NCBI GenBank assembly: GCA_036507075.1
Contig: DASXQR010000088.1
Coordinates: 2,253 to 66,252 of the forward strand
Origin: Acidobacteriota bacterium
GTDB taxonomy: Bacteria; Acidobacteriota; UBA6911; JACQSX01
Length of the DNA: 64,000 bases
Reading direction: 5' to 3'
Program-made: the position numbers and the translations under genes
Notes under the pieces: generated by a model
What the model was told of the DNA's origin: nothing
The model's input: the letters and a program-made list of their open reading frames with translations, nothing else
The model's database searches: none
Shown here: one piece after another, positions 1-64,000 of the stretch
How the letters are laid out: each line of letters opens with the position of its first letter
Position numbering within the stretch: position 1 is the stretch's first letter

Positions 1-179
1 CCCTTCCTGCTCCGTGGTATTTTTCCAGTATCAATACCGGTGCACTGTAACACTTGATTCGGTACCAGTAGGAGGCAGCGCGCTCGACACCTCTCTTCGA
101 CATTCTCGAACGTCGAGACGCGGCATGCCGCTTCTCTACGGCATCGATTCAGTTGCTCCGGTGTTTTTAGGGGGGAATC

Positions 180-3100
180 ATGCGGAAACAATCAGTCAGC
201 CCTGCGACCCAATTTTTTGCCCTGAAGAAGAACAGCTTTGGCGCACAAAAGAAGAACAGCCGCTTCAAGACGAGTTGTCTATTGGCGGCTGTTGGCTTTG
301 CCATTCCTCTCTATGCTGCATCGGACGGTAAAACGAAAGCTGCTGGTTCCATCCCCGGGTTGCAGGGGGTTGATTCCGCAACCAAGCAGCGGCTGCTCAA
401 CACCTATGCCAATATCTCCCTCGGGTTTGAGCCGAATCGGGGGCAGTTCTCATCCCAGATTCGCTTTGCCGCACGCGGTCTCCATTACAGCATCTACCTG
501 GATGAAAGCGGCGTCTCGCTTCACCTGCCCGACTCAGTCAAGGCGCACCGGGATCCAAAACGCGCAGCCCTGCCCCGACCGAGCACGCCCCAAGAGAACC
601 CTGATGCGCCGCCTGCAGGTTTTCGAATTCACTTCCAGAACGCAAACCCAGCTCGGGAGCTGCGGGCGCTGGATCCGCTTCCTGGTAAATCCAATTACCT
701 CCGGGGAACCGACCAGCGACAGTGGCTCACCGACATACCCACGCATGCCCGCATTCTCTATGAAAATGTCTATCCGGGGATCAGCGTGAGATTTTCCGGC
801 GACCAGCGGAGACTTCGCTCAGAGTTTCTGCTGCAGCCCGGTTCAGATCCATCCCGGATCCGGGTTTCCTACGAAGGAGTGGAATCCCAGAGCCTGAATT
901 CTGCCGGCAGCCTGCTTCTGGCGACAAAGGGTCAAGAACTGGTGCAGCAACAGATCACGGCGTACCAGGAGACTGCCGCGAAGCGCCGGGAAATTCCGGC
1001 TCGCTACGTTCTCGGTGAGAATGGAATCGTTCAAATCAGCATCGAACCAGTCGACGCCCAGCTCCCCATTATTGCCAGCAGTACTCTTGAAATCACCAGC
1101 CAGGCGGCGCTTCCCGGACCGGTATACTCAACCCTGCTGGGCGGTCTGGGAGATGACGTTGTCGCTGGAGTCGCGGTCGACTCCAACGGCAATGCTTACG
1201 TGGTCGGCAGGACCGACTCGGTAGATTTCCGCGGCGTTCCCATTGCCAGTACCCGCGCCGGCACCGATGTATTCGTGGCCAAATTCAGTCCCATTGGCAC
1301 GCTGATTTACTCCACCATCATCGGAGGCGGCCGCGACGATGCAGGCACCGCTATCGCCGTCGATGGCAGCGGGGGCGTGGTTCTGACCGGTTTCACTGCG
1401 TCTTCAGACTGGCCCAAGGTGAATCCGACTCAAAGTACGATTGCCGGCGGGGGAGGAATTTCCAAGACCACTGATGGCGGCAATCGATGGACTGATATCA
1501 ACAGTGGCCTGAGCAATACGGCGGTTTTCGCGCTTGCCGCTGATCCCATCAACCCGAATGTGGTATACGCCGGAACCCTGGGAGGAGTATTCAAAACCAT
1601 CAACGGCGGGATGAACTGGAGCTACGTCCTGCAAAGCAGCTCCTCGCAGTTTGCTCCGACCTTCTCGCTTGCCATCAATCCTTCGAACTCGAATACGCTC
1701 TATGCGGGCTCATTTCCCGGAGTCATCTACCGCAGCGCGGACGGGGGCAGCAGTTGGGCACGTACTTCCTTAAGCGGAGTGCCTAACATTGTCACAGCGC
1801 TGGCCGTGGATCCGGCGAATACATCTGTCGTTTATGCGGGGATTTATGGATCCGGCGTGTACAAAAGTCAGGACAATGGCGTGAACTGGCTAAACACCGG
1901 TGTAATGACCAACCGAAACGTCAACGCGCTCGCCGTCGATCCGACGACGCCCGCCACACTCTATGCCGCCACGTCCGGCGGCGGCATATTCAAGAGCCTG
2001 AATAGTGCAAACACCTGGAGTGCAGCCAACACCGGCCTGGCCTCGCGCAACGTTTACGCTGTGGCTGTGAATCCCAAGACCCCGTCGACGGTTTACGCGG
2101 GAACCTTTGGAATTTACAAAAGCTCTGATTCCGCCGCTACCTGGCAGGCCTCGGGTCTTCCGTTGGAGTTTGTTTACGCTATAACCGTGAACCCCGTCTC
2201 TCCCAGTACAGTTTATGCAGGTACGACAAACGGCGTTTTCAAGAGCACGGATTCAGGCGCCACTTGGGCCGCAGTTAACAACGGCCTCACCTTTGTCGAT
2301 GTTTTCGCTCTGGTGCTCGATCCTTTCAATCCAAATACCCAGTATGTGGCCGTTGCGGCAGCCAGCGACGACGCCTTTGTAGCCAGGTTGAATTCAAGCG
2401 GAAACGCGCTGCTCTATTCTTCCTATCTGGGAGGCTCGCGCCACGAGGTGCCGACCGGAATCGCGCTTGACAGTTCCGGAAATATGTATCTGTCCGGTTA
2501 CACGGACACAGTGGACTTTTTTGGCGCGGGAGGATTTCAAAGATCGAATGCGGGAGGAATCGACACCTTTATCTCGAAACTCACCAGCACCGGCTCGACA
2601 ATTTACAGCACTTACCTGGGCGGAAGTGGAGATGATCTGGGTCTGGGCATGGCTCTGGCTGGAAATGGCGAGGTGATTGTCACCGGCTCCACCAACTCCT
2701 TGAACCTGCCCTTGGAAAAACCGCTCCGCTCCACCAATGCAGGCGGCACGGATGTTTTCGTTTCCCGACTGAATGCCGCCGGTACGGCATTGATCTACTC
2801 TACTTATGTTGGCGGCGGCGGGAACGACCGTGGTAATGCCGTCGCCGTTGACAGTTCCGGCAATGCCTACGTGACAGGATCCACGCGCTCGACAAACTTC
2901 CCGGCCGCGACTCCTTTTCAAGCGGCGAACGGCGGCGGCATGGATGCGTTTGTTTTCAAGTTGAACCCCACCGGTTCGGCGCTGGTGTACTCGACATATT
3001 TAGGCGGCAGTGGAGGGGATTCCGGAAACGGGATCACCATTGATGCAGCCGGTAATGCCTATGTTACAGGATTTACCGATGCGGTCGACTTTCCTGTAGC

Positions 3101-4586
3101 CAATGCTTTCCAGCCGCGAAAATCAGGAGGCGTGTTCAAAAGCGGCAATGCGGGGACGGCGTGGAATTTCAGCAGCAACGGGCTTTCGCATCCGGAGGTA
3201 AATGCGCTGGTGATGGATCCGTCTGATTCTTCCATTCTTTACGCCGGCACCAACGGCGGGGGAGTATTCAAGAGTGTCGACGCGGGCGCGACCTGGACGT
3301 CGATCAACAACGGACTTGGGGATCTCACGATTTATGCCTTGGCCGTGCATCCGTCGTCAAGTTCAACGTTGTATGCGGGAACATGGCGCGGAGGAATCTA
3401 CAGGTCGATCAATGCCGGCGGCAATTGGACGGCCGTCAACGCGGGCTTGACTCGAAATTCCATTTACTCGCTTGCCATAGATCCCGTCGTGCCCAGCCTC
3501 GTTTATGCGGGTTCGTTCAACAGCCTGGTGTTTAAGACCACAGACGGCGGCAATAACTGGAGTCCCGTCAGCGTCAGCTCACAGGACCTCAGCACCTATT
3601 CGCTGATCATCGACCTGAAGAATCCCAACGTTGTTTACGCCGGCACCAGCGGCGGCGGTATTTTCAAATCAAACAATGGCGGCTCCAACTGGACTGCGTT
3701 TAACTTCGGCCTGGCAAACGGAAATATCTATGGCCTGGCGATTGATCCTGTTTCAACGGCGACGATATATGCGGCAACTCCCGACGGAGTATTTAAGTCG
3801 ACCGATGGAGGGAACAGTTGGAATGCCGTCAACAACGGGTTGGGTTTTGTCGCCACCAATGGCTTTACTTTCTCAGCAACCTATACGCTGGCAGTTGACC
3901 GGGCTGCTCCGACCAATATTTACGCCGGAACTTTTGCTGGAATTTTCAAAAGTTCGAACGGCGGCGGTATTTGGGCGCCTACCGCATTCAACGGAGCGTT
4001 TATTTATGCTCCGGCGGTGCTCATGGATCCCCGAAATGCCAACAACCTTTACGTCGCCGGTTGGGGAGGAACGGAGGCATTCGTTTCAAAGCTCAATGCA
4101 AATGGCTCGGCGCTCGTTTATTCGTCATTTTTTGGCGGTATCGGGAGTGAAGTTGGAAATCGCATTGCGGTTGATACGACAGGCAATGCCTATGTTGCGG
4201 GTCTGTCCGCTTCGGGTCTGATTTCGCTGACCAATCCGACCCAATCGACATTCGGCGGAGGACTGAGCGATGCGCTGCTCTTCAAAGTTCCCGCCTTTGA
4301 CGCGCCTGTCTGCGCACTTAACTGCACGGCTACAGTTGCGGCCGCACAGAGGGTGGGTAGTGAAGCAAGCTTCGCCGCTTCAGCCACCGCCTCGGATTGC
4401 AATGGGCCGGTGACTTATCTGTGGAACTTCGGCGATGGCACGCCGACTTCAAACCTGCAGAATCCGACACACCTCTACACGGTTCCCGGCGCATACAACT
4501 GGACCCTGACGGTCCGAGCCGGAGACGTCACCTGCACCCGATCCGGAAGCATAAACATATTCTTGCCCGCACGGCGGAGGCCGTAG
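180..4586 (+). CDS. Large secreted SBBP-repeat beta-propeller protein with two inserted BNR/VPS10-like propellers and a C-terminal PKD domain
   Basis: Signal-like N-terminus; FEPNRGQ...SNYLRG N-domain; repeated AVDSxGNAYVxG / YSTYLGG (SBBP) motifs; many GVFKSxDGGxxW BNR motifs; YLWNFGDG...NPTHLY PKD motif. Confidence 0.88.
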   Translation: MRKQSVSPATQFFALKKNSFGAQKKNSRFKTSCLLAAVGFAIPLYAASDGKTKAAGSIPGLQGVDSATKQRLLNTYANISLGFEPNRGQFSSQIRFAARGLHYSIYLDESGVSLHLPDSVKAHRDPKRAALPRPSTPQENPDAPPAGFRIHFQNANPARELRALDPLPGKSNYLRGTDQRQWLTDIPTHARILYENVYPGISVRFSGDQRRLRSEFLLQPGSDPSRIRVSYEGVESQSLNSAGSLLLATKGQELVQQQITAYQETAAKRREIPARYVLGENGIVQISIEPVDAQLPIIASSTLEITSQAALPGPVYSTLLGGLGDDVVAGVAVDSNGNAYVVGRTDSVDFRGVPIASTRAGTDVFVAKFSPIGTLIYSTIIGGGRDDAGTAIAVDGSGGVVLTGFTASSDWPKVNPTQSTIAGGGGISKTTDGGNRWTDINSGLSNTAVFALAADPINPNVVYAGTLGGVFKTINGGMNWSYVLQSSSSQFAPTFSLAINPSNSNTLYAGSFPGVIYRSADGGSSWARTSLSGVPNIVTALAVDPANTSVVYAGIYGSGVYKSQDNGVNWLNTGVMTNRNVNALAVDPTTPATLYAATSGGGIFKSLNSANTWSAANTGLASRNVYAVAVNPKTPSTVYAGTFGIYKSSDSAATWQASGLPLEFVYAITVNPVSPSTVYAGTTNGVFKSTDSGATWAAVNNGLTFVDVFALVLDPFNPNTQYVAVAAASDDAFVARLNSSGNALLYSSYLGGSRHEVPTGIALDSSGNMYLSGYTDTVDFFGAGGFQRSNAGGIDTFISKLTSTGSTIYSTYLGGSGDDLGLGMALAGNGEVIVTGSTNSLNLPLEKPLRSTNAGGTDVFVSRLNAAGTALIYSTYVGGGGNDRGNAVAVDSSGNAYVTGSTRSTNFPAATPFQAANGGGMDAFVFKLNPTGSALVYSTYLGGSGGDSGNGITIDAAGNAYVTGFTDAVDFPVANAFQPRKSGGVFKSGNAGTAWNFSSNGLSHPEVNALVMDPSDSSILYAGTNGGGVFKSVDAGATWTSINNGLGDLTIYALAVHPSSSSTLYAGTWRGGIYRSINAGGNWTAVNAGLTRNSIYSLAIDPVVPSLVYAGSFNSLVFKTTDGGNNWSPVSVSSQDLSTYSLIIDLKNPNVVYAGTSGGGIFKSNNGGSNWTAFNFGLANGNIYGLAIDPVSTATIYAATPDGVFKSTDGGNSWNAVNNGLGFVATNGFTFSATYTLAVDRAAPTNIYAGTFAGIFKSSNGGGIWAPTAFNGAFIYAPAVLMDPRNANNLYVAGWGGTEAFVSKLNANGSALVYSSFFGGIGSEVGNRIAVDTTGNAYVAGLSASGLISLTNPTQSTFGGGLSDALLFKVPAFDAPVCALNCTATVAAAQRVGSEASFAASATASDCNGPVTYLWNFGDGTPTSNLQNPTHLYTVPGAYNWTLTVRAGDVTCTRSGSINIFLPARRRP

Positions 4587-4706
4587 CGGGTTAATTTCTA
4601 CCTGCTTTAGCCGATTTTGGAGGCATCGACACAAGCTTTGGTTTGGGTTCTGGAAATGTCGGTCTGGTAGCGCATCCAGAATTTCGCCGCCAACTCGTAC
4701 ATGTGC

Positions 4707-4784
4707 TCAAAGAATTTCCTCAGCTGCATGGAGCGTAATTGCCCCCACCATCAGAACTGCCATCAGAACAAAACGTGTTTTCAT
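4707..4784 (-). pseudogene. Remnant of a secreted-protein gene (signal peptide only, MKTRFVLMAVLMVGAITLHAAEEIL*)
   Basis: Strong SD (AAAGGAGAAG) before the ATG at 4784; signal-peptide-like sequence ends in TGA after 25 aa. Confidence 0.4.
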
Positions 4785-4933
4785 AGGCTTCTCCTTTGAA
4801 TTTTGCCTTTTTGTGATCTAGAGACGAAGAAGCCCTGCGAAAATCGACAAATTGTTGCACATAAAAATTGTTGCGATAGAACTCCTCAACCGCAATTCAA
4901 TTCCGCTGATTTGTTTACATGGGCGCCTCCGTA

Positions 4934-4990
4934 ATGATACTTTTAACGCACAAAGTATCATAGTGTACGGGCAGCAGAACTAAAGTATCA
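4934..4990 (+). promoter_or_regulatory. Palindromic operator upstream of fic
   Basis: ATGATACTTT-N8-AAAGTATCAT perfect 10-bp inverted repeat (4934-4961) plus an extra half-site AAAGTATCA at 4982-4990. Confidence 0.6.
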
Positions 4991-4995
4991 CTGAA

Positions 4996-6174
4996 ATGCA
5001 ACCAACTGATTTTACGAAGGATATGTGGGGCCGGATATGCCGGAGTAGAACCGGTTACCACTATTTCGTTCCTCTTCCGCTCCCGCCATCCCTAAACCCA
5101 ACCTGGGAACTGACGCAAAGACTTTCACAAGCAGATCGAACTCTGAGTGAACTGGCAGGGACCGCGCGAAACCTCCCGAATCTAAATCTTCTTATTGGGC
5201 CCTTTATCCGGCGTGAAGCCGTTCTGTCCAGCCGCATTGAGGGAACAGAGGCATCACTTTCGGACTTGTTTTTCTTCGAAGCGGCAGGTCCTGCGTGGCC
5301 AGCGGCAGAACGTCCTTCCGACGTTGTTGAGGTCGCTAATTATGTGCGCGCCATGGAGTATGGCCTCAAGCGGCTTAACGAACTTCCTCTGAGCCTGAGA
5401 CTGATACGTGAGCTACACGCGAAACTCATGGAAGGCGTGCGCGGGGATCACCTCACGCCCGGCGAATTCAGAAGGTCTCAGAACTGGATCGGACCGGCCG
5501 GCTGTACGTTGGCGGACGCAGCGTATGTGCCGCCGCCGGTAAAAGAGATGAGCGAGGCACTCGACAAGTTCGAGAAGTATCTTCATCAGGAATCACGCTT
5601 GCCGCCGCTGGTTCGGATCGCTTTGGTACATTATCAGTTTGAAGCGATTCATCCCTTTCTAGACGGCAACGGGCGCATCGGGCGGCTGCTCATTTCGCTG
5701 CTTTTGTGTCATGAAGGACTGCTCGCGCAACCACTCCTCTACCTGAGCGCTTATTTCGAACGAAACCGCCCGGAGTACTACCGTCGGCTGCTGGCCGTGA
5801 GTCAATCAGGTCAATGGTCGGAATGGATTCACTTTTTCCTTGCGGGTATAGCCCAGCAATCGCGAGACGCGATCTGGAGGACCGGAAAACTTCTGGATTT
5901 ATGGCAGTCCTATCGGAGGAAGTTGCAGCTGGCCAGATCCTCTGCGCTGCTGATGCGATTGGTCGATGACTTATTTGAATACCCGGTGATCAGCATCTCC
6001 CAGGCCCGCGCCCGCCTTGGAATCACCCATCGCTCTGCCGCCCTGAACGTACAAAAAATGGTCGACGCCGGTATCTTGACCGAGGTGACCGGGCGACAGC
6101 GTTACCGGCTGTTTTTAGCGCGCGGAATTCTCGGGGTAATTGATGAGGAAAGGAAAGAGGATAGTTTAACTTAG
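4996..6174 (+). CDS. Fic family protein (class II, with C-terminal HTH)
   Basis: Canonical HPFLDGNGRIGR motif; inhibitory SSRIEG motif; C-terminal HTH-like segment. Confidence 0.93.
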   Translation: MQPTDFTKDMWGRICRSRTGYHYFVPLPLPPSLNPTWELTQRLSQADRTLSELAGTARNLPNLNLLIGPFIRREAVLSSRIEGTEASLSDLFFFEAAGPAWPAAERPSDVVEVANYVRAMEYGLKRLNELPLSLRLIRELHAKLMEGVRGDHLTPGEFRRSQNWIGPAGCTLADAAYVPPPVKEMSEALDKFEKYLHQESRLPPLVRIALVHYQFEAIHPFLDGNGRIGRLLISLLLCHEGLLAQPLLYLSAYFERNRPEYYRRLLAVSQSGQWSEWIHFFLAGIAQQSRDAIWRTGKLLDLWQSYRRKLQLARSSALLMRLVDDLFEYPVISISQARARLGITHRSAALNVQKMVDAGILTEVTGRQRYRLFLARGILGVIDEERKEDSLT

Positions 6175-6273
6175 GGAGGGAGTTTTGGCGGTCCGACCCT
6201 CTCGCTGCCGCCCGGCCGCGCGCTTGAAAAAACCCTCTTTGTCCGTTTCGGCGGTTTGTGTTGAAATCTCAGC

Positions 6274-6708
6274 ATGCGGGAAAAAAGATTGCTGCGCATC
6301 ACCAGCCTGCTTGCTTGGGGGGCGTTGTGTCTCGGGATCAATACGGTTTACGCGGCTGATGATCTTTCTTCGCTCAGCGATGAGTTCAAAAGTGTTTCCA
6401 CTCTTGCGTTATGGCAGCGGATTTATAGCGTGGAAGGGTGGAATGCCGATCAGCTCGAACTTCTCGACATCAACGCTACGCGTCCAGGGATGATGGTGAT
6501 GATGCCGTACACGAGTACCTGGTTCAACTACTACCGCGGCGAGTTGACGTTTAGGGAGGTCGAAGGCGATTTCGTCGTCACCACCGAGGTGGAGGTGAGC
6601 CGCCGGGGAGGATCGGGACCTCCACGGTCGCAATATTCTCTCGGAGGTGTTGCGGACGGCAGTCTGCAGCCTGTTGGCCTTGGAGGCAGAGCCTCGGAAA
6701 GTCGGTAG
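6274..6708 (+). pseudogene. Probably 3'-truncated secreted protein (concanavalin/beta-sandwich-like)
   Basis: Signal peptide, LSDEF and GDFVVTTEVEV...YSLGG segments; the frame then runs into a REP-containing tract at ~6645 and stops. Confidence 0.5.
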
Positions 6709-6713
6709 TGATG

Positions 6714-6739
6714 GTCGACGGCGAGGCCGAGCCTCGCCG
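6714..6739. repeat. REP-like hairpin GTCGACGGCGAGGC(C/A)GAGCCTCGCC; second copy inverted at 14701-14726
   Basis: Two near-identical 26-nt palindromic copies. Confidence 0.7.
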
Positions 6740-6812
6740 CCAGAGACAAGCGGCAGAGCCGCTGTCATTTCTGCCGAGTTGTGAGACAGCCTCGGAAGCC
6801 AGCGGCGTGCTG

Positions 6813-7190
6813 CTACTCAACTTTTCCCAGATCCAGGGTTGCCTTCAGGGTGCGGCCGTCTTTTTCAGCCTTGGCTTCGCCTTTGATCCGGCCGTCGACC
6901 ACCTGAAGATCGAATTTCATCAACGGTTCATCGGTTTGAACCTCAAAGGTGATCCTGGTGCCGTCGATTTTGCCGTTCCGAATCGCCCATTGCTTCTCTT
7001 CGTTTGGACCCGCTGTGCCGGTGATTTCCGAGCCTTCCTGCTTGAGTTTGAGAAAAGCCTTATCTTGGCGCGTTTCACCTTCAGGGTTCGTGGTGACAAA
7101 ACTGCCGGACCACTTGCCCGAGATGTCAGCGCCCAGAAGAACGAGCGATGAAAGTGCCACACAAAGAATCGTTGCCGCTGATTTCTTCAT
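6813..7190 (-). CDS. Small secreted beta-rich protein
   Basis: Signal peptide; ADISGKWSG...LKQEGSEITGT pattern; SD GAGGA. Confidence 0.8.
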   Translation of the reverse strand: MKKSAATILCVALSSLVLLGADISGKWSGSFVTTNPEGETRQDKAFLKLKQEGSEITGTAGPNEEKQWAIRNGKIDGTRITFEVQTDEPLMKFDLQVVDGRIKGEAKAEKDGRTLKATLDLGKVE

Positions 7191-7364
7191 GAAAATCCTC
7201 CATAGTTAGCAAATTAGTACGTTTTCGACGCCGTTTTGTTCCGGCATAAATGAAAAAAACTGCCACCCATCGGCTAATGTGGAATGCGGAATAGGATTTG
7301 AGTTTGATCTCGGCTTTCCGCTTGGCAGCCTGGTCGTCATATGCTGATGTGGAAAGTCACATTC

Positions 7365-7458
7365 TTCACCGCAGAGGCGCAGAGGACGCAGAGAATGCGC
7401 AGAGTTTCGTTTACATGTCTCTGCGCAACCTCTGCGTTCTCTGCGCCTCTGCGGTGAA
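7365..7458. repeat. Inverted 8/9-mer array hairpin (CGCAGAG type)
   Basis: TTCACCGCAGAGGCGCAGAGGACGCAGAG ... CTCTGCGTTCTCTGCGCCTCTGCGGTGAA. Confidence 0.9.
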
Positions 7459-7519
7459 GGAATGCAGGCGCCAGACAAAACAAGGCCGGAACCGCGAAGG
7501 CGCGAAAGCGCTGAAGTGG

Positions 7520-8134
7520 TCAGGACTTTTTGACGATAATCTCAACGCGCCGGTTTTTCTGGCGTCCTTCAGGGTCGTCCTTGCCGTCGGGGCGGGTATT
7601 TGACGCAACCGGTTTGGCCGCTCCCCATCCGCGGGTTGTCATGCTGGTTGCCACGCCGTTGGAGGCGAGCCATTTTTTCACCGAGTCGGCGCGCCGCTCG
7701 GAGAGTCGCTGGTTGTAAGGCTTGCTGCCCAGGTTATCTGTGTGGCCCTCAATGGAACAAGTCGCATTCTGCTGGGCCTTCAGGACTGTAGCCACCTTTT
7801 CCAGAGCCGGTACAGCCTGCGACCGGAGCTCGGCCTTGTCAAAATCAAACAAAACGTCGCTGGACAGTTCGATGCGAATTTCTGTGTCCGTCGTTTTGGC
7901 TCCCAGGTCCTTCAGCGCTGCGCTGACCTGCTCGGCTTTACCGCTCACAGCCGCGGCCAGGCCTTTGATTTCTAGAACCTTGCCTTGAATGGGCAGGACC
8001 TTTCCGCGCGCGCCCGGCGGAATGGGATCCTCCAGCTTGTATTTCTGCGCAAAGGCGGAAGTGGACCCAGCCAGCAGGGCGGCCAGAATAAATAAAAGGT
8101 AGGAAAACCGGGCCCGCCTTTCCAGGTCGTTCAA
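7520..8134 (-). CDS. OmpA family peptidoglycan-binding protein
   Basis: VLFDFDKA, IEGHTD, NQRLSERRA and NRRVEI motifs; probable TTG start at 8134 after SD GAGGAGG. Confidence 0.9.
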   Translation of the reverse strand: MNDLERRARFSYLLFILAALLAGSTSAFAQKYKLEDPIPPGARGKVLPIQGKVLEIKGLAAAVSGKAEQVSAALKDLGAKTTDTEIRIELSSDVLFDFDKAELRSQAVPALEKVATVLKAQQNATCSIEGHTDNLGSKPYNQRLSERRADSVKKWLASNGVATSMTTRGWGAAKPVASNTRPDGKDDPEGRQKNRRVEIIVKKS

Positions 8135-8144
8135 ATCGGCCTCC

Positions 8145-8741
8145 TCATTGCGACACCGGAACATCCTCGAACGGCGCAAACTTGGGAATGTTTACACTGA
8201 TTTTGGTCGAGGTGGCTGGAGGCGCTGGGAACTTTGCCCAGTTCAACCGCTGTTGCCCGGCTGGAAGCGAGCCCCAGAAAACCTCTAGGATCTTGTTTCC
8301 TTCTGCGTCCGTCAGGAAGCCGTACTTTTTGTTTTCCGCCGGATCAATGTAATAGATCTCATTCCAGTTGAAGTCGTAGTAGATGGATTTGGGCTGCGAT
8401 GCGGCCAGATCACCGGCCTTCTGACCGCCTGCGGTATTGGTCACTCTCCACTTGATAGCCACCGCCCCGCCGCTGACGCGTTTGACTTCCAGCAGATCAC
8501 ATCTCAAATCAGGATCCGCAGAATACTGGGCGCTCGCAATCGCCGTTGCAGAAGCCGGCTGTACCGGTGCGGGCGCAGGCGCAGATGCTGCGGGAGCCGT
8601 CGTCGCCCCGGAAGTCGCAGCTGGCGAAGCTGCAGCGGGCTGGGCGGCATCACTTGCCGGTTTCTGGCAGGCAACCAACAGGGTCAACGCCGCTGCTAAG
8701 AAGATGAAATGCCAAAGTCCAATCGCTCGATGAGAGCCCAT
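8145..8741 (-). CDS. Lipoprotein co-transcribed with the OmpA-family gene
   Basis: Lipobox LVAC; Ala/Pro linker; C-terminal WAKFPAPP...FEDVPV domain. Confidence 0.8.
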   Translation of the reverse strand: MGSHRAIGLWHFIFLAAALTLLVACQKPASDAAQPAAASPAATSGATTAPAASAPAPAPVQPASATAIASAQYSADPDLRCDLLEVKRVSGGAVAIKWRVTNTAGGQKAGDLAASQPKSIYYDFNWNEIYYIDPAENKKYGFLTDAEGNKILEVFWGSLPAGQQRLNWAKFPAPPATSTKISVNIPKFAPFEDVPVSQ

Positions 8742-8843
8742 AAGTTTTCCCCCCGATGTTGACTCCCGAAATCCTAGGCTTGATTGGTCATCGAATTCAA
8801 CTAGAAAGAGGCTGGCATGCAGCGTCACTACGCGAAAAGTCAA

Positions 8844-8867
8844 AGAGACGGCCAGCGGGCCGTCTCT
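8844..8867. repeat. REP/terminator-like hairpin AGAGACGGCC-N4-GGCCGTCTCT (same family as 46241-46333)
   Basis: Perfect 10-bp stem. Confidence 0.6.
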
Positions 8868-8896
8868 CCTGGGATCGAATCAAATGTTACAGTGCA

Positions 8897-9394
8897 CTAA
8901 GGCATCGGGGCTGAAACGTGCTCATGGACAATGAGCCAGTCATTTCCCCGTTTCTCCCACACGACGGTCCAGCGGCCGTCGAACTTGTCGACGCCGCCCG
9001 CATTTTTGGTCAACTCACAGTGCCATGTCGTGGTCCCCCATGTAAGGTTGCCGCTGCGATGAATCTTAGAATCATCTGCCACTGTGAACTTGCCAGAGCT
9101 GTAATCTGCCAGGACTTTTACCACACCGGCTGCGTATTCCGACCAGCCGGTGTATTTCAGCGGAGCAAGGTCAAAATATACGTTGCCGGCGTCCTTGGCA
9201 TAGAAGGGCGCCGCCTTTTCCGGATTGAGCGTCTCCCAGGCCGCCAGGGTTTTCCGCATCAGTCCTTTGAAATCGACTTGTCCCGCCGCTTGCGTCTTTT
9301 TTGAAGCGTGCGCGTCCTTTTGCACGGGCTCGGCAGAGAGAACCGTCCCCAACAATCCAAAAACCAACCAAAGCAAACCGAGTCGCTTTTTCAT
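8897..9394 (-). CDS. Secreted NTF2/SnoaL-like (DUF4440) protein
   Basis: Signal peptide; GRWTVVWEKRGNDWLIVHEHVS; SD GAGGAGG. Confidence 0.85.
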   Translation of the reverse strand: MKKRLGLLWLVFGLLGTVLSAEPVQKDAHASKKTQAAGQVDFKGLMRKTLAAWETLNPEKAAPFYAKDAGNVYFDLAPLKYTGWSEYAAGVVKVLADYSSGKFTVADDSKIHRSGNLTWGTTTWHCELTKNAGGVDKFDGRWTVVWEKRGNDWLIVHEHVSAPMP

Positions 9395-9494
9395 GTCATC
9401 CTCCTCTGTGCAATTCAGCCGTTGATGTTTTCTCAAGCGTACTACTGTAGCTTATTGTTTGCCAGACGCTGCTCGGACAATTATTCAAAAACAT

Positions 9495-9562
9495 TAACCG
9501 CGAAGAGCGCTAAGAACGCTAAGACAAAGGCTCTTGGTGTTCTTGGCGTTCTTTGCGGTGAG
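9495..9562. repeat. Inverted 9-mer array hairpin (CGCxAAGAA type)
   Basis: TAACCGCGAAGAGCGCTAAGAACGCTAAG ... CTTGGTGTTCTTGGCGTTCTTTGCGGTGA. Confidence 0.85.
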
Positions 9563-9575
9563 TTTTTGATAGATC

Positions 9576-9606
9576 GAGGGTCCGCTTGCTTACGCGCGCG
9601 GCTCGG
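9576..9606. repeat. REP-like 31-mer GAGGGTCCGCTTGCTTACGCGCGCGG(C/T)TCGG; further copies at 29806-29836 (inverted), 30000-30016 (partial), 52747-52777 and 58959-58979 (inverted, partial)
   Basis: Direct sequence comparison of five copies. Confidence 0.85.
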
Positions 9607-9655
9607 ATTATGGTAACAGGCGCGCGGATTTGAATCACAGGGAGTGAGATACGGA

Positions 9656-10762
9656 ATGAGTGTTGCGGCAACAGACCTGCTCTTCAGAGCTCAGCAAGCA
9701 CGGGTGCGACTCGATGCCCACGTGCGCGAGATCGTCCTGTGGCATTTCAACCCGGAGACGGGATGTCCCTTCTGGCTGCAATACGCGGCCAGGCTCGGGT
9801 GGGATCCAAGACCGGAAATCGGCTCTTTCGAAGACCTCAGAAAGTTCCCGCCATTTGAAGACGACTGGCTGCGTGGTGGGCCGGTACGACGCTGGCTGCC
9901 CAAAGGACTCGAGGGCAAGCCGATCTTCACATTCGAGACGGGGGGAACGACCGGCGTGCCCAAAAGCCGCCTCCAGATCGAAGACTTCCGCGTCGATTAT
10001 GAAATGTTCAGCGAGACGCTTCCGGAGAAGTATTTTCCGCGGGGCGCCAACTGGCTGATGCTCGGACCTTCGGGCCCTCGCAGGCTGCGGCTTGCCGTCG
10101 AGCATCTTTGCCAGTACCGCGGCGGCATTTGCTTTTCAGTGGATCTGGACCCGCGGTGGGTGATCAAGCTAATCAAATGGGAAGAATCGGAAGCGCTGGA
10201 GCAGTACAAGGCTCACGTGATCGATCAGGCGATCACGGTGCTCGGCGCCGGCCACGATATCCGCTGCCTGTTCACCACGCCAAAGCTGCTCGAGGCTCTC
10301 GCCGAGGAACTCGAGAATCGCGGCGCCGGCATCAAAGCCGCCGGCATCACGGGAATCTTCGCCGGTGGAACGGAATTCACCCCGCAATACACGCGCTTTG
10401 CGATGGAAGAGCTTCTGGGCGAAGGCGTGTACCTGACGCCGACCTATGGCAATACGCTGATGGGGCTGGCCTGCTCCAAGCCGGTTACTGCCGAAGACGG
10501 CTACAAGATCACCTATTACGCTCCACAGCCTCGCGCCGTCATCGAAGTGGTCTCGCCGGACGATCGCGATCGGGTCGTAGACTACGGCGAAACCGGACGC
10601 GTGCGATTGACGACTCTGACTCGCGAGACCTTTATTCCCGGGTTCCTGGAGAGAGACGAAGGCGAGCGCGAGAAGCCCTGCGAGCAGTATCCGTGGGACG
10701 GCGTGAGCGGCGTTCGTCCGTTCCGCAAGCTCGCCGCCCAGACCACAGTGGGAGTCTACTGA
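9656..10762 (+). CDS. EhpF/GriC-like AMP-forming enzyme (PaaK/LuxE-related adenylating protein)
   Basis: WHFNPETGCPFW, P-loop ETGGTTGVPK, GPSGP, DLDPRWV, YGNTLMG and ERDE motifs as in phenazine-modifying EhpF. Confidence 0.8.
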   Translation: MSVAATDLLFRAQQARVRLDAHVREIVLWHFNPETGCPFWLQYAARLGWDPRPEIGSFEDLRKFPPFEDDWLRGGPVRRWLPKGLEGKPIFTFETGGTTGVPKSRLQIEDFRVDYEMFSETLPEKYFPRGANWLMLGPSGPRRLRLAVEHLCQYRGGICFSVDLDPRWVIKLIKWEESEALEQYKAHVIDQAITVLGAGHDIRCLFTTPKLLEALAEELENRGAGIKAAGITGIFAGGTEFTPQYTRFAMEELLGEGVYLTPTYGNTLMGLACSKPVTAEDGYKITYYAPQPRAVIEVVSPDDRDRVVDYGETGRVRLTTLTRETFIPGFLERDEGEREKPCEQYPWDGVSGVRPFRKLAAQTTVGVY

Positions 10763-10780
10763 ACAACCTGTGAGGAACCG

Positions 10781-12220
10781 ATGGCCATACTGAATATTCC
10801 AATCCTTAGATGGGGCCAGCCCTACACCAGTCTTGAAACCGAAGATGTGGTCCATTTCATCACCGGCGAAACACTGGCGCGAGTGAGCCAGGCCAACACG
10901 GGTCTTCTCGGCCGCGACATGCGACAGGCCGAGCGCGCCCGGAACGTTCTCACCAAGGTTTCAATCCCGGATCTGATCGCGATGATGAAAAAGGCCGCGG
11001 ACCTTTATCTGCACGCAACGCTGCCGATGGGTGATGGGGCACAGACACCGGAAGATTTCGCGCGCCAGCAGTCGGCAAGCACCGGCCTGCCCGAGCATAT
11101 GTGCAAGGCCAACATGAGCAAGAACCACTTCGTGCTTTCGAATATGAAAAAGATCCTGGACTCGCTTACTCGCGGTTTGGATCTGAACATCCTGACGCGC
11201 GGCTATGGAATCGAGCCTTCCGGCGTGATGGTCAGCTATCAGGCGCAAGCGTCCGTGCTGGGACTGGTGCTGCCTTCCAACTCGCCGGGTGTTCATACGC
11301 TGTGGCTGCCGGTGGTTCCGATGCAGATCGGACTGCTGCTCAAGCCGGGTCCTCAGGAACCGTGGACTCCGTATCGGATGGCCGCCGCGTTTACCGAAGC
11401 CGGTGTGCCCAGAGAAGCGATCTCGATCTATCCGGGCGGCGGCGAGATGGGCGCCGAAGTGGTGCGCCGATCGAACCGCACGATGATCTTCGGCGGAACC
11501 CCCACGGTGGAAAGCTACCGGGGCGACGCGCGCGTTCAAGTGCACGGGCCCGGCTTCACTAAAATCCTGGTGGGCGACGACGTCGTGGACCAGTGGGAGA
11601 AGTACCTGGATGTGATGGTTGACAGCGTGTTTGCAAACAGCGGTCGAGGCTGCATCAATTGCTCGGGCATCTGGGCCTCGCGACACACCCGAGAAATCGC
11701 CGAAGCTCTGGCCGAGCGAATGGGGCCGGTCGAGCCGAAGCCGCCCGAGGACCAAAACTCAAGACTGGCCGCGTTCACGGTGCCCGGCGCAGCCAGAGCC
11801 ATCTGGGCGAGCATCGACTCCGGCTTGCATGACGGGGGAGTCGAACATGTTACCGCCAGGTTCGGCGCGCGCCTGGTGGAGAAGCAGCGCTGCGGATATC
11901 TGAGGCCGGTGGTGATCCACTGCGACTCACCCGACGGCACGCTGGCCAATACCGAATTCATGTTCCCCTTTGTGAGCGTGATCCGATGCCCGCAACAGGA
12001 GATGCTGAAGCGGATCGGATCGACGCTGGTCGCGAGCGCGATTACTTATGATGCGGAGTTTCAGCGGCAACTCTTGAGTGCCACGCACATCGACCGGCTG
12101 AACCTGGGCCCGGTCCCTACCATTCAGCTCGACTGGCTGCAGCCGCACGAAGGCAACATCGTCGAGTTCCTTTTCCGCCCCCGGGCCTTCCAGTCGCATC
12201 TTGAGAAGATGGCCGTTTAA
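10781..12220 (+). CDS. Aldehyde-dehydrogenase-fold reductase (EhpG/GriD/LuxC-like)
   Basis: PSNSPGVH, KPG..EPWT, catalytic NSGRGCINCS, EFMFPF; HGPG replaces the usual ELGG; 18 nt after the partner gene. Confidence 0.8.
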   Translation: MAILNIPILRWGQPYTSLETEDVVHFITGETLARVSQANTGLLGRDMRQAERARNVLTKVSIPDLIAMMKKAADLYLHATLPMGDGAQTPEDFARQQSASTGLPEHMCKANMSKNHFVLSNMKKILDSLTRGLDLNILTRGYGIEPSGVMVSYQAQASVLGLVLPSNSPGVHTLWLPVVPMQIGLLLKPGPQEPWTPYRMAAAFTEAGVPREAISIYPGGGEMGAEVVRRSNRTMIFGGTPTVESYRGDARVQVHGPGFTKILVGDDVVDQWEKYLDVMVDSVFANSGRGCINCSGIWASRHTREIAEALAERMGPVEPKPPEDQNSRLAAFTVPGAARAIWASIDSGLHDGGVEHVTARFGARLVEKQRCGYLRPVVIHCDSPDGTLANTEFMFPFVSVIRCPQQEMLKRIGSTLVASAITYDAEFQRQLLSATHIDRLNLGPVPTIQLDWLQPHEGNIVEFLFRPRAFQSHLEKMAV

Positions 12221-12301
12221 TGCCTGAGGGATTGTCACGAAGGCACGAAGACACAAAGGGCAGGGATTGAGCCAGCAGTGCCACGCCTGCAACAGCCTGC
12301 C

Positions 12302-12469
12302 TGAACCGCGAAGAACGCGAAGAACGTTAAGAATTGCTTTTTTATTCCGGCAGTTCAAATGTTACTGCACTTTACACGTGACACTTCTTCAGAACTTTCA
12401 ATTACCCGCAGTCAGCCGGTTGTTCGGACCCATGATGAGCTTAGCGTTCTTGGCGTTCTTCGCGGTTCA
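12302..12469. repeat. Inverted 9-mer array element with ~110-nt spacer
   Basis: TGAACCGCGAAGAACGCGAAGAACGTTAAG ... CTTAGCGTTCTTGGCGTTCTTCGCGGTTCA. Confidence 0.85.
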
Positions 12470-12475
12470 AGCTTT

Positions 12476-13740
12476 TCACCGGACTCGGCCATTACCCTCG
12501 ACGAGGCGGACCACTCGATCAGCGGGTCCGCCTGCGAAATCTTCAACCAATCCATTAGGCCAACGCACCGTCACGCCGTCAAATCGGTCCCTCAGGCCCA
12601 GCCCAAAGTGCAGCCGGCGGTCGCTTTGCGACAGAAAGCTCGACTGGCTGAGAACGGCCACAGTCTGCTGGAGTGAACCGGCTCGAAGCATCGCGATGGC
12701 GCCGATTGCGCTGCGATTGGAGCGTGTGCCTTGCAGCAGCAGCGAAACCCAGTGGTTCCCGCGCTGCAGTTCATTGCGCAACAGCGAGGGCGGCTCGCCC
12801 ATGTTCATAATCAAGACATCGATGTCACCGTCATTGTCGAAGTCGCCGAATGCCGCTCCCCGGCTGGAATGCTGCTCGGCTACTGCCGGACCGGCCAGAG
12901 GACTCACGTCCTCAAAACTCCCGTTGCCAAGGTTTCGGAACACCAGGCGCGGGTTGCAATAGCCCCGCGAGCGCGCCATCCGGTTGGCCTCTACCTACGT
13001 ATGCCCGTTGACCTGGAAAATATCCGTCTGGCCGTCATTGTCCAGATCGACCAGTCCGACACCCCATCCCACGTAGCGCCAGTCGTCGGCCAAACCGGCT
13101 GATGCCGCTTCATCCATGAAGTATTCCCGGTCCACGTTCCGATAGAGGTTTGGGAGGTCGTCCTCGAAATTGGTCTTGACCAGGTCGAGGTAGCCATCAT
13201 GATTGTAGTCGCCGACGGCTACCCCCATACCCGCTTGTTCGTAGCCGTTCTGGTTCAACGCCACCCCGGCCTGAAGGCCGATCTCGGCAAAGGTCCGATC
13301 GCGATTATTGCGAAACAGCAAGCTTGGGGTGCCGTCGCAAACGACATAAATATCCGTCCAGCCGTCGCGCGTGAGGTCGGTTGCTACCGCCGTCAATCCG
13401 AAGCATCGATGATCGCCGCGCAGTCCGGCCTGCCTGGAGACATCCTCGAAGGTTCCGTCACCCCGATTGCGATAGAGCGTGGAGACTCCGCCGCGGCCTA
13501 TAGGCGGGCCACAGGCGACAGGGATACCCTTCCATTCGCAGGCCGATTTTCCAGCCGATCGTGGGCTGCCATAACTGGTCACAAATAGATCCAGCCGGCC
13601 GTCGCGATCATAATCAATAAACGTGCAGCCGGTGCTCCATTCCTCGGACGGACCGGCAGTGCCGCTCTGCGCGGTGACATCGGCAAACGCGCCGTTTCCC
13701 AGGTTGCGGTAGAGTGCGTTGGAGCCCCAATAAGTCTGGG
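12476..13740 (-). pseudogene. CRTAC1-family (FG-GAP/VCBS + ASPIC-UnbV) gene, 5'-truncated and with an in-frame TAG
   Basis: DYDRDGRLDLFV, GDYNHDGYLDL and SFLSQSDRRLHFGLG motifs; ORFs 12995-13774 and 12476-12979 share a frame across the TAG at 12995-12997; N-terminal part missing. Confidence 0.85.
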
Positions 13741-13766
13741 AGCCGCCTGTTGCTGTTCCTGATATT

Positions 13767-13795
13767 TTGCACATTTATGTGCCGTAATGTACAAT
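13767..13795 (+). promoter_or_regulatory. Sigma70 promoter and operator of the phd-vapC operon
   Basis: TTGCAC-N17-TACAAT; palindrome GCACATTTATGTGC (13769-13782) and TGTACA core (13788-13793) overlap it. Confidence 0.75.
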
Positions 13796-13828
13796 ATCGG
13801 CGACTTCTCCACTTTGGAGGCCTATTAC

Positions 13829-14059
13829 ATGAAAACTGTCACTTTCACGGAATTTCGGAGGAACGCGTCGGAAGTCTTGGACCTGGTTGAAGAAGGCGAG
13901 ACGGTCCGCATCCTTCGCCACGGCAGGGCAATTGCCAAGATAGTTCCTGCCGATCCTCGCGAGGCCAAACCCGCATGGAAGCGCCGTGGCCTGCGTTTGA
14001 TCGCAGCGGGGGCCTCGCTCAGCAAGGCCGTGCTGGAGGAGAGGCGGTCCCCACGTTGA
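13829..14059 (+). CDS. Phd/YefM family antitoxin
   Basis: MKTVTFTEFRRNASEVLDLVEEGETVRILRHGRAIAKIVP; SD GGAGG. Confidence 0.92.
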   Translation: MKTVTFTEFRRNASEVLDLVEEGETVRILRHGRAIAKIVPADPREAKPAWKRRGLRLIAAGASLSKAVLEERRSPR

Positions 14060-14478
14060 ATGTCTTTCTCGACTCAACGGCGCTTGCCAAACGTTATGTC
14101 CAGGAGTCCGGAAGCGATCGCGTCGAAGAAATTTTGTCTTCGGCATCGTCTTTGGGCGTTTCTGTGATTTGTCTTTCGGAGGTTATTTCTGCGCTCTGCA
14201 GGCGTCGGCGGGAGAAAAAGCTGTCAAAACAGCAATACTTGAAGGCTAAGCAGGCCATCTTTGCGGACATTGAAGATACCAGCGTTATCAACCTCACCGA
14301 CCAGGTCATCGCGCGCGCCGTCGAACTCCTCGAGCGGTGGCCATTGCGGTCGTCCGATTCGCTCCACATAGCCTGCGCAGCAGAGTGGTCCGCGGACTTG
14401 TTGGTTTCCGCCGACGAAAAGCAGTGCGCAGCGGCGCGTAGTTACGGACTTCAAGTGGAACAGTTGCCCGTCGGCTAA
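14056..14478 (+). CDS. vapC: VapC-type PIN domain toxin
   Basis: FLDSTALAKRYVQESGS and LRSSDSLHIA motifs; TTG start overlaps the antitoxin stop (TTGA). Confidence 0.9.
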   Translation: MNVFLDSTALAKRYVQESGSDRVEEILSSASSLGVSVICLSEVISALCRRRREKKLSKQQYLKAKQAIFADIEDTSVINLTDQVIARAVELLERWPLRSSDSLHIACAAEWSADLLVSADEKQCAAARSYGLQVEQLPVG

Positions 14479-14810
14479 CGATGCATTGGGAGCGGAGAGA
14501 CATCATGAGGGCTGTCGCGGCAGTTTACATCGCGCCGCTGGACATCAGAGCCCGAGCGCAGCGAGGGACCCTCCAGAGTGACACTTGAGCGTCCTGTAGA
14601 TCGGGCTGCATTCCCGACTTACTCTTGAGGGTCGCTCACTTCGTTCGCGCTCTGAGATCGCGGAATCCAGTGGCACCCGACCGTGAAATGTCCAAACTCC
14701 TGGCGAGGCTCTGCCTCGCCGTCGACAACTTCACGCACGTTTTCGAGGCTTCGCGCGGCGACAGAATGTCGGGCGTTTTCCGACCATGAACAGTGTCTTC
14801 CCGAAATGTC

Positions 14811-15266
14811 TCATCTGGCCGCGGATCGTTGAAGCGGATTGATCGTTTCCAGATCGTCAAAGACCTTGAAATCATTCCGATCGCAAGTGATCAGCGCGGT
14901 TACACCGTTGTCCAGCAAGGTGGCGACAAGATAAGTATCCAGCAGACGCTTCCGGCCGAGTGAATAGCGCCTCAACATCTGCAACGCTCTGCTACCTGTT
15001 CCCGGTTGCGGGATCAACTGTCTCCAGTCAATGGTGTGCCAATACTCTTCGACTATCTCCGTACTTTCCTCCAGTGTCAGGGGAGGCTTGAACCGGCGTG
15101 AATCCGTCGTGATATGGATGAATTCCAGAAGCACCGGGAAGGTCACTGCGCAGGTGATTTCACCCGTCAAGACACGCCGCTCGAAAAACGACAGCACCCG
15201 CCTGTGTTCCGGCATGGACTGGATGGCCGAATAAATCAGGACGTTTGCGTCCACACCGCAGATCAA
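14811..15266 (-). CDS. vapC: VapC-type PIN domain toxin
   Basis: VDANVLIY, LLEF, LLDTYLVAT, LITCDRNDF. Confidence 0.88.
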   Translation of the reverse strand: MICGVDANVLIYSAIQSMPEHRRVLSFFERRVLTGEITCAVTFPVLLEFIHITTDSRRFKPPLTLEESTEIVEEYWHTIDWRQLIPQPGTGSRALQMLRRYSLGRKRLLDTYLVATLLDNGVTALITCDRNDFKVFDDLETINPLQRSAAR

Positions 15267-15490
15267 CCCAGCATCTCCTCCTGGATTTCCTCCTTCCTCC
15301 AGCGTCGTTTCAATTTCGGCTTAGCCGTTGTGGGCATACGTCGCAGGCGTGTCTGCGGGGCAATCCGGCTGCTGTGGTACCATTCCATCGCTTCCCGGAT
15401 CAGCTCGGCCACCGGCCGATCCTGCCGCCTGGCATATTCCTGAAACACGGCGTACGTCTTCTCCGACACATAAACAGATATAGGTCGCAT
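15263..15490 (-). CDS. Ribbon-helix-helix (CopG/VapB-like) antitoxin
   Basis: ISVYVS beta-strand, then RPVAELIREAM helices; 4-nt overlap with the PIN gene. Confidence 0.85.
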   Translation of the reverse strand: MRPISVYVSEKTYAVFQEYARRQDRPVAELIREAMEWYHSSRIAPQTRLRRMPTTAKPKLKRRWRKEEIQEEMLG

Positions 15491-15765
15491 ATATATATAT
15501 TCTACATTTTGTATCGAGATACAACAACCATTGCAGCTCGCGCGCGGTTACGCAGCCCGCGACCAGCAGGATCTTCTCCCGCTTGACGTTCGCTGAATTT
15601 CCTGTTCGTGAAATAGCAGCGGCTCTCCCGCTTTCCCTCCGGGTGCGAAGCTCTGCTTCGCCGGACGATGCCTTCCACTTTGTTTTTTCGCGAGGCACAG
15701 GCCTCACAATCCGAGAAGCATAGACTGAACGGCGCAGATGTCGCAAAATGAACCGGGAAGATCCA

Positions 15766-17154
15766 ATGGCAGCCAAGAGCTCTCGAAAGATAATGTGGCT
15801 CGCACGGGAATTGATCGTTTTGGCGATGCTCGTGCTGGGGGGTGTCGCAGATGCGGCTTTTGGGTGCAGTTGCGTAGGCTATTCGGGACCGTGTGAGGCG
15901 TATGACCGGGCCGAGGTGGTGTTTGTCGGCCCAGTGCGGGAAATCAGCGAAACGACAACAGAGCTTGGCGCCGGCGCGGAACGCATGAAATTTCCGGCAA
16001 GATTGGTGCGTCTGGGTGTCGAAGAACGGTTTAAAGGTGTGGATACACCGGAATTGGTGGTGAGAACAGGTTTGGGAGGCGGCGACTGTGGTTTTCAATT
16101 CGAAAAGGGCGAGCGCTACCTGGTCTACGCGTCGCGAACGTCAGCAGGGCTCCAACTGGAGACAAACATATGCACTCGCACGCGTGCGGTCACCCGGGCC
16201 AAAGACGACCTGGATTACCTTAGAACTTTGCCCGCGTCGCGCCTTACAAGCCGGATTAGCGGGAGTGTCGAACTTTACGCCCACGACGCCGGCAAGCGCG
16301 GCTGGCATTTGGTGAGACCGCTGCCGGGAATAACTGTCGTTACTGACGGCGTTCGCGGTCACTACGAAACCGTTACCGACGCAGAAGGCTATTACAAGCT
16401 TGTCGGCATTCCCGCAGGCGAGTACCGGATAAAAGCCCGGCTTCCTGCGAAAATGACGACCAGGGACTCGGAAAGACAAGTCAAACTGTCAGAAAACGGG
16501 TGTGCCGAATTAAGCATTGCCGTTGAGTACGACGTAAAAATCAGTGGTCATGTCCACGATGATCAAGGGCGTCCGCTAAAAGAGATCCAGGTACAGATCG
16601 TAAATGTTGCACACCTCTCGGTCGATAAGGACCGCGCATACCCGATACTGATGAGCAAAACAGATTCAGGTGGGCATTATGAATTCGATCTGGTGCCGCC
16701 CGGCAGGTACGTCGTTGGTGTAAACATCGCGAGCGAGCCAAGTCTGGGCATTCCGTTTCCGAGGACCTTTGTTCCAGGCGTACCCGACAAGACGGGAGCC
16801 AGCGTGATCCGGGTTTCAGAAGGCCAGAAGGTCCATAATTTGGATCTTCAGTTGCCTCCACGCCTGCCAATCTACGACATCGACGGTGTTCTCTTGCGGT
16901 CCGACAGCAGCCCCGTTCCCAATGTTACGATTTACATAACCGCATCGGAGGAATCCAATTCTCCTCGCCTGGATTCGACTGACACGGACAGTCGCGGCCG
17001 CTTCATTCTCGGAGCCTTCAGAGGAGCCGAGTGCTGGATTCATGTGGAATCACGCGATGGGAGCGCACAGCCAGAAGTGATCTCCTTTCGTCCTGTCAAG
17101 CTCACCATGCGGGACAACATCCCAAATCTGGTCCTGATACTCGGAAAGAAGTGA
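15766..17154 (+). CDS. Secreted protein with TIMP/NTR-like N-domain and carboxypeptidase-regulatory-like (transthyretin-fold) repeats
   Basis: Signal peptide then CSC; GGGDCGFQFEKGERYLVYA; repeated TDxxGxY/F motifs. Confidence 0.8.
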   Translation: MAAKSSRKIMWLARELIVLAMLVLGGVADAAFGCSCVGYSGPCEAYDRAEVVFVGPVREISETTTELGAGAERMKFPARLVRLGVEERFKGVDTPELVVRTGLGGGDCGFQFEKGERYLVYASRTSAGLQLETNICTRTRAVTRAKDDLDYLRTLPASRLTSRISGSVELYAHDAGKRGWHLVRPLPGITVVTDGVRGHYETVTDAEGYYKLVGIPAGEYRIKARLPAKMTTRDSERQVKLSENGCAELSIAVEYDVKISGHVHDDQGRPLKEIQVQIVNVAHLSVDKDRAYPILMSKTDSGGHYEFDLVPPGRYVVGVNIASEPSLGIPFPRTFVPGVPDKTGASVIRVSEGQKVHNLDLQLPPRLPIYDIDGVLLRSDSSPVPNVTIYITASEESNSPRLDSTDTDSRGRFILGAFRGAECWIHVESRDGSAQPEVISFRPVKLTMRDNIPNLVLILGKK

Positions 17155-17273
17155 TGTGCGCTCCCATTCTCAAGGCTGCATCCGGCCGCTGATTTTACGC
17201 GGAGGTCACCGGATAGCAAGACTAGCCGCGGTTCTGCGCGAATTACACGGATTCTTCGTTCGAGCCGCGAATT

Positions 17274-17426
17274 CTATTCCTCGCTGTGTGTCTTCTTTTG
17301 CGTCGTACCTCCTGATTCCTGGGCGTCGATTCGATTTTTGTTTCGACGCGAGTTGAGATGCAACCCAATCAGGGAGGCGACGGAAAGCGCTATCAGTATA
17401 AGGACGACAAGGTTCTCACTATTCAT
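17274..17426 (-). CDS. Small single-pass membrane protein (50 aa)
   Basis: SD AGGAG, ATG at 17426; LVVLILIALSVASLIGLHL helix followed by a charged tail. Confidence 0.7.
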   Translation of the reverse strand: MNSENLVVLILIALSVASLIGLHLNSRRNKNRIDAQESGGTTQKKTHSEE

Positions 17427-17505
17427 AACATCATCTCCTAAAGCGACAGGCTGGCGCATGAACCACCAGCGTCTGACGGTGATTTCGGAATTTCAGAAGC
17501 AGTTT

Positions 17506-17883
17506 CTACCGGGCGAGAGGAGATGTGGGAGGAGGCCCGCGGGTGATCGGGCCGGACCTGAAAACGTCCTTCGGCGGACGAACCGTTAAATCCGGCGATA
17601 GTGTGACGGCGGAAATCGGGCAAATCGATACTCCAAACGGCAGAAGCTTCAGCCCATGCCCCCAATGCAAAGCGCGGCTCTTCAGGCCTGCTGTGAAGGA
17701 CAATCGCTGTTCGGGGCGGATCTTTGCGGCGGATGCGACGGAAGTTGCATCCAGAAGGGCGTGGAGAGCAGATGCTTCAGCCCCAAAAACGGCAGAGCGT
17801 GGACTCGGCGCGGCGGTCAAACCAGCCGATGCGCCCAGTGCGACAATCAGCAATAGTATCGCGGCCTTGTTCATTCCCTGCAT
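17506..17883 (-). CDS. Putative exported leader / ribosome-arrest peptide ending in RGPP
   Basis: Signal peptide MNKAAILLLIVALGASAGLTA; C-terminal ...GPITRGPPPTSPLAR*. Confidence 0.6.
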   Translation of the reverse strand: MQGMNKAAILLLIVALGASAGLTAAPSPRSAVFGAEASALHALLDATSVASAAKIRPEQRLSFTAGLKSRALHWGHGLKLLPFGVSICPISAVTLSPDLTVRPPKDVFRSGPITRGPPPTSPLAR

Positions 17884-18029
17884 GAATCCAGTTTATCAGG
17901 TCGGCGCCGATCTAAGGTAATTACAGAATGCAGTCAGCCCAGCCGCGCAGCGGCGCGAAGCGAAAGTCATCGTCTCCCCCTGCACCGTTTGTGGTTCGAT
18001 AACAGGCAGACAAGGCAGGCGCCCCATGC

Positions 18030-19364
18030 TCATGGAGGAACTTCGAGTTCAAGATTCCAGTCGTCGTTGGATTGCCAAAAGGGTTTGCTCGCGGGACGAT
18101 TCAACAAACTCCTGTATCGGCGGACAGTGTAATAAAGAGGAAGCGGCGTGTCGGGGTCGACGGTGAGCCGAAACGAAGATTCGCTTAGCTTCTCGTATCG
18201 CAGCTTCAACCGGTCGCCTCCGGGAGCCAGCGCTTGCGGCTCGTTAAGCCACGTGGTGAATTCAGGCTCGCCGGCGGGCAGTCTTCGCATTCGCCGGGCC
18301 ATCGCGATCGCCTTGACGGCCAAGGTGGTGAGTCGATGCCGCGTGGCGGTGTTGAGAGATTCACTTAAGACACGCCTCGAATCGGGCATGGGGATTCTGC
18401 GCCGCCATGCTGCGGAGCTTCCCGCAGTTCTCTTCGGAAGCGGGATCGAACCGGTGCGATTTTGAATCCAGCCCTCCATGCGATTCAGATAATCAATATG
18501 CGGTGTAACGTCAGGCGGGCCGAAGAACCAATCAAACAGCAAGCGTGGGGACAATGCCTCCGCCCTGGCGTCGGTTTCGGTCTGATCGAACCGGTGCATA
18601 AGTCTGTGCCGAAGATAGGAATAGAAAAGGAGTTCGCCATGCACGTAATCGGCTGCCCACTTGAAATAAGGATGCTGCTCACGCAGCCAGGAAGCTTGAG
18701 CATTCGCAGGCAATCGATTCTGAAGAGCCAGTTGGAAATAAATTTCATCACGGATGTTGTGCACTGACCTGGCCGCCTCGACATCAAACGATACGCGCGC
18801 CGCAAGATGAGCCTGGAAGAGACGATCTAAATTTGTGAGGTCCGGGCCGGGATCGGGACTGAGCATGGCGGAGTAGCCAAAATAATAGGCGCCCCATCTC
18901 GACACATGCAGGTTCGGTCCTCTCACCTGCGTGAGCGACTTCCCTGCTTCTTTGTCCCGGCGCGCCCAGCCACCGGTTCCGATCCGGAGAGATTTGTGTG
19001 CCAGCAGGATCCGGAGTTTTTTCCCTTGCCCTTCCAACTCTCTTAACAGTTCAATCAATCGGGCCGGAGGAGCTGCGGTTTGACCCATGGCCCACGCCTG
19101 CCAGGAGCGGCGCTGCGCCCACCATCTTGCAGATGGCGCGCGTGCCACCTCCGACTGCCAGGCCCAATACTCCTCCTGAACCGCTTCGTCAACCGGCCCT
19201 CCGGCAGCGAGCCACTCGAATGGATCTTCGGAAACGGGCGCTTGCGCTGCGCTGTTGTTTTTCTCCTCGGGCGCGGCGGCATTGCGAGACCGCAAGATAA
19301 TGACAAGAATTGAAAACGTCACTATTATCCCGGCGCCCGCGATCAGCAGCTTCTTCAAGACCAA
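18030..19364 (-). CDS. Hypothetical membrane-anchored protein
   Basis: 444-aa ORF with an N-terminal TM helix; no family recognised. Confidence 0.7.
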   Translation of the reverse strand: MVLKKLLIAGAGIIVTFSILVIILRSRNAAAPEEKNNSAAQAPVSEDPFEWLAAGGPVDEAVQEEYWAWQSEVARAPSARWWAQRRSWQAWAMGQTAAPPARLIELLRELEGQGKKLRILLAHKSLRIGTGGWARRDKEAGKSLTQVRGPNLHVSRWGAYYFGYSAMLSPDPGPDLTNLDRLFQAHLAARVSFDVEAARSVHNIRDEIYFQLALQNRLPANAQASWLREQHPYFKWAADYVHGELLFYSYLRHRLMHRFDQTETDARAEALSPRLLFDWFFGPPDVTPHIDYLNRMEGWIQNRTGSIPLPKRTAGSSAAWRRRIPMPDSRRVLSESLNTATRHRLTTLAVKAIAMARRMRRLPAGEPEFTTWLNEPQALAPGGDRLKLRYEKLSESSFRLTVDPDTPLPLYYTVRRYRSLLNRPASKPFWQSNDDWNLELEVPP

Positions 19365-19697
19365 TTCCCCCAGAAACGGCGGTCATGTATTGCACTTGGC
19401 GCCTTGATTCTACTTGCGTGAGTGTGCGGAGCGCACGCATCTTGCGCGCGACGTCGCTTCTTTCGCAGGTACTTTTGGAGGTGCCGCTCACGGCCTGATC
19501 GACCGTTTCTGCTACGCAGCATCCCACAACCGGACACTTGGGGCACAGGTACTCTTTCGTAAGTGGACCAGATTCCAATATTAATGGCACTCCTGCGGAG
19601 CGGTATGGTATTTGCTTGATGGACGATGCCGACTAAAGATTTTTGGACATGCGTGAACGCGGATTGGAGGGCGGATGAAGACGGAGTGGGAGAATCG

Positions 19698-22124
19698 ATG
19701 AGCGGCAGTTTGATCCAAGATACTCGCTATGCAATACGCGGATTATGGCGCAATCGCGCGTTTACGGTCGTGGCCGTTCTTTCGCTGGCGCTGGGGATTG
19801 GGGGGAATACTGCCATATTCAGTTTGGTGAATGCAGTTCTGCTGCGGGCGCTGGCGTTTCCTGATGGTCAGCGGTTGGTGATGGTATGGGAGGAGGCATC
19901 CTTTGCCGGGTTTCCTCGTAATGATGCTGCACCGGCCAATTATCTGGACTGGAAATCGCAGCAATCTGTGTTCGAAGATATGGCGGCATTGAGCTGGGAG
20001 CACTTCAATCTCACCGGAGACGGCGAGCCTGAAAAAGTCTCGGCCAATCTGGTGACAGCGAATTTCCTCTCCGTGCTCGGCGTCAAACCGGCGCTGGGGC
20101 GCAGTTTCGTCGCGGAAGATGTCCGTCCCGGCACGAAAGTGGCAATCATCAGCCATGGCCTGTGGCAGCGACGGTTCGGAGGAGACCGCTCGGTTCTCGG
20201 CAGGCAGATCTTGCTCGACGATCAGAAGTACGCCGTGATCGGCGTCATGCCGGCTCGCTTTCAATTCCTGGAAGGTTACATCAACCTCTGGATTCCGCTG
20301 GTGTTGTCCAGCCAGGGTTGGGCCAGCCGCGATGCCCACTACCTCACTGTTGTGGCTCGCCTGAAACCGGGCGTCAGCTTACAGGCGGCACAGGCCGATA
20401 TTGAAACCATCACTCGGCGGATTTCTCACGACCATCCAAACGAGGCGGCAAAAATCGGGTCGGTCGTGCTGCCGCTGCGCGAACAACTCGCCGGAGATGT
20501 TCGCCGCCCTCTGATCGTGCTGCTCGTCGGCGTCGGCTTTGTGCTGATGATCGCCTGCGCCAACATCGCCAATTTGTTGCTGGCGCGCATGGTGGCTCGC
20601 CGCAAAGAAATTGCCCTCCGCACAGCTCTCGGCGCCGGTCGCGCCAGAATTGTCCGGCAATTGTTGACCGAAAGCCTGCTGCTGGCCGGCATTGGCGGTC
20701 TGGCAGGATTGCTGGTTGCTTCCTGGAGTTTTGAGTTCCTCCAAAAATTGATCCCGCCCAGCATGACCTTTTCCACCACGCTGAGACTCGACGCGCGCGT
20801 GCTCGCTTACGCGCTGCTGGTCACGATCCTCACGGGTGTGCTCTTCGGCCTTGCTCCGGCGCTTCAGGCTTTCAAATTTGATTTGAGCGAAGCTCTCAAA
20901 CAGGGCGGCCGCACCGTGTCCGGGGCAGGGAGCAGCCGGCTGCGCGCTTCAATCGTGGTGGGCGAGGTTGCTCTTGCGCTGCTCCTGCTGGCCGGCGCCG
21001 CTTTGCTTCTTCAAACCTTTTGGCGTCTACGCGGCCAGTATTCCGGAATCCGGCCGGAAACTGTGCTCACTTTGAGGACGGTTCTTCCGCGCAGCAAATA
21101 TCCGCAGTACTACCAGCGCACCGCCTTTTACGATCGGGTGATCGAGGCTGTCAGGCGGTTGCCCGGGGTCACTTCGGCAGGCTACACCACTTCGGTCCCG
21201 CTGGAGTGGAGAGGAGGGACGAGTGGTTTTGTCATTGAGGGACGCGCGCCGGAACCGGGCCTTACCAACGATGCAATCCACCGCCAGGTCAGCACAGACT
21301 ACCTGAGAACGATGGGAATCGCGCTGCGGCAAGGGCGATACTTTGACGAGCACGATAATGCCACGTCGATGGCGGTTGTAATCATCAACGAGACAATGGC
21401 TCGTCAGTACTGGCAGAATACAAACGCTGTCGGGAAGCGGTTCCGCCTCGACGATGCGGATTCAACGCTCGCCTGGGTGACCATCGTAGGCGTGGTTGCC
21501 GATGTGAGACAGATGGGGGCCGGCGCACCGGTGAAGGCCGAGATGTATCTCCCTAACCACCAGGTGAAATACCAGCCCTGGTTTTCTCCGCGCGACCTGG
21601 CCGTTCGAGCGGTAGTGGACCCGCAGAAGCTTGTGGGGATGATTCGGCAGGAGATTCGCGCGATAGATCCAAATCAGCCCATTTCAAACATCCGAACTAT
21701 GGAAGAGATCCTCGACGAGGAAACCTCGCAGCGTCGAGTCGGCACAATATTACTGACCGCGTTTGCTGCACTCGCGCTGTTGCTGGCGTCGCTCGGGATA
21801 TACGGAATTCTCTCATACTTTCTTTCACAACACACGCCGGAGATCGGCGTTCGTGTGGCGCTGGGGGCTCAGAAGAGCGACATTCTGGCGCTCGTTTTGA
21901 AAAAAGGAATGGGACTGGTTCTCGTCGGCATTGCTCTCGGCCTGACGTTTTCGCTGGCGCTGACGCGTCTGATGGCGAGTTTGCTTTTTGGTGTGAGCGC
22001 AAGCGATCCGTTCACGCTCGGGTTGGTTGCTCTGCTGCTTGCTGTCGTTGCCCTGGCGGCGTCTTATCTTCCCGCACGGCGTGCGGCACGCCTCGACCCG
22101 ATGGTCGCACTGCGGTATGAATAG
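19698..22124 (+). CDS. ADOP-type duplicated ABC transporter permease (MacB/FtsX domains)
   Basis: QDTRYAIRGL..FTVVAVLSLALGIGGNTAIFS, IACANIANLLLAR, C-terminal PARRAARLDPMVALRYE; no adjacent ATPase. Confidence 0.93.
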   Translation: MSGSLIQDTRYAIRGLWRNRAFTVVAVLSLALGIGGNTAIFSLVNAVLLRALAFPDGQRLVMVWEEASFAGFPRNDAAPANYLDWKSQQSVFEDMAALSWEHFNLTGDGEPEKVSANLVTANFLSVLGVKPALGRSFVAEDVRPGTKVAIISHGLWQRRFGGDRSVLGRQILLDDQKYAVIGVMPARFQFLEGYINLWIPLVLSSQGWASRDAHYLTVVARLKPGVSLQAAQADIETITRRISHDHPNEAAKIGSVVLPLREQLAGDVRRPLIVLLVGVGFVLMIACANIANLLLARMVARRKEIALRTALGAGRARIVRQLLTESLLLAGIGGLAGLLVASWSFEFLQKLIPPSMTFSTTLRLDARVLAYALLVTILTGVLFGLAPALQAFKFDLSEALKQGGRTVSGAGSSRLRASIVVGEVALALLLLAGAALLLQTFWRLRGQYSGIRPETVLTLRTVLPRSKYPQYYQRTAFYDRVIEAVRRLPGVTSAGYTTSVPLEWRGGTSGFVIEGRAPEPGLTNDAIHRQVSTDYLRTMGIALRQGRYFDEHDNATSMAVVIINETMARQYWQNTNAVGKRFRLDDADSTLAWVTIVGVVADVRQMGAGAPVKAEMYLPNHQVKYQPWFSPRDLAVRAVVDPQKLVGMIRQEIRAIDPNQPISNIRTMEEILDEETSQRRVGTILLTAFAALALLLASLGIYGILSYFLSQHTPEIGVRVALGAQKSDILALVLKKGMGLVLVGIALGLTFSLALTRLMASLLFGVSASDPFTLGLVALLLAVVALAASYLPARRAARLDPMVALRYE

Positions 22125-22250
22125 AAGGGCGAAAGGCAGGTAATTCGCGGAACCAGAGAAGGACGTGTCTTGCTAGAATCCGCGGACTCTTGCGCGGGCC
22201 AGAGCCGGTCCGAGCCAAAACTCGTTAGATTCACCCGCCGCGCCCTGACG

Positions 22251-22449
22251 CCCGGATTATTCACAAACTGAAAGAATTGGCCGCTGATCTACACGGAAAA
22301 CACGGATTAGTATCGGGGTCGAGGGATGGGCTCCATAACTACAGTGTGTCAGTTTTGCCGGACGTCGACGCCCATCCCTCGACCCCGATACCATCAGCGT
22401 TGTCCGCGCAAATCGGCGGCTAGTTCTTGCGGTTTGTGAATAATCCGGC
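22251..22449. mobile_element. 199-bp MITE with terminal IRs, 5-bp target duplication and internal palindrome
   Basis: CCGGATTATTCACAAAC ... GTTTGTGAATAATCCGG; TGACG at 22246-22250 and 22450-22454; inner 22-bp IR 22310-22331/22370-22391. Confidence 0.85.
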
Positions 22450-22453
22450 TGAC

Positions 22454-22515
22454 GGGACGCGGCACTGAATGCGTGCTGGAGGGACGCGGTACTGAATGCA
22501 TGCTGGAGGGACGCG
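22454..22515. repeat. 27-nt tandem repeat (~2.3 copies); its core recurs inverted at 26338-26359
   Basis: GGGACGCG at 22454, 22481 and 22508; GAGGGACGCGGTACTGAATGCA has an exact inverted copy at 26338. Confidence 0.85.
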
Positions 22516-22519
22516 TTCC

Positions 22520-25500
22520 CTACGGCTGGCGGAACAATAACCGCGAGGGGTTGCCGGAATTGTCACGCAGGATCAACCGGCCCTCCGCGGCGAGGGGGCC
22601 CGGGTTGGCGAGGATGATTTGGGTTTGGAAGCCGGCGCCGGTAACAATCTGGGGGAAGATGCGATCGCGGGCGTCTGCAGCGCCGGCAAGGAGCAGGGTG
22701 CTGATCAGGGTTTCGCCTCGAGGCGTTGTGCGGACACGCAGAGGGAGGAATGCGCAGCGCGCCGTTGAAAGGCGTAGATAACCTCGAGCGGATGGCGGCA
22801 GGTCGGTGAAGAGTTCGGTGATGTGGCGGGAAATTTGTCCGCCGGCGGGCATGTCGAGCATGGCGGTTTGCACTTGCTCGGACCCGTCGCGCAGGAAAAG
22901 CTCGAAGCGGATCTGCTGCGGTCGGTCGGCCGTGTTGACTACGGCGATTCCCGTGTTCAGATTCTCTGCTGTTTCCCAGTGGGAATCGGCGGTCGAAGAG
23001 GGAATGATCAGCGGAATGCCTGTTTCGGTGCGCAGGCCGGCGGGGGAGTGGCGAATTATTGCGCCGCCTGCCGGCAGCGGGGATCCGTCGGAAGGTTCCA
23101 GGCGGGCGTAGCCGACCTGGATGTCTGGCTGCAGGCCGTCGGTGATCCAGCGCATCAGTCCGTGAGGGGGGATGTAGTAATCGAGTTCGGTTGCGCCGGC
23201 TCCTACGATTCCCAGCGACCACGGGCCGCCGATGGCGCTGAAAAAACGAATTTTTCCGGTGAGCCGCTGATCATACGGATTCAACAGCAGCCACTCGGTT
23301 TGATAGCCGCCGCCGTCTGTGAGTTGGGGGAGGATGGCGGGTTCGAAAATCGGAGCGCTCTCCTCCGCGTGGGACGGAAGGCTGGTCATGATGAATTCAC
23401 CGCGGGCGTTGGTGGTGCCGCGGAGCGAAAGCATTGCCAGCGGAACGTCGCTGCTTACCTGCAGTGTGCCTCGAAAGGGCGGAGGAATTTCGGTTTCACT
23501 GAACCACTCGGAGAGGAAACGCGCCATTTGCTGGCCTGCAGCCATGGGAAAGGATCGGCTGGCCAGCGGGCGGCCTTCTGAGTCGAAGAGCTGCAGCAGG
23601 ATCGAGGCGCCCTGCATGCCGGGATTGGCGAGCGCCAGGCCGATTTGCGAGGGAGCATTGATTTCAGCCGTGGTCCACAACGTGCGCGTGGGCGCCACAG
23701 CGGGAACAATAAGTTCCGACGTCAGCGTCTCGCCCGTGGAAAGTGAGAGCACAGCGCCGGCCAGCACGGGCGTTCCGGTGGATGCGGGGTGAAGAACGGC
23801 ATAATTGACGCGAACGCTTTTCGGGTCTCCGTCGGCGATCCAGGTTCTGGCCGAGCGCGGGACAAGACCCCATCCTCTGTCGCTTCCGGCGGTGATTCCG
23901 GCATTGATCTTTACTGCCAGGTCTCCCTGAAACGGTGGAAGCGCAAGACTGAGGCGGCCGTCCGGAGCATTCAGTTCAACTTCGGAAAGCAGATCTCCAT
24001 TGCCGCCAGTGCTGTAGAAAGAAACGAGATGATGGCCGGGGGTGAGATCCGATAACTCTACAGAAGCGTTTTCCGTGTTTCTTTTCTCCAGCGACGCCGG
24101 GCCCCAGCCGGTCCCATAGGCATCGCTAGAGTCTCGGATCCAGAGATAAGCGCGCGAAGGCTCCTGCAGACCGTACGCGCGGACCTGGCCCTGCGTTGTG
24201 ATAACTGCATTGCGCAGGGCGCCGGCCGCGATGTCTTCTCCGCCCCAGAAAGAAAAGAGCGCGGGAAACAGCCGGGCATTCAAAGGGAAATCGGGAGCGC
24301 GCCGGTTCCTGCGCGCATCTTCCGCCATATAACAACCCCACCACCAGTTCATCGCGCCGCTTTGGCTCACCGCAGCCGACCAGAGGGCGTTGCGCAGCAC
24401 GGTGCCGGCTCTCAGGTGATCGCGATTGGCCACCGTCCGTTCCGACACAGGAATCTGCTCGTTGCTCAGAAAGCCCTCCGGATCAAAGTTGCACTCCCGC
24501 TGCGAGTCCGCGCTCACGCCCGTTTCCGCGATCAGAACCGGTTTGCCATGGGCCTGCTGCGCGGCGGCGGCAAATTCGCGGATGCGCGCATCGCGCAGAT
24601 CGGGCGGCTGGCTGTAGTGATGGCTCTGCACCAGGTCGATGCCCGACATTTGCCAGATGGCGGCAAAGCCCGTGGAGCCCGAATCATCGGAGCTGGTCGT
24701 CACCAGATGTCCGAAGGGATCCCGCGCTTTGAGGAACTCCGACATTTCCCGATGCCAGTCGACAACGGCCGCGCGTGTGGCCGCGTCGTTGCGGAAATTC
24801 TGAGATGGAGTTCCTGCAAACTGGACTTCATTCCACAATTCCCAGGCAAGCAGGTTTGGCTGAGCGGACCAGCGCGCAATCAGGTATCGCAGGCGGCGGC
24901 GAAAAAGATCGCGCGCCCCGCGGTCGGAAAAGAACAGCTCCGGGTTGGACTGCGGAACTGGGCCTCCTTCGACCGAAGCGTAAGGATTGCCCATGTTCCA
25001 TCGAGCGTTGGCGTAAGTGCTGAACTGGCCGTGGTCGTTCAACACCAGTTGCACCTGGACTCCATTCTCTTCAGCAATCGACAGAAACTGGTCCACCCTC
25101 CAGGCGGCGCGCTGCGAATAAGTTCCCACCCCCTGGTAGAAACCGGAAAAATGAGCGCGGCCCCATTCCAGCGCCGTGCGGCTGAAATCGGTCATCCAGA
25201 AACGCGCCCAGTTTTCTCCGCCGCTGCTGAATGAAGTGAGAAGACGGCGGTAATACGCCGTCCCGTTCAGATCGGGATTGCCGTCTTCGAAGCCAAGGTT
25301 GTGGCCGCGCGGAAGGTACAGCCCGCCGCCGGCAAATTCAAGATGAAGCGGATTGCCGGCGTGCCGCCGCACCGGCCCAGGAGCCTGCCGAGGCGCGACA
25401 GCAAAAGAAAACAGACCCGCTTCTTCAACGCTCCCGTTTTTGTCCCGCGCGATCAGCCGCAAGGTGTGCGCTCCTTCCTCAGAAGGTAGAAACCGAACGC

Positions 25501-26332
25501 GCCAGTGCGGCGCTCCGGCCGGGGCGTATTGCTCGTAGCGCTCCGTCCCGGCCACGACCTGGTAATCCTGAAACCAGAACGCCGGCAGAACGACTTCCCT
25601 TCCCGACGGCAGAAGGAAACGCGCCTGGACGTCGATCTCTGCCGGATCATACGGGTTGTCGTACGTGCGGGTCAGCGTGAAGGTGGACGTATAGACCTGG
25701 TAGCGAGCGCCGGAGGAGGGCGCAGTGACGTCGGTGATTGCCAGAGGCGTCGAGGGATCGGGAAGAGGACGTGGAATGGCAGTCACGGCAATGATCTCCA
25801 GTTGGGCTGCGCGCGCGCGATTGTCCGCACGCACCTGAACGCCGAAGGTTTCCACCATCGATGGGTCGACCATGGACCCGCCGCGGATGCGCAGGCGCGT
25901 CAGGCCGGCACCGGCAGTTACCATTGTGTCGCGGTCGCCGCCGTCGCGAAAGAGCCAGCCGGAAGTTTGAGTGAATGGCTGGACAAGAAGAGCGGTGTCG
26001 GATTTCACCCAGATGTGAAGTTCTTCGAAGCGGGAGAAATCGTAGGGGCCTCTAACGGTTATTCCGATTGCAACGTTGGTGTCAGGTGGAAGTATGACGA
26101 CGGTTCGACCTTCGACAGAGCGAATCACCCGCGACCGCGGAGACGCTCGAAAGCCATCGCCATCCCGCTCGAAGCCTAACGGCCAGTTTGAATATGAGTC
26201 ATGGAGAAGGGAGAGGACCGGTTCCCCCTGGAATCGAGCCTGACCTTCGGCAGCTCCGGCACAAAGAAGCGCTGTCGAGATCGCCGCAGCGAGGCTGCGC
26301 GATCTCACCAGGGCTAAGATCTCGCGCAACAT
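22520..26332 (-). CDS. Secreted DUF5060 + clan GH-A (GH5-like) glycoside hydrolase with C-terminal repeated beta domains
   Basis: Signal peptide from the ATG at 26332; YDNPYDP...PAFWFQDY; YLIARW..AWELWNEV (acid/base) and KPVLIAETG (nucleophile). Confidence 0.85.
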   Translation of the reverse strand: MLREILALVRSRSLAAAISTALLCAGAAEGQARFQGEPVLSLLHDSYSNWPLGFERDGDGFRASPRSRVIRSVEGRTVVILPPDTNVAIGITVRGPYDFSRFEELHIWVKSDTALLVQPFTQTSGWLFRDGGDRDTMVTAGAGLTRLRIRGGSMVDPSMVETFGVQVRADNRARAAQLEIIAVTAIPRPLPDPSTPLAITDVTAPSSGARYQVYTSTFTLTRTYDNPYDPAEIDVQARFLLPSGREVVLPAFWFQDYQVVAGTERYEQYAPAGAPHWRVRFLPSEEGAHTLRLIARDKNGSVEEAGLFSFAVAPRQAPGPVRRHAGNPLHLEFAGGGLYLPRGHNLGFEDGNPDLNGTAYYRRLLTSFSSGGENWARFWMTDFSRTALEWGRAHFSGFYQGVGTYSQRAAWRVDQFLSIAEENGVQVQLVLNDHGQFSTYANARWNMGNPYASVEGGPVPQSNPELFFSDRGARDLFRRRLRYLIARWSAQPNLLAWELWNEVQFAGTPSQNFRNDAATRAAVVDWHREMSEFLKARDPFGHLVTTSSDDSGSTGFAAIWQMSGIDLVQSHHYSQPPDLRDARIREFAAAAQQAHGKPVLIAETGVSADSQRECNFDPEGFLSNEQIPVSERTVANRDHLRAGTVLRNALWSAAVSQSGAMNWWWGCYMAEDARRNRRAPDFPLNARLFPALFSFWGGEDIAAGALRNAVITTQGQVRAYGLQEPSRAYLWIRDSSDAYGTGWGPASLEKRNTENASVELSDLTPGHHLVSFYSTGGNGDLLSEVELNAPDGRLSLALPPFQGDLAVKINAGITAGSDRGWGLVPRSARTWIADGDPKSVRVNYAVLHPASTGTPVLAGAVLSLSTGETLTSELIVPAVAPTRTLWTTAEINAPSQIGLALANPGMQGASILLQLFDSEGRPLASRSFPMAAGQQMARFLSEWFSETEIPPPFRGTLQVSSDVPLAMLSLRGTTNARGEFIMTSLPSHAEESAPIFEPAILPQLTDGGGYQTEWLLLNPYDQRLTGKIRFFSAIGGPWSLGIVGAGATELDYYIPPHGLMRWITDGLQPDIQVGYARLEPSDGSPLPAGGAIIRHSPAGLRTETGIPLIIPSSTADSHWETAENLNTGIAVVNTADRPQQIRFELFLRDGSEQVQTAMLDMPAGGQISRHITELFTDLPPSARGYLRLSTARCAFLPLRVRTTPRGETLISTLLLAGAADARDRIFPQIVTGAGFQTQIILANPGPLAAEGRLILRDNSGNPSRLLFRQP

Positions 26333-26387
26333 ATTTTTGCATTCAGTACCGCGTCCCTCAATTGCGCGCATCCGTGACAAAGCGAGC

Positions 26388-26833
26388 GAAGTCGTAAACG
26401 TAATCGTGGACGTTGACGTGTCACGTGCTCGTAGACGTGGACGGTTTTGAAAAACTTTGCCAAAATAACAAGAAGTTGCCAACAGGTTACGCAGCGCGGC
26501 AGAGCCGCAACCAAACGCGGCATCAGTCATTAGTCATTAGTCATTAGTTATTAGTCATTAGTTAGAGAATCTTGCTAAGAAAACAAATTCCTTATAGAGC
26601 CGCGCAGCGGCGCAAGATTTGTGCCCGGGTGGAGCGAAGCGGAACCCGGGGCCACAATTCTGGCCGCCGCTGTGCGGCTCTATAAGGAATTTGTCTTTTT
26701 CTCCTGGTTGATTTCCTCTCTGTGTAACCTGTTGGCGATTTCTTGTTTTAGAAAGATTTTTGAACTAATGACCAATGACTAATGACCGATGACGTTTGGT
26801 TGTGGCTGTGCTGCACTGTGCCTCTGTGGTGAA
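26388..26833. repeat. Nested repeat cluster: hexamer array, two opposed GCCGCAACCAAA/heptamer elements and a central REP doublet
   Basis: (CGTnnn)n at ~26393-26445; (GTCATTA)n at ~26520-26563; ACAAATTCCTTATAGAGCCGC...GCGGCTCTATAAGGAATTTGT; inverted heptamer array at ~26764-26793. Confidence 0.85.
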
Positions 26834-26942
26834 ATCCCTTTTTCAATAGCAGCCAAACCAGCCCACTACGTAAAAATGTCCAAAAGCCCACATCTGCGGG
26901 CCGGCGAAGTAGAATAGTCTCTCTTGACAAGGAGGTCTTCAA

Positions 26943-28583
26943 ATGAAATCGCTTCCGGCTTTATTCTTGCTTGGGGCTGTGTCTGTGGGTCAGGCTGCCG
27001 GCCAGGGAACGCAGCCGCACAACCACGCGGATCATGCGCATGAAAAACTGGGAAAGGTGAACTTTCCGGTAAGTTGCGCCGGCGGAGTGCAGGCGCAATT
27101 CAGCCGGGCGGTGGCGCTGCTGCATTCCTTCCAGTATGAAGAAGCCGAGCAGGGTTTTCGCCAAATCGCCCAGGCTGATCCTTCCTGCGCGATGGCGTAC
27201 TGGGGCATCGCCATGAGCACCTATCATCCGCTCTGGGTACCGCCGAGCAAAGAGGAACTTGCCAAAGGGGCCGCAGCCGTCGAGAAAGCACGAGCCATCG
27301 GCGCCGGAACCGAACGCGAAAAGGCGTACATCGAAGCCATCGGCGCATTCTACCGCGATCATGACAAGCTTGATCATCGTGCGCGCGCGCTTGCCTATGA
27401 GGGGGCCATGGAGCAGCTTCAGGCGAGGTTCAAGGACGACAGCGAGGCGGCTATTTTTTACGCGCTGGCTCTGAATTCCACCGCGCTTCCCACCGACAAA
27501 ACATTTGCAAATCAGAAAAAAGCCGTGGCCATTTTGAACACGGTGTTCGCGCGGCAGCCCGAGCATCCGGGCATAGCACACTACATCATTCATAATTTTG
27601 ACACGCCCCAGCTTGCCGAGCTGGCACTCCCGGCGGCGCGCGCTTACTCGAAAATTGCTCCCGACTCGGCGCATGCCCTCCATATGCCGTCGCACATCTT
27701 CACGCGCCTGGCGCTGTGGAACGATTCCATCCAGTCCAACCTTGCCTCGCGCGCAGCGGCGCGTCGCTATGCCGGCAGGGCGTTCCCAGGCCGGGTTCAC
27801 TGGGAGGAATTGCATGCGATGGATTACCTGGCTTACGCCTATCTTCAGTTGGGACGCGACACGGACGCCGAGGCGGTGGCGGCCGAGGCGAAGAAGGTGG
27901 AAAAACTGAGCCTGGAAAACTTTGCGGCGGCTTATGCCTATGCGGCGATTCCGGCGCGGTTTGCTCTGGAGCGACGTGACTGGAAGGAAGCCGCGAAGCT
28001 TTCTCCGCAGCCGTCGTCATTCCCGTGGGACAAATTTGGGTTTGCCGAAGCGATATTCCACTATGCCAACGCCCTGGGCGCCGCCCGCCTCCATGATCCG
28101 GCGCAGGCACACCGCGCCATCGAACGCATGCGCGAGCTGCATCGCAAGCTGGTGGATTCAAGGGACGGTTACTGGAGCGGGCAGACCGAAGTGCTTCTGA
28201 AGACCGCCCTTGCGTGGACCGTGCTTTCTGAGGGAAAGAATGACGAAGCGCTCAATCTGATGCAGTCTGCCGCCGACATGGAGGACTCAACCGAGAAACA
28301 TCCGGTCACTCCCGGCGCCATCCAGCCCGCGCGTGAACTGCTGGGCGAAATGCTGTTGCAGCTTCAACGGCCGGCGGAGGCGCTGGCCGCTTTCGAGAAA
28401 TCTCTTGCGAACAATCGAGATCGTTTCAACGGAATCTACGGCGCCGCCCGCGCGTCCAGGCTCGCCGGAAATGACGCCAAGGCAAGGCAGTACTACGCAA
28501 GGCTCTCCTCGCAGGCCCAGGCAGCCAGTCGACCGGAAGTCAGAGAAGCCCGGGAATTCCTGAGCGGCCGGGCAGGCAGATAA
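26943..28583 (+). CDS. Secreted tetratricopeptide-repeat protein
   Basis: LGKVNFPVSC, DPSCAMAYWGIAM, HPGIAHYIIH, HALHMPSHIF; SD AAGGAGG. Confidence 0.88.
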   Translation: MKSLPALFLLGAVSVGQAAGQGTQPHNHADHAHEKLGKVNFPVSCAGGVQAQFSRAVALLHSFQYEEAEQGFRQIAQADPSCAMAYWGIAMSTYHPLWVPPSKEELAKGAAAVEKARAIGAGTEREKAYIEAIGAFYRDHDKLDHRARALAYEGAMEQLQARFKDDSEAAIFYALALNSTALPTDKTFANQKKAVAILNTVFARQPEHPGIAHYIIHNFDTPQLAELALPAARAYSKIAPDSAHALHMPSHIFTRLALWNDSIQSNLASRAAARRYAGRAFPGRVHWEELHAMDYLAYAYLQLGRDTDAEAVAAEAKKVEKLSLENFAAAYAYAAIPARFALERRDWKEAAKLSPQPSSFPWDKFGFAEAIFHYANALGAARLHDPAQAHRAIERMRELHRKLVDSRDGYWSGQTEVLLKTALAWTVLSEGKNDEALNLMQSAADMEDSTEKHPVTPGAIQPARELLGEMLLQLQRPAEALAAFEKSLANNRDRFNGIYGAARASRLAGNDAKARQYYARLSSQAQAASRPEVREAREFLSGRAGR

Positions 28584-28585
28584 GC

Positions 28586-29782
28586 ATGCGACATCCTCGG
28601 ATTTCAGGCACAGAGTTGATGGGGGTTGTCTTCTTCCTGGCATTTGCGTCGTCGATGCTCTGCGCTCAGGGGGTGATTTCGGTGTTTCCGCAGTTTGCGA
28701 GCGGCGGCGGGTGGACGAGCGATATCTTCATTGACAATCAGGGGACTTTGGCAGCGATTATTGATGTGGCGTTTTACGGCGATGACGGCGCTGCGCTCAC
28801 CGTGGACACCACTCTCGGCTCAGGTCCATCTTTTTCGGTCAATCTCAACGGAGGCAACACCAAGCTGGTGCGCGTTACTTCGGGCAGCGCCGTCAAGATC
28901 GGCTACGTCGTGCTCTCGTTTCCCAACGGCGCGTCCGTGCGCGCGTCGGAAGTTTTTCGCTTCGAGCAGAACGGCGTGGTGATTTCAGCGCTCGGCGTCG
29001 CCCAGCAGTTTCCTTTGACGAGCTTCTCTTTTCCGGCCGAGGTGGATCTGGCACGGGGAGTTAACACGGCCCTTGCCATTGCTAACGGCCCGTTTGAAAC
29101 CGGCGGCAGCAAGGCCCAGATGTGCGTCGTCAATCTGGTCAAGAGCGATGGAAGCCTGCAGGGCACCGCGATCGTAAATTTTGGCGCGGGCGAGCACTTG
29201 TCCAAATTTCTCAACCAGGGCGGCCTGTTCCCCGGCTTGGATGGCTTTTCCGGAACTGTCAGCATCTCGGCGGCTCGCCCCTTCGGCCTGGTGGCGCTGC
29301 GTCAGGACCAGGCCGCATTCGGCTCGGTGTCGGTGGACGCCGGGCCGATGGTGGCGCCGTTTCTTCTCAACACGGCCGCGATTCCTGAGGTCGAACCGAA
29401 CAACTCCCGAAGCCAGGCCCAGAGAATCAGCGGCGCGGCGGTGATCGCCGGAACCATTTCTGTTCCCGGAGATGTAGATTACTTTCAGTTTACAGGTAAA
29501 CAGGGAGACGTTCTCAGCGCTCTTGTCTCGACCGTGTCCTTGACCTCAGGCCTCGACTCGGTGCTGTTTCTTGTTAACTCCGATGGAACGGTCGTTGCTT
29601 CCAATGATGAGAACGGGTTATTCTTCAGCAACGACTCATTTATACAGACGGTTCTTCCCGCCGACGGCACTTACTATCTCGCCGTGACGGATTTCTCCAA
29701 TCGCGGCGGGCCGAACGGTACGTATCGATTGCATTTGCAGTTCCTGACGCCGGCTGTAAAACAATTCACCCCACAGCGTTAG
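28586..29782 (+). CDS. Secreted protein with C-terminal PPC (pre-peptidase C-terminal) domain
   Basis: EVEPNNS, GDVDYFQF, LDSVL...ASNDE, DGTYYLAV; N-terminal FPQFASGGGW domain. Confidence 0.8.
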   Translation: MRHPRISGTELMGVVFFLAFASSMLCAQGVISVFPQFASGGGWTSDIFIDNQGTLAAIIDVAFYGDDGAALTVDTTLGSGPSFSVNLNGGNTKLVRVTSGSAVKIGYVVLSFPNGASVRASEVFRFEQNGVVISALGVAQQFPLTSFSFPAEVDLARGVNTALAIANGPFETGGSKAQMCVVNLVKSDGSLQGTAIVNFGAGEHLSKFLNQGGLFPGLDGFSGTVSISAARPFGLVALRQDQAAFGSVSVDAGPMVAPFLLNTAAIPEVEPNNSRSQAQRISGAAVIAGTISVPGDVDYFQFTGKQGDVLSALVSTVSLTSGLDSVLFLVNSDGTVVASNDENGLFFSNDSFIQTVLPADGTYYLAVTDFSNRGGPNGTYRLHLQFLTPAVKQFTPQR

Positions 29783-29805
29783 CCGAACCCACCCCACGGC
29801 GCTAG

Positions 29806-30035
29806 CCGAACCGCGCGCGTAAGCAAGCGGACCCTCTCCGAATGCGGAATGCAGAATGCGGAATGCGGAATGATAGATAATGAAAGATAAAGAAAGATCC
29901 TTGATGGCAAAGACTCCTGCCGGGCAGGAAAATCACATTCCCACATTGAGAAATCCGCTCTCGCATTCCCCATTCTACATTCCCAATTCCGCATTCCGAA
30001 AGGGTCCGCTGGCTTACCCGGATTATTCACAAACT
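29806..30035. repeat. REP pair enclosing inverted GAATGCG heptamer arrays, cut by a solo MITE end
   Basis: (GAATGCG)n at ~29840-29872 vs (CATTCCN)n at ~29935-30000; CCCGGATTATTCACAAACT at 30017-30035. Confidence 0.85.
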
Positions 30036-30073
30036 CAGCCCAATACCGTTCGGTGAAGTTGCCCCTTTTGCTT

Positions 30074-30652
30074 TCACCGCCGAGGCGCCGAGCACACCGA
30101 GGTTCGCGGAGTGGAGCCGTCGTTGGCCCGCGCCGCGCGCACTTGCTGCCCGACCCGGGAACCCCATTCCTGACCGGCAGAAGTGCGCCCTCCGGGGCCC
30201 AATACCGCCAAGTCGGTTTGAAGCTGCGCATCATATCCAGGAGACGAATCGGGAAACCCTGTGGCCAGGTCCGGAAACTCCCCGGCTAGCACAGCGTGCG
30301 CCGCGCTGGAGGCTGCCGCGTAGAGATCGCCCTGCGGGGGCGCGTCTTTGGAAGGCACGAGCGCGTGTTCGCGGCCTGTGTGTTCGCCCTGACGTGACAT
30401 GATGCCGTTTACCGCGTCATAGATGGCGACATTGACCATCGCATACAATCGCGCAGCCACTGCATCGCTTCCCTGCTTGACACGCACGGTTTTCAGCGCA
30501 AGCTCATTCCATGAGCACATCGGGTCCAGTCCGGGTGCAGGTGGGCTGGATCGGGCGGCCGGGCTCCCCATGGCCGCAGCGAGCAGGACGATGGCAAACG
30601 ACAGAACTCTGGCGAGGAGCCTTCTCGAGCGAATTGTGCGAATGACGTTCAT
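30074..30652 (-). pseudogene. N-terminal fragment of a vanadium-haloperoxidase/PAP2-like protein
   Basis: WNELA..., ARLYAMVNVAIYDAVNGI, AAASSAAHAVL, RANDGS; the frame then enters a repeat arm; catalytic C-domain absent. Confidence 0.8.
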
Positions 30653-30850
30653 GACCCCCTCCTTTTTCTCACGAGGGTTCCGGCGTCGAATCGATATGGC
30701 TGTTTCGGTTCGACACGGGCTGTTCGTGGAGAAAAGGTATATCAATGAGCAAGCTTCAAAGAGGGTTCAATTTCTATTCAAATTTTTTTCAAAAGGCTTT
30801 CAAAATCGTTACCGGAAAGATGCCATTTCCTGACGCTTCAGACACTGGCT

Positions 30851-30920
30851 GGGAGCGCACGCTTCCAGCGTGCTATCCGGCAACTGACTCGCAACAGGCA
30901 CGCTGGAATCGTGCGCTCCC
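30851..30920. repeat. REP doublet (REPIN-like)
   Basis: GGGAGCGCACGCTTCCAGCGTGC-N24-GCACGCTGGAATCGTGCGCTCCC. Confidence 0.85.
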
Positions 30921-30985
30921 GGGATTGGAACAAAGACGACTGGATTGACGTCTAAAGTGCTGACCCTGGCATTGGAGCGTGGATT

Positions 30986-32629
30986 ATGACGTCAAAAAAA
31001 GCACCCTTCCTTTATTTCTGCCTCGCGCGTCCCAACTGTTCTCTTCGGCTCTGTTACCTGCTGATTCTCACTGGGACTCTGCTTCCATCGACCGTTGTTC
31101 ACGCACAGAGTCCCAGGGTCGTAGTGGTCAATCCTTCAAACGGGGAGCTAAGGCGTGCCGCGCATCGGCTTCGGATTTCTCCGGAGCACCTTCTGCAGGC
31201 CCGGCAGGCGCTGGAGAGGGCAACGGATGTGTGCATCGACTGGATCCAGGAAACGCCGGAAATAACAGGCCGGATGCCGGAAATGTACAGCCTTCCACAT
31301 CTCTGGACGCGATTGAACCGCCCCAAAGCCGCAAGTCAACTCGTTTCCATCCTCGAAGCGCTCCGCGCCCGCGCGGCGCGCGCAACCAGCGCGGATGTCT
31401 ACAGAACATTGACAGAAGCGGCGCAGCCGCTGGTGGGTCCGCTCTGTTTCCTGGATCTTCCCAAGGCCCGTCAGATCGTTGAGCAATGGCCGCCGCGCCC
31501 GAAGGATGCCGACGCGGGATCTCCATCTGCGCCTAGCCGAGCCCGTTACAACGAACTGCACCGCGCGCTGTGGCTCAGTGTTTCCGCCTTCGACCCGGAT
31601 GCTGCATGGGCATCCGTGAACTCGCTGCAAGAGGGTGTGCCCGAAGACGCTCCGGCGGCCTACATCGCGCAAAAACTGCTGGAGAGGAACCGGCGCGCCG
31701 ATGCGGAAAAAGTGATCGACGAAACGCTGCGGAATTTCGGCATGCTGACAACCAAGAATGCCAATAGCTTTTCGGCGTTTCTGGCAGGAATTGGCTGGGC
31801 CTTCCCCGACCGGTTTGAGCGCGCGCTCGTTCAGGCATTGCCCCTTCTTATCCAGATAGAGGCACGCGCCCCGTCCATTGAATTGGATGTACGTGGCCAA
31901 AAGTTGCATCTAACGCCCGGAGAGAATCTTTTTATCAATACCTTGCGTTCGATCCAGAGCCGGCCGGACGCCGTGGCAAGGGTTTTATCGGCAGTTCCCG
32001 AATTGCGCTCAAAGCTTGATGCCGCAGGTGGAATCGATTATGTCCTCAATCCGGAGATAAAGTTTGAGAACAACCTGCGGCAGAATCCGTACGACTTCGG
32101 TCAAAAAATGACATCCGACCTTGTCGCCTCCGGATCGAACACTCCGGCAGGACTGCGAGCTGCTCTTCAGCGACTGCCTGACGTGCCGGACCAGTTCCTG
32201 GTCGCGCTGTCAATCGCCCAGTCACAAAATTACAACGAACCGGAGCTTAGTCATGAGGCACTCGAAGTTGCCAGGACCCTTCTGATGAAATTAGAACCCT
32301 TGAGCACGCGCGCGGAGAAATGCGGCGTGTTGCTGGATGTGTGGCTCCGCTGCGAAGGAGAAATCGACAATGGCCTGCTTCAGGAAGCTTGGACTATTCT
32401 CAGCCAGCTCCGCAAAGCCGAGGCCGAGCCGCCTGCGCGAATTCCTGAAACCGGGCAAGCAACGGCAGAACGCCTGCGTCAGGCAGCCGACCAGTTTGAG
32501 ATTACGGCCGTCGTTTACCGGAGTGCGGCTGATTTTAGTGGAGCCTTGCAGCACGTCAACACGATCCCGGATGCAGTTCGCCGTTTTCGCGCACTGATCC
32601 GGCTGGCCGAAGTGCTTTCGTCGAACTGA
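30986..32629 (+). CDS. Hypothetical secreted alpha-helical protein
   Basis: 547-aa ORF with a signal-like segment ending VHA-Q. Confidence 0.7.
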   Translation: MTSKKAPFLYFCLARPNCSLRLCYLLILTGTLLPSTVVHAQSPRVVVVNPSNGELRRAAHRLRISPEHLLQARQALERATDVCIDWIQETPEITGRMPEMYSLPHLWTRLNRPKAASQLVSILEALRARAARATSADVYRTLTEAAQPLVGPLCFLDLPKARQIVEQWPPRPKDADAGSPSAPSRARYNELHRALWLSVSAFDPDAAWASVNSLQEGVPEDAPAAYIAQKLLERNRRADAEKVIDETLRNFGMLTTKNANSFSAFLAGIGWAFPDRFERALVQALPLLIQIEARAPSIELDVRGQKLHLTPGENLFINTLRSIQSRPDAVARVLSAVPELRSKLDAAGGIDYVLNPEIKFENNLRQNPYDFGQKMTSDLVASGSNTPAGLRAALQRLPDVPDQFLVALSIAQSQNYNEPELSHEALEVARTLLMKLEPLSTRAEKCGVLLDVWLRCEGEIDNGLLQEAWTILSQLRKAEAEPPARIPETGQATAERLRQAADQFEITAVVYRSAADFSGALQHVNTIPDAVRRFRALIRLAEVLSSN

Positions 32630-32782
32630 GATTCACTGCCTCGTGCGTTAGGCGCGTATTGACCGAATAATACGAGTGCCATTAGTCGCGTTTCTCCGGG
32701 CCGCTACAAGCGGCCTGAGAGTTGATGCTAAAATTCTGGTCCGGAGTGAATTTTTTCATATTTCAGCATCCGGTTTCCAGTC

Positions 32783-33457
32783 ATGAGTACCCCGTACTTC
32801 ACGCCGGAACTATTTAAATTCTTGCGGGAACTGAAGCGAAACAACAATCGCGAGTGGTTCCTGGCCAACAAGACGCGTTATGAAACGCAGGTACGTGATC
32901 CCTTCTTGCGTTTTATCTCCGATCTCGGTCCGCGGCTTGCGAGCATCAGCAATCGGTTTGTGGCGGATCCCCGGCCGAGCCGCGGTTCGCTTTTTCGCAT
33001 CTATCGGGACGTTCGCTTCTCTGCCGACAAGAGCCCCTATAAAACGCATGTTGCCGCCCGCTTTCCGCACCGCGACGCAGGCAAGAAGATCCACGTGCCA
33101 GGTTTCTATCTCGGACTGGAGCCCGGAAAAAGCTTTGCCGCTGCCGGCTGCTGGCATCCGGATCCTTTGACGTTGAGAAAAATCCGCGATGGCATCATCC
33201 GCCGGCCCGATGCCTGGAAGGAGATACACCGCCGGCAAATCCCCGTTGAAGGAGACGTGCTGAGCCGTGCGCCGCGAGGATACCCGACTGAGCATCCGCT
33301 TATCAAAGATATCAGGCGCAAGGACTTCATTACCTGCGTCGATTTCACTGACAGCCAGGTCTGCGGCACGCGCTTCCTGGAAGACTTTGTTTATGCCTGC
33401 CGAAATATGAGCCCGCTGGTAGAGTTTTTGACGCGTGCATTGGCGCTGCGTTGGTGA
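32783..33457 (+). CDS. DUF2461 family protein
   Basis: FLRELKRNNNREWF; FRIYRDVRFSADKSPYKTH. Confidence 0.92.
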   Translation: MSTPYFTPELFKFLRELKRNNNREWFLANKTRYETQVRDPFLRFISDLGPRLASISNRFVADPRPSRGSLFRIYRDVRFSADKSPYKTHVAARFPHRDAGKKIHVPGFYLGLEPGKSFAAAGCWHPDPLTLRKIRDGIIRRPDAWKEIHRRQIPVEGDVLSRAPRGYPTEHPLIKDIRRKDFITCVDFTDSQVCGTRFLEDFVYACRNMSPLVEFLTRALALRW

Positions 33458-33749
33458 GCGAAGCTCAGGGCTTCGCCCTGCCTTTTGGACATTTCACAGT
33501 CTGGTCCGGCTGGATTCCGGCGGTGTCAGAGCGCGAGTGTAAGTGAGGGGCCCGTCTGGCTTCCATTGCACCCTGCTTCCGGCAGAGGTAAAATTGCTCC
33601 ACATCGATCAAATCAAGTCTCCTGCCGAAACCCAGGTGAGACCGTTCAGACCGGTTTTGATCTGCGCACCGGTAGGCAGATCTAAAGGAACACAGCCAGG
33701 CAGTTGTTATAATCTGAGTTAAGAAACCACAGATGTTACAGGAGGAAGT

Positions 33750-34817
33750 ATGGACAGCATCTTGCGAAGGCTCCGCAACATGGATCATGTAAAAAACTTG
33801 CGCCGCCGGGTTTCCGGTACAGTGCTCGTGGCATTGCTGGCGGTCGGCCAACTCGTTATGGGCGGAGAGCCGGGAGACTTTCCGGCCAAGACCCCGAGCG
33901 GAAACAAGTCGGATTTCAAGCTGAAAACAGCGTTGCATTCGGTCAGCTATGCCGGATTTTGGCGCGGTCAGGCGCAGCTTTCAGTCGATGAGTTTCTCCT
34001 CAAGGCCAAAGAGCTTGGCTTTGACGGAGTCGTGCTTGTGGCCAAGCGGCCGCATTTGTCTCTGCTCGATTATGATGACGCGGGGCGCAAGAAATTGCGG
34101 GCGCGACTCAGCGAGCTGGGACTGGAGCTGGTCGCGCTGGCCGGATATACCGATTTCACGGCGGGGCTGGACAGGCCCGGCATTCCACACACTGAAATTC
34201 AGGCCGAATATGTCGGACAGTTAGCCAGGATGGCACGCGATCTGGGGACCAACATCGTTCGCATCTTCACCGGCTACGAACGTTCTTCGGTTCCCTACGA
34301 CAGGCAGTACGCCACTGTGGTGGAAGGGCTGAGACTGGCGGGAAGAGAGGCGGCAAAATACGGCGTTACGCTCGCAGTGCAGAACCACCATGACATCGGT
34401 CTGCACCACGAGGAAATGTACTGGCTGCTGAAGGAAGTGAACATGCCCAACGTCCGGGCCGGCTGGGATGCATGGTCTCCCACTCTGGAAGGCCTGGACC
34501 CTCAGGGTCTGCGCCAATCGATTCTGAAAATGAAGCCGTACATCGTCCACACGATCGCCGCCGATTACGTCCGCGTGCCCCGGTTTCAGTACAAGCACGA
34601 ACTGACTAATTACTCCGCCGGAGAAAGTTTGATGCGGGCCGTTCCCATGGGTCAAGGGATCATTGACTACAACACATTTATCGGCACGCTCAAGGAAATC
34701 GGCTACCAAGGCTACATTACCTACGAAATGTGCGAGGTCCTGGATGGAGGCGGATCCGTCGAGAATCTGGACAAGACCGCCAGAAAGTTTCTGGATTTCG
34801 TGCAAAGGTTCAAATAG
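33750..34817 (+). CDS. Sugar phosphate isomerase/epimerase (xylose isomerase-like TIM barrel)
   Basis: AKELGFDGV, LAVQNHHD, GQGIIDY...GYQGYITYE; start codon uncertain. Confidence 0.88.
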   Translation: MDSILRRLRNMDHVKNLRRRVSGTVLVALLAVGQLVMGGEPGDFPAKTPSGNKSDFKLKTALHSVSYAGFWRGQAQLSVDEFLLKAKELGFDGVVLVAKRPHLSLLDYDDAGRKKLRARLSELGLELVALAGYTDFTAGLDRPGIPHTEIQAEYVGQLARMARDLGTNIVRIFTGYERSSVPYDRQYATVVEGLRLAGREAAKYGVTLAVQNHHDIGLHHEEMYWLLKEVNMPNVRAGWDAWSPTLEGLDPQGLRQSILKMKPYIVHTIAADYVRVPRFQYKHELTNYSAGESLMRAVPMGQGIIDYNTFIGTLKEIGYQGYITYEMCEVLDGGGSVENLDKTARKFLDFVQRFK

Positions 34818-34925
34818 GGCAGACTCGGTAGCAAGCGGGCCCCCGGCGTCATTGGTCATCTGTCATTGGTCATCGGTCCGCGGGCGCCGGTCCATTCAGT
34901 ATGAAAATTCACGAGGCTTGGTGTC

Positions 34926-35843
34926 TTGGTGGTAAAAAAATCTGAACCACCAAGACACCAAGTCAGGTTTCTACTAATGGCGGGATTCATTCTTTTGTGC
35001 GCGTTGATGGCGCAGTCGCAGAATCCGGGGTTGCCGTTTGAGACTTCGGCGCGGGGGGAGTTTCGCAGGGATATTGAGTTTGCAAATATCGGCGGCGTCA
35101 GTCTCACGCTCGATGCCTGGATTCCGGAAGGCGCGGGTCCTTTTCTATCCGTCATCGTGGTGCATGGCGGTGGATTCGTCAACGGCAACAAACAAACGTA
35201 CGTCAAGCCGCTGTTTGCCCCACTCGCCGATGCCGGATTTGTCTGGTTTACCATCAATTACCGCCTGGCTCCGCAGTACCGTTTCCCTGCCGCCGTTGAA
35301 GACGTGCATCGCGCCATTGAATTTGTAAAGATGCATGCCCGTGAGTTCAAGGCGGATCCGCATCGCCTGGCATTGGTGGGAGAATCGGCCGGGGGCTATC
35401 TTGTGTCCTATGCCTGCGCCGAAAACAAGCAGGATTCAAACGTCGCGGCTGTGGTCTCCTTTTACGGCCCGCACGATTTTGAGTCGCGCGCCCGAACCGA
35501 AGGAAAGCTGTCCGATTCGGCCAAGGCTTTCTTCGGCGTAACGGAACTGGATGCTTCGGCCTTTTCGGTATTGCGGAAGGTTTCCCCCATCAATCTGGTC
35601 AAGCGGGACACGCCGCCGTTCCTGCTGATCCATGGCACTCAGGATGCCCAGGTTTCGTATCAGCAGTCCGTGCTGATGTGCGAAAAGATTCGCAAGGCCG
35701 GCGGGCAGTGCGAACTCTACACGATCCAAGGCGCCGGGCACGGAGTGGGAGGCTGGGAAGACAAGCCGTATACGGGCGCCTATAAGCGCAAGATGGTGGA
35801 ATGGTTGCGGGAGACGCTGAGCGCGGCAAAGCCGAGGCATTGA
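34926..35843 (+). CDS. Alpha/beta hydrolase (HSL/BD-FAE-like esterase)
   Basis: VHGGGF, GESAGG nucleophile, HGTQDAQV, GAGHG; true start possibly 34977. Confidence 0.9.
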   Translation: MVVKKSEPPRHQVRFLLMAGFILLCALMAQSQNPGLPFETSARGEFRRDIEFANIGGVSLTLDAWIPEGAGPFLSVIVVHGGGFVNGNKQTYVKPLFAPLADAGFVWFTINYRLAPQYRFPAAVEDVHRAIEFVKMHAREFKADPHRLALVGESAGGYLVSYACAENKQDSNVAAVVSFYGPHDFESRARTEGKLSDSAKAFFGVTELDASAFSVLRKVSPINLVKRDTPPFLLIHGTQDAQVSYQQSVLMCEKIRKAGGQCELYTIQGAGHGVGGWEDKPYTGAYKRKMVEWLRETLSAAKPRH

Positions 35844-35893
35844 GAGTCACCAATTAATCACCACAAAGGCACCAAGGACACAAAGGAGGCACC

Positions 35894-36544
35894 ATGCACA
35901 AAGAGATTCTTGTGATGCGTTTTTTGCCGGCGCTGTTGCTTTCTTTTTGCCTCGCTCTGACGACGAGTACGGTTCCTGCGGCTGAAAAAATCGCCGCCTC
36001 TGCCGATGAAGTTTGCCCCCTGCTGATCGGCGCCAAAATTCCAAAAGTGATCTTTACGCGTGTGGATGGAACTCCCTTCGATCTGTCCGCTGCGGTCTCG
36101 CAGAAACCGGCTGTCTTGATTTTCTACCGCGGCGGCTGGTGACCGTACTGCAACAGGCAGTTGGGTCAACTGCAAAGCATTGAGCCGCAGATACTGGAAC
36201 TGGGATACCAAATCATCGCTGCCAGCACGGACCGTCCCGAGAAGTTAACACCGACCGCCGATAAGAATAAGTTGAAATACCAGCTTGTTTCCGACAACAC
36301 AATGGCCGGCGCCAAAGCTTTCGGGATCGCGTTTCAGGTGGACGCCAAGATGCTGCACAACGCTCCCCAGTTTAAGTCCATGCTGGAGGAATCCTCCGGC
36401 CTGCAGCACCATCTTCTTCCCGTTCCAGCCGTGTTTCTGATCGGCACAGACGGCGTCATCAGTTTTGAATACATCAATCCGGATTACAAAATCCGGCTGC
36501 ATCCCGATGTCCTGCTGGCGGCGGCCAGGGCTCTGAAAAAGTAA
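35894..36544 (+). CDS. Selenocysteine-containing AhpC/TSA peroxiredoxin-like protein (UxxC), exported
   Basis: ORFs 35894-36142 and 36161-36544 are one frame: FYRGGW-TGA-PYC; downstream LPVPAVFLI..G.I.F motif; SECIS-like hairpin follows. Confidence 0.9.
36140..36173 (+). promoter_or_regulatory. Bacterial SECIS-like element
   Basis: UGA at 36140-36142; stem GCAGTTG-GGT-CAACTGC at 36157-36173 with a G-leading loop 21 nt after the UGA. Confidence 0.8.
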
Positions 36545-36682
36545 TCTCTTCGTTGCGCGACGCTGACATTAATCAGCGTAGTTCGCGGAAATCGGCGGCT
36601 GGTTCTATCCGTGTTAATCCGCGGAAATCGGCGGCCAGTTCTCGGGTCGATCACCACAAAGACACAAAGGACACAAAGAGGA

Positions 36683-38449
36683 TTATTCCGTCCGCGTGTT
36701 CACAGCGTACGCGATCTTGCCGCCCAGAATCGTGGTCACAACTCGCGCCTTGGAGATTTCATCTTCAGGAATCGACAGAATATCTTTGGAGAGGACGGTG
36801 ATGTCCGCCAGTTTTCCAGGCTCCAGCGAGCCTTTGGTGCCTTCCTCAAAAGCAGCGTAGGCGGCACTGACCGTGTAGGAGCGCAGCGCCTGCTCGCGGC
36901 TCATGCGCTCCCCGGGGAAGAAATAAGAACCGTCACGCAGCCTGCGGGTCACCGAAGCGTAGAAGCACGCAATCGGATCGACGTCTTCCACGGGCGCGTC
37001 GGTTCCGTTGCTCACGACGGCCCCGGAACGGATCAGGCTCTGCCACACGTAGGCGCCTTCCCTGGCCCGCTTCTCTCCCAGACGCTTGACAACATAAGGG
37101 CCGTCTGAAGTGCAATGAATTCCCTGCATTGAAGCGATGACCTTGAGTTGCGCAAAACGCGGGATGTCGGCCGGGTGCAGGTGCTGGGCATGTTCCACGC
37201 GCCAGCGAAGATCCCCGGCACTTGCGTTCTTGAAGGCCTCCTGGAAGATATTCAGGGTTTCGCGGTTGGCGCGGTCTCCAATGGCGTGCACGCATAACTG
37301 AAAGCCGTGCTTGAGCGCCAGGCGCGCCGTTTCACGAATGACCGCAACGGGCGTTGTGTTCAGGCCAGTGCTGTCGGGGGCGTCCGAATAAGGCTCCAGG
37401 AGCCACGCTCCGCGTGGCCCGAGGGCGCCGTCGATGGCGTGCTTGATGGCGCGAACCGTGAGCCGTTTTTCCCCCAGATCTATGAGGCGGTAATCGGACA
37501 GCTTGCGGGCCAGTCCTTCGTTGCGTACACGGATCATCACCCAGAGCCGCATCCCCAGCTTGCCGTCCCGGGCAAGGCGTTTGAGGAGATCGATGGTCTC
37601 AAACGAAGATCCTGCATCCTGGAAACTGGTGACACCCTTGGACAGGCATTCTTTTGTCGCCAGTTCTACAGCCCGCAGTTCTTCGGCTTCCCTGTCGCCG
37701 GCGGACAAACGATCCCGGCTATTCGACTGGGCCTGTCGCACTAATCCCTGGCCGGTTTCGCGCAGCATGCCCGTGGGCTCGCCGCTGGCGTCGCGCAGGA
37801 TTTCGCCGCCGGGAGGGTTGCGCGTGTTCCGTGTGATTCCGGCAAGCTCCATCGCCTTGGCGTTGGCGAATGCAGCGTGACCGCTGGCGTGCGTCAACAG
37901 CACCGGATTTTGCGGAGCGGCCCTGCTCAGGGATTGATGAGTGGGGAAACCTTCAACATTCGGCTGCGGGACCCGATCCCACTTTTCCTGATGCCATCCG
38001 CGACCCAGAATCCATTGGCCCGGCTGCGCCTTGCCGGCCGCCTGGCCGACCATGGCCACGATCTCATCCCAGTTTTTAACCTGCATCAGGTCGAGCATCA
38101 TCTTCGACTGCCCCAGGCCGAGGAAGTGCCCGTGGCCTTCGATGAATCCCGGAATTGCCAGCTTGCCTGACAAATCGGTAACCCTGGTGGACGGGCCTAT
38201 GAGTTTTCGAATTTCTGCATTGCTGCCGACAGCAATGAGGACCTCGCCCCGGGCAGCCAGCGCCTCGGCTTGTGGTTGCTTCGGGTTCATGGTCACAATC
38301 TTCCCGTTCACCAGAACCAGATCGGCCGCGCGTTCCGGTGACTGGGCGAGATTATTGTTAAGAGCACCGGGCGTCCCGATTCGCGCGGTACAATGAAGCC
38401 CCGACAGGACGATCAGGACAAGCGCAAGGATACGGCCGCATAGCTTCAT
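36683..38449 (-). CDS. YtcJ-like amidohydrolase (Amidohydro_3)
   Basis: PGFIEGHGH, DGALG.RGA, HAIGDRAN, RVEHAQ, GTDAPVE, GSLEPGKLAD. Confidence 0.93.
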   Translation of the reverse strand: MKLCGRILALVLIVLSGLHCTARIGTPGALNNNLAQSPERAADLVLVNGKIVTMNPKQPQAEALAARGEVLIAVGSNAEIRKLIGPSTRVTDLSGKLAIPGFIEGHGHFLGLGQSKMMLDLMQVKNWDEIVAMVGQAAGKAQPGQWILGRGWHQEKWDRVPQPNVEGFPTHQSLSRAAPQNPVLLTHASGHAAFANAKAMELAGITRNTRNPPGGEILRDASGEPTGMLRETGQGLVRQAQSNSRDRLSAGDREAEELRAVELATKECLSKGVTSFQDAGSSFETIDLLKRLARDGKLGMRLWVMIRVRNEGLARKLSDYRLIDLGEKRLTVRAIKHAIDGALGPRGAWLLEPYSDAPDSTGLNTTPVAVIRETARLALKHGFQLCVHAIGDRANRETLNIFQEAFKNASAGDLRWRVEHAQHLHPADIPRFAQLKVIASMQGIHCTSDGPYVVKRLGEKRAREGAYVWQSLIRSGAVVSNGTDAPVEDVDPIACFYASVTRRLRDGSYFFPGERMSREQALRSYTVSAAYAAFEEGTKGSLEPGKLADITVLSKDILSIPEDEISKARVVTTILGGKIAYAVNTRTE

Positions 38450-38527
38450 GGGATGGCTCCGTGGAAGAGAAAAACTTACCATCTTTGCGGCCTTTGTGGT
38501 GAAAGATCTTGAACCACAAAGGCACAA

Positions 38528-38646
38528 CGCGGCAGAGCCGCAACCAAACGCGTCATCGGTCATCAGTCATTCGTCATTAGTGTCATTAGTCATTCGTCAT
38601 TAGTTAGAGAATCTTGCTAAAAAAACAAGAAATCGCCAACAGGTTA
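38528..38646 (+). mobile_element. Fixed-frame element with GTCATYR heptamer core, flanked by CACAA direct repeats
   Basis: CGCGGCAGAGCCGCAACCAAA...AACAAGAAATCGCCAACAGGTTA; CACAA at 38523-38527 and 38647-38651. Confidence 0.75.
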
Positions 38647-38704
38647 CACAAGGTCACAAAGACCCGCGGATCATCGCTGCGGCGAACGCGGGGACCATAA
38701 TTCA

Positions 38705-39742
38705 TTATTTCGGCGGCAAAACGCGCTTAGGGATCTTCAGCGCCATCGAGCCGGCGACGGTGACGACTTCATACTCGCCTTGATAGCCGATCAGAAGGTG
38801 CGCGGCCCACGGTTCCAGCTTGTAATCTTCGACGAGCCACTTTGCCATGTCGCTGGTGGCAAGTTGCAGCCCGCGATTCAGCGAGCTGGCAAACTCCGGC
38901 TGGCTGCCGACGCTGATGATGTAATCTGACGTCTCCACGCGCGGGCCCGTCAGATTCGCCTTTTTGCGAATCTGCGTCGTGAATTCCACGTCCAGCGACG
39001 TCTCAATCCCTGTGCCGGTCGGCTCGCCGTCGGCCTGAAGCGCGTGCCCATCGCCGATGAATAACAGCGCGCCGGGATGGTACACGGGAAGGATCACCGT
39101 GGAACCTTCGCCGATTTCGTTGTAATCGAGATTTCCGCCGTAGGAGCCCGAAGGGGCAGAAGTAGGCGCAAATTCGCCTTCAGGAGCAACCCCCACACAG
39201 CCAAGCATCGGCTTGGCCGCAAATTCCAATTGCATCGCCCGGCTTGACGGCTCCCGCAGGCGCACGGTCTTACGCTCCGGATCGATGTCCCATGGCACCA
39301 GATTGGAGCGGCCCGGACGAATCAGGTCGTCCTTGTACCGATTGGGATAGAGAGTTTCAATCGAATCGGGAGCGAGCGAAAACAGGCCGAGACGGTAAGC
39401 CGACCAACCCCACTTGCGATTCAACTTTAACTTTGTAAATCGCACCAGAAGCGCGTCGCCGGGCTCGGCGCCGTCGATGTAAAAGGGCCCGGTAAGCGGA
39501 TTACTCGGCGTTGAAAGACGCGCATCCTTTTCATCCTGTCCGCCGGCATCCAGAGTCTTAGTCGCGACCGTGTCACCCGGGCGCACGCGCTTGAGGACAG
39601 GATGTGCGGCCGAGAAAGTGTGATGATACTTAGTGGCAGCTACCTGATGAGTCTCGGCCATGACTGGTCCTTCCAAGAACAGAAAAAGCGTTATCGGGAA
39701 TAAAGAGAAGATCGCCCACCGGAAAGCAGTTTTCAATTGCAT
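38705..39742 (-). CDS. Acetamidase/formamidase family protein
   Basis: NPLTGPFYIDGAEPGD, PMLGCVGVAP, GGNLD, GDGHALQADGE. Confidence 0.92.
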   Translation of the reverse strand: MQLKTAFRWAIFSLFPITLFLFLEGPVMAETHQVAATKYHHTFSAAHPVLKRVRPGDTVATKTLDAGGQDEKDARLSTPSNPLTGPFYIDGAEPGDALLVRFTKLKLNRKWGWSAYRLGLFSLAPDSIETLYPNRYKDDLIRPGRSNLVPWDIDPERKTVRLREPSSRAMQLEFAAKPMLGCVGVAPEGEFAPTSAPSGSYGGNLDYNEIGEGSTVILPVYHPGALLFIGDGHALQADGEPTGTGIETSLDVEFTTQIRKKANLTGPRVETSDYIISVGSQPEFASSLNRGLQLATSDMAKWLVEDYKLEPWAAHLLIGYQGEYEVVTVAGSMALKIPKRVLPPK

Positions 39743-39757
39743 GACGTTACTCCTTTC

Positions 39758-39838
39758 TTGAGCACGAATTACACGAATTTCACGAAGTAATTAAAGAAGA
39801 TTCGTGAAATTCGTGAAATCCGTGAAATTCGTGCTCAA
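39758..39838. repeat. Inverted 9-mer array hairpin (CACGAATTT type)
   Basis: TTGAGCACGAATTACACGAATTTCACGAA ... TTCGTGAAATTCGTGAAATCCGTGAAATTCGTGCTCAA. Confidence 0.9.
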
Positions 39839-40068
39839 CCCCCGAGAAATATCCTTAACAACTTCCACTTATATATCCGAAAATAAAGCATAAATTAAAT
39901 CACGTCCGTTGGGCCGACAAAAAACTGACGCGGATCACATATCCCCCAGCGTCCTGAACAGGTAGAATTTTCTCCATCCTTTCATAACTGGACTCATTTT
40001 TTGAAGCACTGAACGCGTTTGGCGCCGAAGGAACGCAAGAGAAGGGCGGAGGCTGAGGAGAGTCCACC

Positions 40069-43000
40069 ATGTGCAGCCGAGAGGGTTCAAGTAACAATTC
40101 ACGAAGGTCAACACGATTGCGAAGCTGGCTGCTGATCGGTTGCCTGTCAGTGGCCGCGGTTGCCGGCATCCGCTGGATTTCTGCCGCCCAGGCAAATCCG
40201 TTCCTTCGACAGAATCCTGCCCAGCTTCCAGGCGGCGCCACTTCATTTGCGCAGCCGGCATCGCCGCAGCAACAGGCAAAAGACCCCCAGGTTGAAGACC
40301 AGCTTCTAGTCAAGTTCAAAGACCAGGCCTCAGAAGCCTCCATGCAGGCGGCACACGGGCGGGCAAGGGCGAACGTTCTGAAGAAATACAAGATCCTCAA
40401 GAACCTGCACCTGGTGAAACTTCCCAAGAACATGACCGTCAAGGAGGCTGCCCTTCTGTACCGGGAAAATCCCGACGTCTCCTACGCCGAACCAAACACG
40501 ATCATCCGCCTGGAAACAACTCCCAACGATCCTTCCTTCCCCTCCCTGTGGGGATTGCAAAACACCGGCCAGAATTCCGGCACACCTGACGCCGACATCG
40601 ACGCCACCCAAGCCTGGGACATCACGCGTGGAAGCAGCAGCGTGGTGGTGGCCGTCGTGGACACGGGCATTGACTACAACCATCCCGACCTGGCCGCCAA
40701 CATCTGGAGCAACACAGCCGATTGCAACAACAACGGCATCGACGATGATGGAAACGGCTACATCGATGACTGTCATGGGATCGACCTGGCCAACGGGGAC
40801 AGCAATCCCATGGACGACCACAGTCATGGAACACACGTGGCGGGAATCATCGGCGCGTCGGGTAATAACTCGGCCGGAGTGGTCGGCGTGAACTGGAATG
40901 TTTCCCTGATGGCCTGCAAGTTTATTTCGTCCGGGGGTTCGGGAACGCTGGCGGCCGCCATCGGGTGTCTGGAATACGTGCAGACAATGAAGGATCGCGG
41001 TGTAAACATCGTTGCCACCAACAACAGTTGGGCCTCGAATCAGTTCTCTCAGGCGCTGCTGGATGCCATCGAAGCTCACCGCCAGCGCGGGATCCTTTTC
41101 GTTGCCGCGGCGGGAAATGACGCCTTCAACAACGACACTGCTTCCGTCTACCCGGCCAATTACTTCCTTCCGAACATCATCTCCGTAGCCGCCACAACGC
41201 GCACCGATTCGCTTGCCTATTTTTCAAACTTCGGAAGACGCTCCGTGCACGTCGGAGCGCCCGGTCATGAAATTCTGAGCACCACGCCGTCGAATACCTA
41301 TTCCACGTACAGCGGAACGTCCATGGCGACTCCACATGTCACCGGATTGACGGCGCTGCTGAAAGCCCAGGATCCATCGCGCGACTGGAAGGCCATCCGC
41401 AATCTGATTCTTTCGGGCGGAGATACCATCTCCGCTCTTTCCGGCACCATCACACAGAGACGCATAAACGCCTTCGGCTCTCTGGCGTGTCTTGGCTCCG
41501 TCGTCGTGTCGCGTCTTCGACCCGTCCGCAGCGTGGTGTCTGGAACGATCGGCCAACCGGTCGACCTCGCGGCGCTCCACATCAATTGCGCTGTTCCAAA
41601 CGGGCCGGTAATTGTCGGAGTTGACAACGGGCAGACAGTGACGCTGCTGGACGACGGCTTGGCGAATGATCAGGTCGCGGGCGACGGCATTTATTCGGGG
41701 CAGTGGACACCTCCTTCACAGGGAAGCTTTAATCTCAGTTTCCCCGGCGGCGATGTTGTGACCGTGCATGCCCTTTCTAATTACGCTCCCGTCTCGACAG
41801 TTTTTAACTGGAGAACCTTTACCGGCGCCAGTCTCAATCTGGGAGACGATGCGGCGGCTCAGATCACATCTCCCTTTCCGATCCTGTTCGGCGGCGGAAA
41901 CTTCACGTCACTTTTCGTCGGAAGCAACGGCTACATCAGCTTCAGCAATGCCTTTACCGAGTACTTCAATCTCTCTCTTCCGACCTCGCGCATCTCGACT
42001 TTAGTTTCGCCTTTCTGGGACGATCTCAGCCCGACTTCGAATCAGGCGCAAAATGTCTATTGGGGCGTGCTCGGCACGGCTCCCAACCGCGAGTTGGTGG
42101 TCGAGTGGAGAGACGTGCCGCACTACAGTTGCCCGGCAGAGAACGGTGTGAAGTTCCAGGTGGTTTTCTTTGAAGGAAGCAGCGACGTCGTGTTCAACCA
42201 CGCGGACGTAATTTTCGGATCGCCCTGCTCGGGATATGACCAGGGAGCTTCCGCCACTGTGGGAATTCAGGTCTCCTCGGCGCTGGCGAGCCAGTACAGC
42301 ATTTACGCTCCCAGTCTGAGCAACAACACTGCTCTGCTTTGGAAGATCAACGTTCCTCCCACCGATCTGATCGTGTCGTCCGTTTCTGCGCCGGCAGCCT
42401 CGCCGGCAGGCGCAAGCATCACCATCTCGGACACCACAACGAACCAGGGCCCCAGCTCGTCGGATCCATCCACCACAAAACTTTATCTTTCCGCCAACAC
42501 GACTGTGGATGCTTCCGATCTGCTCCTGGGCAGTCAATCCGTACCGGGCCTCGCATCGGACGCTTCGAGCACGGCTTCAATGACGGTCACTCTGCCCGCC
42601 GGAACGGCAGGTTCCTATTACATCCTGGCACGGGCGGACGCCAACAATGAAGTAGCGGAAGTCAACGAGAGCAACAACGTAAGCTACTCCTTCCTGCAGA
42701 TCGGCGCCGACCTTACCATCTCGGCATTTTCCGCGCCTCCCACCGGGGGAGCGGGCGGGACAATTACGGTAACCGACACCACCAGGAACCTGGCAACAGT
42801 GGCAGCCGACGTTTCCGTCACTCGCTTCTATCTCTCCACTGACAGCGCGATTGATGCGGCAGACACGATGCTGGGTGGTCGTGCCGTGCCGAGCCTTCCG
42901 GCGGGAGCCGTCAGCACCGGCTCCACGTCGGTGACCCTCCCGACGGGAATTTCGGCGGGAATCTACTACGTGATGGCGAAGACCGACGCGGACAATACGG

Positions 43001-46000
43001 TGGCCGAAATCAGCGAAACCAACAACATCACCTACGTGCTGATACAAATCGGATCCGATCTGGTCATTTCCAGCTTCAACTCACCGGTGACGGGAGGCGC
43101 GGGAGCAACGATTACGGTAAGCGACACGACTCGAAACCAGGGTGGAGGAGACGCGGGCGCTTCAGTAACCCGTTTTTACCTGTCCAGCGACGCCGCCGTC
43201 GACGCAGGCGACAGCGTGCTGGGAAGCCGAGCCGTTCCCTCCCTTACTTCAGGCGGATCCAACTCGGGCTCAATATCGGCCACCATACCCGCAAGCACCG
43301 GCACGGGCAGTTATTACATCGTGGCGAAGACGGACGCGGACAATCTGGTGTCGGAAATCAGCGAAACCAATAACGTGACCTATTCTGCCATTCAAATTGG
43401 AGCCGATCTGGTGATGTCCGGGTTGACGGCGCCTTCCGTCGGTGGAGCCGGCAGCTCGATCACCATCAACGATACAACCAAGAATCAAGGCGGGGGCACA
43501 GCTATTGCGTCCATCACTCGCTTTTATCTCTCCAGCGACGCCCTGATCGACGCCGCCGACACGATGCTTGGCAGCCGCTCGGTCGGGTCTCTGGCAGCGG
43601 GAGCGACCAGCAGCGGATCGACATCGGTCACAATCCCGGCCAGTACTCCTGCCGGTTCGTACTACATTCTCGCCAAGGCCGACGCGGACAACGTGGTTGC
43701 AGAGACCGGGGAGACAAACAACACGACATTCACTTTTATCCAGACTGGACCCGACCTGATCGTGGCCACGGTCTCGGCCGGTTCTAACGGCGGCGCCGGA
43801 TTGCCGCTCACCGTAACAGACACTACTCGAAACCAGGGCGCCGGAAACGCCGATCCGTCGGTGACTCGATTTTACCTCTCGTCGAACGGCACGCTCGACG
43901 CGGCCGACAGTCTGCTGGGCAGCCGATCGGTCGCATCGCAGGCAGCCGGCGCAAGCAGTACGGCCAACACCACGGTGACCATTCCGGCGGGTACCGCCAC
44001 AGGACTGTACTACCTGTTTGCAAAAGCGGATGCCGACGGAACGGTCAGTGAGACCACCGAGACGAATAATATTTCCTACGCCACGCTGACGGTCGGCCCC
44101 GACCTGGTGATGTATGCGTTGTCGGCGCCGTCGAGCGGAGGAGCCGGGACAAATATCACGGTCAATGACACTGCGAAGAACCAAGGGGCGGGCGATGCAG
44201 GCGCTTCCACAACGCGCTTCTATTTGTCCACTGACAGCACGGTAGATGCCTCAGATGTTGTACTGGGCGCGCGCCCGGTTCCTTTGCTTGCTGCGGGAGC
44301 AACCAACAGCGCAGCCACAACGGTCATGATTCCGGCAGGGACCGCGGCAGGGTTCTACTACCTTTTGGCAAAGGCTGACGCCGACAGCGCGGTAACGGAG
44401 ACTATCGAGACCAACAACACGACCTACGCCTTCATCACGATAGGCTCGGATTTGGTGACGCTTTCCATCTCCGCGCCGTCAGTCGGAGGCGCGGGCGCAA
44501 GCATTACCATTACAGAAACAACAAAGAACCAGGGTTCCGGCGTCGCCGATCCTTCAACTACGAAGTTTTACCTTTCCAGCAATACAACCGTTGACGCGGC
44601 CGACATATTTCTGGGAGGCCGGCCTGTTCCCTCGCTTGGATCGGGCGCAACCAGCTCCGGATCGACCACAGTGACGATTCCAGCCGGCACGCCGGCGGGT
44701 TTTTACTACCTGCTGGGCAAAGCCGATGCAGACGGGGTGGTAACCGAGACCAGTGAAACCAACAATACCAATTACACCTACTTGACGGTGGGATCGGATC
44801 TGGTCATGTACAGCCTGACGGCGCCGTCTTCTGGTGGAGCAGGTTCGGCGCTGGCCGTTAGCGACACCACTCGAAACCAGGGCGGCGGAAGCGCCGATGC
44901 TTCGGTGACGCGGTTCTACCTTTCCACTAACAGTTATCTTGACGCGCCGGACATCGTGCTTGGCAGCCGGCCTGTTCCCTCGCTTGCTGCCGGCGTTTCC
45001 AACAGCGCCTCGACTTCCGTTACCATTCCTGCGGGAACGGCGACCGGTTTTTATTATCTGCTGGCCAAAGCGGACGCCGATGATTCCGTCGGGGAATCAA
45101 ACGAAACCAACAATACAACGTATGCCTATCTCTACGTCGGCCCCGACCTGGTGATGTCCTCTCTTACGGCGCCCCAGAGTGGAGGAGCCGGCGCTCCACT
45201 TTCGATCACCGACGGCACGAGAAATCAGGGAGGCGGCACAGCGTCGGCTTCCACGACGAGCTTTTACCTTTCGACCAACGGATCGCTGGATGCGGCCGAT
45301 ACCTTCCTCGGAAGCAGATCTGTCGCCGCTTTAGCGCCCGGCGAAATCAGCACGTCTTCCACGGTCGTGACTATTCCGCCAGGAACGGCCACCGGTTCCT
45401 ATTACCTGCTCGCGAAATCGGACGCGGACAATTCTGTGGTCGAGACCAACGAAACCAACAACACGACGTATACCTATCTGCAGATCGGCTCCGATTTGAC
45501 CCTGTCGGGATTTACGGCGCCGGCCAACGGCGGAGCTGGTGCGACCATCGTCGTCACCGATACTACTCGAAACTCGGGCGGCGGGCCCGTGGGAGCGTCC
45601 ACTACGAGATTCTATCTTTCCGGCAATGCCAGCGTTGATGCAGGCGATGCGGTACTGGGAAGCCGGAGCGTTCCGGCTCTGGCGGCGGGCGAAACCAGCA
45701 CAGCTTCGACGACGGTAACGATTCCAGCCGGAACAGGTCCAGGCTGGTACTACCTGCTGGCAAAAGCCGATGCCGATGACGTCGTGGCAGAGCTGAACGA
45801 GACAAACAACACGACCTACACTTACATTCAGATCGGCCCGGATTTGGTATTCGCCGGTTTTTACGGCCCGCCGTCGGCCGCTCCCGGCAGCTCGATCACG
45901 GTAACCGACAGCACTCGGAACCAGGGCGCGGGCAGTACCCCGGCTTCCGTAACCAGGTTCTATCTTTCTACCAACAGCACAGTGGATGCTGGTGACGTTT

Positions 46001-46191
46001 ATCTTGGCAGCCGCTCCATTGCCGGGCTGGCGGGCAGCGAAACCAGCACTGGCGACACGGTGCTGGTGATTCCGGCCGGCACCGCCGCGGGATGGTATTA
46101 CCTGATTGCTAAAGCCGATGCCGACAACGGAGTGACGGAACTGGACGAGACAAACAATACCAGCTACAGGTTTATCCAGATTGTCCCATAA
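40069..46191 (+). CDS. Subtilisin (S8) serine protease with 11 tandem CARDB domains
   Basis: Triad motifs VDTGID / HGTHVAG / GTSMATP; eleven 116-aa repeats DL...TRFYLS..D...YY.LAKADAD..V.E..ETNN. Confidence 0.95.
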   Translation: MCSREGSSNNSRRSTRLRSWLLIGCLSVAAVAGIRWISAAQANPFLRQNPAQLPGGATSFAQPASPQQQAKDPQVEDQLLVKFKDQASEASMQAAHGRARANVLKKYKILKNLHLVKLPKNMTVKEAALLYRENPDVSYAEPNTIIRLETTPNDPSFPSLWGLQNTGQNSGTPDADIDATQAWDITRGSSSVVVAVVDTGIDYNHPDLAANIWSNTADCNNNGIDDDGNGYIDDCHGIDLANGDSNPMDDHSHGTHVAGIIGASGNNSAGVVGVNWNVSLMACKFISSGGSGTLAAAIGCLEYVQTMKDRGVNIVATNNSWASNQFSQALLDAIEAHRQRGILFVAAAGNDAFNNDTASVYPANYFLPNIISVAATTRTDSLAYFSNFGRRSVHVGAPGHEILSTTPSNTYSTYSGTSMATPHVTGLTALLKAQDPSRDWKAIRNLILSGGDTISALSGTITQRRINAFGSLACLGSVVVSRLRPVRSVVSGTIGQPVDLAALHINCAVPNGPVIVGVDNGQTVTLLDDGLANDQVAGDGIYSGQWTPPSQGSFNLSFPGGDVVTVHALSNYAPVSTVFNWRTFTGASLNLGDDAAAQITSPFPILFGGGNFTSLFVGSNGYISFSNAFTEYFNLSLPTSRISTLVSPFWDDLSPTSNQAQNVYWGVLGTAPNRELVVEWRDVPHYSCPAENGVKFQVVFFEGSSDVVFNHADVIFGSPCSGYDQGASATVGIQVSSALASQYSIYAPSLSNNTALLWKINVPPTDLIVSSVSAPAASPAGASITISDTTTNQGPSSSDPSTTKLYLSANTTVDASDLLLGSQSVPGLASDASSTASMTVTLPAGTAGSYYILARADANNEVAEVNESNNVSYSFLQIGADLTISAFSAPPTGGAGGTITVTDTTRNLATVAADVSVTRFYLSTDSAIDAADTMLGGRAVPSLPAGAVSTGSTSVTLPTGISAGIYYVMAKTDADNTVAEISETNNITYVLIQIGSDLVISSFNSPVTGGAGATITVSDTTRNQGGGDAGASVTRFYLSSDAAVDAGDSVLGSRAVPSLTSGGSNSGSISATIPASTGTGSYYIVAKTDADNLVSEISETNNVTYSAIQIGADLVMSGLTAPSVGGAGSSITINDTTKNQGGGTAIASITRFYLSSDALIDAADTMLGSRSVGSLAAGATSSGSTSVTIPASTPAGSYYILAKADADNVVAETGETNNTTFTFIQTGPDLIVATVSAGSNGGAGLPLTVTDTTRNQGAGNADPSVTRFYLSSNGTLDAADSLLGSRSVASQAAGASSTANTTVTIPAGTATGLYYLFAKADADGTVSETTETNNISYATLTVGPDLVMYALSAPSSGGAGTNITVNDTAKNQGAGDAGASTTRFYLSTDSTVDASDVVLGARPVPLLAAGATNSAATTVMIPAGTAAGFYYLLAKADADSAVTETIETNNTTYAFITIGSDLVTLSISAPSVGGAGASITITETTKNQGSGVADPSTTKFYLSSNTTVDAADIFLGGRPVPSLGSGATSSGSTTVTIPAGTPAGFYYLLGKADADGVVTETSETNNTNYTYLTVGSDLVMYSLTAPSSGGAGSALAVSDTTRNQGGGSADASVTRFYLSTNSYLDAPDIVLGSRPVPSLAAGVSNSASTSVTIPAGTATGFYYLLAKADADDSVGESNETNNTTYAYLYVGPDLVMSSLTAPQSGGAGAPLSITDGTRNQGGGTASASTTSFYLSTNGSLDAADTFLGSRSVAALAPGEISTSSTVVTIPPGTATGSYYLLAKSDADNSVVETNETNNTTYTYLQIGSDLTLSGFTAPANGGAGATIVVTDTTRNSGGGPVGASTTRFYLSGNASVDAGDAVLGSRSVPALAAGETSTASTTVTIPAGTGPGWYYLLAKADADDVVAELNETNNTTYTYIQIGPDLVFAGFYGPPSAAPGSSITVTDSTRNQGAGSTPASVTRFYLSTNSTVDAGDVYLGSRSIAGLAGSETSTGDTVLVIPAGTAAGWYYLIAKADADNGVTELDETNNTSYRFIQIVP

Positions 46192-46240
46192 CCGCTGCAC
46201 CCATGTCAGAGGTGCCGGAGCCGGAGTTTCTAGATTTGGG

Positions 46241-46333
46241 GCGGAGAGACGGCCTGAGGGCCGTCTCAGGGAATCTCCCGGGATGGGCCTGCCGTCGACT
46301 TCGCCTGAGACGGCCCTCGGGCCGTCTCTCCGC
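46241..46333. repeat. REP doublet between convergent genes
   Basis: GCGGAGAGACGGCCTGAGGGCCGTCTCAGG ... CCTGAGACGGCCCTCGGGCCGTCTCTCCGC. Confidence 0.85.
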
Positions 46334-46343
46334 ATGACTAAGG

Positions 46344-48044
46344 TTAAAACGCATCCGGCCGGCCGGCGATTTCATCCAATTGGCGGCGCGTGTAGGAACC
46401 GAGGCTTCTGAAATCCAGATTGACGTAATTCTGCACCCACTGCAGGGAAATCTTGCACGCCTTCTGGTAGCTTTCTTCCGCTCCGGCATTGTCTTCATCG
46501 GCAGGAGCGCCGCGCAGATGAGCCACGATGTCCTGTGTCTCTTCCTGCAGCAGCCGCTTTGCCAGAGGAAAATCATGGACGTCGGCGGAATCGGTGCAAC
46601 GCACACGGTGTCGAATCCGCTGTGCGATTTGCGCCACCGAGATCCGCGCCGTCGCCAGGTCTTCCATTAGAGCCGGGTGAATTCCAGGCTTGCCCGCCAG
46701 GCTGTCGATTCCCTTGGCTCCGCGACCATTGAGCCAGCCTTCCAGGTACTCAACCAGCATGCGGGCGTTGCGACGTGTTCCAGCAAGCGTGATCGGTCCT
46801 GCAGGAACTCCGATCCGGACAGGATAATTCTCCGGTTCGGCCATTTCCCGCGTTGGTTTCCAACCCGAGCCGCGCAACTGTCGAAACGGGTCGCCTGCCG
46901 TTTTCATGTGAAAGATATGGGCCACCCATCCGCGCAGGAATCCCTGGCGCGCTTCCCATTCTTTGTCTGTGCGAATGGCCGCGGCGGCCGCCTTGTTTAC
47001 CTCGTCGTCCTTGCTTGGAAGAGCGGTCGCCATGCCTCCGATGGGAACAGCGCCGCGCTTCAGGCATACCGCTACCAGGCGTCGGAATATGTTGGCCAGA
47101 AAATCAGTCGTTTTGATATCGACCCCAAAGCGGTCCGGCCACACCGAGGCCGGATCATTCATGACAAACTCCAGAAGACTTGCTTTGAAATCCCAGCGCG
47201 CCGCATTCAGTCCCGCGGCATACGGGCCCAGGGCAAACAACATCTCTTCCATTTGATACGCGGCGGGCAGGGACTCGATCAGCAGAACAGCGCGGATCAC
47301 CGCGTTCTTCAGAAAGGGAACCTGTTCCTGCGCCGCCTGAAAAAAATCTCTCCAGTATTTCGCCTCCGCCGCGGATTCAAGCTTCGGCAGGTAAAAATAG
47401 ATTCCCTGCCCGCGCTCCACCTGGGCCCGTCCGGCGTGAAACAGCGTAAGCGCTGTCCCCAGGATGCTGGCGGGAACAGGCCGCCCGCCGATTGTCACAT
47501 CGGGTTCATCAAGGTGAATCCCGCGCTCGCGATGCATGAAGAAAGGAAGCTCGCCTTCCGCAATGCGGTAGGTTTTTCCTTTTTTTTCATCTTTGTATGT
47601 GAGCGTGCGTTCCACTGCCCCTTTGCGGTTCCACGCGGCGCGAACCGTGTCTTCAAAGCGGTGACCGGCAGAATCTTCGTCGTCGTCCAGGTCCCCTTCG
47701 GCGCGAACGCCATCAGGGCCGGGATTGAGCGCGTTGATGAACATTCCCGTCACTGAAGCGGGGCCTGATATCTCTATACCGGGCCTTTTCAAATCCTCCG
47801 GTACCCACAGGACACGCCAGTCTGCTGCGGCCTCGATGCTGAGAGGAAATTGTCGCGGCTGGTTTCCCGCGTGGGCCAGCTTGAGAACTTCGGCACGTTT
47901 TTGTCTCAGTTCATGAATGAGGGGAGTAAATCTCTGATTCACGTATGTCAGGAAACGGACGAAATCGGGGGTGAAGAGATCGGCGGCGCCTTCCAGGGCC
48001 GCGAATTGAATTGCGCGACTTTGAGCAGCCGGTTCAGTTGACAT
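46344..48044 (-). CDS. aceB: Malate synthase (A-like, divergent)
   Basis: EISGP, INALN, YFYLPKLES, LIES, GLNAARWD, GGMA, LMEDLATARIS. Confidence 0.88.
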   Translation of the reverse strand: MSTEPAAQSRAIQFAALEGAADLFTPDFVRFLTYVNQRFTPLIHELRQKRAEVLKLAHAGNQPRQFPLSIEAAADWRVLWVPEDLKRPGIEISGPASVTGMFINALNPGPDGVRAEGDLDDDEDSAGHRFEDTVRAAWNRKGAVERTLTYKDEKKGKTYRIAEGELPFFMHRERGIHLDEPDVTIGGRPVPASILGTALTLFHAGRAQVERGQGIYFYLPKLESAAEAKYWRDFFQAAQEQVPFLKNAVIRAVLLIESLPAAYQMEEMLFALGPYAAGLNAARWDFKASLLEFVMNDPASVWPDRFGVDIKTTDFLANIFRRLVAVCLKRGAVPIGGMATALPSKDDEVNKAAAAAIRTDKEWEARQGFLRGWVAHIFHMKTAGDPFRQLRGSGWKPTREMAEPENYPVRIGVPAGPITLAGTRRNARMLVEYLEGWLNGRGAKGIDSLAGKPGIHPALMEDLATARISVAQIAQRIRHRVRCTDSADVHDFPLAKRLLQEETQDIVAHLRGAPADEDNAGAEESYQKACKISLQWVQNYVNLDFRSLGSYTRRQLDEIAGRPDAF

Positions 48045-48069
48045 TTACGTCTTCCTTCTTTGAAACGCT

Positions 48070-48138
48070 GATTTCACCACAAAGGCACAAAGGGCACAAA
48101 GAATCTTTTCGTGTTCCTTGTGTCTTCGTGGTGAAATC
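48070..48138. repeat. Inverted 8/9-mer array hairpin (CACAAAG type)
   Basis: GATTTCACCACAAAGGCACAAAGGGCACAAAG ... CCTTGTGTCTTCGTGGTGAAATC. Confidence 0.85.
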
Positions 48139-48159
48139 TGCAGAAGAATAATCTGCACC

Positions 48160-49098
48160 ATGATCGAAATAACACCTGAGACGCGACTGAACGAAGCCAC
48201 TTCGCCGCGCGCGCCCTCTCGCCGGGCAGCGATTGCCGGAAATATCGGAGCCATTTTTCTGGGTGGCGTGTTACTGGTGGCGGCGTGGGGAAAAACTACC
48301 GATCTGATGGCATTCAGCCAGCAGGTGCACACCGAGGGCCTGGACTTTTTGTTTTCCGCAAAAGCCGTCGCTGTAGCCGCTCTTGCTCTGGAAGCAGGGC
48401 TGGGCATGATGCTCTTGCTCGGAATTCGCCGCTTGTGGGTCCTGATTCCGGCGGCGTTGCTGGCGGCATTTTTTGTCTTTCTGACCGGACGCAATTTTTG
48501 GCTGGTCTCCAAAGGACTGCGCGACCCGGCTGCGTCCTGCGGCTGCTTTGGAAGCCTTGTCCATCGCACCCCCGGCCAGGCGCTCTGGCAGGACCTGGCG
48601 CTGCTCGTGCCGGCCCTGGCGCTTTCATTCGCAGGCCGAGGCTTCGGCGCATCGCCCCTGCCGAAATGGCGCCTGCTTGCGGCCCTGTCTGCGGCCGTAT
48701 TGCTCCCCGCGTATTCTCTTCACATTTCCGATCTCCGCATGATTGACATCACCACGCAAGCGGTTCCCGGTAATCTTTCCGGCTTTCAGGAGACGCGCGA
48801 CTACCTGCTCTTTGTCGACGGAAAACAGGAACCGCAGGCAAAGATTTATATCTCGGACGTGTCGGTTGCCTTGTTGATCGTCTCGCCGGCACTCCCCTCG
48901 ATTGTAGTTGTCAAGCCGAATACCTCTGAAGTTGCAACCGTAGACGGCTCGGCAATGGTTCCGCGCGCCGGCGGCGGGATAGACTTGCGTTCGCGCGCGC
49001 AACTCAAGCCCGAGGGCAAATTCGAGATCATCGGGGACGCAATGACGTTTCAGGCGGGGTCGCATCAGATACGACTTCAAAACCGGCCCCGCGGTTGA
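48160..49098 (+). CDS. MauE/DoxX family membrane protein with extra C-terminal soluble domain
   Basis: Several TM helices, SCGCFG motif. Confidence 0.85.
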   Translation: MIEITPETRLNEATSPRAPSRRAAIAGNIGAIFLGGVLLVAAWGKTTDLMAFSQQVHTEGLDFLFSAKAVAVAALALEAGLGMMLLLGIRRLWVLIPAALLAAFFVFLTGRNFWLVSKGLRDPAASCGCFGSLVHRTPGQALWQDLALLVPALALSFAGRGFGASPLPKWRLLAALSAAVLLPAYSLHISDLRMIDITTQAVPGNLSGFQETRDYLLFVDGKQEPQAKIYISDVSVALLIVSPALPSIVVVKPNTSEVATVDGSAMVPRAGGGIDLRSRAQLKPEGKFEIIGDAMTFQAGSHQIRLQNRPRG

Positions 49099-49109
49099 CC
49101 AAAAATCCG

Positions 49110-49283
49110 AGTAAGAATCTTCTCACCACAAAGACACAAAGGTCACAAAGTCAGACGAGGGGCTGGCAGAGTCTGGTCAGGTCTCAAAGTGAGCAGTGGC
49201 AGCGGATTCCAAGGTGACCAGACTCTGCCAGCCCCTCGTCTGACTTTGTGACCTTTGTGTCTTTGTGGTGAGAAATTCTTACT
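49110..49283. repeat. Long perfect inverted repeat (60-bp arms, 35-nt loop)
   Basis: 49120-49179 is the exact reverse complement of 49215-49274; extends 9 bp further past a 1-nt bulge. Confidence 0.95.
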
Positions 49284-49829
49284 TCAGATGGCGACGTTCA
49301 AGACGTTACCGGGGGGCCGGTTTTCAGTTCCGCAGATTTTGCTCACCGATGAGGTGTCGATGTTAATCGGCGTGTCGGGCGCCGCCATGTCCGCTACTCT
49401 GTGGAAGTGTTGCAATACATTGACTGGCGAGCGAAATCTGGACAATTCGGCGCTCTTCTGCGCCAGAAACCACAGTCGCACCAGCCGGTCTCCCTGGGGG
49501 CCGATGACGGCCTTTCCCTGCTCGATTCGTGAAAATGTCTGCGCCGTATAACCGAGCTTGTCTGCAAATTCCTTGGATTTCATCGCCAGGTTCTTTCGCA
49601 GAAAGCGAACCTCTTTGCCGGACAACCTGCCGGGCTTTTCGATCACATATAACGCAATGCAAAGTTGAACGTAGAGCAGGTTCGGAATCTCAGGCATCAG
49701 TGTTTTGCATTTGGGGCAGCGCCGCACCTGCACAGCGGTAAGGTAGACATTATCCAGCCCGCTCTCGGTGTAGTGATAACGACTGACTTCTTTGGGGATT
49801 AACTGGGAACCGCATTTAAGGCACTTCAT
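49284..49829 (-). CDS. MqsA/YgiT-type zinc-finger + XRE HTH antitoxin
   Basis: CLKC...CPKC, YTESGLDNVYL, EVRFLRK...SRIEQG. Confidence 0.88.
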   Translation of the reverse strand: MKCLKCGSQLIPKEVSRYHYTESGLDNVYLTAVQVRRCPKCKTLMPEIPNLLYVQLCIALYVIEKPGRLSGKEVRFLRKNLAMKSKEFADKLGYTAQTFSRIEQGKAVIGPQGDRLVRLWFLAQKSAELSRFRSPVNVLQHFHRVADMAAPDTPINIDTSSVSKICGTENRPPGNVLNVAI

Positions 49830-49841
49830 ACAATCTCCCTG

Positions 49842-50123
49842 CTACACGGCAACATCCCGAATTGTAAGGCGGAATTCTTCCACCGTCAGGAGGATTTTTA
49901 ATCGCTGGCCCTCGAGATTCTTACCAGCCACAGAATACATCCAACTGTGAAGGTTGGGAACCCAGACCGGGGGTGAATCATAGTTTCCATGCTCGAGAGC
50001 ATGAATCAGATCGTTATCGTCGATTCCCTGCTCTTTCATCTGGGACTTGCATTGCGGATCGATCAGGGTATTGCCCGTCTGTACGGCGTTTGAGACAACT
50101 CTCTTCAGTTGAGAAGGGTTCAA
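49842..50123 (-). CDS. DUF4258-like (RelE/MqsR-fold) toxin, possibly frameshifted or degenerate
   Basis: Short ORF upstream of the antitoxin; GIDDNDLIHALEHG...W.YSVAG..LEG..L.I. Confidence 0.7.
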   Translation of the reverse strand: MNPSQLKRVVSNAVQTGNTLIDPQCKSQMKEQGIDDNDLIHALEHGNYDSPPVWVPNLHSWMYSVAGKNLEGQRLKILLTVEEFRLTIRDVAV

Positions 50124-50229
50124 TATAGGAGGCCCCCATATTCATGTATCGCTCCTCCTGAAATTGACTTTATGTTAAGTTTTCCGTCCGTCAAGACCAG
50201 GAACCTACGAAGGCTGGAAAAAACCCGTC

Positions 50230-50394
50230 GGAATGGGGAATGCCGCCAAAAATGCGGAATGCGGAATGGGGGAATGCGGAATGGGGAATGCAGAATGGAA
50301 ATTCTACTCAGGCCTGATTCTTCAAAACAGACGAAATTGCTTCGCCATTTCGCATTTTGACGGCATTCCGCATTTTGGGGGCATTCTGCATTCC
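50230..50394. repeat. Inverted GAATG(C/G)G heptamer arrays
   Basis: (GGAATGC/GGAATGG)n at ~50230-50300 vs (GCATTYY)n at ~50345-50394, abutting the symporter stop codon. Confidence 0.85.
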
Positions 50395-51765
50395 TTACGC
50401 CGCCGGCAGCAATTTTGCCCCTTCGGACCGCGCCACGTAGACGGCTGCGGTGATGTCGCCGGTCACGTTCAGCGTTGTGCGGGACATATCCAGAATCCGG
50501 TCCACGCCAAGAATGACGGCAATCAACGCCGGATTCACTCCGATTGTAGCCAGCACCATAACAACAAAGGGAATGGATCCTGCCGGAACACCTGCGGTTC
50601 CGATACCGCCCAGCATCGCCAGGTAAACCACAATCAACTGCTGGCCGACTGAGAGATCTACTCCTGCCAACTGGGCAAGAAACAGCACCGTGACACCTTC
50701 ATACAGCGCTGTTCCATTCTGATTGGCCGTGGCTCCGACGGTGAGTACAAACGAGTTGATTTCCCGCGGCACGCCGAGATTCTCCTCCGATACCCGCAAA
50801 GCAGTCGGCAGCGTGGCGTTGGAGGAGCTGGTCGAGAACGCGGTAATTATCACTGTGTTGATGCGGCGAAAGAATTCGATCGGGGAGATGCGCGCAAGGA
50901 ACTTCACCGACAGCGAGTACACAACAAACATGTGAATGGCCAGCCCGAGCAGTACGGTGGCGACGTACCAGCCGAGGCTTATCAGAAATCCGAAGCCGAA
51001 CTGTGCGGTCATGGTAAACAGCAGGCAGGCAACCGCAAAAGGCGCAAACTTCATGATGATTTCAATGATTTTGGCGACGGCTTCATAAACGCTCGTCAGA
51101 ACGGAGATCAGCGGTGCGGCGCTTGACGGCTTGAGCAACGTCAATGCGACGCCGAACACGAGAGCGAAGAACATCAGACCCAACATGTCCGGTGTGGCGC
51201 GCGCCACAGACTCGATCGGGTTGGCGGGAACAATGGTCTTGACCACAACCATCAGAGGAGTGTCGGGGTTTTTGGATTGGGCGCTGGCTTCAGCCACGCG
51301 CCTGCTTGCATCGCTCGAGTAACGGGCCATCAGCTCGTCGCGCGTGGCGGGATTGATGCGTTCACCCGGGCGAATGGTGTTTGCCAGCGTCAAACCGATT
51401 CCCACCGAGATCGCCGAAAAAACAACGGTGTAGGCGAAAGACTTGAGTCCAACCCGGCCCAGTTTGCGAATATCTCCAATGCCCGCGACGCCGATCACGA
51501 GCGATGAAAAAACAAGCGGCACTACGATCATCAATAACGATCGCAGAAAGAGTTGTCCAACCGGGTCCGTCAAGTGTTTGACGACCCAGGACAGTTGGGG
51601 AGAACCGGCGCCCAGGATCTGCTTGGCCGCTCCACCGGAGGCAGCTCCAATCACAAGCCCGATAAGGATTCGGATGTGCAAGGGCATGCGCCGTCGCGCT
51701 TCAGCCAGATCATCTGTCTTGTCATCAAGGTCGGAGACGGTCTTTTGTTCGAAGGAATCAGCCAT
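50395..51765 (-). CDS. Dicarboxylate/amino acid:cation symporter (GltP/DAACS)
   Basis: AFSTSSSNATLP, GATANQNGTALY, GVDRILDMSRT. Confidence 0.95.
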   Translation of the reverse strand: MADSFEQKTVSDLDDKTDDLAEARRRMPLHIRILIGLVIGAASGGAAKQILGAGSPQLSWVVKHLTDPVGQLFLRSLLMIVVPLVFSSLVIGVAGIGDIRKLGRVGLKSFAYTVVFSAISVGIGLTLANTIRPGERINPATRDELMARYSSDASRRVAEASAQSKNPDTPLMVVVKTIVPANPIESVARATPDMLGLMFFALVFGVALTLLKPSSAAPLISVLTSVYEAVAKIIEIIMKFAPFAVACLLFTMTAQFGFGFLISLGWYVATVLLGLAIHMFVVYSLSVKFLARISPIEFFRRINTVIITAFSTSSSNATLPTALRVSEENLGVPREINSFVLTVGATANQNGTALYEGVTVLFLAQLAGVDLSVGQQLIVVYLAMLGGIGTAGVPAGSIPFVVMVLATIGVNPALIAVILGVDRILDMSRTTLNVTGDITAAVYVARSEGAKLLPAA

Positions 51766-51848
51766 ATCGGAGGCTCGCATCGTATCAAAAGAGGCTTTGA
51801 AACGTTAATCCTTCTTGCGCAAACGCCGTGCCTGCAATATAAACGCCT

Positions 51849-51980
51849 CGCATCTGCCACGAAGGCACGAAGACACGAAGGACAACGATTAAGTTAGAAG
51901 TGGCCATTTGTCCGACAACTTGGATCGATGAGAAGTGTCACTTCAAAATAGAGGTTCTTCGTGCCTTCGTGGCAGATGCG
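51849..51980. mobile_element. ~135-bp palindromic element (CACGAAG arms); homologous copy inverted at 52599-52737
   Basis: Shared arms TGCCACGAAGGCACGAAGACACGAAG and shared interior GACAACGATT.AGTTAGAAGTG...TGAGAAGTGTCACTTCAAAAT. Confidence 0.85.
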
Positions 51981-52021
51981 GGTTGCGAGTTAACGAGTAG
52001 CGAGTACGGGAGGATAGCGGG

Positions 52022-52588
52022 ATGAAACGTACGATCATAGGTTTTTTGATCTGTTTTGCTATGGGTGGTTGGCTCCGTGCGCAATCAGAGCTGGAGCTTT
52101 TTACCGGTGGGTACAGCCCGGGATCGGAAATCACCGGAACTGACTTTGACAATGGAGCGCTGCTGGGGTTTCGTCTTGGCCATTCGATCGCGCGAATCTT
52201 CGGCACTGAATTTTCCTACACATACGTCAAGAGCCTGCAGGAGGTCGGCAAGAATTTTGATGGACACGCAAATCTGTTGAATGGCAACTTCCTGCTACAG
52301 CTTCCGCTCGGAAAGCCGGTGCCGTTTGTTACCTTGGGTCTCGGCAGTATTATCGGCGAAAGCAATACCTTTCTCCGGGTTAAGAGCGCCTTCGCATGGA
52401 ATGCGGGCGGCGGACTAAAAATCAGGCGCATGGGCGGCCCGGTGGGGTTACGCATCGACGTGCGGTATTACAAGGTTCCCGACGGAGTGGAGATTTTCGG
52501 AGTGCCGGACATTCGTGGAATTCGCAGCATTCGAAAAGTGGATTTCGATTTTGCGGAAGTCAGCGGCGGGATTCTGTTCAGCTTCTGA
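52022..52588 (+). CDS. Outer-membrane beta-barrel protein (8-stranded type)
   Basis: Signal peptide, alternating beta strands, C-terminal GILFSF. Confidence 0.85.
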   Translation: MKRTIIGFLICFAMGGWLRAQSELELFTGGYSPGSEITGTDFDNGALLGFRLGHSIARIFGTEFSYTYVKSLQEVGKNFDGHANLLNGNFLLQLPLGKPVPFVTLGLGSIIGESNTFLRVKSAFAWNAGGGLKIRRMGGPVGLRIDVRYYKVPDGVEIFGVPDIRGIRSIRKVDFDFAEVSGGILFSF

Positions 52589-52783
52589 CGGTTGGGGATT
52601 TGCCACGAAGGCACGAAGACACGAAGAATCGCTATCCATTTTGAAGTGACACTTCTCATAACTCGATTCAGGTTGCCGGAGAAGTGGCACTTCTAACTCA
52701 ATCGTTGTCCTTCGTGTCTTCGTGCCTTCGTGGCAAACTACCGGCGGAGGGTCCGCTTGCTTACGCGCGCGGTTCGGATAGGG

Positions 52784-53848
52784 ATGGAGAAGTGTCAACG
52801 TCCTCGCGGCTTGCTCATATTTCTTATGCTCGGCGGGTGCGCCAAGGTGGCCGATCCACAGCCTCCCAATATCACGCCTCCGGCCACGATCAATGACCTG
52901 CGGCTGGAGCAGCTCGAAAACCATATCGTGCTGGATTTTTCTCTGCCGCTGACATACGAAGGCGGGGCGCCTCTGCCATTGAAAAATATGGCGATCTACC
53001 GCCTGGTACTGCCGCGTTCCAGCAGCTCTCTCGCCACGCCGGAACAGATGGAGCAGGAAGGTCAAATCATCAAGAAGCTCTGGCCCGATGACCTTCAGGC
53101 GCTGCTCAAGAACGGCCGCACCCGTTTTTTTGACGTGGTTGCCTTTCCTGATCCGCTGACGATCTTTCAAAGAAACCTTGTATATGCGGTGCGCTTCTAC
53201 TCGCCGCGGAAAGTTGCCTCCCGGTTTTCCAATATGGCCTTTATCTCGCCCCTGGCGCCCGCGCTGGCGCCGGTCTTGCGGCCTCCCCGGGTATCGGAGA
53301 ATGGTGTCACTCTGCTGTGGAATCCACCGGCCCGCAACATGGACGGTTCCATTCCGGCGCGCATTGCCGGCTACCGCGTTTTCCGGGGTTCCAGCGACAA
53401 GGAACTGGAACAACTGGCGGACATCGAGGGGAATGCAACGGAGTTCAGTGACACCAGCGTGGTTGCAGAGCAGACCTATTATTACGCGGTCCGGACCCGG
53501 TCGGCCGTCGATCCGCCCGCCTTCGGGCCGGTTTCTGCCGTGGTTTCCGCCGCCACGACCGACGTATTCGCGCCGGCGGCGCCCTCGGGCCTGAGCGCAT
53601 CGGCCACGGCCGGAAAAGTCGAGCTGGTGTGGGAACCTAATTCGGAAATCGACTTGCAGGGGTACAATGTATATAAGAGCGCTGCTCCTGATGGGCCATG
53701 GCGCAAGCTGAATTCAGCGGTGCTTGTGCCCAACAGCTTTCCCGATCAGGAGCCGGGCGCCGGGGTTTTTTATTATCGCGTCACCGCAGTGGACCGCAAA
53801 GGCAACGAAAGCGCGCCATCTCAGCCGGCGCGCGTGGAAATTCAATAA
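52784..53848 (+). CDS. Fibronectin type III domain lipoprotein
   Basis: Lipobox LGGC..ADPQPP; [32 protein letters not shown]. Confidence 0.88.
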
Positions 53849-53858
53849 GGAGATCGCC

Positions 53859-54533
53859 ATGAAATTCTTTTTAGACACCGCCAGTATCAGTGAAATCAAG
53901 GAAGTCGCTTCCTGGGGGATTTTAGACGGGGTGACCACCAATCCTTCGCTCGTGGCCAAGGAGGGAAAAAGTTTCCAGCAACTGATCGAGGAGATTACCA
54001 AGATTGTCGACGGGCCGGTGAGCGCCGAGGTCACGGCCACCGACACGGAAGGAATGCTGCGGGAAGGTCGCCAGTTCGCGCGCATCGGTCCCAATGTCAC
54101 CGTCAAGATTCCCTTCATTAAGACCGGAATCCGCGCCATCAAGACGCTCACCGATGAAGGAGTCCCGATCAACGTGACGCTGATCTTTTCGGCCGTTCAG
54201 GCGCTGATGGCCGCCAAGGCGGGAGCCACGTATGTGAGTCCCTTTGTGGGGCGTCTGGATGACATCGCGCACGATGGCATGGAGCTGATCTCGCAGATCG
54301 TGAGTATCTTTGAAAATTATGACTTTGGAACCGAGGTGCTGGTTGCCTCGGTGCGACATCCCCTGCATATAATCCAGGCCGCGCAAATGGGAGCCGGAGT
54401 GGCCACCATGCCTTTCAAGGTGATGGAGCAGATGATTCATCATCCGCTCAGCGACATCGGACTGAAGAAATTCCTGGAAGACTGGGAAAAAATCCCCAAA
54501 GAACTGCGGGAAGGCACGCCTGTCAAAGCCTGA
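53859..54533 (+). CDS. fsa: Fructose-6-phosphate aldolase / TalC-type transaldolase
   Basis: [38 protein letters not shown]; SD AAGGAG. Confidence 0.95.
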
Positions 54534-54538
54534 GCCCA

Positions 54539-54676
54539 CAAAAGATTGAACCGCCAAGAACGCCAAGAACGCGAAGCCACTGATTGACCGAGTTTGGTTG
54601 TCAGTGGCTGAGCTCCAATACAGGGGCCAGTTAAAAGCTTGGCGCTCTTTGCGTTCTTGGCGGTTCAATCTTTTTT
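54539..54676. mobile_element. 9-mer-arm hairpin element with GCCCA direct repeats
   Basis: AAAAGATTGAACCGCCAAGAACGC ... GCGTTCTTGGCGGTTCAATCTTTT; GCCCA at 54534-54538 and 54677-54681. Confidence 0.8.
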
Positions 54677-54680
54677 GCCC

Positions 54681-56231
54681 ATGGATCTCAAAGACAAACT
54701 CGAAGAGCTGGAGAAGCGAAATCGCGCCGCCGAACTGGGCGGGGGGCAGGCGCGGGTGGAGCGCCAGCACTCGGCGGGCAAGCTTACAGCGCGCGAGCGG
54801 GTCGAGCTGCTGCTGGACGAAGGCTCCTTCAATGAAGTCGACAAGTTTGTCACTCACCGCTGCAATGATTTCGGGATGGACCAGCAGAGAATCCCGGGCG
54901 ACGGCGTGGTCACCGGCTATGGCAAGATCGACGGACGGCTGATGTTCGTCTTTGCCCAGGATTTTACCGTCTTTGGCGGGAGCCTGAGCGAAACCTATGC
55001 CCAGAAGATCTGCAAGATCATGGATCTCGCCCTCAGGATGGGCGCTCCGGTGATCGGTTTGAATGATTCAGGCGGGGCGCGCATTCAGGAAGGCGTCGTC
55101 AGTCTGGGCGGCTACGCCGATATTTTCCTGCGCAATACGCTGGCTTCGGGTGTGGTGCCGCAGATTTCCGCAATCATGGGGCCGTGCGCCGGCGGGGCCG
55201 TTTACAGTCCGGCCATCACCGACTTCATTTTCATGGTCCGCGATACCAGCTACATGTTCATCACCGGCCCGGATGTGATCAAGGCGGTGACCCACGAAAC
55301 GGTCACCAAGGACGAGCTGGGTGGAGCTTCCACGCACAACGAAACCAGCGGCGTGGCGCACTTTGCGGCGGCCGACGATGCTTCCTGCCTGGCGATGATT
55401 CGCGAGCTGGTCTCCTACCTTCCGCTGAACAACAGGGAAGATCCGCCGCGCTACCAAGCCGGCGATGCCGCGGATCGGGAAGATGCTTCGCTCGATCAGC
55501 TCATCCCGGCCGATCCCAATCTTCCGTACGACATCAAAGACCTGATTCGCCCGGTGGTGGACGAGCATCATTTCTTTGAAGTCCAGGAAGGGTTCGCGCA
55601 AAACATGGTGGTTGGACTGGCGCGGCTGAACGGACGCTCGGTGGGAGTGGTGGCAAACCAGCCGGCCGTGCTCGCGGGAACACTGGACATCAACGCATCG
55701 GTCAAGGCGGCGCGTTTTGTGCGCTTCTGCGATGCGTTCAACATCCCGCTGGTCGTGTTTGAAGATGTTCCCGGTTTTCTGCCCGGAGTGAATCAGGAGT
55801 ACGGAGGCATTATCCGCCATGGGGCCAAGCTGCTTTACGCTTTTGCGGAGGCCACCGTTCCCAAGATCACAGTGATTGCGCGCAAGGCTTACGGCGGAGC
55901 CTACTGCGTGATGGCGTCAAAGCACATCCGCACCGACGTGAATTACGCCTTCCCCACGGCGGAAATCGCCGTGATGGGCCCCGAGGGCGCCGTCAGCATC
56001 CTGCACCGCGCCGAGCTGGAGCGCGCCACGGATCAGGAGGCCTTCCGGCGCGGCAAGATCGAAGAGTTCCGCAACAAATTCGCCTCGCCTTACATCGCCA
56101 GCGAACGGGGCTATATCGACGAAGTAATCCTGCCGCGCCACACCCGCCCCAGGCTGATCCAGGCCCTTGAAATGGCCTCCAACAAAAGAGACAAGAACCC
56201 GCCCAGGAAGCATGGCAATATTCCGCTGTAG
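54681..56231 (+). CDS. pccB: Acyl-CoA (propionyl-CoA) carboxylase beta subunit
   Basis: [46 protein letters not shown]. Confidence 0.95.
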
Positions 56232-56992
56232 AATGTTCGTGGTCTGTTGTCCGTTGTCAGTTGTCCGTGGTCAATGGCTATCGAGTTCATTCCCTTCAGG
56301 CGTCAAGTTTTGCCAGTTTTTGTTGTGCCGATTGAGCGCAGGTAAGCATTCAGTCTGGGGGCCAATTCGTCTATTATTGGCTTCAGTTGCTGAACTTGAG
56401 CTTCGGAAAGCAATTGGCGTCGAAACACCCTCCTTAACCAGTGCTTTGTCTCATTAAGCGAACCGCGGGCGGTCCGAACGAACCGCCGGTTGTCCGGAAA
56501 GCTGCCGCGCCCTGTTCCCTCGGCAATGTTTGATCCGATGCTGTCAGCAGCCGACACAAGTTGCTTGCCCACCGTAAACCGAGCAAAGGTCTGCCATTGA
56601 AAGACGATGTTCCAGATTCGATCCGCCAGGTCTTCGGCGAGCCGATAAACATCAAGCTGCTCGAAATTCGTTCTCGTCGTCATTCATCGCCTCCTGCGTA
56701 CACAACCGCCCGAATCGGAAATTTGCGAAATTATTTTTGCCGGAATACGATTTAGCCATGATTTGGGTCCGTTGTCAGTGGTCCGTTGTCAGTGGATCGT
56801 CGTCAGTGGTCCGTTGTCAGTGGTCACGTTGTTGTTGCCCATTGTTAGCGGTGAGGATGTTACCTCGCGTGCAAACGCCGTCTTGGCTCACCTCTGCTTT
56901 GAGTTGTGAGAGGAGGGTCCCTCGAAATTTGAAGGTTCTATCCAACTGGACCACTGACCACGGACCACTGACCACGGACCACTGACAACATT
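56232..56992. repeat. GTC(C/A)GT(T/G) heptamer arrays bracketing the four-helix-bundle gene
   Basis: Arrays at 56235-56276 and 56767-56822 (same sense) and 56952-56986 (inverted). Confidence 0.9.
56303..56683 (-). CDS. Four helix bundle protein (23S rRNA-IVP / Avd-like family)
   Basis: FEQLDVY, QLVSAADSIGSNIAEG.GR, ARGSLNET; SD AGGAGG. Confidence 0.93.
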   Translation of the reverse strand: MTTRTNFEQLDVYRLAEDLADRIWNIVFQWQTFARFTVGKQLVSAADSIGSNIAEGTGRGSFPDNRRFVRTARGSLNETKHWLRRVFRRQLLSEAQVQQLKPIIDELAPRLNAYLRSIGTTKTGKT

Positions 56993-56993
56993 T

Positions 56994-58469
56994 ATGTTTA
57001 AAAAGATCCTGGTTGCCAATCGGGGCGAAATCGCCGTCAGAATCCTGCGGGCTTGCCGTGAGATGAAAATCACGGGCGTGGCGGTCTATTCGGACGTGGA
57101 TGAGACGGCGTTGCATGTTCGCATGGCTGATGAGGCGTATCGCATCGGCGCGGCTCCCGCCGGCGAGAGTTACCTGCGCGCGGATCGAATCATCGAAACG
57201 GCGCGGCGCTGCGGCGCCGAGGCGATCCATCCCGGCTACGGATTCCTTTCCGAAAACGCGGAATTTGCCGGGCAGTGCCGCTCGGCCGGTATCACCTTCA
57301 TCGGCCCGCCGCCGGAGGCAATGCGAAAGCTGGGCGAAAAGATTCCGGCGCTGGAAATAGCGCGCGGCGCCGGCGTTCCCACTATTCCCGGATCAAACGG
57401 AGCCGTTCGGGAACTGACCGCCGCGCTCAAGATCGCGCTGGAAATCGGATATCCGGTGATGCTTAAAGCCTCGGGAGGCGGCGGAGGCAAAGGCATGCGC
57501 CTGGTGGGTTCCGAAGAAGAGTTGCGCCGGGTCTGGGATGTCACGCAGAACGAAGCGGCATCGTCGTTCGGCAATCCTGTTGTTTTTCTGGAAAAGTACC
57601 TTGTCCATCCGCGCCACATCGAGATCCAGGTGCTGGCCGATCATCACGGCAATGTCCTCTACTTCCCCGAGCGCGAATGCTCGCTGCAGCGCCGCCACCA
57701 GAAAATCGTGGAGGAGTCCCCGTCGCCGGCCGTCGATCCGGCGCTGCGAAAGAAGATGGGAGAAGCCGCGGCGCTTCTGGCCTCAACGGCGGGTTATCAA
57801 AACGCCGGCACGGTGGAATTTCTGATGGATGCGGACGGGAAGTTTTTCTTTCTTGAAATGAACACGCGCCTGCAGGTGGAGCACCCGGTCACGGAAATGG
57901 TGACCGGGGTCGATCTTGTTCATTTACAAATCCGCATCGCGGCAGGCGAGCAGCTCCTCCTGGGCCAATCCGGGATCGATGCGCGCGGCCATGCCGTCGA
58001 GTGCCGCATCTACGCCGAGGACCCCGGCAATCAGTTCATGCCTTCGCCCGGGACAATCGCATCGTTGGAAGAGCCGGCGGGCCCCGGGATACGAAACGAC
58101 ACGGGAATATATCCGGGCGCGGAAATCTCGCTCTATTACGATCCGCTGATTTCCAAGCTGATTGCGCATGCGGGCACCCGACAGGAAGCGCTGGCGCGGG
58201 CGGTTCGGGCGCTGCGGGAGTACCGGATTTCAGGGATTCGAACATCGATCCCGTTTCTGAGCCGGCTGCTGCAGGATCCCCGCGTCGCGAGTGGCCGGCT
58301 GCACACCGGACTGGTGGCGGAAATCCTGGAATCCTCCGATGGGACCGAAGACGAAGGATGGCGTGAAGCGCTCATTGCCGCCGCCCTGATGTACCAGTCG
58401 CCGCAGAAACGCCGCCTCGCTCCCGAGCAAAGTTCCTGGCGGCAGGGTTTCTGGGAACACATGCCGTGA
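56994..58469 (+). CDS. accC: Biotin carboxylase subunit
   Basis: ILVANRGEIA, HPGYGFLSEN, GGGGKGMR, EMNTRLQVEHPVTE. Confidence 0.95.
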   Translation: MFKKILVANRGEIAVRILRACREMKITGVAVYSDVDETALHVRMADEAYRIGAAPAGESYLRADRIIETARRCGAEAIHPGYGFLSENAEFAGQCRSAGITFIGPPPEAMRKLGEKIPALEIARGAGVPTIPGSNGAVRELTAALKIALEIGYPVMLKASGGGGGKGMRLVGSEEELRRVWDVTQNEAASSFGNPVVFLEKYLVHPRHIEIQVLADHHGNVLYFPERECSLQRRHQKIVEESPSPAVDPALRKKMGEAAALLASTAGYQNAGTVEFLMDADGKFFFLEMNTRLQVEHPVTEMVTGVDLVHLQIRIAAGEQLLLGQSGIDARGHAVECRIYAEDPGNQFMPSPGTIASLEEPAGPGIRNDTGIYPGAEISLYYDPLISKLIAHAGTRQEALARAVRALREYRISGIRTSIPFLSRLLQDPRVASGRLHTGLVAEILESSDGTEDEGWREALIAAALMYQSPQKRRLAPEQSSWRQGFWEHMP

Positions 58470-58975
58470 AATTTGAAGCGCGTCTGGAGAACGGCCAAAG
58501 GCATAGCGTCGAGGTGAAGCGCCAGGGCGGCCAACTTCAGGTGTTGATCGACGGCGATCCGGTGAGCGTTCGCTTCCGCAGGGTAAACGACAATCAGTGC
58601 CTGCTCGAACTGGGCGGCAAGATCGTCGATGCGGTCATCCACCGCAATGGCGTCGACCAGGAGGTGCTGATCGCGGGCATCACGCACCGGCTGCGGCTGA
58701 TCGATCCCAGGCTGCAGCCTGACCCCGGAGAAGTTTCAACGGGCGGACCGCTCGCCGTGAAGGCCCAGATGCCGGGAAGAGTGGTGCGGGTTCTGAAGGC
58801 AACGGGCGACAATGTGGAAAAAAACACCGCCGTGGTGGTGATAGAAGCGATGAAGATGCAAAACGACATCCGCGCCCCCCGCGCCGGCGTCATCGCAACG
58901 CTTGAGGTGAAAGAAGGAGAATCCGTGTCGGCGGGGCAACTGCTGTTTGAAATAGCCTCCGAACCGCGCGCGTAA
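58466..58975 (+). CDS. Biotin carboxyl carrier protein
   Basis: EAMKMQN biotinylation motif; GTGA overlap with accC. Confidence 0.93.
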   Translation: MKFEARLENGQRHSVEVKRQGGQLQVLIDGDPVSVRFRRVNDNQCLLELGGKIVDAVIHRNGVDQEVLIAGITHRLRLIDPRLQPDPGEVSTGGPLAVKAQMPGRVVRVLKATGDNVEKNTAVVVIEAMKMQNDIRAPRAGVIATLEVKEGESVSAGQLLFEIASEPRA

Positions 58976-58993
58976 GCAACCCGGACGGTCCCT

Positions 58994-59644
58994 CTACGGC
59001 TGCGGCTCGGCCAGGCCGCTGGCTACCTGGAGGTACAATTCGCGCTCGCGCACCCACAGCTCGTAATGCCGCCGCAGCCCGTAGAGCGATGTCGCCAGCA
59101 TCAGCAATGCCAGAACATACAGCAAGGTTCCGAGCTGCGAGTCGACCTCGGTGGGAAAGTATGCCACCAGCTTGCGCTCGAAGCGGAGAAGGAACAGTGG
59201 CACGGGCATGAGCACCAGCAGAATAATGTTGGCCAGCAGGCCTGCCTTGAATTGCCCCATGGAAAGCTGAATGTGCAGCAGCGCGCCCGCGTTGTCCCGC
59301 AACTGCCGGCTGCGCAGCGACACCTCGATGCGGCGCCACAGCGAATGGAGCAGCGTCAGGCCCACAAACACCGCGCAGATCAAAAAGAAGAGCGCCAGCC
59401 CCTGGGCGCTGATCAGCAGGATGAGCCGTCCGGTGGAACTCTTGATCGGCTTGCCGAAAAGGAGCGACAGTTCGTAAATGAAGAACACTCCGCTGTAGGC
59501 GGAAAGCGGCAGAAGCGCCAAAAACACCCGCAGGCCGTTCAGAGTACGGATCTGGCGCGGTAAATCTTTGCTGATCCGGCCCAGAATCCAGCCCATCAGC
59601 AGGACGGCGGATCCTGCAATCAACGCCAGGTCCCAGTAACGCAT
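58994..59644 (-). CDS. Hypothetical multi-pass membrane protein
   Basis: About five hydrophobic helices. Confidence 0.75.
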   Translation of the reverse strand: MRYWDLALIAGSAVLLMGWILGRISKDLPRQIRTLNGLRVFLALLPLSAYSGVFFIYELSLLFGKPIKSSTGRLILLISAQGLALFFLICAVFVGLTLLHSLWRRIEVSLRSRQLRDNAGALLHIQLSMGQFKAGLLANIILLVLMPVPLFLLRFERKLVAYFPTEVDSQLGTLLYVLALLMLATSLYGLRRHYELWVRERELYLQVASGLAEPQP

Positions 59645-59696
59645 GCCGCTATTTTAAACCCGGCCCCGCGCCGAAGATAGCTCTGTGTTCCCTGTG

Positions 59697-60021
59697 TAGC
59701 AAGTTAGCAACTTCTTGTTTTTTAGCAGGGTTTTTAAAACCGTTCACGTCAAGGACCACGTCTCACGTTCACGAGCACGAGCATGTCAACGTCCACGCGG
59801 ACGATCACGTCGACGGTTACGTCTAAAGTCTTGCACGGTGCGCCTAACTAAGCTTCAGAGGAATTAGAGCTGAATGTTGTCGAAATCATCGATCTCGGAG
59901 GTGGACGTTGGCGTTCTCGTAATCGCAGGACGTGGAGGTTGACGTGATCGTGCTCGTAGACGTGAGGCGTGGTCGTTGACGTATTCGTGGACGGTTTTTT
60001 GGTTGCGGCCCGTGGCCGGGC
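59697..60021 (-). mobile_element. Fixed-frame element with inverted hexamer arrays as core
   Basis: Minus strand: GGCCGCAACCAAA-(ACGnnn)n-spacer-(nnnCGT)n-CTGCTAAAAAACAAGAAGTTGCTAAC. Confidence 0.75.
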
Positions 60022-60039
60022 ACAAAGGACGCAGGAAAA

Positions 60040-61320
60040 CTAGCGTCGCAGGAGCGTTTTGATTTCTCCCACCAGGTACAGCGATCCGCACGCCAACAGG
60101 GTTCCGTGCTCGCCTGCGGCCGCCAAGCCGAGCGTGGTGGCCTCTTCGGAGTTGCGCGTCACGGTGCAGGAATTATTCGGGAAGTATTGCTTCAACTGCG
60201 CGGCCGAAGCGCTGCGCGCGTTTTGCACCGGTGTAAGGAAAACCTCCCGGCATAGCGGGGCCAGAATTCCGGCGCAGGCGGCAATCTCCTTGTCCTTCAT
60301 CATGGCGAAAACCAGATGCACTTTCTCGGGGAATTTGTCGCGAATAAATCTGGCGACCGCCTCCATGGCGGGCTGATTGTGCCCCCCATCGATGAAGAAA
60401 ATCGGATGGCTCAGCACCTTTTCCAGGCGTCCCGGAATTTCAGTCGCCTCCAGGGCGGGCGCGATCGCGGCCTTGGGAATTTTCAAACCTGCGGCGGCCA
60501 GCGATTCCACCAGTCTTACCGCAAGCGCCGCATTTGCCGCCTGGTGCTCTCCAAAAAGGCGCAACTGAAATTCGATATTCTCGTGCCCGCAGCGCATTTG
60601 AACGCGGTGGCGCCCCGAGCCGGTATCGCGGCTGGCCCAATGCGTGTCGGCCAGCCTCAAAATGAGGCTCTCGGGCGCCGAGCGGCGGATCGCCTGTTCC
60701 GCCTCGTCGCTCATCAGGCCCAGCCACAACGGCCGGGCCGGTCTGGCAATGCCTGCCTTTTCGCGCGCGATGTCCGGGATGGCGGATCCGAGGATGTCGC
60801 AGTGGTCGCGCCCGACCGTGGTAATGCAGCAAACCAGCGGCTGGGACAGATTGGTGGCATCCAGCCGACCGCCGAGCCCTACTTCCAGTATGGCAATGTC
60901 GACCGACTGTCTTTGGAACGCATGGAAAGCTGCCGTCGTCATCGCCTCGAAATAGGTGAGGTTGCGCGGCAGGGTTTCCGCGTGCGCCAGCTTGTCCTGC
61001 GCGTCGACAACCTGGCTCAGGCTGAAAGCGAAATCCTCCGGCGAGATGGCCGCGCCGTCGATATTGATCCGCTCCAGCACGGATTCCAGGTGGGGAGAAG
61101 TGTAAAGGCCGGTTCGGTAGCCTGCCTGTCGCAGCATGGACGCGGCAAAGCTGCTTACCGAGCCTTTGCCGTTGGTGCCGCCGATCAGCAGCGTGCGGAA
61201 TGAATAATGGGGATTGCCCAGTTCCTGCAGCACGCGCGCCGCCGGCTCGAGGGTGAGCTGCATGTGCAGCACTTCATTGCCGAGCTGCTTCAGGTACGCA
61301 TAGGCTTCAAGTGGGTTCAT
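60040..61320 (-). CDS. folC: Folylpolyglutamate synthase/dihydrofolate synthase
   Basis: GGTNGKGS, YTSPHL, EVGLGGRLDATN, DGGHN, GSLYLVGE. Confidence 0.95.
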   Translation of the reverse strand: MNPLEAYAYLKQLGNEVLHMQLTLEPAARVLQELGNPHYSFRTLLIGGTNGKGSVSSFAASMLRQAGYRTGLYTSPHLESVLERINIDGAAISPEDFAFSLSQVVDAQDKLAHAETLPRNLTYFEAMTTAAFHAFQRQSVDIAILEVGLGGRLDATNLSQPLVCCITTVGRDHCDILGSAIPDIAREKAGIARPARPLWLGLMSDEAEQAIRRSAPESLILRLADTHWASRDTGSGRHRVQMRCGHENIEFQLRLFGEHQAANAALAVRLVESLAAAGLKIPKAAIAPALEATEIPGRLEKVLSHPIFFIDGGHNQPAMEAVARFIRDKFPEKVHLVFAMMKDKEIAACAGILAPLCREVFLTPVQNARSASAAQLKQYFPNNSCTVTRNSEEATTLGLAAAGEHGTLLACGSLYLVGEIKTLLRR

Positions 61321-61392
61321 TGTGCGCCGGGAATTCTCTGTATCCTCCAACAGCTGGCGACTTCTTCCAGCAATATTTCTAGCCGACTTCTA

Positions 61393-61497
61393 AATGCGGA
61401 TTTCGGAATGTGGAATGCGGAATCGGAAACTGACTTATCTCGGCCTTGAAGACCTAACTCGGATATTCCTCATTCCGCATTCCCCATTCCGCATTTG
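61393..61497. repeat. Inverted GAATGCG heptamer arrays between accD and folC
   Basis: AATGCGGATTTCGGAATGTGGAATGCGGAAT ... ATTCCTCATTCCGCATTCCCCATTCCGCATT. Confidence 0.88.
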
Positions 61498-61554
61498 GAA
61501 GTACGATAGAAGATCTTACCGAAAGCAAGAGGTTAGACTTGCCAGGCACAAAGG

Positions 61555-62424
61555 TCACAAAGTGGATGTCGTGCCTCGCACCGGCAGCAGGCGGATGGCC
61601 TGCGCCAGATAATCCCGGAGATCCTTGCGCGGCACAACGGCATCCAGCATTCCGTGCTCCAGCAAAAACTCGGCGCGCTGGAAGCCTTCCGGGAGCTTTT
61701 GACGGATCGTCTGCTCGATCACCCTTGGGCCGGCAAAGCCGATCAGGGCTTTCGGCTCGGCCACGTTCAAGTCTCCCAGCATTGCAAAACTGGCGGTCAC
61801 TCCTCCGGTGGTGGGATCGGTCAGGACCGAAATGTAGGGGATTCCTTCGTTGTCCAGGCGCGCCAGCGCGGCGCTGATCTTGGCCATCTGCATCAGCGAG
61901 AGGGCGCCTTCCATCATGCGGGCGCCGCCGGAAGCGGAAATAATAATCAGCGGGCGCCGCTGCGACAGCGCCGCTTCGATGGCGCGCGTGATCTTTTCGC
62001 CCACCACCGATCCCATGCTGCCGCCGATAAAGCTGTACTCCATGGCGGCCACGATCACGGGAATTCCCGTCAGGCTGCCGCGCGCGTTCAGCACGGCTTC
62101 CTTTTCGCCCGTGCTCTCTTCGGTGGCGGCAAGGCGGTCGCGATAAGACTTTTTGTCGACAAACTCGAGCGGGTCGGCCGATCTCATGTCGGCGTCGAAT
62201 TCCTCGTACCTGCCCTCATCCAGCAGCCACTGCAGGCGCTGGCGCGCGGAAATCTTGAAATGATAGCTGCACTTGGGACAAACTTGCAGATTGCTCTCGA
62301 GATCTTTTTTCCAGATGACCGCCTTGCATTCTTCGCATTTAAGGAACAGGCCTTCGGTGCGGACGCGGCGCTCTTCGGTGGGCGTAGGGTTCTGAATTCC
62401 CTTTTCCTTCTTAAACCAGGCCAT
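61555..62424 (-). CDS. accD: Acetyl-CoA carboxylase carboxyltransferase beta subunit
   Basis: CEEC...CPKC zinc ribbon, GGSMGSVVGEK, SGGARM, PTTGGVTASFA; adjacent to folC. Confidence 0.96.
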   Translation of the reverse strand: MAWFKKEKGIQNPTPTEERRVRTEGLFLKCEECKAVIWKKDLESNLQVCPKCSYHFKISARQRLQWLLDEGRYEEFDADMRSADPLEFVDKKSYRDRLAATEESTGEKEAVLNARGSLTGIPVIVAAMEYSFIGGSMGSVVGEKITRAIEAALSQRRPLIIISASGGARMMEGALSLMQMAKISAALARLDNEGIPYISVLTDPTTGGVTASFAMLGDLNVAEPKALIGFAGPRVIEQTIRQKLPEGFQRAEFLLEHGMLDAVVPRKDLRDYLAQAIRLLPVRGTTSTL

Positions 62425-62447
62425 CCACGAAAATATATTAGAGATTC

Positions 62448-63695
62448 ATGAAAAAGGGAAAGACTTTGCCTCCCGGGGGCGGCAGAAGGCGCGGCAGGAG
62501 AGTGTGGATCCTGCTTGGCGTTCCGCTGGGAATCCTGGCCGTCATCTGGGGCTATTACCACTACCGTTTCTATCGCTTGCACCGGGCGATCGTGGAATTA
62601 AAGACGCTTGACGACTCCACGCCCGGTTTGCAGGACCTGCGCGGGGTGATTCACGCGCACACGGCGGCCGGGGGCCACAGCGTGGGGACGCTGGATCAGA
62701 TCGTGGAGGCGGCGCGCGAGGCGGGGGTCGACTTTGTGGTGATTACCGAACACAACCGGCCGCACGCTTTTTCGGCCCGCTACGAGCAGGCGCCCGGGAC
62801 GCGCCCCATCCTGATCTTCGGCGAGGAGCGGGAAGAAGGAACGGCTCGCGTGCTGGTGGCCGCCGGTCCCGGCGGCGAGGCGCTGCGAGTGGCGGCGCAT
62901 TGGATGTCGGGACCGCAGGAGGGGGTTGCCGAAGTTATCAACCTGCATGAAGAAGCCGAGCAGGCGCCGCGCCTTTTTGCGGCCGCCGCGCTGCTCGGCT
63001 CCCTTCCCGGTTACAGCGGATACTTTCTGCTTCCGGTGCAGAGAGTGTTCCGCGACAAGCTCGAACAGTGGGACGAAATCCTCCGTCGCCGTCGCCTGTG
63101 GGCGGTGGCGGGGAATGATTCGCATGCCAACACCGGCCTGCGGCTGCAGTATTCGAGTGGAAAGCCGCTGCTGGATTTCACCATCGACAAATATGCCGAC
63201 AGTTTCCGCTATCTGAGCACGCACGTACTGCTGCCAAAAAATCAAACTCCTTCGCCGGCGAATATTCTCAATGCTCTGGCGAATGGATCTTCCTACGTTT
63301 GCTTTGACTTTCTCCATCCGCCGAAAGGTTTTCTCTTTGTCGCGAAAGCATCCGCGGCTGCCGCCGCGCCCGCGCCCGCGGCCGCGGCGCGCGCCGTTCC
63401 GGCCGGCGCCACCCTGGCGGTCAGGTCTCCCGTTCCCGCGCGCATCCGCCTGCTGCGCGACGGCGGAACGCTTCGCGAGTCTCCCGACGCGCGCGGGCTG
63501 GAGGAGAAGGCCACAAAACCCGGCGTTTATCGTGTCGAGCTCTACCTGCCCCAGCTTGGCCCTTGGGCGGCCGATACGCCCTGGGTAATCAGCAATCCGA
63601 TTTTTGTAGGCGAAGTTCCGGTTCCCGGTTCGCGGGTCCCGAGTTCCGGATCGCGAATTAAAGATTCAAAATTCAAGGAAGGGAAACCGAAATAG
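62448..63695 (+). CDS. Membrane-anchored PHP-domain metal-dependent hydrolase
   Basis: GVIHAHT, ITEHN, AGNDSH, WVISNPIFV. Confidence 0.82.
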   Translation: MKKGKTLPPGGGRRRGRRVWILLGVPLGILAVIWGYYHYRFYRLHRAIVELKTLDDSTPGLQDLRGVIHAHTAAGGHSVGTLDQIVEAAREAGVDFVVITEHNRPHAFSARYEQAPGTRPILIFGEEREEGTARVLVAAGPGGEALRVAAHWMSGPQEGVAEVINLHEEAEQAPRLFAAAALLGSLPGYSGYFLLPVQRVFRDKLEQWDEILRRRRLWAVAGNDSHANTGLRLQYSSGKPLLDFTIDKYADSFRYLSTHVLLPKNQTPSPANILNALANGSSYVCFDFLHPPKGFLFVAKASAAAAAPAPAAAARAVPAGATLAVRSPVPARIRLLRDGGTLRESPDARGLEEKATKPGVYRVELYLPQLGPWAADTPWVISNPIFVGEVPVPGSRVPSSGSRIKDSKFKEGKPK

Positions 63696-63740
63696 CGAAG
63701 TGTAAGGCCCCGGGCTTAATGCACTGGCTGCTGGCGCGTC

Positions 63741-63899
63741 ACATTGCTTTCACCGCAGAGCCGCAGAGGGCGCCAAGCCGCGCTGAGCTTTGCCTTTGCA
63801 ACTCTGCGGAAACTCGGCGCCCTCCGCGCCTCTGCGGTGAAAGCAATGTAGCCGTCTAGGCCAACCCGCAACCCGTCAACCCGCAACCCGCCAACCCCC
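63741..63899. repeat. CGCAGAG-type hairpin (63741-63849) followed by a CAACCCG heptamer array
   Basis: ACATTGCTTTCACCGCAGAG ... CTCTGCGGTGAAAGCAATGT; (CAACCCG)n at ~63862-63899. Confidence 0.85.
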
Positions 63900-63926
63900 A
63901 GCGGAGCGCTGTGCTAGAATGCCTCG

Positions 63927-64000
63927 GTGGACAATCTCAGCCTTTTTTCCGAGAAAAAGATTTACACCGTTTCCGAGCTGGCTTTTGAAGCCAAGGCCTT
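63927..64000 (+). CDS. xseA: Probable 5' end of exodeoxyribonuclease VII large subunit (runs off the window)
   Basis: GTG start, MDNLSLFSEKKIYTVSELAFEAKA resembles the XseA N-terminus (IYTVSEL). Confidence 0.6.
   Translation, partial: MDNLSLFSEKKIYTVSELAFEAKA

Follow-up and report, generated by a model that had tools for sequence, protein, structure and literature searches.

The window analysed here, a 64,000-nucleotide stretch of an Acidobacteriota genome, contains an operon in which a pccB-like carboxyltransferase gene is followed by genes for an accC-like biotin carboxylase and a biotin carboxyl carrier protein (Table 1). Between the end of pccB (56231) and the start of accC (56994) lies an insert of 762 nt, made up of three arrays of 7/14-nt units and an antisense gene for a four-helix-bundle protein of family PF05635. 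Taken in the orientation of that gene, the right inverted array is the upstream arm of the cassette and the left array its downstream arm. The left array can be described at period 7 (5.6 copies, TRF score 43) or at period 14 (2.9 copies, score 59), while the middle and right arrays have a period of 14, with 4.7 copies and 2.8 copies (score 78), respectively. The original prediction had described this layout, running from the pccB stop codon through the arrays and the antisense gene to the AACATT-T-ATG of accC, and we confirmed all of its features in their places.

Table 1. Features of the pccB-accC junction and its flanking genes (positions in the window).
Feature	Position	Strand	Basis
pccB-like carboxyltransferase gene	54639..56231	+	ORF; PF01039, E 2.2e-202; stop codon TAG at 56229-56231
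AATGTT, outermost half of the inverted pair AATGTT/AACATT	56232..56237		Direct reading
Left array, GTCCGTT/GTCAGTT-type 7/14-nt units	56234..56277	+	TRF 56234-56273; complementarity arm 56239-56277
PF05635 four-helix-bundle gene, 126 aa, intact	56303..56683	-	ORF, profile match, structure model
AGGAGG Shine-Dalgarno sequence of the PF05635 gene	56690..56695	-	Direct reading; 6 nt ahead of ATG
Promoter-like motif: A-tract, TTTCGCA, spacer, GGTTGTGT	56700..56738	-	Matrix score 44.7 bits
Middle array, same sense as left array	56766..56832	+	TRF score 104; predicted partner of right arm
115-nt spacer, loop of local hairpin, no recognised content	56833..56947		Reading, Rfam, motif scan, fold
Right inverted array, GGACCACTGACCAC units	56943..56989	+	TRF 56948-56986, 100% matches; complementarity
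AACATT, partner of AATGTT; followed by T and the accC ATG	56987..56992		Direct reading
accC-like biotin carboxylase gene	56994..58469	+	ORF; PF00289, PF02786, PF02785
Biotin carboxyl carrier protein gene, overlapping the accC stop	58466..58975	+	ORF; PF00364

The insert was found unaltered in independent soil-metagenome contigs, one of which (record X1) matches 981 nt (55966-56946) with 0 differences. Read joints skipping ~680-698 nt in four soil-metagenome DNA runs were considered as a candidate excised or empty form; in these joints the shorter side is only 21-28 nt long, both sides lie within arrays and other letters stand between them, and they were read as other array hairpins.

The product of the antisense gene matches PF05635 and no other family (E = 3.9e-28; 98.2 bits, cut-off 33.8; profile positions 1-105 of 106) and contains the conserved S..NIAEG core. 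An alignment of 16 sequences, this protein among them, has invariant columns at L10, Q41, S48, N52, A54, E55, A72, S75 and E78. A structure model (pLDDT 91.6) has four helices, and its best structural matches are 2GSC and 2RLD (XCC0516 and BT_0352; five chains in each entry), at TM-scores of 0.81-0.94 and 0.65-0.87 for what is a prediction rather than a solved structure. These are followed by the Avd protein of DGRs (chains of 8UB7, 4DWL and 8UBE; TM 0.70-0.82, probability 1.00), so that the proposed structural kinship of this four-helix family with Avd holds for the predicted fold. Identity to Avd is only 11-13%, however, with no sequence-level match, and the surroundings are unlike those of a DGR: the gene has carboxylase subunits as its neighbours, with no reverse transcriptase or template/variable repeat beside it, and a repeat search of 56100-57100 returned only the arrays and short two-copy matches. 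To our knowledge, PF05635, a large and widespread family, has yielded two crystal structures and is not known to have a function outside DGRs; that the protein has an Avd-like nucleic-acid-binding role is a guess.

The pccB-accC junction was compared in 17 relatives in which both genes were found adjacent, with junction lengths counted to include the stop codon. In eight more distant members of the same class (L015, L016, L019, L021, L024, L025, L026 and L027) the junction measures 4-29 nt, and in four others 51-69 nt. In L014 it consists of 88 nt that form a pure inverted heptamer hairpin, and in genomes of the same family it reaches 192, 260 and 305 nt, compared with 765 nt here. In the closer relatives the junction holds inverted arrays only, without the gene. 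No gene remnants were found in the junctions of G003 and G001, where the arrays alone match; that of G002 has a weak, sub-threshold match to the C-terminal part of PF05635 in sense orientation (16.9 bits, E = 0.008), which is suggestive only. The insert is thus absent from relatives, as the empty-site comparison proposed in the original prediction would have it, and the comparison shows that 762 nt were inserted into a once-tight intercistronic junction. It had also been claimed that accC has no recognisable Shine-Dalgarno sequence, which is true by eye; the same is true of same-family relatives without the gene, so this is not a consequence of the insert.

The predicted co-occurrence of PF05635 genes with short-period inverted arrays was borne out in the genome itself, in its class and in many phyla. 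In this genome, every one of the seven PF05635 loci is flanked left and right by arrays lying within 350 nt, and at five the arrays are inverted-matching; the corresponding figures for 1648 control ORFs of 80-200 aa are 9.4% and 0.85%, the ORF calls for these controls and for the neighbour analysis being crude (longest ORFs, without a gene finder). Of 30 loci from 30 genomes of the same class, none lacks an array, 23 are flanked on both sides and 21 have an inverted-matching pair, with an array density in these genomes of 3.3 per kb near the PF05635 gene versus 0.57 per kb far away. The association persists in four array-poor genomes (29 loci: at least one array at 28, both sides at 24, stems at 23) and across phyla (80 loci: at least one array at 78, both sides at 67, inverted-matching at 54).

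Moreover, the two arms of a locus belong together. Arms of one locus have a median complementarity score of 43, whereas arms from different loci reach 18 and distal control segments 19 (99th percentile 27.7), and a score of at least 28 was reached in 81 of 101 loci. Repeat units vary from locus to locus, with the complementarity of the two arms kept: in the G006 ortholog (67% identical) both arms are altered in step (GTCATTG/GTCCTTG type). A fragment in G003 (70% identical) keeps the unit of this locus at a different locus. Array period follows the protein tree, with 18 changes observed versus 32-37 in 300 shuffles. Family-wide, arms of ~36 nt typically enclose a loop of ~440 nt. For the 43 loci in sense orientation, the median distance from the upstream stop codon to the left arm is 2 nt (within 15 nt in 34), and that from the right arm to the next start codon is 8 nt. 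Since arms across the family run from upstream stop to downstream start, the outer arrays singled out in the original prediction are family-typical arms. Such cassettes often lie within operons that are conserved, and their contexts include accB|accC, nuoC|nuoD, carA|carB, gltB|gltD, gyrB|gyrA, metH|metF and others. Judged from genome sequences, members of this family in many phyla clearly come, as a rule, with inverted short-period arrays, and they mostly lie in operon spacers.

Intervening sequences (IVSs) with an S23p ORF have been reported in the 23S rRNA of Leptospira. The 23S IVS of Coxiella burnetii has a terminal inverted-repeat stem, tandem heptamers and an S23p ORF in the loop, and is cleaved by RNase III in the stem (PMC4990558). 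The cassette described here shares with it a PF05635 ORF in the loop of a terminal-inverted-repeat stem, tandem heptamers at the 5' end, a size of ~430-760 nt and a position inside a transcribed unit. It differs in that it lies between two protein genes, with PF01039 and biotin carboxylase genes as neighbours, rather than at helix 9/25/45 of 23S rRNA; in that its gene is antisense to the host transcript, with its own promoter-like motif and Shine-Dalgarno sequence; and in its third array. An Rfam search of 56100-57100 found no rRNA. A match to a miRNA family (28.6 bits against a threshold of 104) was sub-threshold and was taken as a hairpin artefact. The partial 23S rRNA gene of this genome (contig C209) has a short plain hairpin at a helix-45-like position, after which the contig ends.

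Since the Coxiella IVS is built in the same way and is an RNase III substrate, the insert can be read as an IVS-type cassette outside rRNA. We give a probability of roughly 0.6 to this reading, in which the 762 nt comprise a PF05635 gene between reverse-complementary arms of 7/14-nt units, inserted into a once-tight junction. In the operon transcript, the arms would form a long duplex that host RNase III would cut, as published for rRNA IVSs; the insert would thereby be separated from the host RNA, with pccB and accC still expressed from the pieces. At this locus the additional, same-sense middle array would compete for pairing. The PF05635 gene would be read from the opposite strand, through a promoter-like motif common to genes for DNA uptake and recombination. 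Several observations count against such an RNA-level cassette. Arrays fill the junction in relatives that lack the gene, so arrays can exist without it. The antisense orientation seen here is that of a minority of loci (19 of 101, with 55 of 101 in the sense of the neighbouring operon). Finally, G·U-compatible mismatches in 79 stems number 95 in the antisense and 103 in the gene-sense direction, and this lack of strand bias gives no hint of RNA selection specific to one strand. The two arms of a locus also often differ greatly in length, such as 22 versus 152 nt at C199, a pattern more suggestive of slippage in DNA than of a tuned RNA stem.

These last two observations would suit an element that acts at the level of DNA, an alternative that we regard as possible if doubtful. 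Here the arms would be hairpin- or cruciform-forming ends in single-stranded DNA, like the ends of IS200/IS605 or REP elements, and the cassette would be moved or maintained via single-stranded DNA, for example in transformation, with RNA folding as a by-product. The variable copy number of the units points the same way (two or three heptamers in Coxiella strains; PMC4990558), as does the presence of one cassette lineage at three different loci in three genomes. The promoter-like motif adds to this. While a sigma-70 consensus scan of the insert region found no promoter, and a terminator scan one chance-level terminator-like site, the motif ahead of the PF05635 gene (A-tract-TTTCGCAGATTT-N8-GGnCAGTTATGT), scored with a matrix built from this genome's own sites, also precedes recA, ssb, dprA, comEA, comEC, a comM-like gene and radC in this genome, together with 11 Y1_Tnp genes and 3 PDDEXK_3 genes. 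Inverted repeats likewise flank most of the motif-bearing Y1_Tnp (6 of 7 testable) and PDDEXK_3 (2 of 3) genes, but not recA, ssb, dprA and similar genes. A DNA-level element is harder to square with PF05635 itself, which has no known catalytic motif, and with cassettes that no transposase adjoins. Paralogs within this genome have differing units and no DNA-level identity, and the protein in the window is 32% identical to the copy on C225, so there is no sign of recent transposition. In addition, the only experiments on this architecture concern RNA.

The arrays also invite comparison with known repeat systems. In REP/RAYT (REPIN) systems, inverted copies of a repeat with a fixed palindrome stand on either side of a Y1 transposase gene. 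The present cassettes resemble them in that a single gene has inverted repeat copies around it, that the same repeat is also scattered through the genome as hairpins lacking a gene, and that one genome holds several lineages with different repeats. They differ in that PF05635 does not encode a Y1 transposase, that the repeats consist of 6-9-nt units in tandem and not of a fixed palindrome, and that the Y1_Tnp genes of this genome are separate, with inverted repeats of their own. The genome holds 4155 merged short arrays, 1367 of them of period 7, and 808 adjacent inverted pairs, with one in ~40% of crude intergenic regions. Tandem 7-nt intergenic units at many sites, often as inverted pairs, place them with heptameric simple-sequence repeats of the STRR type, a cyanobacterial family. 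Other such families, as described in PMC4692102 and PMC4679880, are GGGAATC in Xanthomonas, GGGGA(C/T)T in Nostoc and TAACTGA in Beggiatoaceae, all of them intergenic tandem units that occupy hundreds of sites in a genome, often as convergent inverted pairs. The arrays studied here differ in being arms around a PF05635 gene; in the text of those two reports there were 0 occurrences of the terms S23, four-helix or IVS protein.

From this comparison follows a second alternative, which we think rather unlikely: a trans-acting cognate system with a REP/RAYT-like layout, in which each PF05635 lineage recognises its own period or unit and either acts on the gene-less array hairpins or has given rise to them. 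The flanking units of the seven loci in this genome are indeed dispersed in it as families (AACGGAC in 112 arrays, AATGACC in 74, AACCCGT in 55, ACGTCC in 50, AGGAGGC in 38 and ACTCTCCC in 25), and the clustering of period on the protein tree fits as well. In G003 the pccB-accC junction holds an empty hairpin built from the unit of this locus, and the related gene lies elsewhere. Xanthomonadales arms consist of GGGAAT-type units, a type reported at 186 X. campestris sites (PMC4692102). However, the same overlap of units would arise if insertions had struck arrays already in place at rates proportional to their abundance, and the most abundant array families here (AATGCGG, with 372 arrays, and families of period 8-9) have no PF05635 gene in the assembly. 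Nor did array density track PF05635 copy number in 60-kb samples from 20 genomes (Spearman 0.23, p 0.34), which leaves the earlier suggestion that the protein spreads the empty arrays without support.

A third account, to which we assign a low probability, is strict pairing of the outer arrays without cleavage, so that ~760 nt would be looped out, the pccB stop placed beside the accC start and translation kept coupled. The terminal inverted repeats at this locus are able to form a stem that encloses the ORF: the right arm is complementary to the left array over 39 nt at 85%, with AATGTT/AACATT beyond. Arms abut stop and start codons family-wide, too, but this is expected anyway, since an element inserted into a spacer of a few nucleotides would have codon-abutting arms regardless. 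The middle array is nearer to the right arm and pairs better with it (47 nt at 87%, 42 nt at 90%), with a calculated energy of -78.4 kcal/mol versus -54.1 kcal/mol for the left array. The predicted folding of a 786-nt stretch is stronger than expected by chance (z = -3.4), a stability reached by 0 of 20 shuffles; in the minimum free energy fold it is the middle array, not the outer left array, that is favoured for the right arm, which counts against an outer-arm duplex here, and the predicted structure is a ~47-bp hairpin that ends 4 nt upstream of the accC ATG. Since the middle array outcompetes the left, the ~760-nt loop-out of the original prediction is not the predicted fold. Its idea of an IVS-like element in operon mRNA survives in that the build matches that of 23S IVSs, but not in the proposed folding-out by the outer arrays. 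Last, that the arrays are a generic intergenic repeat class with the gene merely among them is very improbable and was already disfavoured: the sheer number of arrays and inverted pairs in the genome, and the arrays at the junction of relatives without the gene, would allow it, but not the association at all seven loci compared with under a tenth of controls, its persistence in array-poor genomes and across phyla, or arms that are complementary within and not between loci.

Returning to the reading of the insert as an IVS-type cassette, we tentatively consider a wider proposal, which we would hold at less than even odds. PF05635 cassettes may be pan-bacterial, selfish or semi-domesticated 'operon intervening sequences', of which rRNA IVSs are only the best-known landing site. 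The heptamer families (cyanobacterial STRR-type, Xanthomonas GGGAATC and the thousands of arrays here) would then be their arms and gene-less derivatives, with an array period particular to each protein lineage. In the lineage studied here, the genes would be switched on with the DNA-uptake and recombination machinery, which would suggest that their products act on single-stranded nucleic acid. In a search of freely accessible literature, only PMC4990558 was found to link heptamers to a PF05635-type ORF, at one rRNA site. Heptamer repeat families have been described repeatedly, without explanation so far. Linking PF05635 with heptamer arrays, and the build of rRNA IVSs with protein operons, gives a concrete hypothesis for both puzzles. 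The operons concerned include those for acetyl-CoA carboxylase, complex I, gyrase and carbamoyl-phosphate synthase, and for annotation it matters that such inserts split operons, break assemblies and can pass for ordinary intergenic regions.

The features behind the original prediction were confirmed in place, and the antisense ORF in the 762-nt gap between pccB and accC, a gap that also holds three arrays, was identified as a full-length member of PF05635 (Pfam, E 3.9e-28), the four-helix-bundle or "23S rRNA intervening-sequence protein" family. An AGGAGG lies 6 nt 5' of its ATG, the protein retains all columns invariant among 16 aligned family members, and it is predicted to form a four-helix bundle (pLDDT 91.6). 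The structures closest to this model are XCC0516 (2GSC) and BT_0352 (2RLD), followed by Avd chains of the Bordetella phage DGR; at the sequence level, the only structure matches were 2GSC and 2RLD. Read in gene orientation, the order is arm, 115 nt, extra array, leader, ORF, arm, an arrangement that, judged by eye, is resembled by that of another locus in the same genome (C225). Since soil-metagenome contigs from two runs contain the insert with 0-1 differences, an assembly artefact was ruled out as its origin. Two longer-period tandem repeats elsewhere in the window (22454-22515, 27 nt x 2.3; 59757-59815, 24 nt x 2.4) are unrelated to the heptamer arrays.

Features of the cassette in the window, lengths of the pccB-accC junction (counted with the stop codon) in relatives and in the window, and operon junctions hosting cassettes in other genomes (L-numbers are loci)
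Feature	Position or loci	Strand	Remarks
pccB-like PF01039 carboxyltransferase	54639-56231	+	TAG stop 56229-56231
AATGTT	56232-56237		directly after pccB stop
Left 7/14-nt array	56234-56273 (TRF)		next to pccB
PF05635 ORF	56303-56683		antisense to operon
Middle array	56766-56832		same sense as left array; 4.7 copies of 14 nt
Spacer, 115 nt			between middle and inverted arrays
Right inverted array	56948-56986		100% matches; followed by AACATT, T and accC ATG
accC-like biotin carboxylase	start 56994		
Biotin carrier protein	58466-58975		downstream of accC
Junction, 4-29 nt	L015, L016, L019, L021, L024, L025, L026, L027		8 genomes, other families of the class
Junction, 51-69 nt			4 genomes; single array in L020
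Junction, 88 nt	L014		solely four TTTTCAG-type units, 11-nt loop, five ACTGAAA-type units
Junction, 129 nt	L022		G015, an unpublished genome; plain inverted repeat
Junctions, 192, 260 and 305 nt			3 same-family genomes
Junction, 765 nt	the window		cassette
accB/accC	L161, L189, L165, Xanthomonadales records		accB by eye in L161 and L189, by Pfam in L165, where accC was not called on the plus strand
nuoC/nuoD	L162, L175		
carA/carB	L168		
gltB/gltD-like	L164		
gyrB/gyrA	L155		
ATP-grasp/CoA-ligase subunits	L123		
metH/metF	L170, L180		
ETF-alpha/acyl-CoA dehydrogenase	L194, L179		L179, downstream gene only
Two methylmalonyl-CoA mutase genes	L199		
ABC ATPase/binding protein	L134, L139, L149		Nostoc
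AcrB/outer-membrane factor	L157		

Adjacent pccB and accC genes were found in 17 relatives (L018 and L023 were dropped, accC not being adjacent), and the insert is absent from these, as the original prediction had expected of an empty site; an intact PF05635 gene occupies this junction in the window's genome only. Given the distances in relatives, which are no more than 4-29 nt in eight genomes, the ancestral junction was tight. Judged from these sequences, the cassette in the window is an insertion, and arrays arose repeatedly at the junction, with differing units. Nested inverted arrays without a gene occur in two of the three same-family junctions. At that of G003, the inner arms carry the GTCCGTT/GTCAGTT unit seen in the window (20/20 nt identical), and a search of its loop (~100 nt) for a PF05635 gene remnant found none. 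The 260-nt junction of G002 gives a weak, below-threshold match to the PF05635 C-terminus (L013:1306-1494, minus strand; 16.9 bits) in sense orientation, opposite to that of the window's gene.

Arrays are abundant in this genome: 6562 TRF rows merge into 4155 short arrays, chiefly of period 7, 8 or 9, about 40% of crude intergenic regions carry one, and inverted pairs of adjacent arrays number 808, with loops <150 nt in about 690. Nevertheless, the link between gene and arrays is specific. All seven PF05635 loci (four genes intact, three broken or partial) have arrays on both sides within 350 nt, and at five of them the arrays are inverted-matching, with a different unit at every locus. The corresponding rates among 1648 control ORFs (80-200 aa) are 9.4% and 0.85%, both approximate, since these controls were called crudely, as longest ORFs.

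Genome-wide, the arrays span periods 6-10, and inverted pairs lie mostly between genes with nothing coding between their arms, as at 26521-26562/26764-26793, 29840-29898/29962-29998, 50251-50298/50346-50392 and 61393-61428/61465-61495 in the window. The commonest unit family, AATGCGG (372 arrays, 142 inverted pairs; e.g. C10:76789-76933, C110:17971-18077), accompanies no PF05635 gene of the genome; about half of its pairs have loops of 41-46 nt, whose sequences seem poorly conserved. In the 47 inverted pairs of a 9-nt family, AACGCCAAG, loops measure ~90-115 nt (e.g. C17:26712-26889, C17:28177-28320), and some are clearly related, giving the family a MITE-like or small-RNA-like look. The sole 23S rRNA copy found is partial (G000:C209:11950-13836); in one stretch, 879 nt cover 742 model positions (1302-2043), so that an insertion of ~137 nt may lie there.

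The predicted tie between the family and inverted arrays held well beyond this genome. Of 121 genomes sampled from the class, 92 have PF05635 matches, and when one locus was taken from each of 30 same-class genomes (L046, from the unpublished G015, included), all 30 had at least one array, 23 had arrays on both sides and 21 inverted-matching ones, array density being 3.3/kb close to the gene vs 0.57/kb beyond 600 nt. A similar picture emerged from four array-poor genomes carrying 8-13 copies apiece, with at least one array at 28 of 29 loci, arrays on both sides at 24 and complementary flanks at 23. An alignment-based scan of species-representative genomes, whose top matches include Blastocatellia, Pyrinomonadaceae and Chloracidobacterium records, in keeping with Blastocatellia as the class of the window, returned 80 loci from Cyanobacteria, Planctomycetota, Acidobacteriota, Chloroflexota, Bacteroidota, Verrucomicrobiota, Gemmatimonadota, Proteobacteria and Actinomycetota. 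One or more arrays accompany 78 of them; both sides are occupied in 67, and inverted-matching arrays are present in 54 (2.86/kb close to the gene vs 0.81/kb distant). One Gemmataceae record (L183) has two tandem PF05635 genes followed by a Fic/DOC gene. The further suggestion that the protein spreads empty arrays found no support, since in 20 genomes, each sampled over 60 kb, general array density did not track the number of PF05635 copies (Spearman 0.23, p 0.34).

Arm complementarity was scored at the 101 loci with enough flank by aligning the left flank locally to the reverse-complemented right flank. The median score was 43 within a locus, vs 18 across loci and 19 for distal control segments, and 81 loci scored at least 28 (99th percentile of distal controls, 27.7). 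At these 81 stem loci, arms have a median of 36 nt and loops of 439 nt; a median of 44 nt separates the upstream arm from the ATG, and the stop lies a median of 7 nt before the downstream arm, being inside it or within 10 nt of it in 42. Many PF05635 ORFs extend into the downstream array (L030, L032, L034, L037, L048 and others), whose repeat units then encode the C-terminus and stop, e.g. LTTDH, LTANH or LTAES.

At 89 of 132 loci, the best flanking array is one of period 7; periods 6 (or 12), 8 and 9 account for 19, 10 and 4 loci, other periods for 4, and 6 loci have no array. Single genomes contain period-6, period-7 and period-8 cassettes together. Mapped on a FastTree of the proteins, period changes 18 times, vs 32-37 in 300 label shuffles, a comparison that is overstated because kin share labels. 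The nearest relatives of the window's protein occupy other loci. One, in G006 (67% identity), is sense-oriented and has a helicase-C gene and an unnamed ORF as its neighbours, its arms altered in step to the GTCATTG/GTCCTTG type; the other, a 70%-identity fragment in G003 between a kinase and a tRNA-synthetase gene, has the window's repeat unit in both arms together with the window's leader motif.

At the 80 cross-phylum loci, the cassette very often separates two cistrons belonging to a single conserved operon (Table). By crude ORF calls at 101 loci, both neighbours run with the PF05635 gene in 55 and both against it in 19, the class to which the window's gene belongs; the rest are mixed. At 43 sense-oriented stem loci, the gap from the upstream stop to the upstream arm has a median of 2 nt (<=15 nt in 34), so that the exact wedging between stop and start described for the window is a family trait. 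The downstream arm ends a median of 8 nt before the next start codon of the downstream frame (<=30 nt in 37 of 43); this figure is soft, as it takes whichever start comes first past the arm and is thereby biased towards short distances. Since arms abut the neighbours' stop and start codons, they are the ends of the inserted DNA, and the simplest reason for the abutment is insertion into spacers of a few nucleotides.

The leader of the window's gene (56700-56738, minus strand) carries a strongly conserved motif composed of an A-tract, TTTCGCAGATTT, N8 and GGnCAGTTATGT (44.7 bits). A matrix built from 25 sites found 57 sites of at least 22 bits, our threshold, in the genome, the window's included; at many, an ORF starts 0-7 nt past the motif, often leaving no leader between. 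Of 49 downstream ORFs with 70 aa or more, 40 were searched against Pfam; the proteins identified include SSB, RecA, DprA, a ComEA-like HHH_3 protein, ComEC (Competence + Lactamase_B), a ComM-like Mg-chelatase ATPase, a phosphoribosyltransferase-fold protein, a GspH/N-methyl pilin-like protein, RadC, RecQ, RecG and an ERCC4 nuclease, as well as 11 Y1_Tnp (IS200-like) and 3 PDDEXK_3 (GxxExxY-type) proteins; the motif also precedes five PF05635 loci. It looks like the promoter of a competence or DNA-repair regulon, and from the gene content we infer a regulon of the competence type. Complementary flanking repeats accompany PF05635 (5/5), Y1_Tnp (6/7 testable) and PDDEXK_3 (2/3) genes of this set, while the core uptake and recombination genes have flank scores of 16-26, with ComEA (35) the single exception. 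Most of the motif-bearing Y1_Tnp and PDDEXK_3 genes have strong inverted repeats around them, with stem scores of 40-189 (e.g. C223:19286-19771, C122:12873-13319, C201:35628-36095).

Pairing of the outer arrays, proposed to loop out some 760 nt and bring the pccB stop beside the accC start, is not the predicted fold. The minimum-free-energy structure of the operon strand instead pairs the right arm with the middle array (-78.4 kcal/mol, vs -54.1 with the left array), giving a ~47-bp hairpin whose end is 4 nt short of the accC ATG; the idea that accC lacks a Shine-Dalgarno sequence as a consequence of the insert was likewise unsupported. It is possible that the arms act at the DNA level as single-stranded hairpins, and possible too that the PF05635 protein binds the arrays as its cognate sites. 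A purely RNA-level reading is opposed by G·U-type mismatches that are symmetric between strands (95 vs 103), by arm lengths that are often very unequal, and by arrays that also occur without a PF05635 gene.

The core of the original prediction, an IVS-like element, was right. The Coxiella burnetii IVS, an element of 428 nt located in helix 45 of 23S rRNA, has an S23p ORF in its loop and, in the 5' region, GACAGAT heptamers in two or three tandem copies, the RNase III cut being located at the first of these (PMC4990558). The window's cassette shows this architecture in a different host RNA. Because the cassette lies outside rRNA, the location that defines an IVS, we class it as IVS-like in its working rather than as an IVS. 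The S23/IVS protein goes unmentioned in the main text of heptamer-repeat papers on Xanthomonas and Nostoc (PMC4692102) and Beggiatoaceae (PMC4679880), and, Coxiella aside, the titles and abstracts of literature naming PF05635 or the family apparently do not describe arrays as a family feature. As far as our searches reach, a family-wide package of gene plus arms with a preference for operon spacers is not in print. By analogy with IVSs, RNase III would cut the arm duplex, and such a cut would part the pccB message from the accC message.
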